Assembly (NCBI GenBank): GCA_965222155.1
Contig: CBDCTH010000012.1
Span: forward strand, 1,984,001 to 2,048,000
DNA from: Gammaproteobacteria bacterium
Lineage (GTDB): Bacteria; Pseudomonadota; Gammaproteobacteria; Eutrophobiales; Eutrophobiaceae
Direction of reading: 5' to 3'
Length of the DNA stretch: 64,000 nucleotides
The position numbers were made by a program, and so were the translations under genes. This document shows positions 1 to 64,000 of the stretch, piece by piece; the first letter of the stretch is position 1; each line of letters starts with the position of its first letter. Under the pieces are notes generated by a model, which saw only the letters and a list, made by a program, of their open reading frames with translations, had not been told where the DNA came from and ran no database searches.

Positions 1-780
1 TCGGTCCCGGCCAGCCTGTTTTGTCTTTGGTTTGGCGCACCGCTGAGTGATGCCCCCTGGATCGCCGACCTGTCTGATCGTATTCTAAAGATTTTCAGCA
101 ATAATCCTGAATATACCCCCGGTATCATCGCTGCCTACGATGAATTGTTTCCCTACGTCCAAAACCTCATAGACAATGCAATGGAAGCACCGAAGGAAAA
201 TCTCCTTGCCAATTTCATTGCCGAACATCAGGCTGGCCATTTCAATGAACAGGAGTTGTTCCACATTGTCTCCATGTTTAATGAGGCCAGTACCGACAAC
301 ACCGCCCATGGTATCGCCACGGTCATCGGCCGGCTTACGAGTGATCAGCAACGTTGGCAACAGATCATTGATCATCCTGAATTGATTCCTGCTGCTGTTA
401 ACGAATGTATCCGTTTGTCTGCCCGTATCAATACACTGATCCGCTACGCTTCAGAAGACCTGGAATACGGTGGAGTCCTGATCCCTGAGGGCACACCGGC
501 CCATCATCTGATACCCGCGGCCCACCGGGACCCGAGGGTCTATACCGATCCATTACGCTACGATCCGACCCGGAAAGTTGTCCACCATCTGCTGGACTTT
601 GGCGGCGGTATATACTCCTGTCTCGGTCAGTATGTAGCATTAATTGAGATCCAGGAAGCCGTTGCAGAACTGGTAAGCAGCTACTCCAATGCCCGATTAA
701 AAAGCTTTAAGATAAACACCAATATGTTTGTCAGCGAAGTAAGCGAACTCAGAGTCGAGTTAAATGGGAGCGGAACATAA
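1..780 (+). CDS. Cytochrome P450, 5'-truncated by the window edge
   Basis: Frame is open from base 1. ExxR motif (NECIR), PLRYDP (PERF-like) and heme-thiolate motif FGGGIYSCLG. Confidence 0.9.
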   Translation, partial: SVPASLFCLWFGAPLSDAPWIADLSDRILKIFSNNPEYTPGIIAAYDELFPYVQNLIDNAMEAPKENLLANFIAEHQAGHFNEQELFHIVSMFNEASTDNTAHGIATVIGRLTSDQQRWQQIIDHPELIPAAVNECIRLSARINTLIRYASEDLEYGGVLIPEGTPAHHLIPAAHRDPRVYTDPLRYDPTRKVVHHLLDFGGGIYSCLGQYVALIEIQEAVAELVSSYSNARLKSFKINTNMFVSEVSELRVELNGSGT

Positions 781-788
781 GACGGCTG

Positions 789-922
789 TAGAATGGGGTC
801 AGGTCGCACAATGCACACTTGAGGCTCATTCTTTCAACGTTCGGCCCACTGCAGTTCTGCTGATTCCAAAATACACTGTCACTTCACCTATAGTGTGCAT
901 TGTGCGACCTGACCCCATTCTA
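789..922. repeat. REPIN/MITE: inverted REP pair TGGGGTCAGGTCGCACAATGCACAC around a core homologous to the RAYT 3' end
   Basis: Inverted repeats visible directly. The core aligns with 1288-1365. Confidence 0.85.
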
Positions 923-1261
923 TGCATTCTATGCAGGCTTTTTGAGGGGGAAATCTTTGTAATACGTCGCAATGGAATCCTTATTCATTTTGTTATTGTA
1001 CTGAACCTCGCGACACCCAGAAAAAACGACCGTAGCCTCACCAGCGCCAGTGTGTCGAGTTTGCAGTATAAGTCTTTAGGGTCGGGCCAGTAGAACACGT
1101 ACCAATATAAGACTTGACCTGTTGTTTGTAAGTGAATTGTCGGGAACCGTTAGCAAAAATATCTGACTCGGGTCAAATTTCCCTGTACTCGATTGTCTGA
1201 TTTGGTATCAAGTATCGTTTCTGCGGCTGTGTGATCAACCCCCTTCTCTTCGACATCTAAA

Positions 1262-2287
1262 ATGGGGTCAGGTCGCGCAATGCACACCTGAGATATCTTC
1301 TTTCAACGCTCGGCCCACTGTAGTTCTGCTGACTCCGAAATACTCCGCCACTTCAACCATAGTGTAATGCCCTGACCGATAGGCAGCAGCCATAGCACTT
1401 TGACGCGTCGTGAATGCTGATTCGTAGTAGTCAAGCGGTTTGGGTGGGGCCAGCGTTTGCAGCTTCGGTATATCCTTAGAAACCTTATCCGGTTCTATAT
1501 GATTCAACATTTCCTGCACAAAGGAATCCGAACCCAGGTAAATTTGATTTTTGAGATTCTCCCAGGGTGACGGTTGGTTTTGATCGGTGTTAACAAACTC
1601 CTGGTACTTCGATCTTGCACTGTCACACCTTTCCGAAAATTCGGCTAATACCCTGTCAATTGTTAAACAAGGTTCGGGGCGTGCCAGCCCTGCCGTGGCC
1701 CGGTAACTGCTCCAGGGCCATTCTTGAGCCTGTCTCACCATCCGGGCTCGAACCGGGTTTAAAACTATGTACCGTACCAGCTCTAAAAAATAGACGTCAC
1801 TCTCAACCAGAATTCCTTTGAACCGGCCCTGGAACAAGTGCCCTACTCTGGTATGACGTTTATTATAACGTTGCGTATAAACACCGTTGAGGAAGCGCAT
1901 TCCTTTTGACAAACCGGGCTGACCGATTTCTATGAGCAAGTGATAGTGGTTGGACATCAAGCAATACGCATGACACAACCAACCAAACCGCTTGCCTGCT
2001 TCACCTAGCAGCTTAAGAAATTGATAACGGTCAAAATCATCTGAAAATATATCAGCACGTGCGTTACCGCGGGAGGTGATGTGGTAGAGTGCCCCTGCAA
2101 ATTCTATTCGGAGAGGTCTTGCCATAAGTTCATCCTTGAAAGCTACTTTAGATAAAATCTCTGTTACGGAATGCTGACTTATTCCGAGGTTAGCTGAAAT
2201 CCTACCATTAGTCTACCTGCTTTTCAAATAAATCAGGCTAATCTGGAACCTGTTACGAGCGATGTGCATTGTGCGACCTGACCCCAT
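1262..2287 (-). mobile_element. REP-flanked RAYT element (REPtron)
   Basis: ATGGGGTCAGGTCGC(G/A)CAATGCACA inverted repeats at 1262-1287 and 2263-2287 flank the transposase. Confidence 0.85.
1268..2125 (-). CDS. REP-associated tyrosine transposase (RAYT, Y1 HUH family) with C-terminal HTH
   Basis: MARPLRIE...YHITSRGN start, HUH motif NHYHLL, YIVLNPVRA, WSSY, HTH TMVEVAEYFGVSRTTVGRAL. The stop codon lies inside the left REP. Confidence 0.93.
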   Translation of the reverse strand: MARPLRIEFAGALYHITSRGNARADIFSDDFDRYQFLKLLGEAGKRFGWLCHAYCLMSNHYHLLIEIGQPGLSKGMRFLNGVYTQRYNKRHTRVGHLFQGRFKGILVESDVYFLELVRYIVLNPVRARMVRQAQEWPWSSYRATAGLARPEPCLTIDRVLAEFSERCDSARSKYQEFVNTDQNQPSPWENLKNQIYLGSDSFVQEMLNHIEPDKVSKDIPKLQTLAPPKPLDYYESAFTTRQSAMAAAYRSGHYTMVEVAEYFGVSRTTVGRALKEDISGVHCAT

Positions 2288-2467
2288 CACACACAAACAG
2301 ACCGTGATCGTGAACGCAAAGAAAAACTCCGGCGGCGACCAGCCAAGGTCGGCCGTAACAGGACCAACGAAGAATCCTTGTGAGTAATTGGTTATTGTGA
2401 GCAAGCCGCACATCATGCCTACCGTTGCGGCCAGCAACGGTCCCCAGCCTTTCTTGAATTCGTTCAT
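2288..2467 (-). pseudogene. MFS transporter N-terminal fragment cut off by the RAYT right REP
   Basis: MNEFKKGWGPLLAATVGMMCG...FFVGPVTADLGWS resembles MFS TM1-2. The frame runs into the REP after about 60 codons. Confidence 0.7.
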
Positions 2468-2556
2468 GCTATTTCCCCACGATACTGCAAAGTTTCAATA
2501 AAACTCCGCCAGTGGTGCTGGTTCTTTAGAATGGGGTCATTTAGAATGCAGTAGAA

Positions 2557-2676
2557 TGGGGTCAGGTCGCACAATGCACACTTGAGGCTCATTCTTTCGA
2601 TGTTCGGCCCAATGTAGTTCTGCTGGTTCCAAAATACACTGTCACTTCGGCTATGTGCATTGTGCGACCTGACCCC
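2557..2676. repeat. REPIN (RAYT-core type), with extra partial REP copies on both sides
   Basis: Same inverted repeats and core as 789-922. Followed by GACCTGACCCCGTT stutters and preceded by AGAATGGGGTCA. Confidence 0.85.
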
Positions 2677-3213
2677 GTTGACCTGACCCCGTTGACCTCG
2701 CATTGTTCAGCGACGCAATACGTATGCTATAGCGTGCCCATGAGCCCCAGAATCCCAAGCCGTTGATGCCGGTATTTCAATGCAAGCGAACCGATAAGTG
2801 GCGCAGTAAAAAGCCCCAAACAGCCTTTCTTGAATTCGCATGCTATTTCCCCAATATCGTGCGACGTTTCAGGAAACGACTGCGTCGGTGTGAGTTCTTG
2901 GTTAATTCGAATGGCAGCGGCACGTCATGCCTAAATGAGTGCAATCCAGCAACGGTCCCCAGCCTTTCTTGACCGTAACGTGCTGGCTGTAGTTGATGAA
3001 GATCGCTGAATCCTTGTGAGTAATTGGTTATTGTGAGCAAGCCGCACATCATGCCTACCGTTGCGGCCAGCAACCGACGTTTCAGGAAACGACTGCGTCG
3101 GTGATGCCGGTTCTTGGTTTAATTCGAATGGCAGCGGCACGTGACAGGTAAATGAGTGTCAATCCGGACAAGGTAGCCCAGGGGTCAGACCGTAACGTGC
3201 TGGCTGTAGTTGA

Positions 3214-3242
3214 TGAAGGCTGCCGCTTATGCGGCGGCTTCA
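3214..3242 (-). terminator. Probable terminator hairpin after the TonB-dependent receptor
   Basis: TGAAG-GCTGCCGC-TTAT-GCGGCGGC-TTCA just downstream of the stop codon; no clear U-tract. Confidence 0.45.
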
Positions 3243-3260
3243 CCCTGACTTCAAATGATT

Positions 3261-5927
3261 TTAGTTATATCGGTAATTAAAGGATAAACCGATTGTCCGT
3301 GGACGCAAAGAGAAAAAGTATTGATGCACACCTCCGGCGGCGGCTGCGGTATTTCCGGCAGATATATTTTGTTCATTCCCTATATTGCGCACAAACAGTG
3401 ATGCAGTCCAGTTCTCATTGGATTCCAATGCTATTGACGCATTAAACACTGCATAGGAATCAATTTCGAAGAAATCTCGTCCAAAATTTATATTTTGACT
3501 GAATGTCGATTGTGTGTCGCTGGCGTATTTTCCGTCCACATGGTAGGCAAGCGACCAGTTATTCATTTTAAGTGGTTGCAGATAATCAAGAGCGAATGTA
3601 AATGTATGGTCAGGCACACTCGGCAATGGATCACCATCTGAAACTGTAATAAGGGGGAGTACTGTGAAAGGTGGTATAAAAAAGGACCCCGTCGTTCCGG
3701 CGACATAGTCTGATATGACGAAATCCTTTGTGACCTCCGCATCGACGTATGAATATCCAATATTATATGTCAGGCCTTCACCCATGTTTCCATTCAGTTC
3801 CAGCTCAATACCTTTTGTTTCGGCTTCTTCTCCATTTAGCACAACCTTAAATCCCGCTATTACCAAAGATTCAAACTGAAATTGATCCCATTCAACAAGA
3901 TAGGCCGCTATTGAATAGTTTATATTCTCCGAGAGAGATCCTTTCAAACCTATTTCCCAATTGGTAGTCGAATCCGGTTGAAACTGGAGCAATGATGGCA
4001 AAGAGGCCTGGCGACCACCTTGTGGAAGCGCATTGGCACCGCCATGGCGGAACCCTTCGGCCCAGGTAAAATAAGCCATCATATCGTCGTTGATATTATA
4101 TGACGTGTTGACCTTGAAAATCTGATCTTCAAATTCCCGCTTTGCATCAGTAACGGTCGTACCACCTTCGAAAAACCGAGGCTGCTCGGCGCTTGAACAA
4201 AAAAGACCGCAAAAGGGTATTAATGTTTCAAAGTCGTGGGAAAATTCCTGCCAAAATGCTCGTATACCACCGGTAATCTGCCATTGGTCGCTTACGTGCC
4301 AGGTTAACTCGCCAAAGACAGCAATATCTTCAAATTTAAAAAGTCTGTCTTCTGTAAAGGTGACATCCGGTAAATTAGCGTTGTTTCTGCCGCGGGGAAA
4401 TCCAATGTTTGCTACATTGATGGTCGTATCAAATTCACTTAAACCCGGTTGCGTGGTAGTAGTCAGGCCGACCGATTCCCTGTCTTCATAATAAGCACCG
4501 ATAACGTAGTCAATCTTGTTATCTCCATTTGACGTGAGTCGAATTTCCTGTGTAAACCGCTCGGTTTCGTCAAAGGAAGATGTGACACCGGCAGCTCGTG
4601 GATAAAATGAATTAAATGTTGCCACACTTGAACCCCCCGGTGCCCTGGTAGGTAAATCAAAGCCGGTAAAATCAGGGGTATTAAAATAGCTGACTTCCGA
4701 ATAGGAAGTCGAAGATGAAATTGAAGCAATACCAACATCGATATTCACTTCAGCACTGAAAATGTCAGCCTTGCTTGCGCCGGCTGATTTGAGGAACATG
4801 GTGTGATCATAGTCACTGGCATCAGGAATCGTTACGCCACTGTTCGCGTAAAGCGTATTCCCACCTGCTCCAAGACAAGGCTGATTTGGGGTAAAAAAAT
4901 CTGCAGAGAATGCGACGCCTCCATTACAGGCATTTGCGTTGGAAAAGAATGAACCAGGAAAATTAGCGAGACTGGCGTCAACCAGACCCCCGTCAAAGCC
5001 GGGGTTAACCCCGGAAAAATCATCTACTTCACTCTTCTGGTTGAGGTAAGTCAACTGGACATCGACCGTATCTGTCGGCGCCCAATGCAGGTTGGCGCGA
5101 ATCATATGTGATTGAAGATCATTGGTATCCTCTTCCGGAGCCAGTACATATCCGCTCGCAAGGTCACCAGCTACACTTGGAACAGGCTCACCGCTACTAT
5201 CACGTTGTACAAGACCGATTCCGTCCACAAAGCCACCTAAATCATCCCAGCTCCCGACAATCCTTAAGGCCAGGGTATCTTCCACCAGGGGAACATTGAC
5301 CGCGATGTCACCGCCATAACCAAGCTCATCAGATTCCCACATCGAATCAAGATGGGTATTGACGTCCAGCGAAAACCCTTCAAAGTCGGCTGCTTTCGGT
5401 ATGAAGCGGATTGTCCCACCTAGCGAACCGGAACCGTATAATGTTCCCTGTGGGCCACGCAAAACTTCCACCCGTTCAATATCCTTCATAACCAGAGGAA
5501 AAAATAATGGAGTTTCGCCGAAATACATTGAAACTGCACCAGAACTGACATCGGTACCAAAGATGAGCCTGGAATCATTGGCATTAATGCCACGGAGAAT
5601 AAAAGTATTTCGACTTGAACGTAATGATCCGCCTTGATCCTTAAAATTGAGCCCTGGTACGAGGCGAGCGACGTCACCTATATCGAACGCTCGTGCGGTT
5701 TTCATATACTCATCTGAATATGCTGAAATATTATAGGGAATATCCTGAATACTCTGCTCTCTACGCTGTGCAGTGACTGTTATTTCTTCAAGCGGTGCTT
5801 GCGCCAACGCCGGAGATGAAAAAACACTGACCGTACATGCAACCATTACAGCAGCAGCGAAAGACTTTATTGGCGCGTTCTGAGAGGAGTTTATATTCTT
5901 GGTCCCCCGTTTCAGTTTCTTTTTCAC
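3261..5927 (-). CDS. TonB-dependent receptor
   Basis: Signal peptide, LEEITVTAQRRE TonB box, VEVLRGPQGTLYG plug motif, C-terminal PRTIGLSFNYRYN. Confidence 0.95.
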   Translation of the reverse strand: MKKKLKRGTKNINSSQNAPIKSFAAAVMVACTVSVFSSPALAQAPLEEITVTAQRREQSIQDIPYNISAYSDEYMKTARAFDIGDVARLVPGLNFKDQGGSLRSSRNTFILRGINANDSRLIFGTDVSSGAVSMYFGETPLFFPLVMKDIERVEVLRGPQGTLYGSGSLGGTIRFIPKAADFEGFSLDVNTHLDSMWESDELGYGGDIAVNVPLVEDTLALRIVGSWDDLGGFVDGIGLVQRDSSGEPVPSVAGDLASGYVLAPEEDTNDLQSHMIRANLHWAPTDTVDVQLTYLNQKSEVDDFSGVNPGFDGGLVDASLANFPGSFFSNANACNGGVAFSADFFTPNQPCLGAGGNTLYANSGVTIPDASDYDHTMFLKSAGASKADIFSAEVNIDVGIASISSSTSYSEVSYFNTPDFTGFDLPTRAPGGSSVATFNSFYPRAAGVTSSFDETERFTQEIRLTSNGDNKIDYVIGAYYEDRESVGLTTTTQPGLSEFDTTINVANIGFPRGRNNANLPDVTFTEDRLFKFEDIAVFGELTWHVSDQWQITGGIRAFWQEFSHDFETLIPFCGLFCSSAEQPRFFEGGTTVTDAKREFEDQIFKVNTSYNINDDMMAYFTWAEGFRHGGANALPQGGRQASLPSLLQFQPDSTTNWEIGLKGSLSENINYSIAAYLVEWDQFQFESLVIAGFKVVLNGEEAETKGIELELNGNMGEGLTYNIGYSYVDAEVTKDFVISDYVAGTTGSFFIPPFTVLPLITVSDGDPLPSVPDHTFTFALDYLQPLKMNNWSLAYHVDGKYASDTQSTFSQNINFGRDFFEIDSYAVFNASIALESNENWTASLFVRNIGNEQNISAGNTAAAAGGVHQYFFSLRPRTIGLSFNYRYN

Positions 5928-5966
5928 GATATTTTCCCCAGTTCGAAATCAATAATTTTGACAGTA

Positions 5967-6355
5967 TTAACCCGGATTTCTCACCAGGCCGCTTGTTGCT
6001 ATCGGAGACATGTTTTCTGTCAATGAGTGATGGAAACCTTTTCACTATATCGACATTACAGACTGCGCTTGATACGCCATTGCTTGTCTTTTTTGCGCCA
6101 GTGGGCACGTGTTCATTGCGCCCATCCCCCTGCTCAACTCCATACAGAGCTTACCCCTGCGGTTGTAAGCAGGGGGGCAGGCTCTGGGCGCAACCCTGCG
6201 GGCGGCTGTCGCCGTGCAAATCGTCTGTCCTGACGATTTGTCCCTCAACCAGAGCATAAGGGGACGGATTTGAAATCCGTCCCCGGAGAGTTCAGGCGCC
6301 CGCTGGCGCAAAAAATCCAGTGCAATCATCGTATCACCTGAGAAATCCGGGTTAA
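5967..6355. mobile_element. MITE family A (TIR AACCCGGATTTCTCAC) with two nested repeats
   Basis: TTAACCCGGATTTCTCA...TGAGAAATCCGGGTTAA. Body homologous to 13612-13850 and 28331-28573. Confidence 0.75.
6260..6284. repeat. REP palindrome GGGGACGGATTT-N-AAATCCGTCCCC
   Basis: Also at 30514-30542, 36794-36818 and 38312-38335. Confidence 0.8.
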
Positions 6356-6484
6356 AAGCTATATTGGATATAGTTTATTTAAGTCTTGGACACCAATAGC
6401 TTTTGCTTTGATTGTCATGGGAAATAGTTGCGCAACTGACTTTAGATGTTAAGCTTTTGACTTTAAAAGGTAAAAACGGCTCAA

Positions 6485-7372
6485 ATGATGGACCCCGATT
6501 GGTTGCCATTTCACCCTGCGCCCAGTTCGCCTGAATTTGTGCTGCCTGATGGGGCGGTCGATGCACACTGTCACGTATTTGGCCCCGCAGCAGAGTTTCC
6601 TTTTGCGCCAGAGAGAAAATACACCCCCTGCGATGCGAGCAAAGGCAATTTATGGCAATTGCGTGATCATCTTGGTTTCTCACGCAATGTGATTGTGCAG
6701 GCCACTTGCCATGGCGCCGACAATCATGCACTGGCGGATGCCCTGCAATCCTCCCACGGCAAGGCTCGAGGTATCGCCACGCTGCGATCGACTGTAACCG
6801 GTGACGAATTGGCACAATTGCATGCAGCCGGCGTACGCGGTGTACGCTTCAATTTTGTACAGCGCCTGGTGGATAGTTTGCCCTTTGGCGAATTGGCCGG
6901 TATTGCAGAGCGAATCGTACCTTTGGGTTGGCACGTCGTCATCTATTTTGAGGCAGCAGACCTGGCAGAGTATTACGATTTCTTCACATCTTTGCCTACC
7001 ACGGTGGTGGTAGATCATATGGGTCGCCCCGATGTCAGCCAACCGGTCAACGGCACAGGGTTTAATCTCTTTATCAAACTGTTGACCGAGAATGAGAATT
7101 TCTGGTCGAAGGTCAGTTGTCCGGAGCGGATTTCAGAAGTTGGTCCGCCAGGATATGAAGATGTCATCCCCTTCGCCCAGCGTGTGATCGACGCTTTTCC
7201 AGACCGTGTGTTATGGGGAACCGACTGGCCTCACCCCAATATGAAGTCTCACATGCCGGACGATGGTAAATTGGTAGACTTGATACCTCATATTGCCCTC
7301 ACAGAAAAACTACAACAAAAACTGCTGGTAGATAACCCCATGCGCCTGTATTGGCCGGAAGAAATCAGCTGA
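6485..7372 (+). CDS. ligI: 2-pyrone-4,6-dicarboxylate lactonase (amidohydrolase)
   Basis: DAHCHVFGP, RNVIVQATCHGADN, VLWGTDWPHPN, MPDDG; lig cluster context. Confidence 0.9.
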   Translation: MMDPDWLPFHPAPSSPEFVLPDGAVDAHCHVFGPAAEFPFAPERKYTPCDASKGNLWQLRDHLGFSRNVIVQATCHGADNHALADALQSSHGKARGIATLRSTVTGDELAQLHAAGVRGVRFNFVQRLVDSLPFGELAGIAERIVPLGWHVVIYFEAADLAEYYDFFTSLPTTVVVDHMGRPDVSQPVNGTGFNLFIKLLTENENFWSKVSCPERISEVGPPGYEDVIPFAQRVIDAFPDRVLWGTDWPHPNMKSHMPDDGKLVDLIPHIALTEKLQQKLLVDNPMRLYWPEEIS

Positions 7373-7382
7373 TGATATTGCA

Positions 7383-7434
7383 AGTGATGGGGTCAGGTCA
7401 CACATTGTGCAATGTGCGACCTGACCCCATCACT
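7383..7434. repeat. REP hairpin (GGGGTCAGGTC-CACATTG variant)
   Basis: AGTGATGGGGTCAGGTCACACATTG-TG-CAATGTGCGACCTGACCCCATCACT. Confidence 0.8.
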
Positions 7435-7440
7435 CCAGGA

Positions 7441-7601
7441 CTCTGGTTGAGGGAGCACGTGCCCGCCAGCGCAAAAAAGACAAGTGAGAGCGCATTCAGC
7501 GCTGTTTGCACCGACGACGATAGTAATAAACTGCGAATAACTCATTGACATCACGGAACTTTCCATCTATGACAAGCGAACTGGCGCAATATCCGGGTTA
7601 A
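7441..7601. mobile_element. Half copy of MITE family A
   Basis: CTCTGGTTGAGGGAGCACGTGCCCG...ATCCGGGTTAA matches the other family A copies. Confidence 0.6.
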
Positions 7602-7630
7602 GGCGCTTTTGGCAATGAACTTGTCGCCTG

Positions 7631-8899
7631 TTACGCTGTACTGTGCTTGTGAATCTCCTCTGAGACTTCCCTGAGGTACTCCAGGAACAATTCAGCCGCA
7701 GGCGAGGGTTGGGTATGGGCTCGTAGTGTCAGACCGATGGGTCGATAAGTGTCCTCCAGTACGACCGGCAAAACATCCAGTATGCCGAACTGCATGTCAT
7801 AATAAATCTGGTGTTCCGACAACAAGGCTACCCGGTCACTGTCCAACAGGAGGCCTCTCACCATGGATAGAGAACTGGTCTCCACTGCATGTTCCGGTAC
7901 GAGCATTTCATGACGCGACAGCGTCTCATCGAACAATTGCCGGCTGGGGCTTCCCCTTGCGGGTAACACCCATTGCGCGTCCTGCATGTCCTTAAAGTTG
8001 ATTCTTGACCTGCCGGCCAGCGGGTGGTCTTTGCGTGCAATCACCGACAGTCGATCTTCAAAAAGTTTTTCGGTAACAATATCAGCACGGTTTTCGACGT
8101 TGCGAATGGCACCCACTATGAAGTCGATATCACCACTTCGTAAGGACGACTCCAGCACATCGTAGGGACCCTCCCGGGTGACCACATCAATCTGGGGATA
8201 TTTTTCCAGCAACCTGTTGATGGCAACAGGTGTCAGATAGGTTCGAGTATAAGGCAGTGTTCCGATGACAACACGTCCCTGAGTCACTCCATCCAGGCTG
8301 GCGATATCGTCGATGGCTTGATGGATTTGTGAAAATGCCAGTTTGGTGTGTCGAGCGAGAATCGTGGCCAGTCCGGTCGGTGTTACCCCATTGGGTTCGC
8401 TCCGGAAAAGAGGTAATTCCAGCAACTCCTCCAGATATCGCATGGAGTTATATACTGCTGTTTTGCTTATCCCCAGGGTCTGCGCAGCGGCAGTGACGTT
8501 ACGCTTCTCATAAAGTGCTACAAAGGCTGCCAACCGCTTGTAACTGATATCCAATGAGAAAACCGGTATTGAGTGGTAGTGTCGTCCGCCGGGTTTGAAT
8601 TCCTGATATGATTTGCCGGCCTTGTCAAATTCATCTACCACCAGCCTTACCCTGCGAGCCAGGGCAACGCCATATACAGTGGGCATCATGCCCGTTGCGG
8701 CTCGGTCAAACAGCCGTGTACCCAGGGTTAATTCCAGTTCGCTGATTGCTTTAGTGATGGTGGTCTGGGAACGATTCAGCTTGTTGGCAGCGCGAGTCAC
8801 ATTTTTATATTCTGCTACGTACAGGGCAGATTTAAGATGGCGCAGACTGACTCCCGGAATGCGGAAATTATCGTTACTCACTCTGTTTCGACATGACAT
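7631..8899 (-). CDS. LysR-type regulator with duplicated HTH (GalR/LigR type)
   Basis: Two LysR HTH segments (NVTRAANKLNRSQTTIT and NVTAAAQTLGISKTAV) plus substrate domain; divergent from galD. Confidence 0.88.
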   Translation of the reverse strand: MSCRNRVSNDNFRIPGVSLRHLKSALYVAEYKNVTRAANKLNRSQTTITKAISELELTLGTRLFDRAATGMMPTVYGVALARRVRLVVDEFDKAGKSYQEFKPGGRHYHSIPVFSLDISYKRLAAFVALYEKRNVTAAAQTLGISKTAVYNSMRYLEELLELPLFRSEPNGVTPTGLATILARHTKLAFSQIHQAIDDIASLDGVTQGRVVIGTLPYTRTYLTPVAINRLLEKYPQIDVVTREGPYDVLESSLRSGDIDFIVGAIRNVENRADIVTEKLFEDRLSVIARKDHPLAGRSRINFKDMQDAQWVLPARGSPSRQLFDETLSRHEMLVPEHAVETSSLSMVRGLLLDSDRVALLSEHQIYYDMQFGILDVLPVVLEDTYRPIGLTLRAHTQPSPAAELFLEYLREVSEEIHKHSTA

Positions 8900-8960
8900 T
8901 TTTCAGTACGATAGCAGTTTTTTTACAATTATTCATGACAGGAAACAGGCATGTTGCTTT

Positions 8961-9011
8961 GGGGACGGACTTAAGCATGCCCCCGTATGTTGTCAGCGGG
9001 GGTCCGTCCCC
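8961..9011. repeat. GGGGACGGAC...GTCCGTCCCC inverted repeat in the galR-galD intergenic region
   Basis: 10-bp perfect inverted repeat related to the GGGGACGG REP family. Confidence 0.5.
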
Positions 9012-9135
9012 GGATAGACCAGGGGCATGGTGAGCATGGCCGGATTACTTTTTCGCATGGTTGGGAAATTAATTCCCATTGGTTAGCTGACCGGATTATA
9101 AATACGCTGGTATCACATAAATTGGAAGCACGAAC

Positions 9136-10224
9136 GTGAAACAGTTAGCGATACCGTATATGCAGATGCGCGGGGGGAGTTCGAAAGGTTTGTATTTCCT
9201 TTCTGAAGATTTACCCACGGACCCGGCACAGCGTAACGAAGTACTGCTTGATGCTATGGGTCGAGGTGAGCGTCAGATAGACGGTCTGGGCGGCGCCGAT
9301 CCCCTGACCAGCAAGGTGGCGATTGTTAGCCGTTCTTCCCGGCCGGACGCAGATATCGACTTCTTATTCGTACAAATAGTGGTAGGTCAGGACAAAGTCG
9401 ATACTATACCAAACTGTGGAAACATACTGGCGGGCGTTGGGCCCTTTGCCATAGAGACTGGCCTGGTGCCGGCAGATGAACAGACAACCCGACTTACTGT
9501 GCATATGGTCAACAGCGGAATATTGAGCGAGTTGGAACTGTCTACTCCCGGCGGCAAAACGGAGTACGAGGGCGAGGCTCAAATTGATGGCGTGCCAGGC
9601 AGTGCGGCGCCAGTGCTTTGCTCCTATAAGGATTTGTCCGGCTCAATCTGTGGTGAGCTCCTGCCCACCGGCCGGGTACTGGACGTTGTAGATGATGTGG
9701 AAATGACCTGCGTTGACAATGGCATGCCTGTAGTGGTTTTGCGGGCAAAAGATTTCGGCATCAGTGGCTATGAGTCACCGCTTGAACTGAACGCGAATGA
9801 GAATTTAAAGGCGAGACTGGAGTCGATTCGACTTCAAATTGGCCCCGATATGAACCTGGATGACGTGAAAAACAAGACCATTCCGAAGATGTGCCTTGTA
9901 TCGCCGGCTGTAAATGGAGGACTGGTCAACACACGAACGTTCATTCCTCATAAATGTCATGCGGCTGTCGGGGTGTTGGGGGCGGTGTCGGCAGCTAGCG
10001 CTTGCATATTACCTGGATCGGTCGTAGAGGGAATGGTCGAACGGCCGGGAGGCGAAGTCAAAACTATATCAGTGGAACACCCCATTGGAGAGTTTTCTGT
10101 AACTCTGCAAGTGGATGAATCCGGTGAATTTCCGCTAATCAAAAAAGCGGGTTTGCTGCGCACTGCGCGCCTGCTGAGCAGGGGTGTATTGTATGTTCCC
10201 GCCAGAGGGGAAAGTAAGTTATGA
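9136..10224 (+). CDS. galD: 4-oxalomesaconate tautomerase (PrpF family, GalD/LigU)
   Basis: [43 protein letters not shown]. Confidence 0.9.
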
Positions 10225-10919
10225 GGACGGTAGCAGTTCGAAACATTGAACGAGCAGATGCAGCGGTCGTGGAGGTACTGGGAACTTTGGGCGTTGCCAC
10301 GGTACATGAAGCGCTGGGACGGGTGGGGCTGTTAAAACCCTATATGCGACCGATATACCGACACGCCCGGATCGCAGGCAGTGCCATTACGATTTTGGCC
10401 CAGCCTGGTGATAACTGGATGTTACATGTGGCCATCGAACTTTGCCAACCCGGGGATGTCCTCGTGGTAGCTTGCACCACGGACAATACCGACGGAATGT
10501 TTGGTGATTTATTGGCCACTTCGGCCCGGGTTCGGGGTGTAAAAGGCCTTGTGGTAGATGCCGGCGTACGCGATGTGGCAATACTGGAAGATATGAGTTT
10601 CCCCGTTTGGTGCAAAGCGGTATCCGCTCAGGGTACGGTTAAAAACACGCCTGGTTCGGTAAACGTACCCATTGTCTGTGCCGGCCAGACAGTCAATCCC
10701 GGTGATGTAGTAGTTGCTGATGATGACGGTGTAGTAGTGATTCCGAGACACCGGGCCGAAGCTGCTATGGCTGCTGCCCGGACTCGGGAACAAAATGAGG
10801 CGAGCAAGCGTGAAAAACTGGCAAACGGCATTTTAGGTCTGGATATGTATGACATGCGCCCTCGCCTGGAAAAAGCGGGCCTGATTTACCTGGATTCACT
10901 GGAAGATTTAAAAGACTGA
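10221..10919 (+). CDS. ligK: 4-carboxy-4-hydroxy-2-oxoadipate aldolase / oxaloacetate decarboxylase
   Basis: [37 protein letters not shown]. Confidence 0.92.
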
Positions 10920-10921
10920 TC

Positions 10922-11968
10922 ATGATTATTGATTGCCACGGGCACTACACCACGGCACCGGGTGCGCTGGGCGAATACCGTGAGCGACAAAAAGCGGAAC
11001 TGACTGATGAACCAAACTTTCAACATGAAAAAGGTATCATTGATATCAGCGATGAGCAGTTGCGGGAGAGTCTTGAAGGAGCACAATTAAAACTGCAACG
11101 GGAACGCGGTACCGATCTCACTATATTTTCACCGCGCGCCAGCTGGATGGGGCATCATATCGGCAATGAGAGCACCAGTAAATTCTGGTCTGAGCACTGT
11201 AATGAGTTAATCTACCGCATCACACAGCTATATCCGGATAACTTCGCCGGAGGTTGCCAGTTGCCCCAGACACCGGGGGCAGAACTACGTAATGCCGTCC
11301 TGGAACTGGAGCGTTGTGTGCTTGAGTTCGGTTTTGTCGGGTTTAACCTGAATCCGGACCCATCGGGCGGCCACTGGGACTCCCCTCCCCTGGGAGATCG
11401 CTATTGGTATCCTGTCTACGAAAAAATGTGCGAACTGGATGTCCCCGCCATGATCCATGTGAGTGGGGCTTGTAATCATGCCTTTCAAACCACCGGTTCC
11501 TATTACCTGAGTGCCGACACTACTGCCTTCATGCAGTTGATGACATCGACTGTGTGCCAGGATTTTCCGGATATCAGGTTCATAATCCCCCATGGTGGCG
11601 GTGCAGTGCCTTATCACTGGGGGCGTTTCCGCGGTCTGGCTGACATGATGAAGCTGCCTCCCCTCGATGAATTGTTGTTGAACAATGTCTACTTTGACAC
11701 CTGTGTTTATCACCAGCCCGGGATTGATTTGTTAGTGGATGTGATCCCCTCCAAAAATATTTTGTTTGCATCAGAAATGATAGGTGCAGTACGCGGCATA
11801 GACCCCGAAACCGGCCATTATTTCGATGATACCAAACGTTACATCGATAACAACAATGCACTCAGCAAAGACGAAAAAAAGGCCATTTTTGAGGGCAATG
11901 CCCGTAGGGTATTTACCCGATTGAACAAATCAAATTCGAATACGGCACGCATCGTGAAGGCAGGATAA
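10922..11968 (+). CDS. ligJ: 4-oxalomesaconate hydratase
   Basis: MIIDCHGHYTTAP, FSPRAS, LNPDPSGG, PHGGGAVPYHWGRFRG, FASEMIGAV. Confidence 0.92.
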   Translation: MIIDCHGHYTTAPGALGEYRERQKAELTDEPNFQHEKGIIDISDEQLRESLEGAQLKLQRERGTDLTIFSPRASWMGHHIGNESTSKFWSEHCNELIYRITQLYPDNFAGGCQLPQTPGAELRNAVLELERCVLEFGFVGFNLNPDPSGGHWDSPPLGDRYWYPVYEKMCELDVPAMIHVSGACNHAFQTTGSYYLSADTTAFMQLMTSTVCQDFPDIRFIIPHGGGAVPYHWGRFRGLADMMKLPPLDELLLNNVYFDTCVYHQPGIDLLVDVIPSKNILFASEMIGAVRGIDPETGHYFDDTKRYIDNNNALSKDEKKAIFEGNARRVFTRLNKSNSNTARIVKAG

Positions 11969-12054
11969 CTCACCAGGATTACAAATGACTTTTCCCATAG
12001 CTTTAAAAATAAAATTCATTAGTATCAATATTAAGCTGCTTTTATGTTAGCTTA

Positions 12055-12260
12055 CAGGGCAAACGCATACTTTTGGATTCTGTTGCAGAAGACAGGAAAT
12101 CAACCGGAAAACGCCGCCCGTCATGCTGGCGAATGCCAGCATCCAGTCAAACAACAGCGCATGATCATGGTGATGAAGGGTTATTCACTGGATTCTGGCT
12201 TGCGCCAGAATGACGGAATCGGGTAAAAACGTCTGAATTCAAAAGTATGCGTTTGCCCTG
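12055..12260. mobile_element. 206-bp MITE with TIRs CAGGGCAAACGCATACTTTTG and a 10-bp TSD (TGTTAGCTTA); contains a nested repeat at 12118-12216
   Basis: TGTTAGCTTA at 12045-12054 and 12261-12270; 21-bp perfect TIR. Confidence 0.85.
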
Positions 12261-12298
12261 TGTTAGCTTAAGTCTACAACCCGCTTTTCAGGAAAATG

Positions 12299-12366
12299 CA
12301 GAGTAAAAATACGACCAATCTGGCAGACTGTGTTGCTGTACTGTCAGGTATTTTTACTCTGACCCC
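12299..12366. repeat. REP family GGGGTCAGAGTAAAAATA (left end eroded)
   Basis: CAGAGTAAAAATAC...GTATTTTTACTCTGACCCC; also at 30550-30583 and 37055-37145. Confidence 0.7.
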
Positions 12367-12402
12367 AAGTGTCGAGGGTTTGTCAATTCAGGAGACAACA
12401 CA

Positions 12403-13587
12403 ATGCATGTACCAGTCGTGATAGTTGGTGCGGGCCCGTCCGGTTCGCTCTTGGCCTGGATTTTACGCCAGCGCGGGATCGAAAGTATCGTCCTGGAAAG
12501 GAAAAGCCGTGAATACGTCGAAAGTCGCATTCGTGCCGGTGTCATGGAGCAAAACGCTGTAGACTTGATGATTAAAGCAGGTGTCGGCGAACGCCTGAAA
12601 AAGGAATGCATGTATCACCCAGGTGTGGTCATCGGCCTTCACAATGAGCATCATTTTCTCGATTTCGATAGGCTGATAGGGGTTGGTGTCACCATATACG
12701 GCCAGTCGGAGCTTACCAAGGATCTATTGGGCGCACTTGCAGCGGTAGATCACAAGGTTTTCTATGAGGCGCCCGCCACGGCAATCGAAGGCATTGAGGG
12801 TGATTCCCCGACGGTGAAGTACACTCACGAGGGCGTGGATAAGGAAATAAGCTGCGATTTCGTTGTCGGGGCCGATGGTTTTCATGGTCCCTCACGTTCG
12901 TCGATCCCGGCCGGCGTCCTCAAGACTTACGAAAACGTTTATCCCTACGGTTGGCTCGGTGTGATGGTCAAAGCGCCGCCGTCGAAAGATGTAGCAATGT
13001 TTTCGCATCATGAACGTGGCTTTGCACTGTTGAGCATGCGTTCACCGAAAATTTCGCGGCTCTATCTCCAGTGCGCGCCGGATGAAGATATCAACGAATG
13101 GCCCGATGAGCGGGTCTGGGAAGAACTCGATACGCGCCTGGGTGCACCCGGTTGGGAGCTTGAGCGAGGGGAGATCTTTCAGAAGGATGTGACCCCACTG
13201 CGGAGTTTTTTCTCCCAACCCATGTCCCATGGTCGTCTGTTTCTGTGCGGTGATGCCGCGCACATCGTCCCGCCGACCGGCGCCAAGGGCCTTAACGCGG
13301 CATTTGCCGATGTGAGCGTTCTGTCCGCCGGATTGATCGAATACTTTACAAAAGACAACGCTACGATTTTAGATCGTTATGCCCACGTTGCCCTGGCCCG
13401 CAACCTCCAGTGTCAGCGTTTTTCCTCGGGCAACACGGCCAAGTATCATATCCACCCCGACAGCAATTCCTTCGAACGCCGTATGCAAGTGGCGGAGTTG
13501 GAATATCTGGTGTCTGACGAGACGACCCAGATATCCTATGCCAGGCAACATACCGGGCTTCCGTTCGATTACTGGCCGGAACTCTGA
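12403..13587 (+). CDS. pobA: PobA-family flavoprotein aromatic hydroxylase (4-hydroxybenzoate 3-monooxygenase-like, altered active site)
   Basis: GAGPSG, SRIRAGVME, DGFHG, YPYGWLG, GDAAHIVPPTGAKGLN. Confidence 0.85.
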   Translation: MHVPVVIVGAGPSGSLLAWILRQRGIESIVLERKSREYVESRIRAGVMEQNAVDLMIKAGVGERLKKECMYHPGVVIGLHNEHHFLDFDRLIGVGVTIYGQSELTKDLLGALAAVDHKVFYEAPATAIEGIEGDSPTVKYTHEGVDKEISCDFVVGADGFHGPSRSSIPAGVLKTYENVYPYGWLGVMVKAPPSKDVAMFSHHERGFALLSMRSPKISRLYLQCAPDEDINEWPDERVWEELDTRLGAPGWELERGEIFQKDVTPLRSFFSQPMSHGRLFLCGDAAHIVPPTGAKGLNAAFADVSVLSAGLIEYFTKDNATILDRYAHVALARNLQCQRFSSGNTAKYHIHPDSNSFERRMQVAELEYLVSDETTQISYARQHTGLPFDYWPEL

Positions 13588-13611
13588 ATGCGAACCCCTT
13601 CCCGGACACTG

Positions 13612-13850
13612 ACCCGGATTTCTCACCAGGCCGCTTGTTGCTATTGAATACTTTGCTAACAATAAATTACGGTAATATGTCCATTATATCAACAGAACAG
13701 GCTGCGCTTGATGCGCCCTTGCTTGTCTTTTTTACGCCTACGGGCACATGCTCCCTCAACCAGAGCTATGGCTATGCTTTCGGTCGCAGGCACCCGTAGG
13801 CGTAAAAAATCCGGCGCAATCATCGCATCACCCGGTGAGAAATCCGGGTT
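13612..13850. mobile_element. MITE family A, uninterrupted copy
   Basis: ACCCGGATTTCTCACC...GGTGAGAAATCCGGGT. Confidence 0.75.
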
Positions 13851-13933
13851 GATCACCTGTGCCGATATGCGAGTTTTGCACAGTCTGACGGGGTCCGCGT
13901 CCCTTCAACTTTTCAGGAATAAGGAAGAGAAAC

Positions 13934-14302
13934 ATGAGTAGAGAAACTGGTCACAGTGATAATATTCCAGGCACATGTGTGTTCACCGGGCAAAGGTCGC
14001 AGAAGGGGCTAAAGCTGAATAGCTTTGCCTATTCTCTTCACAAAGCCGGGAACCGGGAGGTCTATCGTCAGGATCCGGCGGGCTACATGGATAGCTACGG
14101 TCTTTCAGCCTGGGAGAAACAAAAGGTTAAAGAGAAGGACTGGAAGGCCCTGATCGAAGAAGGCGGCGGCAACATCTATATGCTGTTGAAAGTCGGCGCT
14201 ATTACCGGTGATGGTCTTGTCCCCATCGGTGCGCAGCAGCGAGGCGAATCGGTGGAAGATTTCATGAAGTCCCGCAACGTGCCATTGCGGCAAAATATGT
14301 AG
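13934..14302 (+). CDS. ligA: Extradiol dioxygenase alpha subunit (LigA family)
   Basis: IPGTCVFTG...GLKLNSF...GGNIYMLLK; directly upstream of ligB. Confidence 0.85.
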   Translation: MSRETGHSDNIPGTCVFTGQRSQKGLKLNSFAYSLHKAGNREVYRQDPAGYMDSYGLSAWEKQKVKEKDWKALIEEGGGNIYMLLKVGAITGDGLVPIGAQQRGESVEDFMKSRNVPLRQNM

Positions 14303-14329
14303 CAGCAAAACAAATAGTGGAGCAATAAA

Positions 14330-15187
14330 ATGGGTAGACTAGTTGCCGGTATCGGTTCGTCTCACGTTCCTTCGATTGGCGTGGCTTTCGATCAAAACCA
14401 GCAGGAGGCTCCTGGGTGGAAGCCCCTGTTTGATGGTTATAGGCCTGCTAAAGCCTGGTTAAAGGATGTCGGTATAACTCACGCCGTCGTTCTGTACAAC
14501 GATCATGGCACCGATTTTTTTTTCGATAAGTATCCGACATTCGCGATGGGTGTTGCCGATGAATACCCTATCGGTGATGAAGGTTGGGGCGTACGTCCGC
14601 TGCCGGCGGTAAAGGGTGATAGTGTTTTTTCCTGGCACCTGGCTAACTCTCTGGTGAAAGAGAGTGAATTCGATCTTACCATTTGTCAGGACATGGTGAT
14701 GGACCACGGCATCCTGGTACCATTGCCGTTATTGTTTGATCATAAGCCTGACTGGAGTGTCAAGACTGTGCCTATGCAGGTCAATGTGCTGCAGCATCCG
14801 TTACCGACACCGCACCGGTTATGGAAACTTGGACAAGCACTGCGAACAGCCGTTGAGTCCTATCCCGATGATGTGCGTGTTGTTGTTGTTGGCACTGGTG
14901 GACTTTCTCACCAGTTGCATGGCGATCGTTTCGGTCATATGAACTCGGACTGGGACAAGGAATTTCTTGACCGGATCGAAGATGATCCGGAAAGCCTCGT
15001 CGATATCTCTCATGATGAATTGATGGAACGTGGTGGGGCGGAAGCGGTGGAGATGATGGTGTGGCTTGGGATGCGTGGCGCCTTAACCCCGAAGGTCAAC
15101 AAGATCCACCGGAATTACTACCTGCCGATGTTATCAGGGATGGGATTGACCGTTCTGGAGGATACGCTGACAGGCGATGCAACCTGA
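14330..15187 (+). CDS. ligB: Class III extradiol dioxygenase beta subunit (protocatechuate 4,5-/gallate dioxygenase type)
   Basis: SSHVP, YNDH, DHG, GTGGLSHQL, GGAEAVE...WLGMRGAL. Confidence 0.88.
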   Translation: MGRLVAGIGSSHVPSIGVAFDQNQQEAPGWKPLFDGYRPAKAWLKDVGITHAVVLYNDHGTDFFFDKYPTFAMGVADEYPIGDEGWGVRPLPAVKGDSVFSWHLANSLVKESEFDLTICQDMVMDHGILVPLPLLFDHKPDWSVKTVPMQVNVLQHPLPTPHRLWKLGQALRTAVESYPDDVRVVVVGTGGLSHQLHGDRFGHMNSDWDKEFLDRIEDDPESLVDISHDELMERGGAEAVEMMVWLGMRGALTPKVNKIHRNYYLPMLSGMGLTVLEDTLTGDAT

Positions 15188-15204
15188 ATCCGGAAATGCG
15201 GAAA

Positions 15205-15305
15205 TGGGGTCAGGTCGCACAATGCACACTTGAGGCTCACCCTTTCAACGTTCGGTCCACTGTACTGTCACTTCAGCTATAGTGTGCATTGTGCGACCTG
15301 ACCCC
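15205..15305. repeat. REPIN (RAYT-core type, internally deleted core)
   Basis: TGGGGTCAGGTCGCACAATGCACAC...GTGTGCATTGTGCGACCTGACCCC. Confidence 0.85.
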
Positions 15306-15698
15306 GCATCCGTTACCGACACCGCACCGTTATGGAAACTTGGACAAGCATTGCGAACAGCCGTAGAGTCCTATCCCGAAGAGGTGCGTGTCGTTGTTGT
15401 GGGCACCGGCGGGCTTTCTCACCAGCTGCATGGCGATCGTTTCGGCCATATGAACGCGGACTGGGACAAGGAATTTCTTGACCGGATCGAAGATGATCCG
15501 GAAAGCCTTGTCGACATCTCTCATGATGAATTGATGGAACGTGGTGGTGCGGAAGCGGTGGAGATGATGGTGTGGCTTGGGATGCGTGGCGCCTTAACCC
15601 CGAAGGTCAACAAGATCCACCGGAATTACTACCTGCCGATGTTATCAGGGATGGGATTGACCGTTCTGGAAGATACGCTGACAGGCGATGCAACCTGA
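15306..15698 (+). pseudogene. Second, diverged copy of the 3' part of ligB between two REPINs
   Basis: Aligns with 14794-15187 with a 1-bp deletion and about 16 substitutions. Confidence 0.85.
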
Positions 15699-15707
15699 AT
15701 CCGGAAA

Positions 15708-15808
15708 TGGGGTCAGGTCGCACAATGCACACTTGAGGCTCACCCTTTCAACGTTCGGTCCACTGTACTGTCACTTCAGCTATAGTGTGCATTGTGCGAC
15801 CTGACCCC
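15708..15808. repeat. REPIN, appears identical to 15205-15305
   Basis: Direct comparison by eye. Confidence 0.85.
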
Positions 15809-15833
15809 GCATACACGCATACAGGGGAATTAC

Positions 15834-16895
15834 ATGACCACAGAGAAAACAAATGGTAGGTTTATCAAAGAAGAGACCTGGCGTCACTTTTGGCATCCTG
15901 TCTGTACACTGGAGGAATTGTATTCAGCGGACCCCTCCGGTAATGGTCCGCTCCAGGTGCAGTTACTGGGTGAGGCCCTGGTTATAGCAAAACTGGACGG
16001 GAGTATTTCCGCGTTCGCCGATCGATGTGCGCATCGTTCAACATCCTTGTCCAGGGGATTCATAGATGATGGCAGAATACGCTGCCGTTATCATGGCTGG
16101 GCCTATGACAGTAGCGGAAAATGTGTCGACATTCCTGCGTGCCGGGATTTAAAAATACCCGGTCGTGCGAAGATTCAAAAATTTGATGCTGAAGTAAAAT
16201 ACGACCTCGTATGGGTTAGTCTTGAAGCCCATGCAGCCACAGAAATCCCTCCCTGTCCCGGATTTGATGATGAAGTGTTTAAGGCAGTTATCGGCAAACC
16301 CTATACCTGGGCAACCTCCGCGGCAAGGCGGTTGGAAAATTTTGTCGATTTGGCTCATTTCCCCTATGTTCATCCAAATACACTGTTTGATCCAAACATG
16401 ACAGATGTATCACCCCCATCAATCGATCGTAATAATGGTCAATTGATCTTTCATTTCAACCCTCAAACTGATGATATGCCCATCCCGGATGTGTCTTTAA
16501 TGGGAAAAACGGATTATCAGATTACTATGCCGTTTACTGTCAACCTGGAATTTGAACTCATCAGCAAAGCCGGGAAAGGTAATCGGGCCATATTATGGAT
16601 GAGTGCATCACCCCTTGACGAGGGTCATTGCCGCAGTTTCTGGTTTACCTGTCGTGATCACAACAAAGATGAACCCGATTATCCTCATCTTGCATTTCAG
16701 GAACGTGTACTGGAAGAAGATATTGTGGTGATCGAAGCACAGAATCCGCCCCAGATTCCTTATGGCATCGATGAAATTTCAGTGCCGACTGATATGGTAT
16801 CCATCCAGTACCGGAGGTGGCTACGTGAAATCGAACAAGCTGTTGATAACGATAGCTTATTGAAAAATCTTACTACCAATGAAAGATGCGCATAG
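15834..16895 (+). CDS. Rieske non-heme iron oxygenase (VanA/demethylase-like alpha subunit)
   Basis: CAHR...CRYHGW Rieske motif, ENFVDLAHFPYVH iron motif, EEDI. Start at MTTEK after GGGG. Confidence 0.88.
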   Translation: MTTEKTNGRFIKEETWRHFWHPVCTLEELYSADPSGNGPLQVQLLGEALVIAKLDGSISAFADRCAHRSTSLSRGFIDDGRIRCRYHGWAYDSSGKCVDIPACRDLKIPGRAKIQKFDAEVKYDLVWVSLEAHAATEIPPCPGFDDEVFKAVIGKPYTWATSAARRLENFVDLAHFPYVHPNTLFDPNMTDVSPPSIDRNNGQLIFHFNPQTDDMPIPDVSLMGKTDYQITMPFTVNLEFELISKAGKGNRAILWMSASPLDEGHCRSFWFTCRDHNKDEPDYPHLAFQERVLEEDIVVIEAQNPPQIPYGIDEISVPTDMVSIQYRRWLREIEQAVDNDSLLKNLTTNERCA

Positions 16896-16923
16896 GGTGG
16901 GATATCCAGGTTTACACGGTTAT

Positions 16924-18198
16924 TCAGAAATTGCAGCTCAGGCCCAGTTCGATGAAGCTGTCGCGGCGCGCATAGTAGTGGATATCCTCCCTGTCGATGC
17001 CGAGCAGGACAACCGCCTCCAGGTACAGCGACCAGCGGTCTGAGAGACGCCGGTCCAATCCGACAGCCAGAGAATGGGTAGCCCGTCCCAGGTCCCCGAT
17101 AAAACTTGCCGTCATTTCGGTGCTCTGAATATCATTGAACGCCAGGCGCGCGGCCGTGAAGAGTTCGTTTTCGAACGTGCCGGGCGAACGGCTCGGCGGC
17201 GCATCCCGGTCCCGGTCATCATAGTGCCATTCACCGAACAGGGTGAGGTCGGCAACAGTATTTAATATGGAATAGAGCGTGTATTCGCCACCAATGACGG
17301 ATGCCACGTAATCCTCTTCCCTGCCCAGCAGGTTCAGGGCGCCGGACCGTTGAATCGCCTCCAGCTTGAACAACCAGGGACCAAGGGTCAACTGGGCGTC
17401 CAGACCGAACTGGCGTATCTGGGTATAATATTGAACCAGATTCAGCTCGCCGCCGGGCGTGAAGTCCAATTGCGCGGCCGGCTCCCGGCTGGTGCCGTCG
17501 AACACGCTCAGCCCCATATCCAGGGGACCGAAACTGTTACTGTAGCGCGCGGCAAAATCCAGGTGCCACTCTTCGTCCGCGCTCTCATAGCGGATGTTGT
17601 CGTCGTCTATGACGAGCGGCAGGCGCAGACGGCCGCGCCGGCCCGAGAAGGTCCGGGCGCGATGATAGGGCAACCCGAACAATTCCAACACGCCCCAATC
17701 ACCCGATAAGGTAGCGTGAGCCATGGGTTGGCCCAGCTTGGCCATTCCGTCCGGATGTTCAACAAAATCGACCTGGTTGATGATATCGACCAGACGTTGC
17801 GATTCAACTACACCCCAGAACACCTGGTCCACACCCAGCCGCAGTTCCCATTCATTATCACCGATCCCGCCGAACAGCAGGAGGTAGGCTTCACGCAGGT
17901 CCACGTGGGTACGGCGCGGGTCCGCGGCATCGTAACGAAAAAAAGGCGCCAGGGTGAAGCTTCTGCCCTCGACGTCCTCAATGTAGAACTCCGGCTCAAG
18001 AACGAAGCCGCTTGCGTGGGAACGCTGGCCGGGATACAGGGCGGACTCCGGATACCAGCGACCATCGATGCCTATGCGGCCGGAAAATTCGTAATCGGCA
18101 ATTTCAACCCCCACGCTTGTTCCAGCAGCAACGATTGAAATCAAAAGCCAGACAACCCCGAAAACCGCACAGTAAAGGGCGCCACCGCGCGGCATCAA
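16924..18198 (-). CDS. Outer-membrane beta-barrel protein associated with the MMPL / lipoprotein-sorting operon
   Basis: Signal-like N-terminus, DLREAY, VFWGVVES..LVDIINQ, C-terminal Phe; overlaps the upstream stop codon. Confidence 0.7.
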   Translation of the reverse strand: MMPRGGALYCAVFGVVWLLISIVAAGTSVGVEIADYEFSGRIGIDGRWYPESALYPGQRSHASGFVLEPEFYIEDVEGRSFTLAPFFRYDAADPRRTHVDLREAYLLLFGGIGDNEWELRLGVDQVFWGVVESQRLVDIINQVDFVEHPDGMAKLGQPMAHATLSGDWGVLELFGLPYHRARTFSGRRGRLRLPLVIDDDNIRYESADEEWHLDFAARYSNSFGPLDMGLSVFDGTSREPAAQLDFTPGGELNLVQYYTQIRQFGLDAQLTLGPWLFKLEAIQRSGALNLLGREEDYVASVIGGEYTLYSILNTVADLTLFGEWHYDDRDRDAPPSRSPGTFENELFTAARLAFNDIQSTEMTASFIGDLGRATHSLAVGLDRRLSDRWSLYLEAVVLLGIDREDIHYYARRDSFIELGLSCNF

Positions 18199-19010
18199 CG
18201 CACCCGCTTCAAACCGGTTTGCGTGAAGTCTCGGTCATCCAGGTCGGTGCGGAACTGATATTCCGTCCAGGTCAGGTCAGTACTCTTCCCGGTGAGATGA
18301 TTGATCATGGTCATCTCGCCGGCATACCAGTAATTATCCAGGTACTGCTCGTAGTTGGCTAAAGTCAGCGTTTTCAAGTGCGCATCCTTGCGGTCGTAGT
18401 ACTCGACTTTCCAGGTGCGCAATTCGTCACGGTCGCGCCAGACCAGTTGGCGGCTGTAACCCGATTTCTTGTCAGTCGGGACGCGTTCGGAAACCGTGCA
18501 GGTCAACTCGCCGCATGGTTTGTCGTCCAGGTAACGGTAAGTATATTTCTCCACCTCCTGGGCGCCCATGTCTTCATAGGAAAATTCACTACCCATGAAA
18601 GATCCGGAACGATTCGACGAACTGATGCGTTTGACCCGTTTCAGGGCGGGCAAATAAAGCCATTGATCGTCCGCTTCCACCTTGTGAGAATGGATAAGAA
18701 AAGCAGTCCCTTCTACGTCGCGTGGTTCATCGAACACAAACAGACTCTTGTCACCGTCGTCCTCCACCTCAAGTACCTTTACCCTGATAGAACGCCGGCT
18801 TTCCTGTCCCTGTTTGTTACGCAATATCATGGTCTGGCGCGCCGTGAAATTGCCGAAACCCTTTGCTTGTCCAGCGGCTGCTTGCGCAATTTTCAACCCG
18901 ATTTCTTCGGCGCTTGCATTATCAGCTATTGCGCCCGGCAACGTACCCAGACACACCAGCACGGTAACGAACAATGAAAATACAGGCCGGATGAAACATG
19001 CGTACATCAT
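18195..19010 (-). CDS. Outer membrane lipoprotein-sorting (LolA-like) protein
   Basis: F.EPRDVEGTAFL, DDQWLYLPALKRVKRISS, FMGSEFSYED. RBS AGGAG before the ATG at 19010. Confidence 0.85.
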   Translation of the reverse strand: MMYACFIRPVFSLFVTVLVCLGTLPGAIADNASAEEIGLKIAQAAAGQAKGFGNFTARQTMILRNKQGQESRRSIRVKVLEVEDDGDKSLFVFDEPRDVEGTAFLIHSHKVEADDQWLYLPALKRVKRISSSNRSGSFMGSEFSYEDMGAQEVEKYTYRYLDDKPCGELTCTVSERVPTDKKSGYSRQLVWRDRDELRTWKVEYYDRKDAHLKTLTLANYEQYLDNYWYAGEMTMINHLTGKSTDLTWTEYQFRTDLDDRDFTQTGLKRVR

Positions 19011-19057
19011 GTTTCTCCTGTCGATGACTGTCAGCAGGGCAATAGTGTATGTACGTA

Positions 19058-21337
19058 TCATAATTTCTTCCTGTCGATAGCTAACAACAGCGGCGGGAGA
19101 AGCAGGAAATCGGCGAGGACCGCAAACATAATCGTGCTCGTTACCAGGAGGCCGAGTGACCAACTGACCTCGAATCCCGATAAGGCGAATACCAGGAAGC
19201 CTGCCGCCAATACCAGGGTGGTGGTCCATAGTGCTTGTCCCACGGTGCAAAAGGTATAGCGCACGGCTTCCGGCGCCGGGAGACCCTCGCGCCGGGCTTT
19301 CAAATATTTGCTCAGGAAATGAGTAGTGTCGTCCACAATAATGCCGAACGCGATTGCGGTCGTTACGGAACCGGCAAGACCTACCTGGCCGACCAGATAG
19401 CCCCACAGGCCGAAGCTCATGGCCGCGGGAACGAAGTTGGGCACAAGACTGATGAGACCGAGGCGCACGCTTTTGAAAACCCAGATAAAAATGAACGAAA
19501 TAAGACCCATGGCGATAATCGTGGCGCGCAACATGCTATTGATGTTGCGTTGGGAAAGGTGAGCAAAGGTCATGCTGACGCCCGTTGCCGGGGCCGCCAG
19601 GTCGGGGGCATTAGCCTGGAGCCAGGCCAGTGCGCGCGCATCGAGTTCGCGCTGTTGCTTGGACGTCAGGCTACGCAGCACGACGGTCATACGCGTTGCG
19701 GATTTGGCGATATCAATACGGTCATTGAGATCTTTGCCGAACGGCAGCGAAAACTCGTAAAGCAACAGGTATTGCGCGGCAAGCTCCGGGTCGGCGGGTA
19801 TTCGGTAGAAGGCCGGATCCTCGCCGTGCATGTTCTTGTTCAGGCGTTTCATGATGTCCGGAAAAGCTCTGACGTGGGTCACTTCGGGCTGGCCCCGATA
19901 CCATTCGGCGAATGTATTGACCGTGCGCAGGTAATCGGGATCGGTGATGCCGCCTTCACTCCCCGCCTCAAGCGAATACTCCAGCGTTTCCATGCCGGTC
20001 AGGTTTTCAAGGACGAAGTCCGTAGCGCGTCGGAACTCGTAACGCTCGTCGAAATACTGCGTCCAATTGTCGGTCAACTCATTGCGGGGAATGCCCGAGA
20101 TCAGAGCAACTGTCAGAAGGGCGAAGAACCAGAGCAGGAATTTGCTGCGTGCGACGACAAAGGCGCCGAACCGGTCGAAGAATCCAGGCCGATCAGTGCG
20201 GACGGGACGGGCGCGCAAGGGCAGGATCGAAAGCAACGCCGGCAAGAGCGTCATGGAATAGACAAAGGCGCATAGCACGCCAAACGCCACCATATTGCCC
20301 AGAACGTGAAAAGGCGGCGAATCCGAGGCATTCAAGGTGAGGAACCCGCCCGCGGTCGTGACCGACGTGAGAAAAACCGGCCAGGCATTGCTGCGCAGCG
20401 ATTCGATAATCGCCTCATTTCTACTCAAACCCCGGTTCACACCCGCCAAAGTGGCCGTGATGATGTGGATGGAATCCGCCACGGCAATCGTCATGATGAT
20501 GATCGGCACGCCGGAATTGGCTGGATTGAACACCGTGCCGGTCCAACCGGCAAACCCCATGGCCGTGTTGACGGTGAACACAACCACGATAACGGTGACC
20601 AGGGTGCCGAATACGGATCGCAGAAGAACGCCGGTCAACACCGCGATGACAAGGAATACGAGTGGTACGAGTTTTTCCAAATCGTCCTTTGTGACGTCGG
20701 CGAAGGCGCGATTCATGACAACGTCGCCGGTGAGGTAATAAGCGATGTCCGCATGGCTCGAGCGGGCCTGGTCCAGGAGCGCGTTGAGATAATCGGTTAT
20801 TTCAACCACAGCAGCATCCGGGTTTTCGGGCAGAACGAAATTGATCGCCATCCCGGCCACGCGTCCGTCATGGGCGACCAGGCGCCCGGCAATAGCGACC
20901 GCGTTCAGTGCGATCTCTTCGACTCTCTTCAGGTCGGCGTCACTCAACGACTGCGCGTCACCGACGAGCGGTTCGACAATCAAATCGTCGCCGAACGCCT
21001 CGCTATGGGAATAATTGGTAAGAGAGTCGACGCGATTGGAATAAGGCGTACGCCACGCGGCTTCGGTCAACTCCTCCAGTGCGCCAAGCGTCTCCCGGGT
21101 GAACACTGAGCCCTCCCGGGGAGCGAGGGCAATCAGCGCCGTATGGGACACGGAGTAGGTGTTCTCCAGGTCGTCGAAAGCCGCTAGTTGCGGATTGTCT
21201 TCGTCGAACAGGCTGCGGTAATCGTTGGTGACGCCGATGAAGCGGGCGCCCCCGGCCACAAATGTTGCGACCGCAACGACCAGCCACCGGCGACGCAGAA
21301 TGACGGCGATACAGCGGTCCAATAATACAGGACTCAT
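19058..21337 (-). CDS. MMPL/RND-family transporter
   Basis: Two RND halves: VADSIH...LTSVTT and GIIVDDTTHFL. Confidence 0.9.
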   Translation of the reverse strand: MSPVLLDRCIAVILRRRWLVVAVATFVAGGARFIGVTNDYRSLFDEDNPQLAAFDDLENTYSVSHTALIALAPREGSVFTRETLGALEELTEAAWRTPYSNRVDSLTNYSHSEAFGDDLIVEPLVGDAQSLSDADLKRVEEIALNAVAIAGRLVAHDGRVAGMAINFVLPENPDAAVVEITDYLNALLDQARSSHADIAYYLTGDVVMNRAFADVTKDDLEKLVPLVFLVIAVLTGVLLRSVFGTLVTVIVVVFTVNTAMGFAGWTGTVFNPANSGVPIIIMTIAVADSIHIITATLAGVNRGLSRNEAIIESLRSNAWPVFLTSVTTAGGFLTLNASDSPPFHVLGNMVAFGVLCAFVYSMTLLPALLSILPLRARPVRTDRPGFFDRFGAFVVARSKFLLWFFALLTVALISGIPRNELTDNWTQYFDERYEFRRATDFVLENLTGMETLEYSLEAGSEGGITDPDYLRTVNTFAEWYRGQPEVTHVRAFPDIMKRLNKNMHGEDPAFYRIPADPELAAQYLLLYEFSLPFGKDLNDRIDIAKSATRMTVVLRSLTSKQQRELDARALAWLQANAPDLAAPATGVSMTFAHLSQRNINSMLRATIIAMGLISFIFIWVFKSVRLGLISLVPNFVPAAMSFGLWGYLVGQVGLAGSVTTAIAFGIIVDDTTHFLSKYLKARREGLPAPEAVRYTFCTVGQALWTTTLVLAAGFLVFALSGFEVSWSLGLLVTSTIMFAVLADFLLLPPLLLAIDRKKL

Positions 21338-21431
21338 CGCCTCAACTATTACTGGCTGGAAGCGGTAGCGAACTCATACGACACGCATGCACGGCGTTAT
21401 CGATACTGCCAACTGCAGGTGGCTTCGTTCC

Positions 21432-22658
21432 CTACCACTCGATTGATTTTGTCGTATGGGCGTGGTTGGGCATCCTGTAACTCAGCCCACCCTCGTCATA
21501 CACCGAAATTTGGAGAAGCTGGGTAAAATTTCCTGCCCTGATCAACGGTGTGCCCTTCAGCAATCGCTTAATACGTTCTTTCGTCCGGAAAGCAAACAAT
21601 GTACCTATGGTAGGGTACTTTGGAAACTGGAACCCGTCAGCGAGCCGGTTTCCTATAAGCGCGCGTGAGAGACGGTAAGCCAAAGCCAGCAACTTTTCCC
21701 TTTCAACCGGATCTGCTATACCCGCAACTGACGGAATGGCCTGGATCAGCGTGTTCGCCACGGCTATCGAATCGGCGTCTGCCGGCGGCTCGCACACGTA
21801 GCCGACCTTGTAAATATTATCCGCCTCTGCGGTGTTGCTATAGAGGATGGTGTCAGGGATCCCCATGAGATAGCCGGCGTAGCGCCAGATACTCATAACA
21901 CTCTCTCGTTCTTCTTTGTTGAAATTCGCTCCCATCAATTTCGAGTAATCCAACAAGCGCTTGGAAAAGACGGAGATGGCATAACCCAGGTGTGCTGTGC
22001 TTACCGGCACGCCCCAGGCTTCGTGATTCCAATCATCGGAGTTAGCCAGCAGGGTCCTTATTCGACTATGAACGAAGCGAATGCGCGTGGATAACTTCCA
22101 GCCGTCACCGTCTCTTTGCAGGCCACCGGGAAAAAATATTTCCAACATATGGCGATTATTCTGCTGGAGACGTCTTTTGGTCGCCGCCACGCGTCCGGTA
22201 ATTTTGAAAGACTTGGCGATACGCGTCGAAAAACCTTCCACCAGCACCCCGGTAACGAATGCGACCAACATGAGGTCTACGTTTGGGTGGAAGGCGCGAA
22301 TGCCCGGCTCGAAGGCGCTGTGGTTGAGCCAGGGAGGCTGCTCTTCAAGATTTTTGAAAAAATCGCGTAAGACCTGCGGCGCCTTGCGCACAACCCCATC
22401 ATCATGTTGCTCTATGGCGGCCCCGATGAACCGGTGCAGGTCGTTCGGAGGCATTGAGGAGAGTTCCTGCATTACCGGGTCCAACTCAGGGTCGCCAATC
22501 AAGGTATGTTTGATGTAGTTGTCGGCAAGCGCCTGGTCGAGGCGGCGGGCTTGCTGGTAGCTCTCGACGTAATCTGATGGAATTATTGTGTCATCTTCCC
22601 CCCCCCCCCCCCCAATCAACTTAATGGAACCTCTAATAATAGACATTTTTCGATACAC
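21432..22658 (-). CDS. MpaB/rubber-oxygenase-like (ER-bound oxygenase family) protein with a 5' G16 tract
   Basis: PPWL, IAKSFKITGR, RIRFVHSRIR, WGVPVS, WRYAGYLMGIP. Start codon uncertain. Confidence 0.75.
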   Translation of the reverse strand: MYRKMSIIRGSIKLIGGGGGEDDTIIPSDYVESYQQARRLDQALADNYIKHTLIGDPELDPVMQELSSMPPNDLHRFIGAAIEQHDDGVVRKAPQVLRDFFKNLEEQPPWLNHSAFEPGIRAFHPNVDLMLVAFVTGVLVEGFSTRIAKSFKITGRVAATKRRLQQNNRHMLEIFFPGGLQRDGDGWKLSTRIRFVHSRIRTLLANSDDWNHEAWGVPVSTAHLGYAISVFSKRLLDYSKLMGANFNKEERESVMSIWRYAGYLMGIPDTILYSNTAEADNIYKVGYVCEPPADADSIAVANTLIQAIPSVAGIADPVEREKLLALAYRLSRALIGNRLADGFQFPKYPTIGTLFAFRTKERIKRLLKGTPLIRAGNFTQLLQISVYDEGGLSYRMPNHAHTTKSIEW

Positions 22659-22760
22659 AGGGTCGCTAACTTATTGAAATCATTGACTGCTAATATATCA
22701 ATTTGTGAATAAATAGAGGTTCACTTAAAAGAGCACCTATAATAATAAAGCGTTGTGTTG

Positions 22761-23735
22761 TCAAGCATTTTGTCGAGCCTGCTCGCTCCTTGTCGTTCCG
22801 GCGTAAAGTTCCCGCGGCAGTGAAAACACCACGCTTTCCTGTATCCCCGGCGCTTCCACCACGCTGTTAACGCCCCACGCCTTCAGCTTTTCAATGACTT
22901 CTTCAACCAGGACTTCCGGCGCGGACGCGCCCGCGGTCAGGCCAATATTGGACTTGCCCTCCAGCCATTCCCGCTGAATTTCAGAGACGTTATCTATCAG
23001 GTAGGCAGGCACGCCCTTTTTCTGGGACAATTCCATCAGACGGGTCGAATTGGAACTGTTTGGCGAACCGACGACCAGGATCAGGTCACAATCACCCGTC
23101 AGTTTTTTTACCGCGTCCTGGCGGTTTTGCGTGGCATAGCAGATATCCTCTTTTTTGGGGCCGACTATTTCCGGAAACCGCCGGCGCAATACATCGATCA
23201 CCTCCGCGGTATCATCCACAGACAGGGTGGTTTGGGTTACAAACGCGAGAAACTCAGGCTTTTTTACTTCCAGTCTTTCAACGTCTTCAACCGACTCCAC
23301 CAGATACATGGCGCCGGCGCCGTTTATGGAACGATATTGACCCAGGGTACCTTCCACCTCGGGATGGCCCGCGTGACCGATAAGGATACATTCCCTGCCC
23401 TCAGCCTGGTAACGGTCCACCTCCATGTGTACTTTTGTCACCAACGGACAGATCGCATCATAAACCCGCAGTTTTCTTTTTGCGGCCACCTCCCTCACGA
23501 CTTTGGAAACCCCGTGGGCACTGAAAATAACCACCGAATCATCCGGTACTTCATCCAGTTCATTAACGAATACCGCACCTTTATTCCGCAACGTGTCTAC
23601 CACGTATTTATTATGGACTACCTCGTGACGCACATAGACGGGCATGCCGAATAAATTCAACGCCCGCTCAACAATCTCAATCGCCCGATCCACACCCGCA
23701 CAGAAACCACGCGGGTTAGCCAATGTTATCTGCAT
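22761..23735 (-). CDS. ispH: 4-hydroxy-3-methylbut-2-enyl diphosphate reductase
   Basis: [37 protein letters not shown]. Start placed at MQITLA. Confidence 0.97.
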
Positions 23736-23813
23736 CTGTATATCCACCTTGTTTTCAAGCAGGTTTACATTATATACCATATCTTTCCCTTTATCCTACG
23801 AATGCGATAAGCG

Positions 23814-23835
23814 GGGACAGATTTAAATCTGTCCC
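23814..23835. repeat. REP palindrome GGGACAGATTTAAATCTGTCCC
   Basis: Second copy at 57881-57906; both have a nearby AGGGAAAGATAT companion motif. Confidence 0.7.
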
Positions 23836-23841
23836 TCTTCC

Positions 23842-24309
23842 CTACGGTCTTTTGAACGCGTCGATGATCAGCATGAAGGCGCCGACCGTGATGGCAGAAT
23901 CGGCGATATTGAATACCGGCCATGACCACTTGTCATAATACACTTCAATAAAATCAATCACGTAACCGTATTGTAACCGATCCCACAGGTTTCCGACAGC
24001 GCCGCCGATAATCAAGGCCAGGGCGCAGGCCAGTGATGCGCGCCTGGCGGGTAAACGCACCAGCCAGATCAACAGAACGGCACTGATGCCCGTTGTCAAA
24101 ATAATAAAAAAATAACGCTGCCAGCCACCCGCATCCCGAAGAAAACTGAATGCGGCGCCGGTATTGTGGACCAGGGTCAGGTTGAATCCATGGAATACCG
24201 GCTGGGCCTGGTTAAACACCAGCCACTGGCTTGCCGCAGACTTGCTCAACTGGTCCAGGATAATAACCAGCAGGGTTATCCAGAGCCAGCGCAAATTAGC
24301 AGTTTTCAT
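23842..24309 (-). CDS. lspA: Lipoprotein signal peptidase II
   Basis: NTGAAFS, GAVGNLWDR, VIDFI, FNIADS. Confidence 0.97.
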   Translation of the reverse strand: MKTANLRWLWITLLVIILDQLSKSAASQWLVFNQAQPVFHGFNLTLVHNTGAAFSFLRDAGGWQRYFFIILTTGISAVLLIWLVRLPARRASLACALALIIGGAVGNLWDRLQYGYVIDFIEVYYDKWSWPVFNIADSAITVGAFMLIIDAFKRP

Positions 24310-24311
24310 GA

Positions 24312-24490
24312 TTTAATTTACATGGATTCACAGGATGTACAGGATTTCAATATTGCTGTTAGTCAGCTTCAAACACTCACGCTGGTTTATGATAAACAAG
24401 AAACTCCCCCCATAACCTATTACTTCATCGATAGACATGCACTACCGACAAAAAATATCCTGTATATCCTGTTCATCCATGTAAATTAAA
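24312..24490. repeat. Inverted-repeat element (TTTACATGGAT-CAGGAT-CAGGAT) between ileS and lspA
   Basis: About 35-bp imperfect inverted repeats. Confidence 0.65.
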
Positions 24491-24492
24491 AA

Positions 24493-27306
24493 TCATGAAA
24501 AATAACGGGCTTCGCCGGCCCCGTCCACGTTGAGCACGCAACGGCCACACAACTCCGGGTGAGCCGGGTCAATACCGATATCCTCACAGCGATGCCAGCA
24601 ACGCACACATTTACTATGAGACGAGGCCGTCACATTAATCCAGAGGTCATCCAGTTCACTTTTCCTGGCGTTTTTCGGCCTGTTTTCATGCGCGTACACA
24701 TCCGCTCGGGAAGTAATGAATATAAACCGCAACTCATCTCCCAGGTACTCCAGGGCGGTCCGGATAGCGCCGTTACAATATATCTGTACCTCCGCGTCCA
24801 GGGATGAACCTATGCTGCCCGCGGCGCGCAACCGCTCCAGTTCTTTACTGACCTCCTCGCGCACCCTGATCACCCTGGGCCAGTGATCGGCAACAGCAAC
24901 GGCGGGGAAACCGTCATACCAGTCCTCCAGGAAAACTGAGCCGCTGCGTTGCCCTGGCAGGTGTTGCCAGATTTCATCGGCGGTAAAGCTCAGGATGGGC
25001 GCCAGCCAGCGCACAAAAGCCTCGGTTATGTGAAACATGCTCGTCTGCGCCGAACGACGCGCCAAACTGTATTCCTGCAACGTATAGATACGGTCCTTGA
25101 TAATGTCAAGATAGAAACCGCCCAGTGTCACTACACAGTAATGATGCAATTTCTGGTAGATTAGATGGAACTGGTATTCAGCGTAAGCCCGAATGATCTC
25201 TTCCTGTAACCTGCGCGTTTCAGCCAATACCCATTTATCCAGTTCCAGCATGTCATCCGCGGGAACACAGTGTTCGGCCGGATCAAATTGATACAGGTTA
25301 GCCAGCAAGTAGCGAGCGGTATTCCGAATCCTGCGATAGGCATCTGCCATACGCTTGAGAATCTCATCGGATACGTTCATCTCGCCGCGGTAATCGGTGG
25401 CCGCAACCCATAACCGCAGTATGTCCGCGCCAAGGGTCTGCATGACTCTTTGCGGAGCTATCACGTTGCCCAGTGACTTGGACATTTTCATACCTTTGGC
25501 GTCAACAGTGAACCCGTGGGTAAGCACGCCGCGATAAGGCGCCTGCTTTCTTATCCCGACTGAGGTCAACAATGATGATTGGAACCATCCCCGGTGCTGA
25601 TCCGATCCTTCCAGGTACAAATCTGCCGGGAAGCCCAGTCTCTCATCGAGTTCCAGCACGGAGGCATGGGTAACGCCGGAATCAAACCACACATCCAGCG
25701 TATCCGTCACCTTGGTATAGCGTTGCGCGTCCTCACCCAGTAATTCCCCGGCCTCAAGCTCGAACCAGCCGTCGATCCCCGTCTGTTCAATCTTCTGCGC
25801 GGCCGCCTCAATCAAATGGGGCGTGTCCGGGTGTAACTCTCCTGATTGTTTATCAATAAATACCGCAATCGGCACACCCCATGTCCGTTGCCGGGATATA
25901 CACCAGTCGGTACGCTCATCCACCATACCGTGAATCCTCTGATGCCCCCATTCCGGAGTCCAACACACCTTGTCGATTTCCTTCAATGCCCTGGCCCGCA
26001 ACCCATGTTCATCCATGCTGAAAAACCATTGCGGCGTTGCCCGGAAGATAACGGGGGATTTATGCCGCCAACAGTGAGGGTAACTATGCCGAACCGTCGT
26101 TTCGACCAGTAAATGATTCCTGTCGATGAGGACTTCAATGATATGGGAGTTCGCCTTGAATACGTGCTCACCGGCAAACAGTCCGGTATCGTCATGAAAA
26201 CAGCCATTATCAGCAACGGGATTACTGATAGGCAGGTCATATTTCACGCCCACATTGTAATCATCGACGCCGTGCCCCGGTGAAGTGTGTACCGCACCGG
26301 TGCCGGTTTCCAGGGTCACGTGCTCCCCCAATATCACTGGAACCCGGTAACTATAAAATGGATGTTGCAGCTCCACACCTTCAAGCGCCGCCCCTTTCAA
26401 TGAAGCCAGTACCCGATAATCCTCAATCCCGTAGCGATGTAATGCCGAGGAGGCCAGTTTTTGCGCCAGGATCAACCTCTCCCTGCCACGCGCTGAATCA
26501 CACTGCACGACAAGGTAGTCAAACCCCGGGTTAAGCGCTACCGCCCGGTTTGCCGGCAAGGTCCACGGCGTGGTGGTCCAGATAACAAAAAACAGTTCGC
26601 CTTCTCCCCTGTCACCGGGTTTACCCGGCATCCTGCTGAAAACGGCATCCTCATCGACAACGGGGAAACATACGTCTATCGCAGGGGATTGTTTGTCAAT
26701 ATATTCAACTTCCGCTTCCGCCAGGGCCGAACCGCAATCGATGCACCAGTACACGGGTTTGAACCCCCGATCCAGGTGTCCGGCTTTGATCATCTTTCCC
26801 AGCGATCGAACAATATCGGCTTCGGTTTTATAATTCATCGTCAGGTAAGGTCTGTCCCAATCACCCAGCACGCCCAATCGTTGGAAATCAATTTTCTGTT
26901 TGTCTATCTGTTTTTGCGCGTATTCCCGACAGGCATTGCGAAACGTGCGCGCGTCAACCCTGGCGCCGGCCTTACCGATTTTCTTTTCCACCTGGTGCTC
27001 AATAGGCAACCCATGACAGTCCCAGCCGGGCACGTAGGGACAATCCAGCCCATCCAGCCCGTGTGATTTGATGATAATGTCCTTCAGAATTTTATTGACT
27101 GCATGCCCCAAATGGATATCACCGTTTGCATAAGGAGGGCCGTCATGCAGGATATATTTCTTTCTGCCGGCCTTGCGCTGCCTGATTTGAGCGTAAATAT
27201 CCTGTTCCTGCCAGCGTTGCAACATTTCCGGTTCACGCCGGGCCAGATTGCCTTTCATGGGAAAATCCGTTTTCGGTAAATTCAAGCTGTCTTTATAATC
27301 AGTCAT
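24493..27306 (-). CDS. ileS: Isoleucine--tRNA ligase
   Basis: [19 protein letters not shown]-terminal zinc finger. Confidence 0.98.
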
Positions 27307-28246
27307 GGCCTTCCAGGTCGATTTCAGTGAAAAATTCCCTGGCTGTCTTAATATCCGTCGCGATCTGCGCTACCAGTTCATCAATCGAGGAAAATTTTCT
27401 TTCATCGCGCAGGCGTTTGAAAAACTCGACACTGATATGTTTGCCGTAAATCATCTTATCGAAATCAAACAAATGCGCCTCCAGCAATAATTTTTTTTCA
27501 TCGAATACCGGACGCGTACCCAGGTTGGCGACTCCCAGGTGCGTTGCTTCATCAGCTCCCTTGACACTCACGGCAAACACACCCCGGAGCGGGACGAAGC
27601 GCTTGCTGAGATTGATGTTAGCGGTGGGAAAGCCAAGCTGGCGTCCCCGTTTTGCGCCATGAACGACGCGCCCGCTGATACTGAAATAACGGCCCAATAA
27701 TAACTGCGCCTCCTCAAATCGGCTTTCCTGCAACCTGTCACGGATGCTGCTGCTGCTGACCCTGTCACCGTCGAGTTTATGGGTCTCCGTTAGAATAACG
27801 TCGAAATCCAGTCGTTTTCCGGCCTCCTGCAGCATGCTGAAATCACCGCGCCGGTTTTTACCGAACCTGAAATCATCACCGATTATAAGACGCTTCACCG
27901 ATAGATCATTAACCAGAATCTGTTCGATAAATTGTTCCGCCGACAGGTCGGCGATACCCTGCTGAAAGCGCAGACACAGTACCCGATCGATATTTTGTTG
28001 TTTGAGCATCTCCAGTTTTTCCCTGAAACTCGTTATCCTGGTAGGCGCCTCTCCTGATTGGAAAAACTCCTGGGGATGAGGCTCAAAGGTAATCACCAGG
28101 GCCGGCAAACCCATGACCTCCGCATGCCGCTTGAGCTGCCTGAGCACAGCCTGGTGTCCAAGATGAATCCCGTCATAGTTACCGATAGTGGCAACGCAGC
28201 CGCGATGTCGTGACTTGAGATTGTATGAATATCTGATCAGTTCCAT
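27299..28246 (-). CDS. ribF: Riboflavin kinase / FAD synthetase
   Basis: [31 protein letters not shown]. Confidence 0.97.
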
Positions 28247-28269
28247 AATCAGGTATCAGAGAACAGGAA

Positions 28270-28617
28270 ACAGGTCTGGGCAGGCCTTTCAAGACTATCA
28301 TCCGCATGGACAGCGGATGGTAAGCGTACCAGCCCGCATTTCTCACCAGTTGATGCGATGATCGCACCAGATTTTTGCCGCCAGCGGGTGCCTGCGACCG
28401 AAAGCATAGCCGTAGCTACGATTGAGGGAGCACGTGCCCGCTGGCGGCAAAAAGACAAGCGAGGGCGCATCAAGCGCAGTCTGTTATGTCGATATAGTGA
28501 GCAGGTCGTCATAACGTAACAACAGCAAACAACTATCCGATGACGACAAGCGAACTGGTGAGAAATGCGGGCTAGGACGTATTCACAGCGTGTCTTGAAA
28601 GGCCTGTTCAGACCTGT
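28270..28617. mobile_element. Outer inverted-repeat element (ACAGGTCTG..CAGGCCTTTCAAGAC) enclosing a MITE family A copy at 28331-28573
   Basis: 26-bp inverted repeats with 2 mismatches; inner TIR AGCCCGCATTTCTCACCAG. Confidence 0.7.
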
Positions 28618-28636
28618 ATTCATAACTATCATAACC

Positions 28637-30181
28637 TCAGGATTGTAAAATCATCTTGTGTAAACGAAGTCCTGCCAGCCACAGAGTGGCGAAATAGACC
28701 AGGGCGCCGGCAAGCGTGCATAATACTACATTTATTACGCGCTCATTCATATCCCATTGAAACCAGGCGACTTGATCAGGAACAAAGTAAACCAGACCCA
28801 GCGCCATTACCCCCAGCCCCAGGATAACTCTGGCCAGATAACCGGACCAATCAGGCCCTATATCAAATCCCTTTTGTGTACGTAAAATCCGGTAAAGCAG
28901 CGCACCGTTGATACAGGCCGATAAGGACGTCGCCAGGGCCAACCCCGCATGAGCCAGGGGAATAACCAGCAGCAGGTTCAGGACGATATTGGCCAGCATT
29001 GCAATTACCGCAACTTTTACCGGTGTCCTGGTATCCTGTTTGGAAAAAAATCCGGAGGACAGCACTTTTATCAGGATAAAGGCCGGCAACCCGATTGCGT
29101 ACGCCACCAGGCTGCGCGCCGCCATCTGGACGTCATATTGAGAAAATTCATTATACTGAAACAGGGTGGTTAACAGTGGCGCCCCCAGCAGTATAAGCCC
29201 CGCAGCGGCCGGGAGAGAGACCAGGAACACCCAGCGCAAAGCCCAATCCAGGGTTTTATTGAACGCTGCGTTATCTCTACCAGTATGCTCTGCCGCCAGG
29301 TTGGGAAGAATAACTGTAGCCAGTGCGATACCGAATACACCCAGCGGAAATTCGACCAATCTATCAGCAAAATACAGCCAGGAGATACTGCCTGTCTCCA
29401 GGAATGAGGCGATAACGGTATCGATGAGCAGGTTAATCTGGGTAACGGATGCAGCGAACAGGGTCGGCACCATCAAGGTAATAATTCTGCCGACACCCTC
29501 CCTGTCCCGATTGAACCTGGGGAGCCGCAATAACCTGAGTTTCAGCAGAAATGGAAATTGAAACAGCAATTGCGCCACGCCTGCTATAAAAACTCCCCAG
29601 GCCAATGCGACTATCCTTTGTTCCGGTGGAAAATAAGGCGTCAGCCATAATGCGCAACCGATTAATGACAGATTGAGCAATACCGGTGTAAACGCAGGCA
29701 CTGCGAAACGCCGGTAGGTATTGAGGATGCCGCCTGCCATCGCAATCAGCGAAATGAACAGGATGTAAGGAAAGGTAATACGCAACATCTGGGTTGCCAG
29801 GCCCTGCTTTTCCAGGTCCCCACTGAAGCCGGGGGCAAAGATCCATATCAGCACAGGCGCAGCCAGTACGCCCACGACCGTGGTCACACACAGGCAGGCG
29901 CCAAGCACCGCGGCGGTATGTTCAACCAGTGCATTGACTTCGGCCTGGCCGCGCCGTTCCCGGTATTCGGACAGAACCGGTACGAATGCCTGGGAGAAAC
30001 CGCCTTCCGCGAATATACGGCGTAAAAAGTTCGGGATACGAAAAGCAACGATAAACGCGTCGACACCGGCCCCGGGACCGAACATGGCGCCGATAATAAT
30101 ATCCCGTATCAATCCGAGAATACGGGACAGCGTCGTCATCAGGCCGACTACCAGTGTCGATTTCAGTAACTTCTGCATCAT
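28637..30181 (-). CDS. murJ: Lipid II flippase
   Basis: SRILGLIRD, RIPNFLRRIFAEG, ADRLVEFPLG; located between rpsT and ribF. Confidence 0.97.
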   Translation of the reverse strand: MMQKLLKSTLVVGLMTTLSRILGLIRDIIIGAMFGPGAGVDAFIVAFRIPNFLRRIFAEGGFSQAFVPVLSEYRERRGQAEVNALVEHTAAVLGACLCVTTVVGVLAAPVLIWIFAPGFSGDLEKQGLATQMLRITFPYILFISLIAMAGGILNTYRRFAVPAFTPVLLNLSLIGCALWLTPYFPPEQRIVALAWGVFIAGVAQLLFQFPFLLKLRLLRLPRFNRDREGVGRIITLMVPTLFAASVTQINLLIDTVIASFLETGSISWLYFADRLVEFPLGVFGIALATVILPNLAAEHTGRDNAAFNKTLDWALRWVFLVSLPAAAGLILLGAPLLTTLFQYNEFSQYDVQMAARSLVAYAIGLPAFILIKVLSSGFFSKQDTRTPVKVAVIAMLANIVLNLLLVIPLAHAGLALATSLSACINGALLYRILRTQKGFDIGPDWSGYLARVILGLGVMALGLVYFVPDQVAWFQWDMNERVINVVLCTLAGALVYFATLWLAGLRLHKMILQS

Positions 30182-30335
30182 TCGAATTACGAATCAGGAA
30201 TTCCTGATGAGAATACCACAGGGTAAGCAGCAGTTCCCGCTGACCCTCCCTCCCAGGGAAACATGTCCCCTTATGGGCAGAGCATGCAACAAGCATGTAT
30301 TGACCTCGATGTAGCGGAAGCTGCCGCCGTTTAGT

Positions 30336-30489
30336 CAGGTGCTCCCGCTAACTTCCGGGATCGAGGGCGTCCCGCCCTCAGCGAGGGCAAGATGCCCTCT
30401 ATCCCAAGGAAATATCCCCCCATTTGTACGGAATAACCTCGATTCGGGCCAGAATGACTGTTGGGACACAAAGTTAGCGGGAGCACCTG
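30336..30489. mobile_element. 154-bp MITE with 19-bp TIR CAGGTGCTCCCGCTAACTT and a 9-bp TSD (CCGTTTAGT)
   Basis: TSD at 30327-30335 and 30490-30498. Confidence 0.85.
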
Positions 30490-30513
30490 CCGTTTAGTGT
30501 AGTGTAAGGCCGG

Positions 30514-30583
30514 CTGGGGACGGATTTAAAATCCGTCCCCAGAATTGCTCTTGCCAAACTGACTGTATTTTTACTCTGACCCC
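30514..30583. repeat. GGGGACGG palindrome followed by a half GGGGTCAGAGT REP
   Basis: Matches copies at 6260, 36794 and 37055. Confidence 0.7.
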
Positions 30584-30692
30584 GAAAATCCCACTTTCCA
30601 ATGCGGGATGGGGAGTCATTAAAGATTGACAAAATGCCGGCATATCCGCATAGTGTTGTGCCCTTGAAATTATCGACAATCAGGAGTTACAT

Positions 30693-30959
30693 TTGGCTAA
30701 TATCGCATCAGCGAAGAAACGCGCAAGACAGGCGGCCAAGCGCCGTCTACACAACAATTCACGCCGGTCCATGTTACGGTCTTCTATCAGGAAAGTGCTG
30801 GACTCCATAGCAAAAGGCGATAAAACAGCGGCGACCGCCGCCTACCAGGCAGCCGTTCCCATCATTGACAGGATGGCGAATAAAGGCTTGATACACAAGA
30901 ACAAGGCCGCCCGGCACAAGAGCCACCTGAATATCAAAATCCGCGCACTTGGAGATTAA
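30693..30959 (+). CDS. rpsT: 30S ribosomal protein S20
   Basis: [12 protein letters not shown]...[11 protein letters not shown]; TTG start with AGGAG RBS. Confidence 0.97.
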
Positions 30960-30964
30960 TGAAG

Positions 30965-31035
30965 AATTAAGAATTACGAATTAAGAATTAGGGTATAACC
31001 TCCCATTCCTAATTCTTAATTCGTAATTCTTAATT
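30965..31035. terminator. 28-bp perfect inverted repeat built from GAATTA(A/C) heptamers, between convergent rpsT and proB
   Basis: AATTAAGAATTACGAATTAAGAATTAGG...CCTAATTCTTAATTCGTAATTCTTAATT. Confidence 0.55.
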
Positions 31036-31036
31036 T

Positions 31037-32167
31037 CTAATTCTCAAAAACGACCATGTTATCCCGGTGGATCAGTTCCGCATCATCAACATAGCCCAGT
31101 AATTGTTCAATCCTGTTGCTTGGCTGACCCATGATCTTGCGCGTCTCGCCGGCATTGTAGTTGACCAGACCCCGGGCAACCTCGCTGCCATCCCGGGCAA
31201 CGCAACTGACAATCTCACCCCGGTTGAACTCACCGCGGACGTCAACGACCCCGACGGCCAGCAAACTCTTGCCCTGCTCAGCCAGTACGCGGCAGGCGCC
31301 GTCATCCAGTACCAGAGTACCATCAGGACGTTTGTGTCCCGCCAGCCATTGTTTGCGCGCGGCCAATGGCGAGCGTTTGACGCTGAGCCGGGTTCCAGTC
31401 TGCTCTCCTCCTGCAATTTTCAGCAGCGCGTCAGCTTCCAGACCTGAGCAAATGATCGTATCGGCTCCCGATTTCGCGGCAGTCTCGGCAGCCTTGAGTT
31501 TGGTCAACATGCCGCCCCGGCCCAGTGCTCCCCCCGGGCCGGCATAATCCAGTAAGGATGCATCGCCGGCTCGCCCTGCCTTGATTAACCTGGCATCCGG
31601 ATATTGACGCGGGTCACGGTCATATAAGCCCGCTTGATCCGTCAGGATTATTAACTGGTCCGCCTCTGCCAGATTTGCCACCAGACCCGCTAACGAGTCG
31701 TTATCTCCGAAGCGTATTTCATCCGTAGCGACGCTGTCATTCTCGTTTATAATGGGTACGACATCCAACTCCAGCAAAGTGCGCAACGCGGACCGGGCAT
31801 TCAGGTAACGCCCCCGGTCGGCTATGTCATCATGGGTCAGGAGTATCTGGGCAGTGTGTATGCCATATCCCTGGAACGCGGACTCGTAAGCCTGGATCAA
31901 GCCCATCTGGCCGACGGCTGCCGCGGCCTGCTGCTCGTGCAGGCTGACAGGCCTCATGTCCCAGCCCAGGCGCGCCCTGCCTTCCGCGATCGCCCCGGAT
32001 GAAACGATGATAAAACGGAACCCGCGGCGGCGTAATTGCGCCATCTGTCCCACCCAACCGGCAATGGCCTCCATACGCAAACCGCAACCGTCATTGGTCA
32101 ACAAGGCACTGCCTATCTTGACCACCCAGCACTGTTTACCGTTGCCTTTAGATTCCGATTTGGACAT
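31037..32167 (-). CDS. proB: Glutamate 5-kinase
   Basis: VVKIGS, SSGAI, NEND, FGDND, GGMLTK, PUA domain. Confidence 0.97.
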
Positions 32168-32170
32168 GGA

Positions 32171-33193
<1,023 letters not shown>

Positions 33194-33203
33194 TCAGGGC
33201 CAA

Positions 33204-33263
33204 AGCCACAGAGGGCACAGAGATCACAGAGGGGGTCGTGTGATCTCTGTGTCCTCTGTGGCT
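33204..33263. repeat. AGCCACAGAG-CACAGAG hairpin repeat overlapping the rpmA stop codon
   Basis: Second copy at 42537-42667. Confidence 0.7.
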
Positions 33264-33522
33264 AATCTGTCTTCTGAATACTGACAAAAGTCCTGTTTTT
33301 TGCACCTTTTTGTTCAAACACCACCATTCCATCAGCCGTAGCGAACAGGGTATGGTCTCTACCGCAACCAACATTGACACCGGGATGAAACCGGGTGCCA
33401 CGTTGCCTGACTAAAATATTACCGGCCTTTACCATTTCACTGCCGAAGCGTTTGACGCCCAGACGCTTTGATTGGGAATCCCGGCCGTTACGTGTACTGC
33501 CGCCTGCTTTTTTATGTGCCAT
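33262..33522 (-). CDS. rpmA: 50S ribosomal protein L27
   Basis: [16 protein letters not shown]. Confidence 0.98.
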
Positions 33523-33539
33523 TCTCCAACTCCCGATAA

Positions 33540-33854
33540 TTATTGCGTATTAATACCGGTAATTTCCAATTCGGTATAAGCCTGGCGATGCCCCATCTGC
33601 TTGCGATGGTGTTTTCGCCGTTTGAACTTGATCACCTTGATTTTAGGTCCCCTGCCGTGAGACTTTACCGTTGCCGCAACTGTCGCACCGGCGACCATGG
33701 GGGTCCCCACCGAAATATCATCGCCATCAGCTACCATGAGAATGTCATCCAGACTGATTTCGCCACCCTCTTCCACATCGATTTTCTCTACCCGGAGGGT
33801 ATCACCTTCCCGCACTTTGTACTGCTTCCCACCGGACTTTATAACTGCATACAT
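33540..33854 (-). CDS. rplU: 50S ribosomal protein L21
   Basis: [12 protein letters not shown]...GHRQ. Confidence 0.98.
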
Positions 33855-34038
33855 AAATCACTCCAGACACATCATAGTATTGTCAACCTGACGCAAACAA
33901 CCGCGCACTTCAAACATGGGATTTTATAACACTATTTCAGTTCATACAAGCACCATCAGCAGCCCAAGCGCATACTTTGACCGCCATCGACCTCCTCATG
34001 CACCGCCAACTGCGCCGCATCATCACGCTTCACCTTAT

Positions 34039-34245
34039 AACAAATCGTCAGGACAGACGATTTACAAAGTACATCCTGTACTTTGCCCCGTTGGGGCCAG
34101 TCTCGCGTGGCTCGACTGTTCAACAGCTCCAGGCAAATTTGTGCATGGCGCCAGCCGCCCATCGGGTAGCGTCCAGAGCCTGCCCCCTGCTTACAACCGC
34201 AGGGGCAAGCTCTGTATGGAGTTGAGCAGGGGGATGGACGCTATG
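34039..34245. repeat. Repeat family B (AGAGCCTGCCCC...AGCAGGGG / ACAAATCGTCAGGACAGACGATTT)
   Basis: Homologous to 6113-6241 in reverse orientation, and to cores at 43493 and 61885. Confidence 0.65.
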
Positions 34246-34525
34246 AAAATACGCCTTTATTTCCCGTTGTAAGGTCTTATGATTGGCCTTCAGACACAAC
34301 GTCTAATCCCCACCCCCTTCTCGTGTATCTTCCGGGCCGGCTTCTTCTGCGTGCTCGTTGCGCCCACACATGATTGATGGCCGTCTGCTACTTTCTCCCT
34401 GGCAATAAGGCTGTTCCCTCACGGATTTTGACATGATTTCCTGATGGGCGGCATCAAGGTTTGTGGCCCGTTTTCAGGCGAGGGGGGCGGCTCACACGAA
34501 AAGACTTGACTACTTCCCGCGCCAC

Positions 34526-34563
34526 GACCCCGGGGCTTCATCAGGTGATGAAGCCCCGGGGTC
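34526..34563 (-). terminator. Hairpin downstream of the adhesin gene
   Basis: GACCCCGGGGCTTCATCA-GG-TGATGAAGCCCCGGGGTC perfect stem. Confidence 0.55.
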
Positions 34564-34609
34564 TCTTCAGGCCGTCCAGGTCAGCAGGGAGAGGGGTGTG
34601 TGAGAATGG

Positions 34610-36111
34610 TCAGAAGTTGAAACCGACACCCACGCCGCCACCGGTCTCACCACTGGAATGGGAGATACCCAATTTTGCCTGACCTCTATCACCGACCCGG
34701 AAGCTGGCGCCGATAGCGATTGCTTCCTTGCCGTCAAAAAAGCCACCGCCTACGCCCACACTGCCACGACTGCCTCCCGTCGCGGCGGGGATATGCGCCA
34801 GCGCAATGGCCATGGCGATACCCGCCTTGTTATTGAGTATGTCACGGGCATTCACATTGATATTGGAGCTATTGGTCACGATATTATCGGTATTGGTTGC
34901 GATGTTGCCGGCATTGGTGGAAATATGGGCACTGTTGGTCGTGATATTACCCGCATTGGTCGTGATATTACCGGTATTGGCATCAATATCCGTACGGTTG
35001 CCGGTAACGTTTTTGTCAATGCCCATTAAATCCATGCCCCCGACTTCCACTTTTGTCGGTTCCGTTACCGATGACAATTTCTTTTTCCCCGGCTTCAACG
35101 TCAGCGCCTATAGCGATGCTGTTGGCCTTGGCGCTGGCACCTGCGCCAATAGCGACCGCGTTATCGCCGGTAACTTTCACATCTGCACCGACAGCAACAG
35201 CTCGGTTTACTGGCATCTTGGTAGGTTCTCCCCCATTCCGCGGCCTCGGGTTGGAGGTCTTTTTCTCCAGGACGTAATTCGTATAGTCCTCAAGCTTGAG
35301 TGGGTCCTTGTCGCGCAACGCCACCCACCACCTTGTAGAACTCGATACCACCGTTCGTTGGTTTTGCCTCTAACTCGATAGTACGCCAGTGTCGACCACT
35401 CTTATCATCCTTATACTCTAGGGTATGAGTAATGACAGGCGGCTCCGGCGGCTCCGGCGGCTGCGTTTCTATTCTTACAACTGATGCGTTGGGTCCGATA
35501 GCGATACTATCCTCGCCCATAACCCGAGACTCAGAACCGATAGCGATACCGTTATTACCCATCTTCGAGGGAACAGGGTCTATCTTTTTAACTTTTGTTA
35601 GTTTCTCCAGGACGTAATTCGTATAGTCCTCAAGCTTGAGTGGGTCCTCTCATCGGGCACGCCACCCACCACCTTGTAGAACTCGATACCACCGTTCGTT
35701 GGTTTTGCCTCTAACTCGATAGTTGTGCGACCACTCTTAAGGGTATGAGTAATACTGATTTCTCTATGCCAGGTTTTAGTGTCTTGTACAACTCCACCCT
35801 TGCAGTGTCGCCAATCGCGACGCTGCCATCCGTTCCAGCATGCGCTCCACAGCCAGCAGCAAACGAAGAAGGATCATCGTTGGCGGGGTCGGTGACTCCA
35901 GTCTCTGCTACTGGTGTAGCACCAGGACATGTGTCGGGATTAGTAACACCCTGGCCGTAAGTTGCTGGAAACGCCAAGCCGAGGACGACAGCGATGCACC
36001 CGAGGAAGACCCCTGGCGCCCGCCCTGGCTTACCTACAAGATGGGGGGGGGGGGGGGGGGGGTAATAGAAAACACAGACATCGCTGTCATTTTCTGTATC
36101 AGTTTTTTCAT
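34610..36111 (-). pseudogene. Trimeric autotransporter adhesin (YadA-like), split by several frameshifts, with a poly-C/G tract in the leader
   Basis: YadA anchor (GIAMAIALA...VGGGFFDGKEAIAIG...GVGFNF), head repeats (AVAIGAGA, SIAIG), N-rich coiled-coil heptads; RBS AGGAG and ATG at 36111. Confidence 0.8.
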
Positions 36112-36268
36112 TTCAATTACTCCTGATAGTTAAAAGAAAACCTTCAACAACTTCGGCCACCGCTACCACACAGCTACCTGATTAGATTACCACTAGATAC
36201 GCATTATGTCACCAGATTCCAGCATGTCAAGTTTTTTTGGTGTTTTTTTTGGTATGAGTATTTTCCAA

Positions 36269-36759
36269 CAGCCGTTCCCGCTAACTTTATCAGCCGGTTA
36301 TATTGTCGGGTCAGGTCCGTTTTTTTCACCGTGACCCGACCCTCAGGGAATACGCGGCCCGCCGGCTATCCCCGGTTATGTTGATGTGGCTTGGTTTCCC
36401 CTGACGTCCCCCACCTTGAACTGCTCGACCCCGGCCCGTCCTCAAGCGGTATCATACGGCGCCACCACGGTCGGGGCGGCGCCATAGGCCAGTACCCGAT
36501 ACAACGTCTCCCAGTCCGGCACCAGCCAGGTGAAGAAGACGCTGCGCAGTGTCTCCCGGACGTCACGCTTGCAGCCCTGCTTCGCCACCCCCTGTTGAAA
36601 CAGCCCGCAGCAGTGCTGCTGCACCGGGTCAATCAGACACGCCAGCCGCATCAGGTACGCCAGCACCGTGGACAGGTGCTGATAGCCGTGTTGGAGGGTA
36701 TGCTCAACGTGGTCGCCTGGGTGCTTCAGAGTATTAAATGTCTCGTTCTCAATCTTCAC
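36269..36759 (-). pseudogene. DDE transposase C-terminal remnant with terminal inverted repeat CAGCCGTTCCCGCTAACTT
   Basis: KIENETFNTLK...EH...HG...LS...L...LID..QQ resembles the C-terminal catalytic-Glu region of IS4-like/ISNCY transposases; degenerate. Confidence 0.7.
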
Positions 36760-36793
36760 AACGCGCCCGTGCCCGCGACTCGCGCGAGTCGCC

Positions 36794-37145
36794 GGGGACG
36801 GATTTCAAATCCGTCCCCACCAACACTCTTCCCACGCGCCTGCGCCGCGCAGCAGTCGCATCAGGTTGTCGCTATGCAGAGGAATTTTGGGGACACAATA
36901 CTTAATTACTTTAAATCACGGAATAGTGGCACATTGACTCTAATAATTAAGTATTGTGTCCCCAAAATTATTCCGTGCTTCGTAATCCAGTAAGTTCACC
37001 TGAAAGTCAACGTGTGACTCGTTCAAGGGCGCCCCGTTCAGATACAGATATTTAGGGACATTTGGGGTCAGAGTAAAAATACTCAATAACGAGCCACTAC
37101 CACTTGCCAAACTGGCTATATTTTTACTCTGACCCCAAATGTCCC
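36794..37145. repeat. Cluster of three REP/REPIN families (GGGGACGG 36794-36818; GGGGACACAATAC 36883-36969; GGGGTCAGAGT 37055-37145)
   Basis: One short palindrome and two 26-27 bp perfect inverted repeats. Confidence 0.8.
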
Positions 37146-37312
37146 AGGAGTTCTCCGCTTGTTTATAACTTTTTAGAATAAAAAACCTCTTTCTTATGAC
37201 AAAAAGTATGATATTGCCCTATCGACGAACCCATAGTAAACGGGAAATCGAACGATGCAATAGCGGCAACATGTTATTATCGTTTCATGCCATCGCAGAA
37301 TATCAAAAAATC

Positions 37313-38305
37313 ATGAGTGCAGTACCAGTACGGGAACCCGGTTTAGAGTCGATTCAAGCGCTGGTCAGGGACGACATGCAGAAGGTAGACAGGTTGATAC
37401 AGGAAAAACTGCATTCCGAGACCGGGCTTATCGATCAATTAGGTCATTATATCGTCAACAGTGGAGGTAAAAGACTGCGACCGGCCCTGGTATTGCTCAG
37501 CGCCAACTGTTTTGCTTATCGCGCGAGCCTGCACATTAAACTTGCCTCCGTTATTGAATTTATCCATACCGCCACCCTGCTGCACGACGACGTGGTCGAT
37601 GCCTCCATGCTGCGCCGGGGCAAGGCCACTGCCAACCAGCGCTGGGGTAATGAGGCAAGTGTCCTGGTCGGTGATTTTCTCTATTCCCGCGCCTTCCAGA
37701 TGATGGTGGAAGTGGGTTCCATGCACGTCATGGAAATCATGGCTGAGGCCACCAATACCATTGCTGAAGGAGAGGTACAGCAACTCATAAACCGGCATGA
37801 TCCGGAAACGACGGAACAGCGTTACCTGCAAGTCATACATAACAAAACGGCAAAATTGTTTGAGGCGTCGGCCCGGGTCGGCGCCGTCATCGCCGGGCAA
37901 GACCGGCAAACGGAGCAGGCCATGTCCAACTACGGCAGGCACCTGGGCATAGCCTACCAGCTCATCGATGATGCACTGGATTACAGCGCCCCCAGTGAGA
38001 ACCTGGGCAAAAATATCGGTGACGACCTCGCCGAAGGCAAACCCACCTTACCCCTGTTATACGCCCTCTGGCATAGTTCGGATGAGCAGGCAGCCCTGAT
38101 CAGGAGCGCCATAAAACAGGGGAGCCTTGAGTGCATGGATCAAATCTGTGCGGCTATTGCTGCAACCGGGGCAATCCAGCATATCCGTGAGTGCGCTCGC
38201 CGGGAGGCTGAAACCGCCATGCAGCACCTCGAGGGTCTGCCTCAATCCGAATACCTGGATGCACTGTTCATGCTGACGCGCTTCGCTACCGAACGGAATT
38301 ACTGA
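37313..38305 (+). CDS. ispB: Octaprenyl-diphosphate synthase
   Basis: GGKRLRP, LLHDDVVD...RRG, QLIDD, GDDLAEGKPTLP; conserved position divergent from rplU. Confidence 0.95.
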   Translation: MSAVPVREPGLESIQALVRDDMQKVDRLIQEKLHSETGLIDQLGHYIVNSGGKRLRPALVLLSANCFAYRASLHIKLASVIEFIHTATLLHDDVVDASMLRRGKATANQRWGNEASVLVGDFLYSRAFQMMVEVGSMHVMEIMAEATNTIAEGEVQQLINRHDPETTEQRYLQVIHNKTAKLFEASARVGAVIAGQDRQTEQAMSNYGRHLGIAYQLIDDALDYSAPSENLGKNIGDDLAEGKPTLPLLYALWHSSDEQAALIRSAIKQGSLECMDQICAAIAATGAIQHIRECARREAETAMQHLEGLPQSEYLDALFMLTRFATERNY

Positions 38306-38425
38306 GCAGATGGGGACGAATTTAAATCCGTCCCCTTCCAGTTATAGACGCAAAGCGCATTGTAAGGTAGAGTTCGCATTGGCATTCGGCAGGCGGGTTT
38401 AAACAGTCTGCCGGTTGTTCCATAT

Positions 38426-38502
38426 CGGGGTGTAGCTCAGCCTGGTAGAGCACTGCCTTCGGGAGGCAGGGGCCGGAGGTTCAAATCCTCTCACCCCGAC
38501 CA
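38426..38502 (+). tRNA. tRNA-Pro (anticodon CGG)
   Basis: CGGGGTG...CACCCCG acceptor stem, CTGCC-TTCGGGA-GGCAG anticodon arm, GGTTCAAATCC T-loop, 3' CCA. Confidence 0.96.
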
Positions 38503-38691
38503 GTAAACTCATTATAATTAAATTAATCAATTTTCCTTAGAATATTTAATTAATAATGATATTTCCGCATTAATAATTATTTTTCCGTTTTTTATTTTTT
38601 CACCTAAAATAACTATTTTTCCTAAAAATATGTTGTTTTTATATATTTTTTCTGTAAAATAACTGTTTTTCCGCAATCTTTTCTGCTTCTA

Positions 38692-40188
38692 ATGACAATC
38701 AGGACATCAACACGGAAGCCAGCCGGCTACAATTGGCTGAAACAGCATTACCCTGTGCCGGATATCCCCCACGACCATGTCTCCTGGCTGGATGCTGTAG
38801 CAGACCGGACACAGGTTGGTATTGATGAAGTCTTTCCTTCCCGGAAGTTTACCCCGGCCGATACCTGGACCGGGCACCTGGAGTTTGCTCTGAAGTACGA
38901 CGGAATAAATCTGCGACTCCTGTTGCAACTTTTTCACCATATCCCTGCCGCCGAACTGGAAGTCTGGATTCAGGCACAGCCAACAGGGATATATACGCGC
39001 AGGAGCTGGTTCCTGTATGAATTTCTGCTGCAAACCACGCTGGATATAGAATATCTGGAACGAGGAAACTACATAGACTTGCTTGACCCGGCACAGCACA
39101 TGGTTACGACATTTCCAGATCAGGCAACACGCCGCGCCTACATGTCGAAGCGCCATCGCGTAGTCAACAATCTACTCGGTAATACACAGTTTTGTCCGAT
39201 GGTACGCCCGCGCAACCTGAACTGGCAGGCCCTACACGATAAAACCAGGCAGTTACTCGAGAAGTATGACCATGCCACTATCATCGGTTCCATTAATTAT
39301 CTTTATACCAAGGAAACTCGCTCGTCTTTTGCTATTGAAAACGAAACTCCGAGCAAGGATAAAGTTGAGCGCTTTGGAAAAGTCTTACGTCATGCCGGCA
39401 AATGGCCGTCACTGGATAAAGGCGCTTATATTGAACTACAGAAGATCATGCTAACCAATCCGGGAGAAGATTATCGTACAACCCAGAATTATGTCGGTGA
39501 AACCATTGGCATGAATGAGTACGTGCATCTGGTGCCTCCCAAACCGGACGATGTACCTGTGCTCATGGAGGGTTTACAAGCTTTCATCGAAGAATCAACT
39601 AACTTGAATCCAATAATAGTAGCGGCAGTGGCCGCCTTTGGTTTCGTGTTTATTCATCCCTTTGAAGATGGAAATGGCAGAACGCACCGCTTTATGCTTC
39701 ACTACTTCCTGTCCACACGCGGCGTGACTCCGGAGAACTTTATTTTTCCTGTCTCGGCAACAATACTCGAAGATATGTCGGCTTATGATGCGTGCCTGGA
39801 GACCTTTTCTATTCCAGTCAAAAACCTGGTTGAGTATGACTTTGATGATGATTTCAGCATGACTGTCACAAGTGATTCGGCTTATCTGTATCGCTATCTG
39901 GACGCCACACCACTGGTTGACTATCTCTATGATTGCATCAACCAGACGATAGAAGTCGTCTTGAAGAAGGAACTGGACCTTCTACACAAATTCAGAAACG
40001 TAAAACAATCTATTGATCGTGAAATGGACATTCCCAATACCGCGTTGGACCGCTTCGTGAATTTTTGCCGTCAAAATAACGGTCACCTGTCACAGAAAAA
40101 ACGTGCTCGTTTCTTTAAAGACTATACGGATACACAGGTCGCCAGAATGGAGGAAATTTATCAATCCTTCTTTACTGACCAGTATTAA
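38692..40188 (+). CDS. Fic-family protein
   Basis: HPFEDGNGRTHR Fic motif; ETRSSFAIE. Confidence 0.92.
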   Translation: MTIRTSTRKPAGYNWLKQHYPVPDIPHDHVSWLDAVADRTQVGIDEVFPSRKFTPADTWTGHLEFALKYDGINLRLLLQLFHHIPAAELEVWIQAQPTGIYTRRSWFLYEFLLQTTLDIEYLERGNYIDLLDPAQHMVTTFPDQATRRAYMSKRHRVVNNLLGNTQFCPMVRPRNLNWQALHDKTRQLLEKYDHATIIGSINYLYTKETRSSFAIENETPSKDKVERFGKVLRHAGKWPSLDKGAYIELQKIMLTNPGEDYRTTQNYVGETIGMNEYVHLVPPKPDDVPVLMEGLQAFIEESTNLNPIIVAAVAAFGFVFIHPFEDGNGRTHRFMLHYFLSTRGVTPENFIFPVSATILEDMSAYDACLETFSIPVKNLVEYDFDDDFSMTVTSDSAYLYRYLDATPLVDYLYDCINQTIEVVLKKELDLLHKFRNVKQSIDREMDIPNTALDRFVNFCRQNNGHLSQKKRARFFKDYTDTQVARMEEIYQSFFTDQY

Positions 40189-40239
40189 ATCAAAACTGTA
40201 TATCCTCTTTCTCTCTCGACAAAGACAAGAATAACAAGC

Positions 40240-41022
40240 GTGAGCCGCAAACCTGTCATTGCCATTACCGCTGACCACATCATGGTCAGGGATCTTCTGC
40301 CGGCTGCGGCCGTCTATAATGTTTACAGTGATGCTGTCATCCACGCGGCCGACGCCCTGCCCTGGATAGTTCCGCCTGCCGCTGAATTCCTGGATATGGA
40401 TGCCCTGCTTCACAGGGTCGACGGCATCATCTTTACCGGCGCGCGTTCCAATATTCAACCACACCGTTACCAGGGTGAAGCTACGGCTGAAAATACCGTA
40501 CAGGACCCGCACCGGGATGCGACAACCCTCCCTCTGATTCCAAAAGTAATCGACGTCGGCATCCCCATGTTGTGTATCTGTCGCGGTATCCAGGAACTCA
40601 ACGTGGCCCTGGGGGGCAGCCTGTACCAGGACGTGCCCAACCTGCCGGGGAAATTAAACCACTTCGCACCTGAAGAGTGGAGCATGGAACGGCGTTTCGC
40701 CCCATCTCATGATGTCCTGTTTGAAAAAGACAGTGAATTGGGAAAATTGAGCACATCGAAAACGGTCACGGTAAACAGTGTCCATGAACAGGGTATTGGC
40801 CGTCTCGCTGATGACCTTGTCATAGAGGCGCGCGCCCCGGACGGGATCATAGAAGCAGTCCGGGTCCGCAACAGCAAGGCATTTGCAGCCGGCGTGCAAT
40901 GGCATCCTGAGTGGGACTGGCGTTCGCATCCCCTGAACGCAAAAATATGGGAAGTCTTCGGCGCAGCCTGCCGCGGCGGAGGACACGAAATAATGGGGTC
41001 AGGTCGCACATTGCACATATGA
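40240..41022 (+). CDS. Gamma-glutamyl-gamma-aminobutyrate hydrolase (peptidase C26, PuuD-like)
   Basis: ICRGIQELNVALGGSL, VNSVHEQG, GVQWHPE. Confidence 0.88.
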   Translation: MSRKPVIAITADHIMVRDLLPAAAVYNVYSDAVIHAADALPWIVPPAAEFLDMDALLHRVDGIIFTGARSNIQPHRYQGEATAENTVQDPHRDATTLPLIPKVIDVGIPMLCICRGIQELNVALGGSLYQDVPNLPGKLNHFAPEEWSMERRFAPSHDVLFEKDSELGKLSTSKTVTVNSVHEQGIGRLADDLVIEARAPDGIIEAVRVRNSKAFAAGVQWHPEWDWRSHPLNAKIWEVFGAACRGGGHEIMGSGRTLHI

Positions 41023-41084
41023 AGAAATGAGTGTGAAGTTGTGAGGCCATCCCAATGTGCAATGTGCGACCTGACCCCATTATT
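40989..41084. repeat. REPIN (GGGGTCAGGTCGCACATTGCACAT) overlapping the puuD-like 3' end
   Basis: About 30-bp perfect inverted repeat; core is unrelated to the RAYT gene. Confidence 0.85.
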
Positions 41085-41116
41085 CGAAAACGGGAGCAGG
41101 GGAGAGAGGATAAATC

Positions 41117-42541
41117 GTGCCAATCCGTTTCGGGATAATTTTATTTCTTTATATTACTGGATGGTATGCCTGTGCCGGCGCCGCAGAGTTACCCCGGCCC
41201 ATCGGGATCGTTATCAATGGTCATAAAATCCCGTCCGGCGCCTACAGTCTTTACGCCAGGGAAGTCGGCAAACAAGAGCCGGTGCTGGCGGTCAACGCGG
41301 AACTACCGTTCAACCCCGCGTCCGTCATTAAAATCATTCCCACGCTCGCTGCCCTGGATTTGCTGGGCCCGGGCTATCGCTGGAAAACCGAGGTTTACAC
41401 CCTGGGCAGTATCAGGGACGGGGTGTTACAGGGCGATATCCTGTTCAAAGGGTACGGCGACCCCCATCTCGTCACGGAAGAATTCCGCAAGATACTGGAA
41501 GAACTCAGACGGCGCGGACTCAGGGAAATTACAGGCGACCTTTTGATCGATCACTCCTACTTTAATGTTCCATACGAAAACCCCGGTGCGTTTGACAATA
41601 ATCCGTACCGTACCTATAACGTCCTGCCGAACGCGTTTCTGATTAATTTCAAGGCGGTTAATTTTCATTTCTACCCTGCGGCAAACGGCAGAAACGTCAT
41701 GGTTCATCCCGAACCGGCACTGGTGGGACTGAAGATTGATAACCGGTTGCGCTTGCGAAAACGCTATTGTGGCGGCTTCCAGAGGGGTGTAGCCGTGACT
41801 GTCCCTGACCGGGAAACGGCTGACCGCATCATTTTTTCGGGAAGATTCCCGACAGGTTGCAGCCATTACATCCTGTCCCGTACCGTGCTGACCCATGAAA
41901 CCTATGCATTCGGATTATTCAAGTCAATATGGCAACAACTGGGTGGAAGCATCGCCGGGCAGGTCAGGACAGCCATGGCGCCGACAACAGGCGAGCCTTT
42001 CCTGGTCAGGCATTCTAAGTCCTTGTCCGACGTCATCAAACTCATCAACAAATTCAGCAATAACGTCATGAGCCGGCAACTGATGCTGACCCTGGGGGCT
42101 GAACTACAGGAACAACCCGGCACAACTGAAAAGGGCGCCAGGGTTATTGACGGGTATCTCACGGACCTGGGCCTGGATACGCAAACCCTGAAAATTGTAA
42201 ACGGCGCCGGACTGTCAAGAGAGGCGCGCGCCTCGGCAAAATTGCTGGCGGATATCCTGGATCATGCCTGGACCATACCCAACCGGCCGGAGTTCATATC
42301 CTCGTTATCCATAACCGGTGTGGACGGCACGGCAAAAAACCGTCTGAAATACAAACCGGCTTCGGGCTATGCGCATATCAAGACCGGTACGATAGATGAC
42401 GTCTCCGCCATAGCGGGATATGTCCAAGCCAGGTCCGGACGGAAGTATATTGTGTCGGGCATATTGAACCGGAAGCTGGCACACAAGGGGCCCGGCAAGG
42501 AACTGATGAACGCCCTGGTTACCTGGGTCTATAATCTTTAG
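41117..42541 (+). CDS. dacB: D-Ala-D-Ala carboxypeptidase/endopeptidase PBP4
   Basis: PASVIK (SxxK), SNN, KTGT. Confidence 0.92.
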   Translation: MPIRFGIILFLYITGWYACAGAAELPRPIGIVINGHKIPSGAYSLYAREVGKQEPVLAVNAELPFNPASVIKIIPTLAALDLLGPGYRWKTEVYTLGSIRDGVLQGDILFKGYGDPHLVTEEFRKILEELRRRGLREITGDLLIDHSYFNVPYENPGAFDNNPYRTYNVLPNAFLINFKAVNFHFYPAANGRNVMVHPEPALVGLKIDNRLRLRKRYCGGFQRGVAVTVPDRETADRIIFSGRFPTGCSHYILSRTVLTHETYAFGLFKSIWQQLGGSIAGQVRTAMAPTTGEPFLVRHSKSLSDVIKLINKFSNNVMSRQLMLTLGAELQEQPGTTEKGARVIDGYLTDLGLDTQTLKIVNGAGLSREARASAKLLADILDHAWTIPNRPEFISSLSITGVDGTAKNRLKYKPASGYAHIKTGTIDDVSAIAGYVQARSGRKYIVSGILNRKLAHKGPGKELMNALVTWVYNL

Positions 42542-42667
42542 CCACAGAGGACACAGGGATAAAACAGTACGAATAATGTAACAGGCAACTTGCTGAATAT
42601 GCAGGCTACCCGGGTATTAACCGGTGACTCGACCCACTCTGTGATCTCTGTGCCCTCTGTGGCTAAA
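42537..42667. repeat. TAGCCACAGAG inverted-repeat element between convergent dacB and PPTase genes
   Basis: Both TAG stop codons lie in the repeat ends. Confidence 0.7.
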
Positions 42668-43403
42668 AATGCGCTCGCCATAGTCTGAATTGGCAGGCAG
42701 GCCGGTCCAGGGCCAGGGCCGCGACGTGATTTCCAGGTACGGGAATGTTTTTTATAAGCCACCGGGCCGCGTCTTCTTCCCTCCGGCGTATGGTCAACGC
42801 CGCATAGGCTTCATCCGGGTCAATACTGACGTCAAACTCTTTCAGGCCGTAGGCAATCCCGGCGCCCAGCGCCTTGACGAAGGCCTCCTTGCGGGTCCAA
42901 CAGGTAAAAAAAGCCTTCATGCAACTGTCCCGGGGATACCTGTCCAAGGCCCGGCCTTCAGCGCCGGAAAAATATTTCTGCGCCAGGGAACGCCATTCAA
43001 CTTCCGGCCTGATTTTTTCCAGGTCCACACCCAGTCTGCCCCCCAGGGTGAGCGCCACCAGGGCCAGACCGTGGGAATGGGATACGTTAAATGCGATGGC
43101 TTCCCCGGGCATACCAGTACCCAGACAAGGCTTGCCGTGCTCGCCATAATCGAAGTCAATCCCGACCATGTCCAATCCGGATACTCTGGACAGCGCCTGC
43201 CTGAGCAGCCCGCGGGTGACGATATATTCCCTGTACTTGGAAACCGGCTTGAACTTTTGCGCGCGCGCCAGTTCCGCCTGTGTCAGGCATTGCCTGTATG
43301 CCTGAACCTGTTCCTCCCCTAACTCCGTTGATATCAACCAGATATCAACGGAGTTAGGGGAAATCTCAAGATCATCCGGTGCTGTTTGCCATGTATCATT
43401 CAT
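42663..43403 (-). CDS. 4'-phosphopantetheinyl transferase (Sfp/HetI type)
   Basis: GKP, FNVSHS, GVDLE, WTRKEAFVKALG. Confidence 0.93.
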   Translation of the reverse strand: MNDTWQTAPDDLEISPNSVDIWLISTELGEEQVQAYRQCLTQAELARAQKFKPVSKYREYIVTRGLLRQALSRVSGLDMVGIDFDYGEHGKPCLGTGMPGEAIAFNVSHSHGLALVALTLGGRLGVDLEKIRPEVEWRSLAQKYFSGAEGRALDRYPRDSCMKAFFTCWTRKEAFVKALGAGIAYGLKEFDVSIDPDEAYAALTIRRREEDAARWLIKNIPVPGNHVAALALDRPACQFRLWRAHF

Positions 43404-43459
43404 ATCATCAGATTCTATCGCTTTTTTGGATCATACGGAGCAAATGTCACAGGAAGTAA

Positions 43460-43623
43460 GGGTTTTGAGGGCTGTTGTGGCGTGACTAGCGCCAGAGCCT
43501 GCCCCTGCATGTCGTAAGCAGGGGGATGGCCCACACGGAACGGAGTAGTGGCACATGGGTGTGCCGTAAACGGACCAAAGGACGGACCAACAGCCCTCAA
43601 AACCCGGTTAGCGGAAACTGCTG
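43460..43623. mobile_element. MITE (GGGTTTTGAGGGCTGTTG inverted repeat) with a nested family B core
   Basis: Homologous to 61826-62012; right end GGTTAGCGGAAACTGCTG resembles the CAG..TCCCGCTAA TIR. Confidence 0.65.
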
Positions 43624-43624
43624 G

Positions 43625-43684
43625 TGAAATAACTGTACTGTGAAATAACTGTACTGAAATAACTGTACTGAAATAACTGTACTG
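43625..43684. repeat. Tandem repeat, four copies of TGAAATAACTGTAC
   Basis: Read directly. Confidence 0.85.
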
Positions 43685-43756
43685 GTGACTGGAGCAACGG
43701 TTTTGCGTATCATTGATGTACCGGACCTACGATATTAATAATTTGGGAGGCTATAA

Positions 43757-44386
43757 ATGATTCAACTGTTCAACTATCCCAACACGCGCGGCCTCAGGGT
43801 GACCTGGATGCTGGAAGAACTGGAGGCAGACTACGAATTCAACCTGGTTCCAGCGGGCAGCAACGGGTTTGGCTCAGAGGAATATTTAAAAATCAACCCG
43901 GCCGGAAAAGTCCCGGCACTCCGGGACGGGGACCTGTTGCTGACCGAATCCGCAGCCATCGTGACCTACCTGGGCGATAAATTCCCGGAGAAAAAACTGG
44001 TTCCCCGCGCGGGGTCTGCCGCGCGCGCCAAATACAACCAGTGGTGTTACTTTGTGTTGTCGGAACTCGAACAGCCCCTGTGGACCAAGGGAAAACATAA
44101 ATTCATACTGCCCCCGGACAAACGCGTGCCGGCAGTATTCGAAACCGCCGAATGGGAATTTCAAAAAGCATTGAAGATACTCAGCCAGGGGCTGAATGGA
44201 AATAAATTTATCCTTGGAGACACTTTCAGCGCTGCGGATATCCTGATCGGCCACACCTTGTCCTGGGCCCGTACCGCAAAACAACCCGTTGAGATGCAAA
44301 ACGTAACAGACTATGCAGTTTCGGTACTGGGCAGAGAGGCGCTGCAACGAGCCAGGGCCAGGGAAGCGGCATCGAAGGAAGCCTGA
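43757..44386 (+). CDS. Glutathione S-transferase family protein
   Basis: INPAGKVPAL, LTESAAI, FSAADI. Confidence 0.93.
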   Translation: MIQLFNYPNTRGLRVTWMLEELEADYEFNLVPAGSNGFGSEEYLKINPAGKVPALRDGDLLLTESAAIVTYLGDKFPEKKLVPRAGSAARAKYNQWCYFVLSELEQPLWTKGKHKFILPPDKRVPAVFETAEWEFQKALKILSQGLNGNKFILGDTFSAADILIGHTLSWARTAKQPVEMQNVTDYAVSVLGREALQRARAREAASKEA

Positions 44387-44501
44387 GACACCACATTTAT
44401 AAGGGCAACTTTACCTTGCCCACTGCCTTGCCAGTTCGACACTGTGCCTGAATGGTTTCATGCACAGGTAAAAGGACGGAAATCCGGCAAGGAAACCCGC
44501 C

Positions 44502-44642
44502 TCGTCATTCCGGCGTGTGCCGGAATCCAGTGGACAACCTGTCATTTCTTTATAAGGAATTATTTTTTTGACTGGATTTGCATCCTACGCTCCGTTGACG
44601 GCACATCCATGTGCCACTACTCGGCATTCGCCGGAATGACGA
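44502..44642. repeat. CGTCATTCCGGCG...CGCCGGAATGACG repeat (same family as 12118-12216)
   Basis: 14-bp terminal inverted repeat with internal GGAATCCAGT/ACTGGATT motifs. Confidence 0.7.
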
Positions 44643-45048
44643 CACTGAGCATGGCAATGACCGGGGCGACTTCAACCTCCCTCATTCCGAGCAGGTCCAG
44701 CAACATGCCGCCGTCACGCAGGAAAGAACCGGAAATGCTGTGGCCACCGCTCTTTGCGATCAGCTTTAAACCCTGAGCCCGGGCATGGTTGACCGCGGCT
44801 ACGACGTCATCGACGGAATTTGCCTGGACGATTAAATCGGGTCGGCGCGCCGGTTTGGCTACCTGCCATACCAGGCTCTTTCTCCTCGTCTCATAGTCGG
44901 GATGATCGCGACTGATCATGTTCCCTGCGAGCGAGCGTGCATAGGCCCCGCCGGATCGGAAAAAAGTGAACAGCGCTCCCCCGGCCCCGACCAGGCCACG
45001 CAGAAATTGCCTTCGGCAAAAACTATCCAGCGCGGCTTTGAAAATCAT
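44617..45048 (-). pseudogene. Truncated Tat-exported FAD-linked oxidase (PCMH/BBE-like N-terminus)
   Basis: RRQFL Tat motif, PDLIV...DVVAAV, KSGGHS; ends at the repeat after about 135 aa. Confidence 0.75.
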
Positions 45049-45128
45049 GCCGGCAACCCCGTTTCCCGCTACGCCTTACGCTGTATTGACAGGGATGCCG
45101 GCTTCGATCGGAATAACAGTTGTACCGA

Positions 45129-47540
45129 TTAATTAAAATTCCGGCGAAGGCTGACAGACCAGGTTGCCGGCAAGCCGTACACGCCCTCGGTACCATTATT
45201 ATTGGAAAATCCTGTGATGAGATACGCCTCATCGGTCACGTTGCGTCCTGCCGCGGTAATGGACCATACATCGTTGACATCCCGCCAGGTCAGTGAGAGA
45301 TTTAACAGGGTATAGGCGTCTTGTACCAGCAATGGAGTATTTCTGTCGTCATTCGCGACTTTGCTGGTATGGGCCAGGTCAAGCCGCGGTGTCAACGAGC
45401 CCATATCGCCCAGGTCGATAGAATATTGCGCAGCGGCGTTGATGTTCCATTCCGGTGCGTTGATCAGTTGATCATCAATGTCGAAAGCGACACCCTCATC
45501 CAGCTTAGCGTATTCCGCGTCCAGGTAGCCTACGCCGACCTGCAGTAACATTTCGGCTGTAGGCAGCGCGGTCATTTCCACCTCAAATCCCAGGATTTCC
45601 GCCTCTGCCGCATTGACTGTGGACAGGCCGATGGTGCCAGCGCTATCGCTCTCGTCAGAGGTGACCTGCATATCCGTGTAATCGGTGAAAAATACGGACG
45701 CATTCAAGCGCATGCGATTATCGAGCAAGGTGGACTTAAAGCCGCCTTCGTAGACCTTCACGAACTCAGGCCCCGCAACCGGGACTTCACGCTTCGCCGG
45801 AAAGACCCGCTGAGTGAAGGCGCCTGCTTTGAAGCCTTCCGAGTAAGACACGTAAGTCATGAAATCCTCGGCCCACCGGTAAGACAGGTTGACATAGGGT
45901 TGCAACTCACTTGCATTGGAATGGGCAGGCTCCGGTGGCAACACACAGGAACCTTCGGTGTTAGCCGCCGTAAGTGGCGTACCTCGACAGTCGAACGGGG
46001 AGGCAGGTGATATTGACAGTGGAAAAGGGACGCCCCTGTCGATACCAACGTAGGATGCCGGGACAAACTCTTTTTCCTCATCCGTATAACGCACACCTGC
46101 CGTCAGCGATAACTGGCTCGTTATATCAAAGGTGCCCTGGGCAAACACGGCCTTGCTCTCGTTATCTATCGTGCCGCCACTGTCGAATACGGTATTAAAC
46201 GGCAGTTCCACCACATCCAGGTGCTTACCCGTTTCTTTCAGGTAATACAAGCCCACCAGCCATTCCAGGCGATCATCAAAGGCATTGCCCAGCAACTGAA
46301 ATTCCTGGGTGGTCTGTTTTTGCTCATAATCGTTGGCGGTGCGAACAATCACGTGGACCGGCAGCTTCGAATGGCTGGTGTCCCGGGACCAGAAGCCGTC
46401 TTCCACCCGGCGGTGCGCGGTGATGGACTTGAAAGTGAAGTTATCATTGATATCCCACTCAATGGTCCCGCCGACGCCCCAGACATTCAGTTCGGAGTCA
46501 GGGCGCACGGCTACGCCGAAGCGTTCATCCGTCTGTAGTTCCGGTGTTGCGCTGACGTGAGAACTCCAGGTCTTGTAAGGCCCTACGACCCATTGATCAT
46601 TATAACAGTTGTCATTTCCGATCCGGCCCGGGTCCGTGCTGACCGCGAAACCGCCACAGACCGGATCGCCCGATACAAATTGATTATTAATTTGGGGGAA
46701 AAACCCATTTTCCGCCACATCGATCAGGACATTGGGAGCGGGGTTTTCATCGGTGGTGGAATAATCGGCCGTCAAATCCACAGTAATGGCAGCGGAGGGT
46801 GTCCAGCGGAACGCCAGCCGGCCGGAGAGATCTTCGTTATCACCCAGGTCCGGTCCATCTCCCAGGTTTTTCACGTAACCGTCCCGGTTTCTGCTGGAGA
46901 CGGAGATGCTTCCCGCCAGGTTCTCACCCATGGGAACGTTGACATAAGCGTTTACGTCGATACGGTCATAACTGCCGGTCGTCACTTCCGCCCTGCCGTG
47001 GAAGCTGTCGGTCGTCGGCTTTTTGGTGACCACGGAGATAGCGCCGCCGATGGTGTTGCGTCCGAACAGGGTGCCCTGGGGACCGCGTAATACCTCAATA
47101 CGCTCCACGTCCACCGTATCCATGACCTGACCGATGGTACGGGAGATATACACGCCATCCAGGTAAATTCCGACTCCCGGGTCTACCGGCAAAGCCCAGT
47201 CGGCGCTGCCCACACCGCGGATCATGATGATGGCAGCTGAATTACCGGCGGCGATGGGTGCGGTAAAATCGAACACGACGTTCGGCGTAAATTCCCCGAG
47301 GTCGGCAAAATCCACCATGCCCCGTTGTTCTATATCATCAGCCGTAAAAGCGGCGACCGAGATAGGCGTGTCCTGCAGACTCTCTTCGCGCTTGCGGGCG
47401 GTCACTACAATTTCTTCCAGAGCGCCGGCCTGGGCAAGCAGTTCAGTGGTTGCAGTTCCGAGCAGACAGGCAAATAATAAAAGCTGAACAGTGCTGACTG
47501 TCGCTGTTCTTTTTTTGGTTATATTATTGTAATTATACAT
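45129..47540 (-). CDS. TonB-dependent receptor
   Basis: LEEIVVTARKREE, IEVLRGPQGTLFGRN, C-terminal beta strand. Confidence 0.95.
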   Translation of the reverse strand: MYNYNNITKKRTATVSTVQLLLFACLLGTATTELLAQAGALEEIVVTARKREESLQDTPISVAAFTADDIEQRGMVDFADLGEFTPNVVFDFTAPIAAGNSAAIIMIRGVGSADWALPVDPGVGIYLDGVYISRTIGQVMDTVDVERIEVLRGPQGTLFGRNTIGGAISVVTKKPTTDSFHGRAEVTTGSYDRIDVNAYVNVPMGENLAGSISVSSRNRDGYVKNLGDGPDLGDNEDLSGRLAFRWTPSAAITVDLTADYSTTDENPAPNVLIDVAENGFFPQINNQFVSGDPVCGGFAVSTDPGRIGNDNCYNDQWVVGPYKTWSSHVSATPELQTDERFGVAVRPDSELNVWGVGGTIEWDINDNFTFKSITAHRRVEDGFWSRDTSHSKLPVHVIVRTANDYEQKQTTQEFQLLGNAFDDRLEWLVGLYYLKETGKHLDVVELPFNTVFDSGGTIDNESKAVFAQGTFDITSQLSLTAGVRYTDEEKEFVPASYVGIDRGVPFPLSISPASPFDCRGTPLTAANTEGSCVLPPEPAHSNASELQPYVNLSYRWAEDFMTYVSYSEGFKAGAFTQRVFPAKREVPVAGPEFVKVYEGGFKSTLLDNRMRLNASVFFTDYTDMQVTSDESDSAGTIGLSTVNAAEAEILGFEVEMTALPTAEMLLQVGVGYLDAEYAKLDEGVAFDIDDQLINAPEWNINAAAQYSIDLGDMGSLTPRLDLAHTSKVANDDRNTPLLVQDAYTLLNLSLTWRDVNDVWSITAAGRNVTDEAYLITGFSNNNGTEGVYGLPATWSVSLRRNFN

Positions 47541-47639
47541 CTCGTTCCTCGAATTATGTGTTTAGAAAAGAATCTTTACCGTCATCATGGTGATTCGGCC
47601 AGTATACCTTGTATTATATTTATAACAACCTGTATTTAA

Positions 47640-47820
47640 TCAGAAATGTGAATATCCCGCGCCCTCAGGGATATGTTCGGAAGCGTCGTTTCTTATACAG
47701 CTAAGCCCCTGCCCTGCCGTAATTGTGCCGATGCGGTATGCCGGGTGGCCGATGCGTTCCAATGCCTGCTGTTTTGCCGGCGGTACGGAAAAACACAACT
47801 CGTAATCATCGCCGCCGCTG
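47640..47820 (-). repeat. Duplicated 3' end of thiL (att-like direct repeat of 54762-54942)
   Basis: SGGDDYELCF.VPPAKQQ.LERIGHPAYRIGTITA...PEGAGYSHF present in both copies. Confidence 0.92.
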
Positions 47821-47868
47821 GTGTTTTCGACTAACCCCTTATACAACCATCAGAGAGGTCTCGGTGTT

Positions 47869-47877
47869 TGTTATAAT
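47869..47877 (+). promoter_or_regulatory. Candidate extended -10 promoter (TGtTATAAT) for the islet operon
   Basis: Exact TGnTATAAT about 115 bp upstream of the first ATG. Confidence 0.4.
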
Positions 47878-47993
47878 GAATTTTTTACCAGAGAGTTAGG
47901 ATTTAACATACTCAATAGCAGTAACGAAGCAAGTTTTACTGAAAAACAGGATATTATGGAATACTGTTGTATTTTTAATGTGTAGTTACAACT

Positions 47994-48728
47994 ATGTCAT
48001 ACTTTGAGGAAATAAAGGAAGCGTATAAATTGGTCTGTGGTGGTGAGACTTCACAAGCAGCTGTGGGGCAAGCATTACAATACGAAAACTGGCAACATCT
48101 CCACGATAAAATTACCAGGAAGGTTCTTAACCACCCGGATTACCCTCTCCTGGCTGCCGACAGGGAACAACCTATACCAACCTGTTCAGAGTTGGCTCAA
48201 GATTGCCAAATACCGAGAAGTAGCAAAAAAATCAGTCTAGCCTACTCCCTGTATAGATATAGAGTAGAAGTTTCCTCTCCACAGCTTAAAATGATATATG
48301 CCGATGACCTCACAAAACTTTGGAGAAAACTTGAACGAGAACGCATCAAGAAAGTCTGGATTACCACAAATCATTTAGCCCTGCGGTCGGAACGTGATTT
48401 ACATGATTTAGTGTGTCGTTTAGGCTTGTATCATTGGCGAAGGCCTCTGTTGGATACACCTGTCTTTTGCCTGGAATGGCGTAATATAGACTGTGTCAAA
48501 CCTAACGCACTGGATGCTGGGTTAGCATTCTACTTTCATCAAACGCCGGAACAAGCTCCTGGCAGCACGCGAAACCTGGAAACAGGTGAACCGGATATGG
48601 AAGAATGGTTATGTTTAGAGGTCGATAATAATTCGATAAAATGTGTGGCTGGCTGTTTCACCCGCCAAGAAGTAGAATTAAATATGAGCAATTATTTCGA
48701 AAAGAACGCACAAAGGATGAGGGGGTAA
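47994..48728 (+). CDS. Hypothetical protein, possible ADP-ribosyltransferase-like fold
   Basis: LYRY / WITT / RLGL / P..LDAG..F / G.T..L.TG...EEW pattern. The ORF is solid; the fold is inferred. Confidence 0.6.
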   Translation: MSYFEEIKEAYKLVCGGETSQAAVGQALQYENWQHLHDKITRKVLNHPDYPLLAADREQPIPTCSELAQDCQIPRSSKKISLAYSLYRYRVEVSSPQLKMIYADDLTKLWRKLERERIKKVWITTNHLALRSERDLHDLVCRLGLYHWRRPLLDTPVFCLEWRNIDCVKPNALDAGLAFYFHQTPEQAPGSTRNLETGEPDMEEWLCLEVDNNSIKCVAGCFTRQEVELNMSNYFEKNAQRMRG

Positions 48729-48734
48729 TGTTGT

Positions 48735-49739
48735 ATGGATGAGCAACAAATTATCCGACATTTCTTCAAGGATGAGGATTCCGCGATTTCATATATCCAA
48801 AATCGCTTGCTGGGTAACTTCGACGATGCCCCACCGCCAACCGGTGACCGTTTCATCGAAGAATACGCGACGGATATTCTGCAACACCTGGTTTATGACC
48901 TTGAAGATAAATCTATTTTCTGGAATGCCTGTTTCCGGTTATTCAAAGAATGGCGAGACCCTGAGAAAGCTGATCAAGAACATGCGACAGGTCTGAGTGA
49001 ATTAGCCTATTTGATCCGTCAAATTAATCAGAATAATGAAAAAGTATTCAGTGAAGAAAGATATCGCTGGCAAAAAGAACTAGACCCCCAGAATCTCAGA
49101 GTGATCCCATATGTTACTCAAGAAGCAAATTTGGTATACACCCAGAATTTGAGTCTGGTGCATATTTGGAGCCTTTGGCCTAATGATCGATGGTTAAGAC
49201 TATACGAAAATATCCTGAAGGCAAGCGAAGTGAACAACGAAGCTCAATTTGAGCTTATGCTGATTACTATCCAACACATGAAATGGGACGTAATGAAGAC
49301 CAGACAGTTATTCCGGTGGGCCTTGGATCGGGATAACCTGCCGAAAACTTTTTATAACCAGTATATTTTTCACCGTTTATGCGAATGTGGTAATAGCATG
49401 ACCGACACCAGTACTAAGGAACAGAAGATATGCCAGAGCAAGTTAGTTGGCGATATTCTAATAACTCATGACCAGTTGTTCTATAGCTTACCCAAAGAGC
49501 AAAAAGAGGCACTCGGTAAGGCCTTGCTTGAAGCCAGTGAGTTGTTAGATTTGAAAAGTTTTAAATGCCTGGATAAGGGAAAGAGAGCCCTACTGAAGCG
49601 AGAGCTTGATAAACTCGTCCAACCACCTTCTGAAGGGGAAACCTGCATGATTAAATCCAATACTGAAGCCTCGTCCGAGCATAGATTCATGAAAGCAGAT
49701 TATGCCGGGGACGCTGAGGATGGACGATTAGCTGCCTGA
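48735..49739 (+). CDS. Hypothetical, predicted mostly alpha-helical protein
   Basis: 334-aa ORF, 6 nt after ORF1 and 4 nt before ORF3; no motif recognised. Confidence 0.75.
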   Translation: MDEQQIIRHFFKDEDSAISYIQNRLLGNFDDAPPPTGDRFIEEYATDILQHLVYDLEDKSIFWNACFRLFKEWRDPEKADQEHATGLSELAYLIRQINQNNEKVFSEERYRWQKELDPQNLRVIPYVTQEANLVYTQNLSLVHIWSLWPNDRWLRLYENILKASEVNNEAQFELMLITIQHMKWDVMKTRQLFRWALDRDNLPKTFYNQYIFHRLCECGNSMTDTSTKEQKICQSKLVGDILITHDQLFYSLPKEQKEALGKALLEASELLDLKSFKCLDKGKRALLKRELDKLVQPPSEGETCMIKSNTEASSEHRFMKADYAGDAEDGRLAA

Positions 49740-49743
49740 ACAG

Positions 49744-52551
49744 ATGTCTGCTCAATCAACTCAATTCATCTCTTTCTACTCTTACAAAGGTGGAGTGGGA
49801 CGCAGCACAGTGCTTGCCAACCTTGCTTGCAGGCAAGCAATGCAGGGCAGAAAGGTTCTGATTATCGACCTTGATCTCGAGGCACCAGGGCAACACAGTA
49901 GCGGATTGTTTGAAGGGAATCTGGTAGCTGATTCGGCAATAAAAGGGGGGTTTATTGACCTCTGCGAATCCTGGAAAAAACACCGTGAGGAAACGCCTGA
50001 CGAAGTATATGAATGGGATTTGCGAGAATACATGCTGCGAAGCGTTCTTCCGGATACTTTGCCTGGCACCAACAAGGGCGAAATTTTTTTGATGCCTGCC
50101 GGTAAAAAACTGGGTACAGGCTATGTCGAAAAACTGAACAGACTTGATTGGCATGGCTTCTTCTCATTATCTGGAAACAAAGGTTACCAGTTGCTTGCCA
50201 CTTTGAAGTTATACTGTGAGATCGAAGAATTTGATAAAGTATTCATTGATTCAAGGACGGGACTCAGTGACCCCTATTACATGGCAACCTCCTGGTTAAG
50301 CGATACTGTTGTTTGTTTCAGTTTGTTGAACAAGCAGAGTGTTGAAGGGTGCCGTTATACCATGGGGCTTATCCTGACCGAAGACTTCAAGAGTAAATAT
50401 GGTGAAAAACGTGTATTGCCAGTAGCCACCCTGATTCCTCCAACCAGAAATTTTGAGTCTAACAATAGAATAAAAGACATTCTTGCTGCCGAATGGCCCG
50501 AAATTGAGAGCGGTTTCGTCACTGAATTCAGGTATGACGACGCGCTGGCCTTGGAAGAACAAATACTGGTAATTAAAGATGGATTTGAAGAATCGGATTT
50601 CGGTAAGTCATTGAAGGCACTGAATACTGCCCTGGAAACTTCAGCCTCTTATTTGCTGAGCAAAGATCAGGCACGTAAAAACTTCAGAGAAACAGCTTTA
50701 AAAAATCCTTTTCCTAACCTTCGCATCGAGTACTGGAGTCCGATGGAGATTGCCAGTCACTATTCAACCATTTATCCAAGGATTGAAGAACAATTGACAA
50801 GCTTTCAACCTGTTATTGTTTATGGATCTCGAGGGACAGGCAAAACCACCATGGCTCGTTATTTCGATTATGAAACCCAATTAATCATATTTGAGCAAAA
50901 TAATCAACGCATGCCAAAGCCCGAAGAACTTTCTTACCTTGGCTTGTGGATTCGTCAGGACAGCGATTTTCTCAAGGCATTTAATGTGCCTGATGAGGAT
51001 AAACAGAAGAATTACAGTGCCCTTTTTGGCTTGTTCTTCGACATGGTTGTATTGCGCAAAGCACTACACGCTATGCAGGCTTCCGAAGGACTGTCTGGCT
51101 GGGTTAAATCAACCGCAGAGTTATTCCGGGTTTTGTGTCGTGAAATCGGTGTACCAGTTGTTGAGCAATGTGATATGGAAGTTTTTTTGAAGCATTTAGA
51201 AACTCGTTTATACGAAATTCGCGCTTATATCAACAATCCCCATCGCACTGAAATACCGTACCTGTTCCAGGGTAACACCTTAATGAAGCTGTTGGCAGAA
51301 CAACTAAAGAAAAGAGGAAACTTCCATTTTGTGGTATTTGTTGATGAGGTTGAAAATTATGCAAGCCATCAGCAACAAATGCTTAATACACGAGTTAAAC
51401 ATGTTAAAGAGAGTGATGCAGTCACCTATAAGTTGCTTGCACTTAATGATGGAATCAAAACCACATCCACGGACTCAGATAAACAGGAACTGGAGGTAAC
51501 CCACGACTACCGTGCTTATTTTCTGGATGAAGAAATCGAGTTTGATGAATTCAAGAAATGTGCGGAAATTTTGGTGGACCGATATATCTCCAGTTCACCC
51601 CAGTTTCAACATATCGGCCAAGTACAGAAATATCTGGAATATCTTACACCTGAAGAAGAAGCGCGAAAAATCTGCGGAACCCGAAGCAATAAATTACTGA
51701 TTGGCTACCTAGGCAAGCAGCATCACCTAAAGGCGAACCATGCCCTGATACAATGGATGCGGAAAGAACCCAACATACTACGCCAAGTGGTTGCTACTGT
51801 GATGGCTAATCAGGGCAAGAACGCCGATGATGTTGCAAAGAATATGCACTATAACACTTCTACAGCACAAGACTGGTATCACAACTATTCAAGAGGAGCA
51901 TTGTATTGGTTGTGTACCTTACATAGAAAAACAAAAACTTACTCAGGGTTTAACGATATTGCCGGTATTGCCGGTGAAAATATTCGTGTGGTGGTAGATC
52001 TATTTTACGCAATTTTTGAAGAATGGATTAAACAAGAAGAAAGGGGGTTGCCATTCAGCTATGAACTGCAAAGCAGGTGCATCGTGGACATGTCAAGAAC
52101 CTATTTCAAGAAGCTCGACCGGTTTCGGCCCACGGAAAATCAACTGAACCGGTTAGTAGAGCGTCTCGGTAATCTTTTTGCCGCAATACATAAGAGTCCG
52201 CGGCAGGGAGAGCCGGAAATCAATCATTTCTCGGCAAATGGGGACATGGATGACGAGACGGTGAAACACCTGAAGATTTGTCGGCAGGAGAATTTACTGC
52301 GGTGGTTACCAAGCAACAAACAAAAGTCATCAAGCGACTACTTGCCCGATGCTTTCCAGATTAATCCCTGTTTTACCCCGAACTTCGGTATTTCCTGGCG
52401 AAGAAAAAAGAAGCTTACGCTAACGCCCGATGATGTCCATAAACTCTGTTTGGGTACGGATGATGAGTGGAAAAAGATTCACTCTCGCATCGAGCGGCAA
52501 TATCATCGTGGAAGAAACGGTGACAAGTCTCAAGAAAGCCTACTACTTTAA
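49744..52551 (+). CDS. KGGVGR-variant ParA/MinD ATPase fused to an ORC/CDC6- or STAND-like AAA+ ATPase
   Basis: FYSYKGGVGRS, IDLDLEAPG and IDSRTG, then NPF, GSRGTGKT (Walker A) and VFVDEVEN (Walker B). Confidence 0.85.
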   Translation: MSAQSTQFISFYSYKGGVGRSTVLANLACRQAMQGRKVLIIDLDLEAPGQHSSGLFEGNLVADSAIKGGFIDLCESWKKHREETPDEVYEWDLREYMLRSVLPDTLPGTNKGEIFLMPAGKKLGTGYVEKLNRLDWHGFFSLSGNKGYQLLATLKLYCEIEEFDKVFIDSRTGLSDPYYMATSWLSDTVVCFSLLNKQSVEGCRYTMGLILTEDFKSKYGEKRVLPVATLIPPTRNFESNNRIKDILAAEWPEIESGFVTEFRYDDALALEEQILVIKDGFEESDFGKSLKALNTALETSASYLLSKDQARKNFRETALKNPFPNLRIEYWSPMEIASHYSTIYPRIEEQLTSFQPVIVYGSRGTGKTTMARYFDYETQLIIFEQNNQRMPKPEELSYLGLWIRQDSDFLKAFNVPDEDKQKNYSALFGLFFDMVVLRKALHAMQASEGLSGWVKSTAELFRVLCREIGVPVVEQCDMEVFLKHLETRLYEIRAYINNPHRTEIPYLFQGNTLMKLLAEQLKKRGNFHFVVFVDEVENYASHQQQMLNTRVKHVKESDAVTYKLLALNDGIKTTSTDSDKQELEVTHDYRAYFLDEEIEFDEFKKCAEILVDRYISSSPQFQHIGQVQKYLEYLTPEEEARKICGTRSNKLLIGYLGKQHHLKANHALIQWMRKEPNILRQVVATVMANQGKNADDVAKNMHYNTSTAQDWYHNYSRGALYWLCTLHRKTKTYSGFNDIAGIAGENIRVVVDLFYAIFEEWIKQEERGLPFSYELQSRCIVDMSRTYFKKLDRFRPTENQLNRLVERLGNLFAAIHKSPRQGEPEINHFSANGDMDDETVKHLKICRQENLLRWLPSNKQKSSSDYLPDAFQINPCFTPNFGISWRRKKKLTLTPDDVHKLCLGTDDEWKKIHSRIERQYHRGRNGDKSQESLLL

Positions 52552-53495
52552 TGCTCGAACAATATGCTCCTGTTGACCAATCCTACCGGGAAATAGCTGG
52601 TTTACGTCCGTGGAACCTGTTGTTGACCGGAAGCCAAGAAACACTGGAGGCTGAACCCAGGTGCGTGGAACCCATTAAAAAGATTTCCCCTCATTTATCT
52701 GAAAAATATCAGCATATAAAAATTACCCGCCAACCGGATAAAGGGGGCGACGGCAGATTCATTCTTGATAAAGACGGAAAAACAAAGGAAACATCTGCCC
52801 AGGATTTCCACAAAAGCTTTAAAGAAATCATGGAGCGGCCTTGTGAGCAATCCGTTAGTGTGTTGATGGACATAACCAGCCTTGAATTGGATGCAATCCT
52901 TCATCTCCAGCATTATTTTAACCAACCGGATAATGTTCAAAACTTGTTTGCACTGTACACTTCTCCGCAAGATTATCATGGCCGTGACGAGTACAAATTG
53001 CGACTCAACGAGGTTGCTCAGCCGCCCGGCTACATCTCCCTGCGTCTGGATGAAGCCTCTTCTTATCCCCATGTTTTTATTTTGGGGTTTGATACAGGCA
53101 GGGCACTAAGATTCTTTGATCTGTTTGATGAATGGAAGGACAAAGAAAAATACGCCATCATCAGTGAACCATCTTATGTTCCCGACGGTGCCAGGAAAGC
53201 CAGGGATGCCAATCCATGGATTAACGATTTAATGCCTGAACAAATTTTTTCAATCCAAGGATTTGATCCGCTCGAGGTCTACGAAAAGTTACAGCAACTG
53301 TATCAACTCAAAGAACGGCTGGACATCATACCATTGGGACCAAAGCTGATGCTCCTGGGCGCTACCCGATTCTACTTTTCTTTGGCTGAAAAAGAACGCA
53401 ACAATGTTCGTATTTTGTACGATTTTCCACAATCTACTGCTGGGATTACTTCTGGCATAGGTTGGCACTACCTGTTTGACTGCAAAGCATCATGA
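52551..53495 (+). CDS. Hypothetical Rossmann/CARF-like protein coupled to the ATPase
   Basis: LMDITSL, LYTSPQDY, ILGFDTGRA, IIPLGPK; ATG overlaps the ATPase stop codon. Confidence 0.65.
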   Translation: MLEQYAPVDQSYREIAGLRPWNLLLTGSQETLEAEPRCVEPIKKISPHLSEKYQHIKITRQPDKGGDGRFILDKDGKTKETSAQDFHKSFKEIMERPCEQSVSVLMDITSLELDAILHLQHYFNQPDNVQNLFALYTSPQDYHGRDEYKLRLNEVAQPPGYISLRLDEASSYPHVFILGFDTGRALRFFDLFDEWKDKEKYAIISEPSYVPDGARKARDANPWINDLMPEQIFSIQGFDPLEVYEKLQQLYQLKERLDIIPLGPKLMLLGATRFYFSLAEKERNNVRILYDFPQSTAGITSGIGWHYLFDCKAS

Positions 53496-54679
53496 ATCTG
53501 GCACAGCATTTCACGCCGCATCCTCACGCAAGTTTGCTGGTTCAGGAAATGTATCCATTTACCGGCAGCAACAAGGATATAAGTGGGGTTGATCTCGGTG
53601 CGGGGAGTGGCGCACTCCTGTATTCAGCGACCCAAACATGGAAAAAAGCCAGTTTTTTTGGTGTGGATGTTTCCCGGTCTTTATTGAAAACCATAAAACA
53701 ACATTTTCCTTCGGTACAATTCCGTTGCCTGGATTTGCTCAGTACAAGGTCGCTTAAATCAAGAATACTGACAGATTTGGCCGAGTCCCGTGATATTGCC
53801 GTTTGCAATCCGCCATTCCTGAACTACCGTAATGACAAATTTTTTCGTGATCTTTGTCGAACGGTTAATTTACAGGATTGCTGCAAGATGTCAGTCGTTA
53901 CCTCCGACGTCATTTTTCTGCTCCATAATTTACGCTTGCTGAAAAAAGGCGGCACTCTCGGAATCATATTACCCGATGGTTTAATCACGGGGAAGAAGTT
54001 CCAGATATTACGCCAAAGCCTGCTATACAACCATCGGATTGAAGCAGTCATTCAATTACCTGACAATTCGTTCCCTGGAATTGAGGTCAGGACGCACATT
54101 TTAATCTTGCGTAAAGACATGACGCCTGCCGTAAGCGTAAAGGTAATGCAGGCAGGTACCGGTAGCATAAACGGGGAGTTGGAGGTTGAAGCTTCGGCGC
54201 TGGAACAACGAATGGACTACTCATACTGGCACTGGAAGTCGATCACAACAAATGCAAGGACTTTGACGTTGGCAGAGATTGGCGCAGACATTCATCGCGG
54301 TACAAGACCTCGGACATTTTTTGAGAATTCAGGGATCGACTGTGTCCATACCACTGGGTTACCTACAGCCGCCAAGCGTATCAATTTGCGGAGATCAACG
54401 TCCTTGGGATTCAGGATGGCGGAAACACAAGATATATTAACTGCCAGGGTCGGAAAACGTTGTATCGGTAGAGTAATGCTTGTGAATAAAGGGAACCTGC
54501 CAATAACTGACTGCATTTATCGTGTCCGCGTACCAAAACGTTGGATCAACGAAGTATGGCGCTCACTTATTTCTGACAGGGCGCGGGATTGGTTTTCAGC
54601 ACATTCTCACGGCGTTTGTGCGCAGGTAATAAGCAAATCAGATCTATTAAATTTTCCTATTGATTGTTGTGAGAACTGA
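53492..54679 (+). CDS. Amino (N6A/N4C) DNA methyltransferase with C-terminal TRD-like domain
   Basis: AQHFTP (motif X), DLGAGSG (motif I), CNPPF (motif IV), C-terminal DILTARVG...DCIYRVR. Confidence 0.88.
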   Translation: MNLAQHFTPHPHASLLVQEMYPFTGSNKDISGVDLGAGSGALLYSATQTWKKASFFGVDVSRSLLKTIKQHFPSVQFRCLDLLSTRSLKSRILTDLAESRDIAVCNPPFLNYRNDKFFRDLCRTVNLQDCCKMSVVTSDVIFLLHNLRLLKKGGTLGIILPDGLITGKKFQILRQSLLYNHRIEAVIQLPDNSFPGIEVRTHILILRKDMTPAVSVKVMQAGTGSINGELEVEASALEQRMDYSYWHWKSITTNARTLTLAEIGADIHRGTRPRTFFENSGIDCVHTTGLPTAAKRINLRRSTSLGFRMAETQDILTARVGKRCIGRVMLVNKGNLPITDCIYRVRVPKRWINEVWRSLISDRARDWFSAHSHGVCAQVISKSDLLNFPIDCCEN

Positions 54680-54761
54680 TAGCCGTAGTCCGAACGTCTC
54701 GCGAGCAGTGATAATAGAGACGAAAATAGAGGTTGTAGATTACTTTTTCTAGTTTGCTGAT

Positions 54762-55709
54762 TCAGAAATGGGAATATCCCGCGCCCTCAGGGGTATATTC
54801 GGAGCCGTCGTTTCTCATATAGCGCAGTCTCTTCTCTGCCGTAATTGTGCCGATGCGGTATGCCGGGTGGCCGATGCGTTCCAATTCCTGCTGTTTTGCC
54901 GGCGGTACGGTAAAACACAACTCGTAATCATCGCCGCCGCTGAGTACGTAGCGCCACTTTTCCGCAGGCGGACACTCGTTCTCAAGGTATGGGTCGACCG
55001 GAATTGAATCAATATTGAGCACGGCGCCGACGCGGCCGGCATCAAGCAGGTGACCCAGGTCAGCAAGCAGTCCGTCCGAGATGTCGATCATAGCGCTTGC
55101 GATTCCTCGCAGGGAAACCCCTAATCCCACCCGTGGTGTGGGCCTGAGCAAGCGCTTGTGACAATCAGCTTGAGGAGTCCGGCCGGACTTGAGCAGCGCC
55201 AATGCAAAAGCCGCACTGCCTGATGGACCGCTGACATAAATCAAATCATCCGCTTTTACGCCATCCCGCCGCACTTCCCGGCCTTTCGGACACTCCCCGA
55301 TGACCTGGATTGTCACTGAAAGGGGCCCTTTACAGAGATCCCCGCCGACCAGTGAAACCTCGTATTGCCCGGCCAGTTCCGCCAGGCCGCAGGCGAACCC
55401 GTCCAACCAGGCATGGGTCATCTGGTCCTCCGACAGGGTCAGTGCCAGGGTAATCCAGCGCGGCATGGCAGCCATAGCGGCCATATCGCTGAGGTTTACG
55501 GCCAGCGCCTTGTAGCCGATATCGGCAGGGTCCGCATCGGGAAAAAAATGGACGCCGGAAACCAGGCTGTCGGTTGTGGCGACAAGGTGAGAGGCCGCAT
55601 CAACGGCTAAAACCGCCGCATCATCACCCACACCGAGCACGACCCCGCTCCCCCCGGGGGTCAATCCGGCAAAATACTTTTCGATGGCGCCAAATTCAGT
55701 TAATGACAT
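54762..55709 (-). CDS. thiL: Thiamine-monophosphate kinase
   Basis: GVGDDAA, NLSDMAAM, GGD, DISDGL, GGDDYELCFT. Confidence 0.96.
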   Translation of the reverse strand: MSLTEFGAIEKYFAGLTPGGSGVVLGVGDDAAVLAVDAASHLVATTDSLVSGVHFFPDADPADIGYKALAVNLSDMAAMAAMPRWITLALTLSEDQMTHAWLDGFACGLAELAGQYEVSLVGGDLCKGPLSVTIQVIGECPKGREVRRDGVKADDLIYVSGPSGSAAFALALLKSGRTPQADCHKRLLRPTPRVGLGVSLRGIASAMIDISDGLLADLGHLLDAGRVGAVLNIDSIPVDPYLENECPPAEKWRYVLSGGDDYELCFTVPPAKQQELERIGHPAYRIGTITAEKRLRYMRNDGSEYTPEGAGYSHF

Positions 55710-55787
55710 TACGCCGCAGCGGATTATCCCACTGCTCCATGACTGTTATTTCTCAATGGCCGGCGATAAGACATTTTCAAAACCAGT

Positions 55788-56243
55788 TCAATTACCAGCC
55801 TTCGAACGAAGCTGTTGCGCGGCATGATCCAATACCCCGTTGATATATTTGTAGGAATCCTCCGCACCGAATACTTTTGCCAATTCAACAGACTCATTCA
55901 ATACCACGCGCCAAGGTAATGCAGGCTGATATTTGAGTTCATACATGCCCAGGTGCAGTACGGCCCTGGTGACCGGGTCCAGTTTATCCAGGGTCCGATC
56001 CAGAAAAGGTGTCAGGGCATCACTGATCGCGGCTGAATTACTGGCGCTTCCAGTCAGGATAGCGCGGAAATATTCCCCATCGGCCTTCTTCAACTCTTTT
56101 CTTTCATGCTCAAATTCAGTGATGATTTCACTCATCGGACGTCCGGTTAAAAACCACTGGTACAGTGCCTGCACGGCAGAGCGCCTGGCCCGCACTCGTG
56201 CGCGCATGGAGCGGCCGTTATTATCTGCGTTTATCTGCGTCAT
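55788..56243 (-). CDS. nusB: Transcription antitermination factor NusB
   Basis: ARRSAVQALYQW, ESVELAKVFG, YINGVLD. Confidence 0.96.
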   Translation of the reverse strand: MTQINADNNGRSMRARVRARRSAVQALYQWFLTGRPMSEIITEFEHERKELKKADGEYFRAILTGSASNSAAISDALTPFLDRTLDKLDPVTRAVLHLGMYELKYQPALPWRVVLNESVELAKVFGAEDSYKYINGVLDHAAQQLRSKAGN

Positions 56244-56258
56244 GTGCGGATTGATCTT

Positions 56259-57350
56259 TCAATAACTCGGCTTGAATACAAAACGCCAGTCCTCATCAAA
56301 CCGACGAAAGTCCACCAGATCCATTTTATAGCGGTCGTTCATATCGGTGATGACGGGAGTATCCATCATATCAACGGCAGCCGCGCCCAGTATGATCGGA
56401 GCCTGGTATACTACAAGTTCATCAATCAGGCCTTGGGCCAGCATAACACCGGACAACTTCGCTCCCGCTTCCACCAGCAACTCGTTCACCTCATAAGTCA
56501 GCGCCAACTCCCGCAAGACGGCATCCAGAAAATCGTCCTCATCCTCATCAACAGGCTGAACGCGCGCGCCGGCGCGTTCAAGGATTTGCCGGATTTGCTC
56601 ATCCCTGTTCCTGGTGAACAGGATAGTTGTCCCGTCCACGGCAAGCATTTTTGCGCCGGCAGGGAATCTCAGGTCCCTGTCGAGCACTATCCTGAGAGGT
56701 TGCCTGCCCCTGGTATCCACATCCCTGACATTCAAGCGCGGGTCATCAGCCAATACGGTATTGATACCGGTCATGACGGCAGAGCTTGCCGCTCTCAACT
56801 CCTGCACGTCCAGCCTGGAAGCTGTGCCGGTTATCCACCGGCTTACCCCCCCGGCTAATGCCGTTTTCCCGTCAAGACTGACGGCTGATTTACAGCGGAC
56901 ATAAGGCCGCCCCCGTGTCATCCTGGAAATGAACCCCTTGTTCAGTTCGTTTGCTTGTTCCGCCATTAAGCCGGTTTCCACACCGATGCCGGCATTTTTT
57001 AACGCCTTTATTCCCGCAACTTGCGGATTCGGGTCCGGCGCGGCTATCACGACCCGGCTTATTCCTGCCCTGATAAGCGCTTCCGTACAAGGCGGTGTTC
57101 GTCCGTGATGGGAACAGGGCTCGAGTGAGACGTAGGCAGTGGCGCCGCGCAGGTCACAGGAAGCATCATTCAACGCGTTGATCTCCGCATGAGGCTCGCC
57201 GGCTTTCAGATGCCAGCCTGTCCCCATAACTCGCTCATCCTTTGTTATGACACAACCCACTCGGGGGTTGGGGTGGGTGGTAAACCGACCCAGTTGCGCC
57301 AGCTCCAGGGCACGCGACATACAGGCGGAATCAACTGCCGTCCACCTCAC
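56259..57350 (-). CDS. ribD: Riboflavin biosynthesis deaminase/reductase
   Basis: PNPRVGC, HAE, LEPCSHHGRTPPC, SLDG, VEAG. Confidence 0.96.
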   Translation of the reverse strand: MRWTAVDSACMSRALELAQLGRFTTHPNPRVGCVITKDERVMGTGWHLKAGEPHAEINALNDASCDLRGATAYVSLEPCSHHGRTPPCTEALIRAGISRVVIAAPDPNPQVAGIKALKNAGIGVETGLMAEQANELNKGFISRMTRGRPYVRCKSAVSLDGKTALAGGVSRWITGTASRLDVQELRAASSAVMTGINTVLADDPRLNVRDVDTRGRQPLRIVLDRDLRFPAGAKMLAVDGTTILFTRNRDEQIRQILERAGARVQPVDEDEDDFLDAVLRELALTYEVNELLVEAGAKLSGVMLAQGLIDELVVYQAPIILGAAAVDMMDTPVITDMNDRYKMDLVDFRRFDEDWRFVFKPSY

Positions 57351-57351
57351 T

Positions 57352-57858
57352 TCAATTGTTTCTCTCGTTCAGCAGGTCCAGTTGCGCATCTTTCAGCTCA
57401 GGAGGCACTTCGTCCTCAAGCTTCTCTATCTCTTCCAAAAATGCCCTGACGTCGGCAAAACTATGATACACGGAAGCAAATCGGAGATAGGCCACCTGGT
57501 CCACAGTCCGTAATTCTTCCATGACCAGGTCCCCTAATTTTCTTGACTTTACTTCCCTCACACCCAGAGAGCGCAGCTTATGTTTGAGGCGGGCAATGGC
57601 ATTTTCCACCTTTTCCATTGCAACCGGCCTTTTTTCAAGGGCGCGCAAAATGCCGGAACGCAGTTTATCCTCAATGAATCGTTCACGCCGGTCATCGGAT
57701 TTGATAATCCTGGGGTAACTGAACTCGGCTGCCTCATAAGTGGTATAACGTTCTTTGCATTCCAGGCATTCACGTCGACGCCTGACCTGATCCCCCTCGT
57801 CGGTCAACCTGGAATCGACGACCCTCGTATCCTCAAATGAGCAGAATGGGCAACGCAT
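57352..57858 (-). CDS. nrdR: Transcriptional repressor NrdR
   Basis: MRCPFC...[17 protein letters not shown]. Confidence 0.97.
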
Positions 57859-57880
57859 AATTGCAATTATACGTTAAATA

Positions 57881-57906
57881 AGGGGACAGATTTAAATCTG
57901 TCCCCT
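57881..57906. repeat. REP palindrome AGGGGACAGATTTAAATCTGTCCCCT
   Basis: Perfect 26-bp palindrome. Confidence 0.75.
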
Positions 57907-57966
57907 GCATGGGCAGATATGTCAGGGAAAGATATAAATCTGTTCCTGCATCGGCACGGTCACTTA

Positions 57967-59232
57967 TTATCCGTTACTTGCTTCATACATCGGAAAACGT
58001 CCGCATAAAGCCTTCACTTCGCCTTTAATCTTCTCGACCAATGCATCATTACCCATATTATCTATCACTTCACAAATCCAGGAGGCAACCTGGGAGGCCT
58101 CTGCTTGCTTGAAGCCGCGGGTAGTAATCGACGGGGTGCCGATACGTATCCCGCTGGTTACGAAAGGCGATTGCGGGTCGTTGGGCACAGCGTTTTTATT
58201 TACCGTAATGTTGGCCCGGTCCAGGGCCGCGTCCAGGTCTTTACCCGTTATGCCTTTGTTCACCAGGTTGACCAGGAACAGGTGGTTGTCAGTCCCACCG
58301 GAAACAACGTCAACGCCCCGTTGAATAAAGACCTCTGCCATGGTACGCGCATTGTTTATAACCTGGTGCTGGTAGACCTTGAATTCCGGTTCCATGGCCT
58401 CCTTGAAAGCAACCGCTTTTGCGGCAATCACATGCATCAACGGCCCGCCCTGATAGGATGGAAAAACCGTAAAATTCAGCTTTTTTTCGATTTCAGGGTT
58501 GGCTTTAGCCAGGATCAGACCGGAACGGGGACCGCGCAAGGTCTTATGAGTGGTCGTTGTCGTCACGTCCGCTATTTGGACCGGGCTGGGGTACGTTCCG
58601 GTGGCGATCAACCCGGCCACATGGGCGATGTCGGCTACCAGGTATGCGCCTGTTTTATCCGCAATATCCCTGAATCTCTGCCAGTCCAGTCTGCGCGAAT
58701 AGGCGGAGAAACCGGTCATGATGAGCCGTGGTTTATGTTCCAGGGCGAGCTGTTCCGCAGCGTCGTAATCAATTTCGCCGGTATCCGCGTTCAGCCCGTA
58801 CTGTACCGCCTTATATAATCTTCCCGAGACGCTGACCGATGCCCCATGAGTCAGGTGACCACCGTGAGCAAGACTCATTCCCATAATCGTATCGCCCGGT
58901 TGGCACAGCGCAAGATACACCGCGCCGTTTGCCTGGGAACCCGAATGGGGTTGAACATTGGCGTAATCCGCGCCGAACAACTGTTTGGCGCGATCGATGG
59001 CAAGTTGTTCAACAACGTCGACATATTCACAGCCGCCGTAGTAACGTTTACCCGGATAGCCTTCGGCATATTTATTGGTCAGCACCGAACCCTGCGCCTC
59101 CAGCACCCTGGGGCTGACGTTGTTTTCCGACGCTATCAACTCAATATGCTCTTCCTGCCGGGTCTTCTCCCCCTGCATGGCCTGGTAGAGCACATCATCG
59201 TACTCCGCAATTTTCATGTCTCTACTGAACAT
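57967..59232 (-). CDS. glyA: Serine hydroxymethyltransferase
   Basis: [26 protein letters not shown]. Confidence 0.98.
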
Positions 59233-59368
59233 AACTCACCTTTCAATTTACAAAATTGGTACGGTATCATAAAGCTGACAGATATATTTACATCCGGATT
59301 TTACAAAAAAGCCGGAGGCGCTGCATATCAGCGTATAATGGTGGATTAATCAACAATATAATCGTGTA

Positions 59369-60235
59369 ATGACAAATACGGATAATTCGGGGTCTCGATT
59401 CAATTCCCTGCTGGACAGACTGAAATTTATCATACCGTCCCCGCGCCCGAAGCAGGCTGCCTCTCTGATGCGCTGGCGGCGTAAAGGTGCGTCATCATAC
59501 ATCGAGAAAATCAAATATTCCAGGGATATCAGGTTGGATGACCTGCTTTTTCTGGACCGGCAAAAAACCGTTATGCGTTCGAACACCGAACAGTTCATCA
59601 ACAATTATCCCGCAAACAACGTCCTGTTGTGGGGTCCACGGGGTACGGGTAAATCATCCCTGGTCAAAGCCATATTCAGTGAGTACCGGGACCGGGGACT
59701 GCACCTGCTGGAAGTGACGCGGGACAACCTGATCGACCTGAACGAAATCTGTGATGCATTGAGCCATTTCACAGGCAGATTCATTATTTACTGTGATGAT
59801 TTATCTTTCGACGCGAATGATCCCAGTTACAAGTCTCTCAAGGTACTGTTGGACGGTTCGGTAAGCGATATTCCGGACAACATCCTGATCTACGCCACCT
59901 CGAACCGGCGTCACCTGATACCGGAATTCAGGTCTGAGAACCTTGAGGCAAAAATGCTTGACGGCGAGATTCACCATGGAGAAGCCGTGGAAGAGAAACT
60001 CTCGCTGTCGGAACGCTTCGGCATCTGGTTGTCGTTCCACCCGTTCAACCAGGAACAATACCTGCAGATTGCATTTCACTGGCTGGACAGGGCTGGTGTA
60101 AATATCGATGATCCCGAACAGGTCAGAGAAGCTGCATTGCAATGGGCGCTGGAAAAAGGCACGCGTAGCGGCAGAAGCGCAGCCCAATTCGCGCGCAACT
60201 GGGCCGGCATGACCTTACTGGCTGATAATGGTTGA
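59369..60235 (+). CDS. DUF815-family AAA+ ATP-binding protein
   Basis: PANNVLLWGPRGTGKSS, CDDLSF, YATSNRRHL, EEKLSLSERFG, RSGRSA. Confidence 0.9.
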   Translation: MTNTDNSGSRFNSLLDRLKFIIPSPRPKQAASLMRWRRKGASSYIEKIKYSRDIRLDDLLFLDRQKTVMRSNTEQFINNYPANNVLLWGPRGTGKSSLVKAIFSEYRDRGLHLLEVTRDNLIDLNEICDALSHFTGRFIIYCDDLSFDANDPSYKSLKVLLDGSVSDIPDNILIYATSNRRHLIPEFRSENLEAKMLDGEIHHGEAVEEKLSLSERFGIWLSFHPFNQEQYLQIAFHWLDRAGVNIDDPEQVREAALQWALEKGTRSGRSAAQFARNWAGMTLLADNG

Positions 60236-60962
60236 GTTTGCAGTCATCGGCGGCACCGGTCTGACCAGCATCGATGCGGTGACAATCTTGTCCGAACAGG
60301 ATGTCGAGACTCCTTTCGGCGAGCCTTCAGGCAAACTGATATTCGGCAAACTGGCAGGAAGGGAAATCGTGTTTCTTCCACGTCATGGCCGCCGCTACGC
60401 CATCCCGCCCCACAAGATCAACTACAGGGCGAATATCCGGGCGCTCAAGGATTGCGGTTGCAGGAAAATCATCGCGATAAACGCGGTGGGCGGTATCACC
60501 GGGGCTATGCAGCCAGGCTGGCTGGTCATACCCGACCAGGTCATTGATTATACTCACTCAAGAAAAAACACTTATTTCGAGGATGACCTGGACAGGGCCG
60601 TCAATATAGATTTCAGTGATCCGTATTGCACAGACCTGCGGGATAAAATCATTGCTGCCGGCGCGGCCCTGGATCTTGATCTGGTAACGTACGGGACCAT
60701 GGGCGTTACCCAGGGACCCAGGCTTGAAACCGTTGCGGAGATTAACCGCCTGGAGAGGGACGGCTGCGATATTGTCGGCATGACGGGTATGCCGGAAGCC
60801 TGTCTCGCGCGCGAACTGGAACTGGACTATGCGACCCTTGCAGTAATCGCCAACCGGGGGGCAGGCAGGGGCGACCCTGTGATCACTATGGAGTCGATAG
60901 AAAAAAATCTGGCAGCTGGAATGGCCGGGGTATTGCGCTTGCTCACCGCGATAATTCAATGA
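60228..60962 (+). CDS. S-methyl-5'-thioinosine/thioadenosine phosphorylase
   Basis: IGGTG, PRHG, PPHKINYRANI, GPRLET, GMTGMPEA.LARE. Confidence 0.9.
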   Translation: MVEFAVIGGTGLTSIDAVTILSEQDVETPFGEPSGKLIFGKLAGREIVFLPRHGRRYAIPPHKINYRANIRALKDCGCRKIIAINAVGGITGAMQPGWLVIPDQVIDYTHSRKNTYFEDDLDRAVNIDFSDPYCTDLRDKIIAAGAALDLDLVTYGTMGVTQGPRLETVAEINRLERDGCDIVGMTGMPEACLARELELDYATLAVIANRGAGRGDPVITMESIEKNLAAGMAGVLRLLTAIIQ

Positions 60963-60978
60963 TTGTCGTTCCTGGCAA

Positions 60979-61764
60979 CTACGGGTTTTGGGGGCTGCTC
61001 CCGGTTTCAATCCGGCTGACCTGGATGACCAGGCCAAACAAGGGATGGTCAAAATAATGTAATTCGTTCAGTTTGACCCTTCTGCTCTCCGTCAGCCTCA
61101 CGTAGTCCGCCCATAGCCGGTCATAGCCGGCGGTTCCCTCCGGGGGGTCCAGGTCCGGTTGTTCCAGGAACTCTGGGAAATAGGCAAAATCCACATCAAG
61201 ATGCAGGTAACGCGATCTGCGCAGCCGGATGATGCCGTCATAAACCTTCACAGGCGGCGTATACTCCGGCCTATCCCATAGCTCACCCGGTTCCGCTTCA
61301 ACCTGTTCTGCGGGTTTCTCCTCAAACTGGGTATTGTCCAGGTGGATGGCTCTGATATCCCGTTTATCAAGTGCTGGTTGTTGCCATGCCACGTGGAGCA
61401 GAGGTCGATATTCCCTGGATAACCTCAGCACCCTGTTGACGCCGGCAAGCCGGTAATTGTCTTTTGACAAGGCCAGGTACGGCATCAAATCCGCCTCATC
61501 AGCGGGATTAATCGTTTCTCCCGGCACAGGCTCTGCCACGCCTGTGATCAATTCAATGGATTGATCACGTCCGGGCAATCCCGGGTTTTCATACCACCAT
61601 TCGTTGCCGGCATCAGGCTCTAGGTATTCAAACAGGACCACCTCCACCTGGTACCAGTCGGCTGGCGCAGGGGCGCTGAATCCCGCTAACAGACAATAAA
61701 ACAAGGCCGGCAGCAACCTGGGCCTGGTACGTGGGAACTGCGGAAAATTAATACCAATCAGCAT
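60979..61764 (-). CDS. CsiV-family periplasmic protein
   Basis: WYQVEVVLF, LLHVAWQQP, RYLHL, ELHYFDHPLFGL. Confidence 0.85.
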   Translation of the reverse strand: MLIGINFPQFPRTRPRLLPALFYCLLAGFSAPAPADWYQVEVVLFEYLEPDAGNEWWYENPGLPGRDQSIELITGVAEPVPGETINPADEADLMPYLALSKDNYRLAGVNRVLRLSREYRPLLHVAWQQPALDKRDIRAIHLDNTQFEEKPAEQVEAEPGELWDRPEYTPPVKVYDGIIRLRRSRYLHLDVDFAYFPEFLEQPDLDPPEGTAGYDRLWADYVRLTESRRVKLNELHYFDHPLFGLVIQVSRIETGSSPQNP

Positions 61765-61825
61765 GTACCTTCAGGATATCTCAATCATCCTCTCAAATAT
61801 TTATTTATCGTAGCACAACCCGAAA

Positions 61826-62012
61826 CAGCGGCTCCCGCTAATTTCACCTGGAGGGTTTTGGCAGCTATGTGTCCGTGACTAGCGCCAGAGCCTGCCCCTG
61901 CATGCCGTAAGCAGGGGGACGAGCGCGGGACGGGCCAGAGCCTGCATGTCGTAAGCAGGGGGATGGCCCTCGGAACGGACACATAGCTCCCAAAACCCGG
62001 TTGCCGAACCTG
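61826..62012. mobile_element. MITE related to 43460-43623, with two family B cores
   Basis: CAGCGGCTCCCGCTAA start; GGGTTTTG..AGCTATGTGTCCG / CGGACACATAGCT..CAAAACCC inverted repeat. Confidence 0.65.
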
Positions 62013-62101
62013 AAACTATACGTTGCCCTGCAAGCAATAATGCCCCTTATAATGTTAACCTTGTGAGATGACCCCATTAACGGCATAAAACTCCGTAACA
62101 T

Positions 62102-63523
62102 TTGATGAAAACTGACAAACTGGTCGCAGATATTCTCTTCAAGGGTGGCGCTATCGTCACGCTGGATAAACATAATCCCTACATCAGCAATGGCGCCATA
62201 GCCGTTGCCGGTAAGGAAATTGTCGCAATCGGATCCGCATCCGAGGTGATGGCCGAAATCGCCGCAGCGCGGCGTACTGTGGATTTTTCCGGCCTGACTA
62301 TGATGCCCGGTTTAATCGATGGGCATAATCATTTGTTTCAGCACCTCGGCAAGACGCTGGGGGACGGCCTGTCCCTGCTACCCTGGCTGGCGAAGTTCAT
62401 GATGCCGCTGGCGGCGGAGATCAACCGGGAGGACGCCATTCATGCGGTGCGCCTGGGTGCTTTAAACAGCGTACTGTGCGGAACCACTACCATAGTCGAC
62501 AACCATTACGCGCCGGTAGATGAAACAACCATTATCAGCGCAGCACAGGCGCTGGAACAAATCGGGGTGCGCGGCGTGGTTGCGCGCGGTATTTACGGCC
62601 GGATGGTGGAAGGCGGCAGGCGCATGAACAGCGACCCGCGCCTGTTCCGATACAGCAGTGCTGAAGAACTTGAAATCACTCGTAACTGCATCCGGGAAAA
62701 ACCTGCCGGTTCCCTGGTGGAGGTTTGGCCTGCGCCTGAAAACGTGGTCTACGTCGATCCGGATCTCATGCTTGCATGCCACGATCTGGCAACGGAATTT
62801 GACGTTTCCTGGCATTCACACTGTAGCGAATCCAGGTTTGAAGTGGATATTTTTACATCCATCTACAATATGAGGCCCGCCAGGTGGTTACATGAACAGG
62901 GAATTCTCGATGATCGTATCACGCTGGCACACGCTATCTGGCTCGATGAAGAAGAGATCGCCTTGCTGGGTGACGCAAACGCCAGTATCGTACATAACCC
63001 CGTGAGCAACCAGTACCTGGCTTCAGGTATCATCAAGCTCGGACCGCTGATGAACGCCGGCGCCAACGTCGCGTTAGGTTCGGACGGCGTCGCCGTTGCC
63101 GGAGAGAATATGTTCGAGGCCATGAAATCCGCTCAAATGTTGCAGCGTATGCGCGAACTGGACCCGGCGGCAACCAGTTCGGAACTGTTGCTGTGTCTGG
63201 CAACCCGGAATGGCGGCCGCATGCTCAGGAAAAATCTGGGCGTGTTAACGCAAGGCGCACTGGCGGACTTTATACTGGTTGATTTGAACGGCGTACATCA
63301 CCAACCCGGCAACAGGCCGGTATGCAATCTCACTTTTTCCACCCGCGGTTCGGATGTCAGGCATGTCGTGATTAACGGTGAAATCGTCGTCGAAAACGGC
63401 CGCTGTACCAGGGTGGACCAGGACAAGATCATTGCCGATGCGGTTCAGGCCTCGGGCAACCTGATCGAGCGTGCGGGATTACACAACCTGTGTGCAGATT
63501 GGATAGAACCCGATATTCATTGA
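62102..63523 (+). CDS. Amidohydrolase (MtaD/SsnA/AtzA-like deaminase)
   Basis: PGLIDGHNH, HSHCSE, LAHAIW, HNPVSN, LGSD. Confidence 0.88.
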   Translation: MMKTDKLVADILFKGGAIVTLDKHNPYISNGAIAVAGKEIVAIGSASEVMAEIAAARRTVDFSGLTMMPGLIDGHNHLFQHLGKTLGDGLSLLPWLAKFMMPLAAEINREDAIHAVRLGALNSVLCGTTTIVDNHYAPVDETTIISAAQALEQIGVRGVVARGIYGRMVEGGRRMNSDPRLFRYSSAEELEITRNCIREKPAGSLVEVWPAPENVVYVDPDLMLACHDLATEFDVSWHSHCSESRFEVDIFTSIYNMRPARWLHEQGILDDRITLAHAIWLDEEEIALLGDANASIVHNPVSNQYLASGIIKLGPLMNAGANVALGSDGVAVAGENMFEAMKSAQMLQRMRELDPAATSSELLLCLATRNGGRMLRKNLGVLTQGALADFILVDLNGVHHQPGNRPVCNLTFSTRGSDVRHVVINGEIVVENGRCTRVDQDKIIADAVQASGNLIERAGLHNLCADWIEPDIH

Positions 63524-63541
63524 TATGAGGCAGCGTTTTCC

Positions 63542-64000
63542 ATGAATAATGATAAAGATAATGCCATCCACGGGAAAATGCCGCTTGTTCAGGGGCTGCC
63601 GCTGGGATTGCAACACACCCTGGCGATATTTGCCGGCACTATCGCCGCACCGCTCATTGTTGCGGAAGCGCTGGATTTAAGCCCGGCAGACAAGACCCTG
63701 ATAATTCAGGCGACTTTATTCATGTCGGGCCTGGGGACTCTGCTGCAGTCGGCCGGCATCGGCCCGGTCGGGGCCAGGTTGCCGTTAGTCCTCGGCACCA
63801 GTTTCGCCTATATCGGTATTGCCATTACCATAGGCGGTCAATTCGGACTGAGCGCAGTTTTCGGCGGCGCATTGGCTGCCGGCCTGTTCCAGGTCTTTGC
63901 CGGACATGTCATCAAATACCTGCGGTTTTTATTTCCCCCGCTCATCACCGGCCTGTGTATATTATTAATCGGCCTCAATCTGTTACCGGTGGCCTTCAGC
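63542..64000 (+). CDS. NCS2 xanthine/uracil permease, 3'-truncated by the window edge
   Basis: LGLQHTLAIFAG, GARLPLVLGTSF, FPPLITG; frame is open to the end of the window. Confidence 0.88.
   Translation, partial: MNNDKDNAIHGKMPLVQGLPLGLQHTLAIFAGTIAAPLIVAEALDLSPADKTLIIQATLFMSGLGTLLQSAGIGPVGARLPLVLGTSFAYIGIAITIGGQFGLSAVFGGALAAGLFQVFAGHVIKYLRFLFPPLITGLCILLIGLNLLPVAFS

What the first reader, a model, noticed from the sequence alone, without database searches (positions are those of the whole stretch)
47821..54761. Candidate undescribed defence/conflict system: five-gene islet inserted at thiL
Seen: five co-directional genes with 6-nt and 4-nt gaps or overlapping stop/start codons (52551, 53492), visibly AT-richer than the flanks, bounded by a duplicated thiL 3' end. 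The components are an ART-like protein, an unknown helical protein, a ParA(KGGVGR)-ORC/CDC6-like double ATPase, a Rossmann/CARF-like protein and an amino DNA methyltransferase with a TRD-like tail. There is no PD-(D/E)xK nuclease, HsdR helicase, PglZ or DrmA that I can recognise, so it does not fit classical RM, BREX or DISARM. Known: STAND/AAA+ ATPases and methyltransferases are recurring sensor and self-marking parts of anti-phage systems. Inference: a methylation-guarded, ATPase-gated system with an NAD-using effector. I do not know this five-part combination from any named system.
Basis: partly seen in the sequence, partly recalled or inferred. Interest (0 to 1): 0.88.

Follow-up and report, generated by a model that had tools for sequence, protein, structure and literature searches.

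The report
ParA-fused ORC/CARF/methylase immune cassette
A 6.9-kb, horizontally acquired five-gene cassette at thiL is a distinctive, ParA-fused version of a widespread but untested family of predicted anti-phage/anti-plasmid systems, and it carries two protein families with no known relatives.

Summary
Five tightly coupled co-directional genes (47994-54679) sit in an AT-rich islet bounded by a 181-nt thiL 3' duplication. Four of the five component labels are confirmed. "ART-like" for gene 1 is not.

The cassette is not an orphan. All five genes recur in the same order in five other loci: four MAG chromosomes from several phyla and one distant metagenome contig.

Its core is an ORC-CDC6-like AAA+ ATPase (PF24389), a CARF6-like protein and a DNA methyltransferase. 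This core also occurs in other chromosomes and on 140 plasmid records. There the effector slot holds PRTase-CE, HD-CE or calcineurin-like enzymes.

This cassette differs in two ways. A KGGVGR ParA module is fused to the ATPase. The effector slot holds two proteins of unknown family: g1 (43 representatives among 1.84 billion, no fold match) and g2 (an alpha-solenoid). A controlled fold supports their binding (0.75 against 0.00).

The nearest named system, HINPO (2026 preprint), fails two of four defining features.

Verdict: a new variant of a computationally known kind of conflict system. The mechanism is inferred only. Interest is moderate to high.

The parts
47640..47820 (-). Displaced copy of the thiL 3' end (left direct repeat of the islet). 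It lies inside a 68-aa ORF, 47640-47846.
   Evidence: It repeats 54762-54942 over 181 nt at 92%, with 15 mismatches. It hits the thiL TIGR01379 model at positions 258-320 of 320 (E 1.3e-10).
47821..47993 (+). AT-rich leader upstream of g1. A promoter is presumed here but not shown.
   Evidence: The sequence was read. Neither the promoter nor the terminator scan exceeded the shuffled background: 11 promoter-like sites against 13.6 +/- 3.7 in shuffles, and 6 terminator-like sites against 6.8 +/- 2.9.
47994..48728 (+). g1, 244 aa. A member of a rare, unnamed alpha/beta protein family and the candidate effector. Conserved motifs are ALQYEN, LGLYH, KPxWLDAxLAFYF and HGxTRxLxTGxxGxxEW.
   Evidence: The word-indexed search found 42 proteins among 5.8 billion clusters. 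The exhaustive HMMER search found 43 representatives among 1.84 billion, all stand-alone and 43-322 aa long. Motifs were read from the alignment. The AF2 model has pLDDT 67.6 and no fold match. It is not a PRTase-CE (hhalign probability 0.08%).
48735..49739 (+). g2, 334 aa. An all-alpha solenoid (ARM/PUF-like) that is the predicted partner of g1. It has a disordered C-terminal tail ending in LAA.
   Evidence: The family has 40 proteins. The AF2 model has pLDDT 86.7 and pTM 0.82, with 15 helices. Foldseek gave only weak ARM, PUF and CNOT9 hits (E 0.017-0.1, TM about 0.3). The g1-g2 complex scored 0.75 against a best control of 0.00. 21 of 40 family members end in 'AA'.
49744..50643 (+). g3 N-terminal module: a KGGVGR-variant ParA/MinD-type NTPase. 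The deviant Walker A spans residues 15-20, followed by D42, D44 and D169.
   Evidence: Hits are NF047398 (E 5.5e-38), AAA_31, CbiA and ParA, and PADLOC PDC-M28B (E 8.8e-26). Invariant residues come from the alignment of 17 fusions. PDB sequence hits are to MinD, Soj and ParA P-loops only.
50704..52551 (+). g3 C-terminal module: an ORC-CDC6-like AAA+ ATPase (residues 321-893) with a basic C-terminal tail. Walker A is GSRGTGKT (361-368) and Walker B is D534-E535.
   Evidence: PF24389 matches model positions 1-571 of 571 (E 7.6e-85). 1136 homologues have E <= 1e-5, and all of the best 120 carry PF24389.
52551..53495 (+). g4, 314 aa. A CARF6-like (Rossmann-type) protein and the constant partner of the ORC-CDC6-like ATPase. 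It is the predicted ligand sensor.
   Evidence: PADLOC CARF6 models hit, best E 3.9e-18. The gene downstream of the ATPase is CARF6-like in 8 of 8 sister loci and on plasmid L021 by PADLOC. On plasmids L020 and L022 this rests on tblastn with g4 and the L021 protein. The nearest Atlas clusters are unnamed hypothetical proteins (score 0.92).
53492..54679 (+). g5, 395 aa. A gamma-class N6-adenine DNA methyltransferase with a C-terminal target-recognition region.
   Evidence: Hits are PF02384 (E 3.6e-17) and PDLC03285 over residues 1-388 against model positions 12-405 of 413 (E 4.6e-61). PDB relatives are type I HsdM subunits. The NPPF and DLGAGSG motifs were read.
54762..54942 (-). 3' end of the intact thiL gene (54762-55709), forming the right direct repeat.

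Best explanation
The islet is a complete, horizontally mobile five-gene anti-phage/anti-plasmid cassette. It is a ParA-fused subtype of the family built on an ORC-CDC6-like AAA+ ATPase (PF24389), a CARF6-like protein and a DNA methyltransferase.

Proposed working (inferred, not shown):
- g5 methylates adenines in a sequence motif and so marks host DNA as self.
- The ORC/Cdc6-like module of g3, together with g4, is the sensor and switch. It engages DNA that lacks the mark, or responds to a nucleotide ligand bound by the CARF-like g4, and it oligomerises with ATP.
- The fused ParA module then coats or tethers the foreign DNA, acts as a second NTP-dependent switch, or both.
- g1, an enzyme-like protein held by the alpha-solenoid g2, is the terminal effector. 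It occupies the slot that sister systems fill with nucleotide-targeting PRTase-CE, HD-CE or calcineurin-like enzymes. Its release would arrest growth or abort infection.

Shown here by computation: the domain identities of g3, g4 and g5; the conserved five-gene synteny; the cassette boundaries; the recurrence of the core with interchangeable effectors; and model support for a g1-g2 complex.

Inferred: every functional step.
For: 1. Unit and mobility. All five genes are syntenic in L001-L004. These are MAG chromosomes labelled Arenicellales, Nitrospirales (two) and Poriferihabitaceae. Amino-acid identities are g1 51-66%, g2 59-66%, g3 75-79%, g4 67-72% and g5 74-85%. The same order holds in the distant metagenome contig L042 (g1 24%, g3 33-44%, g4 43%, g5 41%). 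That makes 6 of 6 loci with a ParA::ORC fusion that I could examine.
- The flanks examined are unrelated transport or metabolic genes in most cases. Exceptions are an AAA_16/ankyrin protein left of the L003 cassette and a type III RM pair right of the L004 cassette. L002's flanks were not scanned.
- The cassette is AT-richer than its flanks in all 6 loci.
- g3 was found in 1 of 23 genomes of the genus, G000 only.
- In relatives G002, G003 and G004, thiL abuts the gene that lies at window 43757-44386.

2. Core family. PF24389 was found in 9 of 401 genomes of the phylum sample and in 0 of 14 control genomes.
- In the 8 other systems examined (L034-L041; G203, of the same genus as G408 with a match at the same contig coordinates, was not examined), the downstream gene is CARF6-like in 8 of 8.
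- The upstream gene is PRTase-CE in L034, L035 and L040, HD-CE in L036, and a calcineurin-type phosphoesterase in L037, L038 and L039.
- A DNA methyltransferase is adjacent in 5 of 8. Its class varies: N6_N4, N6, C5, D12 and a type II model.
- Plasmid operons in Cupriavidus, Enterobacter and Klebsiella run methyltransferase, PRTase-CE, ORC-CDC6-like, then CARF6-like. On the Cupriavidus plasmid the methyltransferase hits the same model, PDLC03285, as g5. g4-like genes occur on 140 plasmid records.

3. Both NTPase modules keep their Walker motifs across 17 diverse fusions.

4. Literature. Passages of Li, Burroughs and Aravind 2026 (10.64898/2026.10.19.760177, section 22 read) predict that ORC-CDC6 senses foreign DNA and that ParA multimerises in ParA+ORC immunity systems. 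A 2026 preprint (10.64898/2026.01.15.699771, section 5 read) states that Calcineurin-CE domains sit in the effector position of predicted immune systems.

5. g1-g2 complex. The score was 0.75 (runs 0.75, 0.69, 0.75) against a best control of 0.00. That mark was reached by 58 of 80 solved complexes and 2 of 110 mismatched pairs. The runs share at least 54% of contacts and the partner's pLDDT is at least 82. I supplied my own alignments, so these counts hold only roughly.
Against: - No experiment exists for this cassette, nor, as far as I could read, for any PF24389/CARF6 system.
- 3 of 8 sister systems showed no adjacent methyltransferase (L038, L039, L040). L038 is cut by a contig end. Self-marking therefore cannot be obligatory for the family.
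- g1 has no recognisable catalytic fold. Its AF2 model is only moderate (pLDDT 67.6).
- The predicted g1-g2 interface lies in g1's variable, low-confidence segment. Only 2 of 28 interface residues are conserved, against 8.1 expected. On g2, 21 of 40 are conserved against 16.2 expected (P 0.07).
- The window itself shows no defence-island neighbours. The flanks are thiL and a TonB-dependent receptor.
- Among the flanks of other loci that I scanned (L001, L003, L004, L042), only L004 has a recognised defence neighbour, a type III RM pair.
- No nuclease, cyclase or other known effector or signal generator was detected.
Confidence: 0.6

Rival explanations
1. [quoted passage not shown] On this reading g1 and g2 are unrecognised HEPN and iNTase parts, and g4 and g5 are accessory genes.
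For: HINPO combines a ParA with an ORC-CDC6/STAND ATPase, and the two are sometimes fused. g3 is such a fusion. HINPO's partner domains are described as rapidly evolving, and g1 and g2 are likewise divergent.
Against: - g3's ParA starts at residue 6, with KGGVGR at 15-20, so there is no N-terminal iNTase domain.
- All 43 g1 relatives are stand-alone proteins of 322 aa or fewer and are never fused to ParA.
- g2 is a 15-helix solenoid without a conserved Rx4-6H motif. Its fold hits are ARM and PUF proteins, not HEPN.
- The preprint's main text never contains 'methyl' and mentions CARF only once, in general discussion.
- Its supplements could not be read.
Confidence: 0.12
2. It is two independent modules that happen to lie side by side. 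One is an ordinary type II restriction-modification pair, with g5 as the methyltransferase and g4 (or g1) as an unrecognised endonuclease. The other is a separate ParA-ORC module.
For: g4 and g5 overlap by 4 nt, as R-M pairs often do. g5 matches a type II methyltransferase model over its full length. Many restriction endonucleases are undetectable by sequence.
Against: - g4's family always follows the ORC-CDC6-like ATPase, with or without a methyltransferase. This holds in 8 of 8 chromosomal systems, on three plasmids and on two phage-labelled contigs.
- Relative to the other genes, the methyltransferase changes position. It is first on the plasmids and in L034, L036, L037 and L041, and last in L035 and in the window. 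Its class also changes.
- g3 and g4 overlap by 1 nt.
- g4 matches CARF6 profiles, not nuclease profiles.
Confidence: 0.1
3. It is a maintenance module of a mobile element: ParA partition, an Orc/Cdc6-type replication initiator and an orphan methyltransferase. It is not an immune system.
For: ParA and Orc1/Cdc6 are classic segregation and replication-initiation proteins. The core family is common on plasmids. The islet is horizontally acquired.
Against: - The cassette has no integrase, relaxase, Rep, ParB or centromere-like repeat array.
- In the examined chromosomes it sits mostly between housekeeping genes as a bare five-gene unit.
- The PF24389 ATPase is regularly coupled to PRTase-CE, HD-CE or calcineurin-type enzymes, which have no role in partition.
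- The ParA is the KGGVGR variant. Its nearest PADLOC model is a defence candidate, PDC-M28B.
Confidence: 0.06
4. One reading: g1 is an ADP-ribosyltransferase-like, NAD-using effector, gated by the ATPase and guarded by methylation.
For: g1 keeps several invariant or near-invariant polar residues across 31 divergent relatives (N32, K169, T192, E204), which suits an enzyme. NAD-targeting effectors are common in ParA systems according to Li et al. 2026.
Against: - No ART, TIR, SIR2 or other NAD-related family was hit by any of 31 family members in Pfam.
- No PDB or viral fold match was found.
- An R-S-E or H-Y-E triad is not conserved in the family alignment. R88 and S132 of the close set are not kept in the wide set.
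Confidence: 0.07

Closest known systems
Operons of an ORC-CDC6-like ATPase (PF24389), a CARF6-like protein, a DNA methyltransferase and a 'CE' nucleotide-targeting effector. Examples are Cupriavidus basilensis pRK1-1 (NZ_CP062805), Enterobacter pRHBSTW-00975_2 (NZ_CP055884) and Klebsiella IncR plasmid OW848875.
   Same: The ATPase family is the same (E 7.6e-85 here, 3e-102 on the Cupriavidus plasmid). The best-hitting CARF6 model is the same as on the Cupriavidus plasmid (PDLC01920). The methyltransferase model is the same as on that plasmid (PDLC03285). Gene coupling is equally tight.
   Different: Those operons have no ParA module. Their effector is PRTase-CE, or HD-CE or calcineurin-like in chromosomal relatives, rather than g1+g2. 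Amino-acid identity is only about 23-29%. I found no name for this family in any text I could read. The Pfam names probably derive from Nicastro et al. 2023 (NAR 51:11479). That attribution is recalled; the paper was not held.
HINPO system (Li, Burroughs and Aravind, bioRxiv 10.64898/2026.10.19.760177; sections 18 and 22 and search passages read)
   Same: It is a predicted immunity system that couples a ParA NTPase to an ORC-CDC6/STAND AAA+ ATPase, sometimes as one polypeptide. The proposed logic is also alike: ORC senses DNA, ParA multimerises and a back-up effector follows.
   Different: This cassette has no iNTase domain on ParA and no recognisable HEPN. It has extra CARF6-like and methyltransferase genes, which the main text does not mention.
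Methylation-linked multi-gene defence systems (type I/II R-M, BREX, DISARM, MADS)
   Same: All combine a self-marking N6-adenine methyltransferase with one or more P-loop ATPases. g5 is related to HsdM, mad2 and PglX at the domain level.
   Different: No HsdR/HsdS, PglZ/BrxC, DrmA/B/C or mad1/mad3-7 component was found. The mad8 and mad2 hits are partial and cover only the P-loop or methyltransferase core (E 0.0011 and 3.3e-15).
PADLOC candidate PDC-M28 (guilt-by-embedding candidates, Payne et al. 2024 preprint; passages read, candidate tables in supplements not seen)
   Same: The ParA module of g3 matches PDC-M28B (residues 4-237, E 8.8e-26).
   Different: Only the ParA domain matches. No PDC-M28A equivalent was detected in g1, g2, g4 or g5. 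The preprint's main text does not mention PDC-M28.
CARF/SAVED-based cyclic-oligonucleotide signalling (type III CRISPR ancillary modules, CBASS)
   Same: g4 belongs to a family that PADLOC files under the CARF superfamily (CARF6), so a nucleotide-ligand sensor is plausible.
   Different: The cassette has no Cas10, CD-NTase, SMODS or other cyclase, and no CRISPR array. The ligand, if any, is unknown.

Membership tests
PF24389 / CARF6-like / methyltransferase conflict systems (unnamed family) | ORC-CDC6-like AAA+ ATPase of Pfam PF24389 | tested here: met
   g3 residues 321-893 match model positions 1-571 of 571, E 7.6e-85.
PF24389 / CARF6-like / methyltransferase conflict systems (unnamed family) | CARF6-like gene immediately downstream of the ATPase | tested here: met
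   g4 hits PDLC01920 at E 3.9e-18 and overlaps g3 by 1 nt. The comparators show the same arrangement in 8 of 8.
PF24389 / CARF6-like / methyltransferase conflict systems (unnamed family) | Adjacent DNA methyltransferase | tested here: met
   g5 is present. The feature is frequent but not universal in the comparators: 5 of 8 chromosomal systems and 3 of 3 plasmids.
PF24389 / CARF6-like / methyltransferase conflict systems (unnamed family) | Upstream nucleotide-targeting effector (PRTase-CE, HD-CE or calcineurin-like) | tested here: not met
   g1 and g2 have no Pfam hit. g1 against a PRTase-CE profile gave hhalign probability 0.08%. The slot is instead filled by two unknown families.
HINPO | ParA NTPase of the ConB2 'conflict' clade | tested here: inconclusive
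   A ParA of the KGGVGR variant is present. Clade placement needs the authors' tree or alignments, which were not available.
HINPO | Inactive Pol-beta nucleotidyltransferase domain fused N-terminally to ParA | tested here: not met
   The ParA P-loop is at residues 15-20. In the aligned relatives the match starts at query residue 1 (L001-L004) or 4 (L042).
HINPO | Upstream PA-HEPN1 gene | tested here: not met
   g2 is an alpha-solenoid of 15 helices without a conserved Rx4-6H motif. g1 is alpha/beta. A very divergent HEPN cannot be excluded formally.
HINPO | ORC-CDC6/STAND AAA+ ATPase downstream of, or fused to, ParA | tested here: met
   g3 is a fusion of the two.
Classical type II restriction-modification | Cognate restriction endonuclease next to the methyltransferase | tested here: not met
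   No nuclease family was found in g1-g4 by Pfam, PADLOC or NCBIfam. A novel endonuclease fold cannot be excluded.
BREX / DISARM / MADS | Signature proteins (PglZ and BrxC; DrmA/B/C; mad1-8) | tested here: not met
   Only domain-level methyltransferase and P-loop hits appeared (mad2 E 3.3e-15, mad8 E 0.0011, PglX E 4.1e-5).
CARF-dependent cyclic-oligonucleotide signalling | A signal-generating cyclase in the locus | tested here: not met
   No cyclase or polymerase family was found in the five proteins.
   There is no family, PDB or fold match. The model is only moderate (pLDDT 67.6), so the test is not final.

The most novel reading that the evidence does not exclude
g1 founds a new effector-enzyme fold. 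It is held inactive in the groove of an ARM-like partner, g2, whose ssrA-like C-terminal tail makes it a labile, protease-timed safety catch. The cassette as a whole would be a distinct immune mechanism. A methylation-guided ORC/Cdc6-CARF sensor would drive ParA polymerisation on unmarked DNA and release a toxin. Such a mechanism has not been described for any defence system.
Probability: 0.22. Interest if true: 0.82.

Novelty: new variant of a known kind. Interest (0 to 1): 0.62.

Why it matters
The family built on the ORC-CDC6-like ATPase and the CARF6-like protein is common. It was found in 9 of 401 sampled genomes and on 140 plasmid records, 128 of them Klebsiella. In the texts I could search, no experimental study of it turned up.

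This cassette is compact (6.7 kb of coding sequence) and self-contained. It has been moved between phyla as a unit, which makes it a good test article for the whole family.

It also links two lines of computational work: ParA-based immunity and nucleotide-targeting 'CE' effector systems. In addition, it offers two protein families with no known relatives, g1 and g2, as a candidate new effector-regulator pair.

If methylation does gate the system, it would add a new architecture to the short list of self-marking defences (R-M, BREX, DISARM, MADS, Dnd/Ssp).

Tried and rejected
- The islet has no E. coli match.
- g1 is not ART-like. Pfam, PADLOC, NCBIfam, PDB sequence, Foldseek against PDB and BFVD, and the Atlas all gave nothing. 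A Pfam scan of 31 family members gave one ALOG hit at E 0.0026, which I treat as noise.
- g1 is not a divergent PRTase-CE (hhalign probability 0.08%).
- g2 is not recognisably HEPN or HD. No motif is conserved, and the only fold hits are weak solenoid matches.
- PDB profile searches for g4 gave nothing below E 0.1. For the ORC part of g3 there was no hit at E <= 0.01.
- The promoter and terminator scans were at shuffle background.
- The metagenome scan returned 80 loci. 79 matched the ParA part, reaching at most query residue 386. By tblastn and my own HMMs, none of them holds the ORC module or a g1, g2, g4 or g5 relative. They say nothing about HINPO.
- Conservation of the predicted g1-g2 interface was not enriched.
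- Sequencing runs: no RNA holder was listed, so there is no information on expression.
- Contigs of four runs were laid. Two hold identical pieces. Two hold diverged copies, in run X7 in two contigs spanning 47791-54617. These are contigs only and were not used as evidence of habitat or abundance.
- Papers not held: Makarova et al. 2020 (CARF classification), Burroughs and Aravind 2020, Burroughs et al. 2015 and Nicastro et al. 2023.
None returned a paper describing a methyltransferase + ORC-CDC6-like + CARF operon or this five-gene set.
- Supplements were closed for Li et al. 2026 and Payne et al. 2024. They may list this architecture.

Full report
**Observation**

The window holds five co-directional ORFs on the + strand:
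- g1, 47994-48728, 244 aa
- g2, 48735-49739, 334 aa
- g3, 49744-52551, 935 aa
- g4, 52551-53495, 314 aa
- g5, 53492-54679, 395 aa

They are joined by a 6-nt gap, a 4-nt gap, a 1-nt overlap (TAATG) and a 4-nt overlap (ATGA). The cassette has GC 0.439, against 0.541 and 0.538 in the flanks and 0.529 for the genome.

The stretch 47640-47820 repeats the last 181 nt of thiL (54762-54942) at 92% identity, with 15 mismatches. The repeat starts exactly at the stop codon and ends sharply. thiL itself (54762-55709, minus strand) is intact.

**Insertion history**

In three same-genus genomes (G002, G003, G004), thiL directly abuts the homologue of the gene at window 43757-44386. The window's genome has two extra pieces there:
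- A 3.25-kb segment with a TonB-dependent receptor (45129-47540). Its orthologues lie elsewhere in relatives.
- The thiL fragment plus the islet.

g3 was found in 1 of 23 genomes of the genus, G000 alone. Neither repeat copy is clearly closer to the thiL of relatives: 75.8% against 75.3% to L011. The cassette contains no integrase or transposase.

**Components**

g3 is a double NTPase.
- Its N-terminal module is a KGGVGR-variant ParA (NF047398, residues 6-205, E 5.5e-38). The nearest PADLOC model is the defence candidate PDC-M28B (E 8.8e-26).
- Its C-terminal module is an ORC-CDC6-like AAA+ domain that matches PF24389 end to end (residues 321-893, E 7.6e-85).
- Across 17 fusions with 34-64% identity to g3 in the alignment, the key residues are conserved. 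The ParA P-loop residues (G16, G17, G19, R20; K15 nearly so), D42, D44 and D169 are kept. So are the ORC Walker A (G361-T368) and Walker B (D534, E535).

g4 matches eight CARF6 profiles of PADLOC (best E 3.9e-18). It has no Pfam or NCBIfam family.

g5 is a gamma-class N6-adenine methyltransferase.
- Motif I is at residues 33-40 and NPPF is at 106-109.
- It hits PF02384 (E 3.6e-17).
- It matches the type II methyltransferase model PDLC03285 over its full length (E 4.6e-61).
- Its PDB relatives are HsdM subunits.

**g1 and g2**

Both belong to small families without a name.
- The word-indexed search found 42 proteins for g1 and 40 for g2 among 5.8 billion clusters.
- An exhaustive HMMER search with the g1 profile found 43 representatives among 1.84 billion. 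All are stand-alone proteins of 43-322 aa.
- The wide g1 alignment keeps the motifs ALQYEN, LGLYH, KPxWLDAxLAFYF and HGxTRxLxTGxxGxxEW. L143, G144, T192, L195 and E204 are invariant.

The g1 model is moderate (pLDDT 67.6, pTM 0.65). It matches nothing in PDB or BFVD (best E 0.78 and 0.58). The ART label therefore has no support. g1 is also not a PRTase-CE.

The g2 model is good (pLDDT 86.7, pTM 0.82). It is a 15-helix solenoid with only weak ARM, PUF and CNOT9 matches (E 0.017-0.1, TM about 0.3). No Rx4-6H or HD motif is conserved.

A controlled co-fold supports g1-g2 binding.
- The score was 0.75 (runs 0.75, 0.69, 0.75), against a best control of 0.00.
- The mark was reached by 58 of 80 solved complexes and 2 of 110 mismatched pairs.
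- At least 54% of contacts were shared between runs, and the partner's pLDDT was at least 82.
- I supplied my own alignments, so these counts hold only roughly.

In the model, g1 residues 88-115 and 147-155 lie in the concave face of g2. Against this, the g1 interface residues are poorly conserved (2 of 28, against 8.1 expected). Those of g2 are not significantly enriched (21 of 40, against 16.2 expected; P 0.07).

The disordered C-terminus of g2 ends in 'AA', mostly LAA, in 21 of 40 family members. The likeness to ssrA-type ClpXP degrons is my recollection and my inference.

**The cassette elsewhere**

A genome scan with g3 found four MAG chromosomes, labelled Arenicellales, Nitrospirales (two) and Poriferihabitaceae. 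All five genes are present in the same order. Identities are g1 51-66%, g2 59-66%, g3 75-79%, g4 67-72% and g5 74-85%.

A metagenome scan with a profile of diverse fusions returned one further full-length locus, L042, with g3 at about 40% identity. It has the same five genes in the same order, confirmed with my own profiles: g1 E 1.1e-80, g2 E 2e-11 and g4 E 1.4e-58.

In the loci whose flanks I scanned (L001, L003, L004, L042), most flanking genes are unrelated. They include a Na/H exchanger, acyl-CoA enzymes, IlvD and a Na/Pi transporter. An AAA_16/ankyrin protein lies left of the L003 cassette, and a type III R-M pair lies right of the L004 cassette. In all six loci the cassette is AT-richer than its flanks.

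The five genes are therefore the whole unit, and the unit moves between phyla.

ParA::ORC fusions of this length are numerous. 1136 proteins had E <= 1e-5 among the 7999 candidates scored. All of the best 120 carry PF24389, and by my count 107 also list a ParA-type Pfam family.

**The wider family**

Translated searches of plasmids found g4 relatives on 140 records: 128 Klebsiella, 7 Serratia, 3 Enterobacter and 2 Escherichia. They also found ORC-module relatives on Burkholderia, Cupriavidus and Moraxella plasmids, among others.

Three annotated regions show one operon type: N6-methyltransferase, then PRTase-CE (PF24390), then an ORC-CDC6-like ATPase without ParA (PF24389), then a CARF6-like protein.

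A PF24389 search of 401 genomes of the phylum found it in 9, and in 0 of 14 control genomes. I examined 8 further systems. G203, of the same genus as G408 with a match at the same contig coordinates, was left out.
- The downstream gene is CARF6-like in 8 of 8.
- The upstream gene is PRTase-CE in 3, HD-CE in 1 and a calcineurin-type phosphoesterase in 3.
- In the eighth, a second system in the window's own genome, a protein-kinase fragment sits in front of an N-terminally extended ATPase.
- A methyltransferase is adjacent in 5 of 8. Its class varies: N6_N4, N6, C5, D12 and a type II model.

Two contigs labelled as an Acinetobacter phage also carry the ATPase and CARF6-like pair.

The constant core is thus the ATPase plus the CARF6-like protein. 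A methyltransferase is usually present. The effector position is interchangeable, and so is the N-terminal position on the ATPase: nothing, a kinase, or ParA.

**Literature**

The nearest named system is HINPO (Li, Burroughs and Aravind, bioRxiv October 2026; sections 18 and 22 and search passages read). It comprises an upstream HEPN, a ParA with an N-terminal inactive nucleotidyltransferase, and an ORC-CDC6/STAND ATPase that is sometimes fused. It is predicted to sense foreign DNA through ORC and to act through ParA multimers, with HEPN as back-up.

This cassette meets the ParA and ORC features but not the iNTase or HEPN features. The preprint's main text contains no 'methyl' at all and mentions CARF only in passing.

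The names PRTase-CE, HD-CE and Calcineurin-CE belong to work on nucleotide-targeting effectors. A 2026 preprint on PUA-Cal-HAD cites Nicastro et al. 2023 for the initial analysis of Calcineurin-CE domains. It states that they sit in effector positions of predicted immune systems.

I could not obtain Nicastro et al. 2023 or the CARF classification paper. The Pfam accessions are consecutive: PF24389, PF24390 and PF24391. This makes it likely, but unverified, that the ATPase-plus-effector operons were described there.

None of my ten paper searches returned a description of the five-gene set or any experiment on the family.

**Mechanism (inferred)**

By analogy with self-marking defences, and from the predicted roles above, I propose these steps:
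- g5 marks host DNA.
- The ORC/Cdc6-like module with g4 is the sensor and switch, acting on unmarked DNA, a nucleotide ligand, or both.
- The ParA module adds ATP-dependent DNA coating or a second switching step.
- The g1-g2 pair is the effector module, with g2 as holder or inhibitor.

The weak points are these:
- The methyltransferase is missing from 3 of 8 sister systems.
- The activity of g1 is unknown.
- No signal generator was found.
- There are no experimental data.

**Verdict**

The feature is real, complete and horizontally mobile. It is a new variant, ParA-fused and carrying two unknown protein families, of a computationally recognised but untested kind of conflict system.

Noticed in passing
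Outside the window: G000 contig C12:1759689-1764429 (locus L041, 3690-8430): The same genome carries a second system of the family. It comprises a type II-like methyltransferase (386 aa), a 136-aa ORF with a protein-kinase N-lobe that overlaps the start of a 703-aa ORC-CDC6-like ATPase (PF24389 from residue 175), and a 385-aa CARF6-like protein. The kinase may be a frameshifted N-terminal fusion. PADLOC has a CARF6 'CARF_STK_AAA' model that matches it.
   Followed up: partly
window 44387-47639: This segment holds a TonB-dependent receptor (45129-47540, minus strand) and small ORFs. It lies between the displaced thiL fragment and the gene that abuts thiL in relatives. Its orthologues (74-86% nt identity) lie elsewhere in relatives G001, G004, G005, G007 and G011. 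This points to a second, separate rearrangement at this site.
   Followed up: partly
Plasmid loci L020 (NZ_CP055884), L021 (NZ_CP062805), L022 (OW848875): A four-gene operon (N6-methyltransferase, PRTase-CE, ORC-CDC6-like ATPase, CARF6-like protein) is common on enterobacterial plasmids. g4-like genes occur on 140 PLSDB records, 128 of them Klebsiella and 129 predicted conjugative. The genes are annotated only as hypothetical proteins.
   Followed up: partly
window 49707-49739 (g2 C-terminus) and the g2 family, P0043-P0082: 21 of 40 g2 homologues end in 'AA', mostly LAA, on a disordered tail. This resembles an ssrA-type degron.
   Followed up: partly
L004 15104-19266: In one Nitrospirales MAG the cassette is followed directly by a type III restriction-modification pair (an N6_N4 methyltransferase and a ResIII helicase). 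This was the only recognised defence neighbour among the flanks I scanned.
   Followed up: no
Phage records CAKLQF020000018.1 and CAKLQH020000016.1 (about 64983-67700): Two contigs labelled Acinetobacter phage MD-2021a carry an ORC-CDC6-like gene followed by a CARF6-like gene. These were the only 2 matching records among the 50,697 phage records searched.
   Followed up: no
window 47791-54617, as laid from coded runs X5 and X7: Contigs of other public runs hold copies of the whole cassette that are roughly 10% diverged at the nucleotide level, alongside runs with identical pieces. Related variants of the cassette therefore exist in other samples.
   Followed up: no
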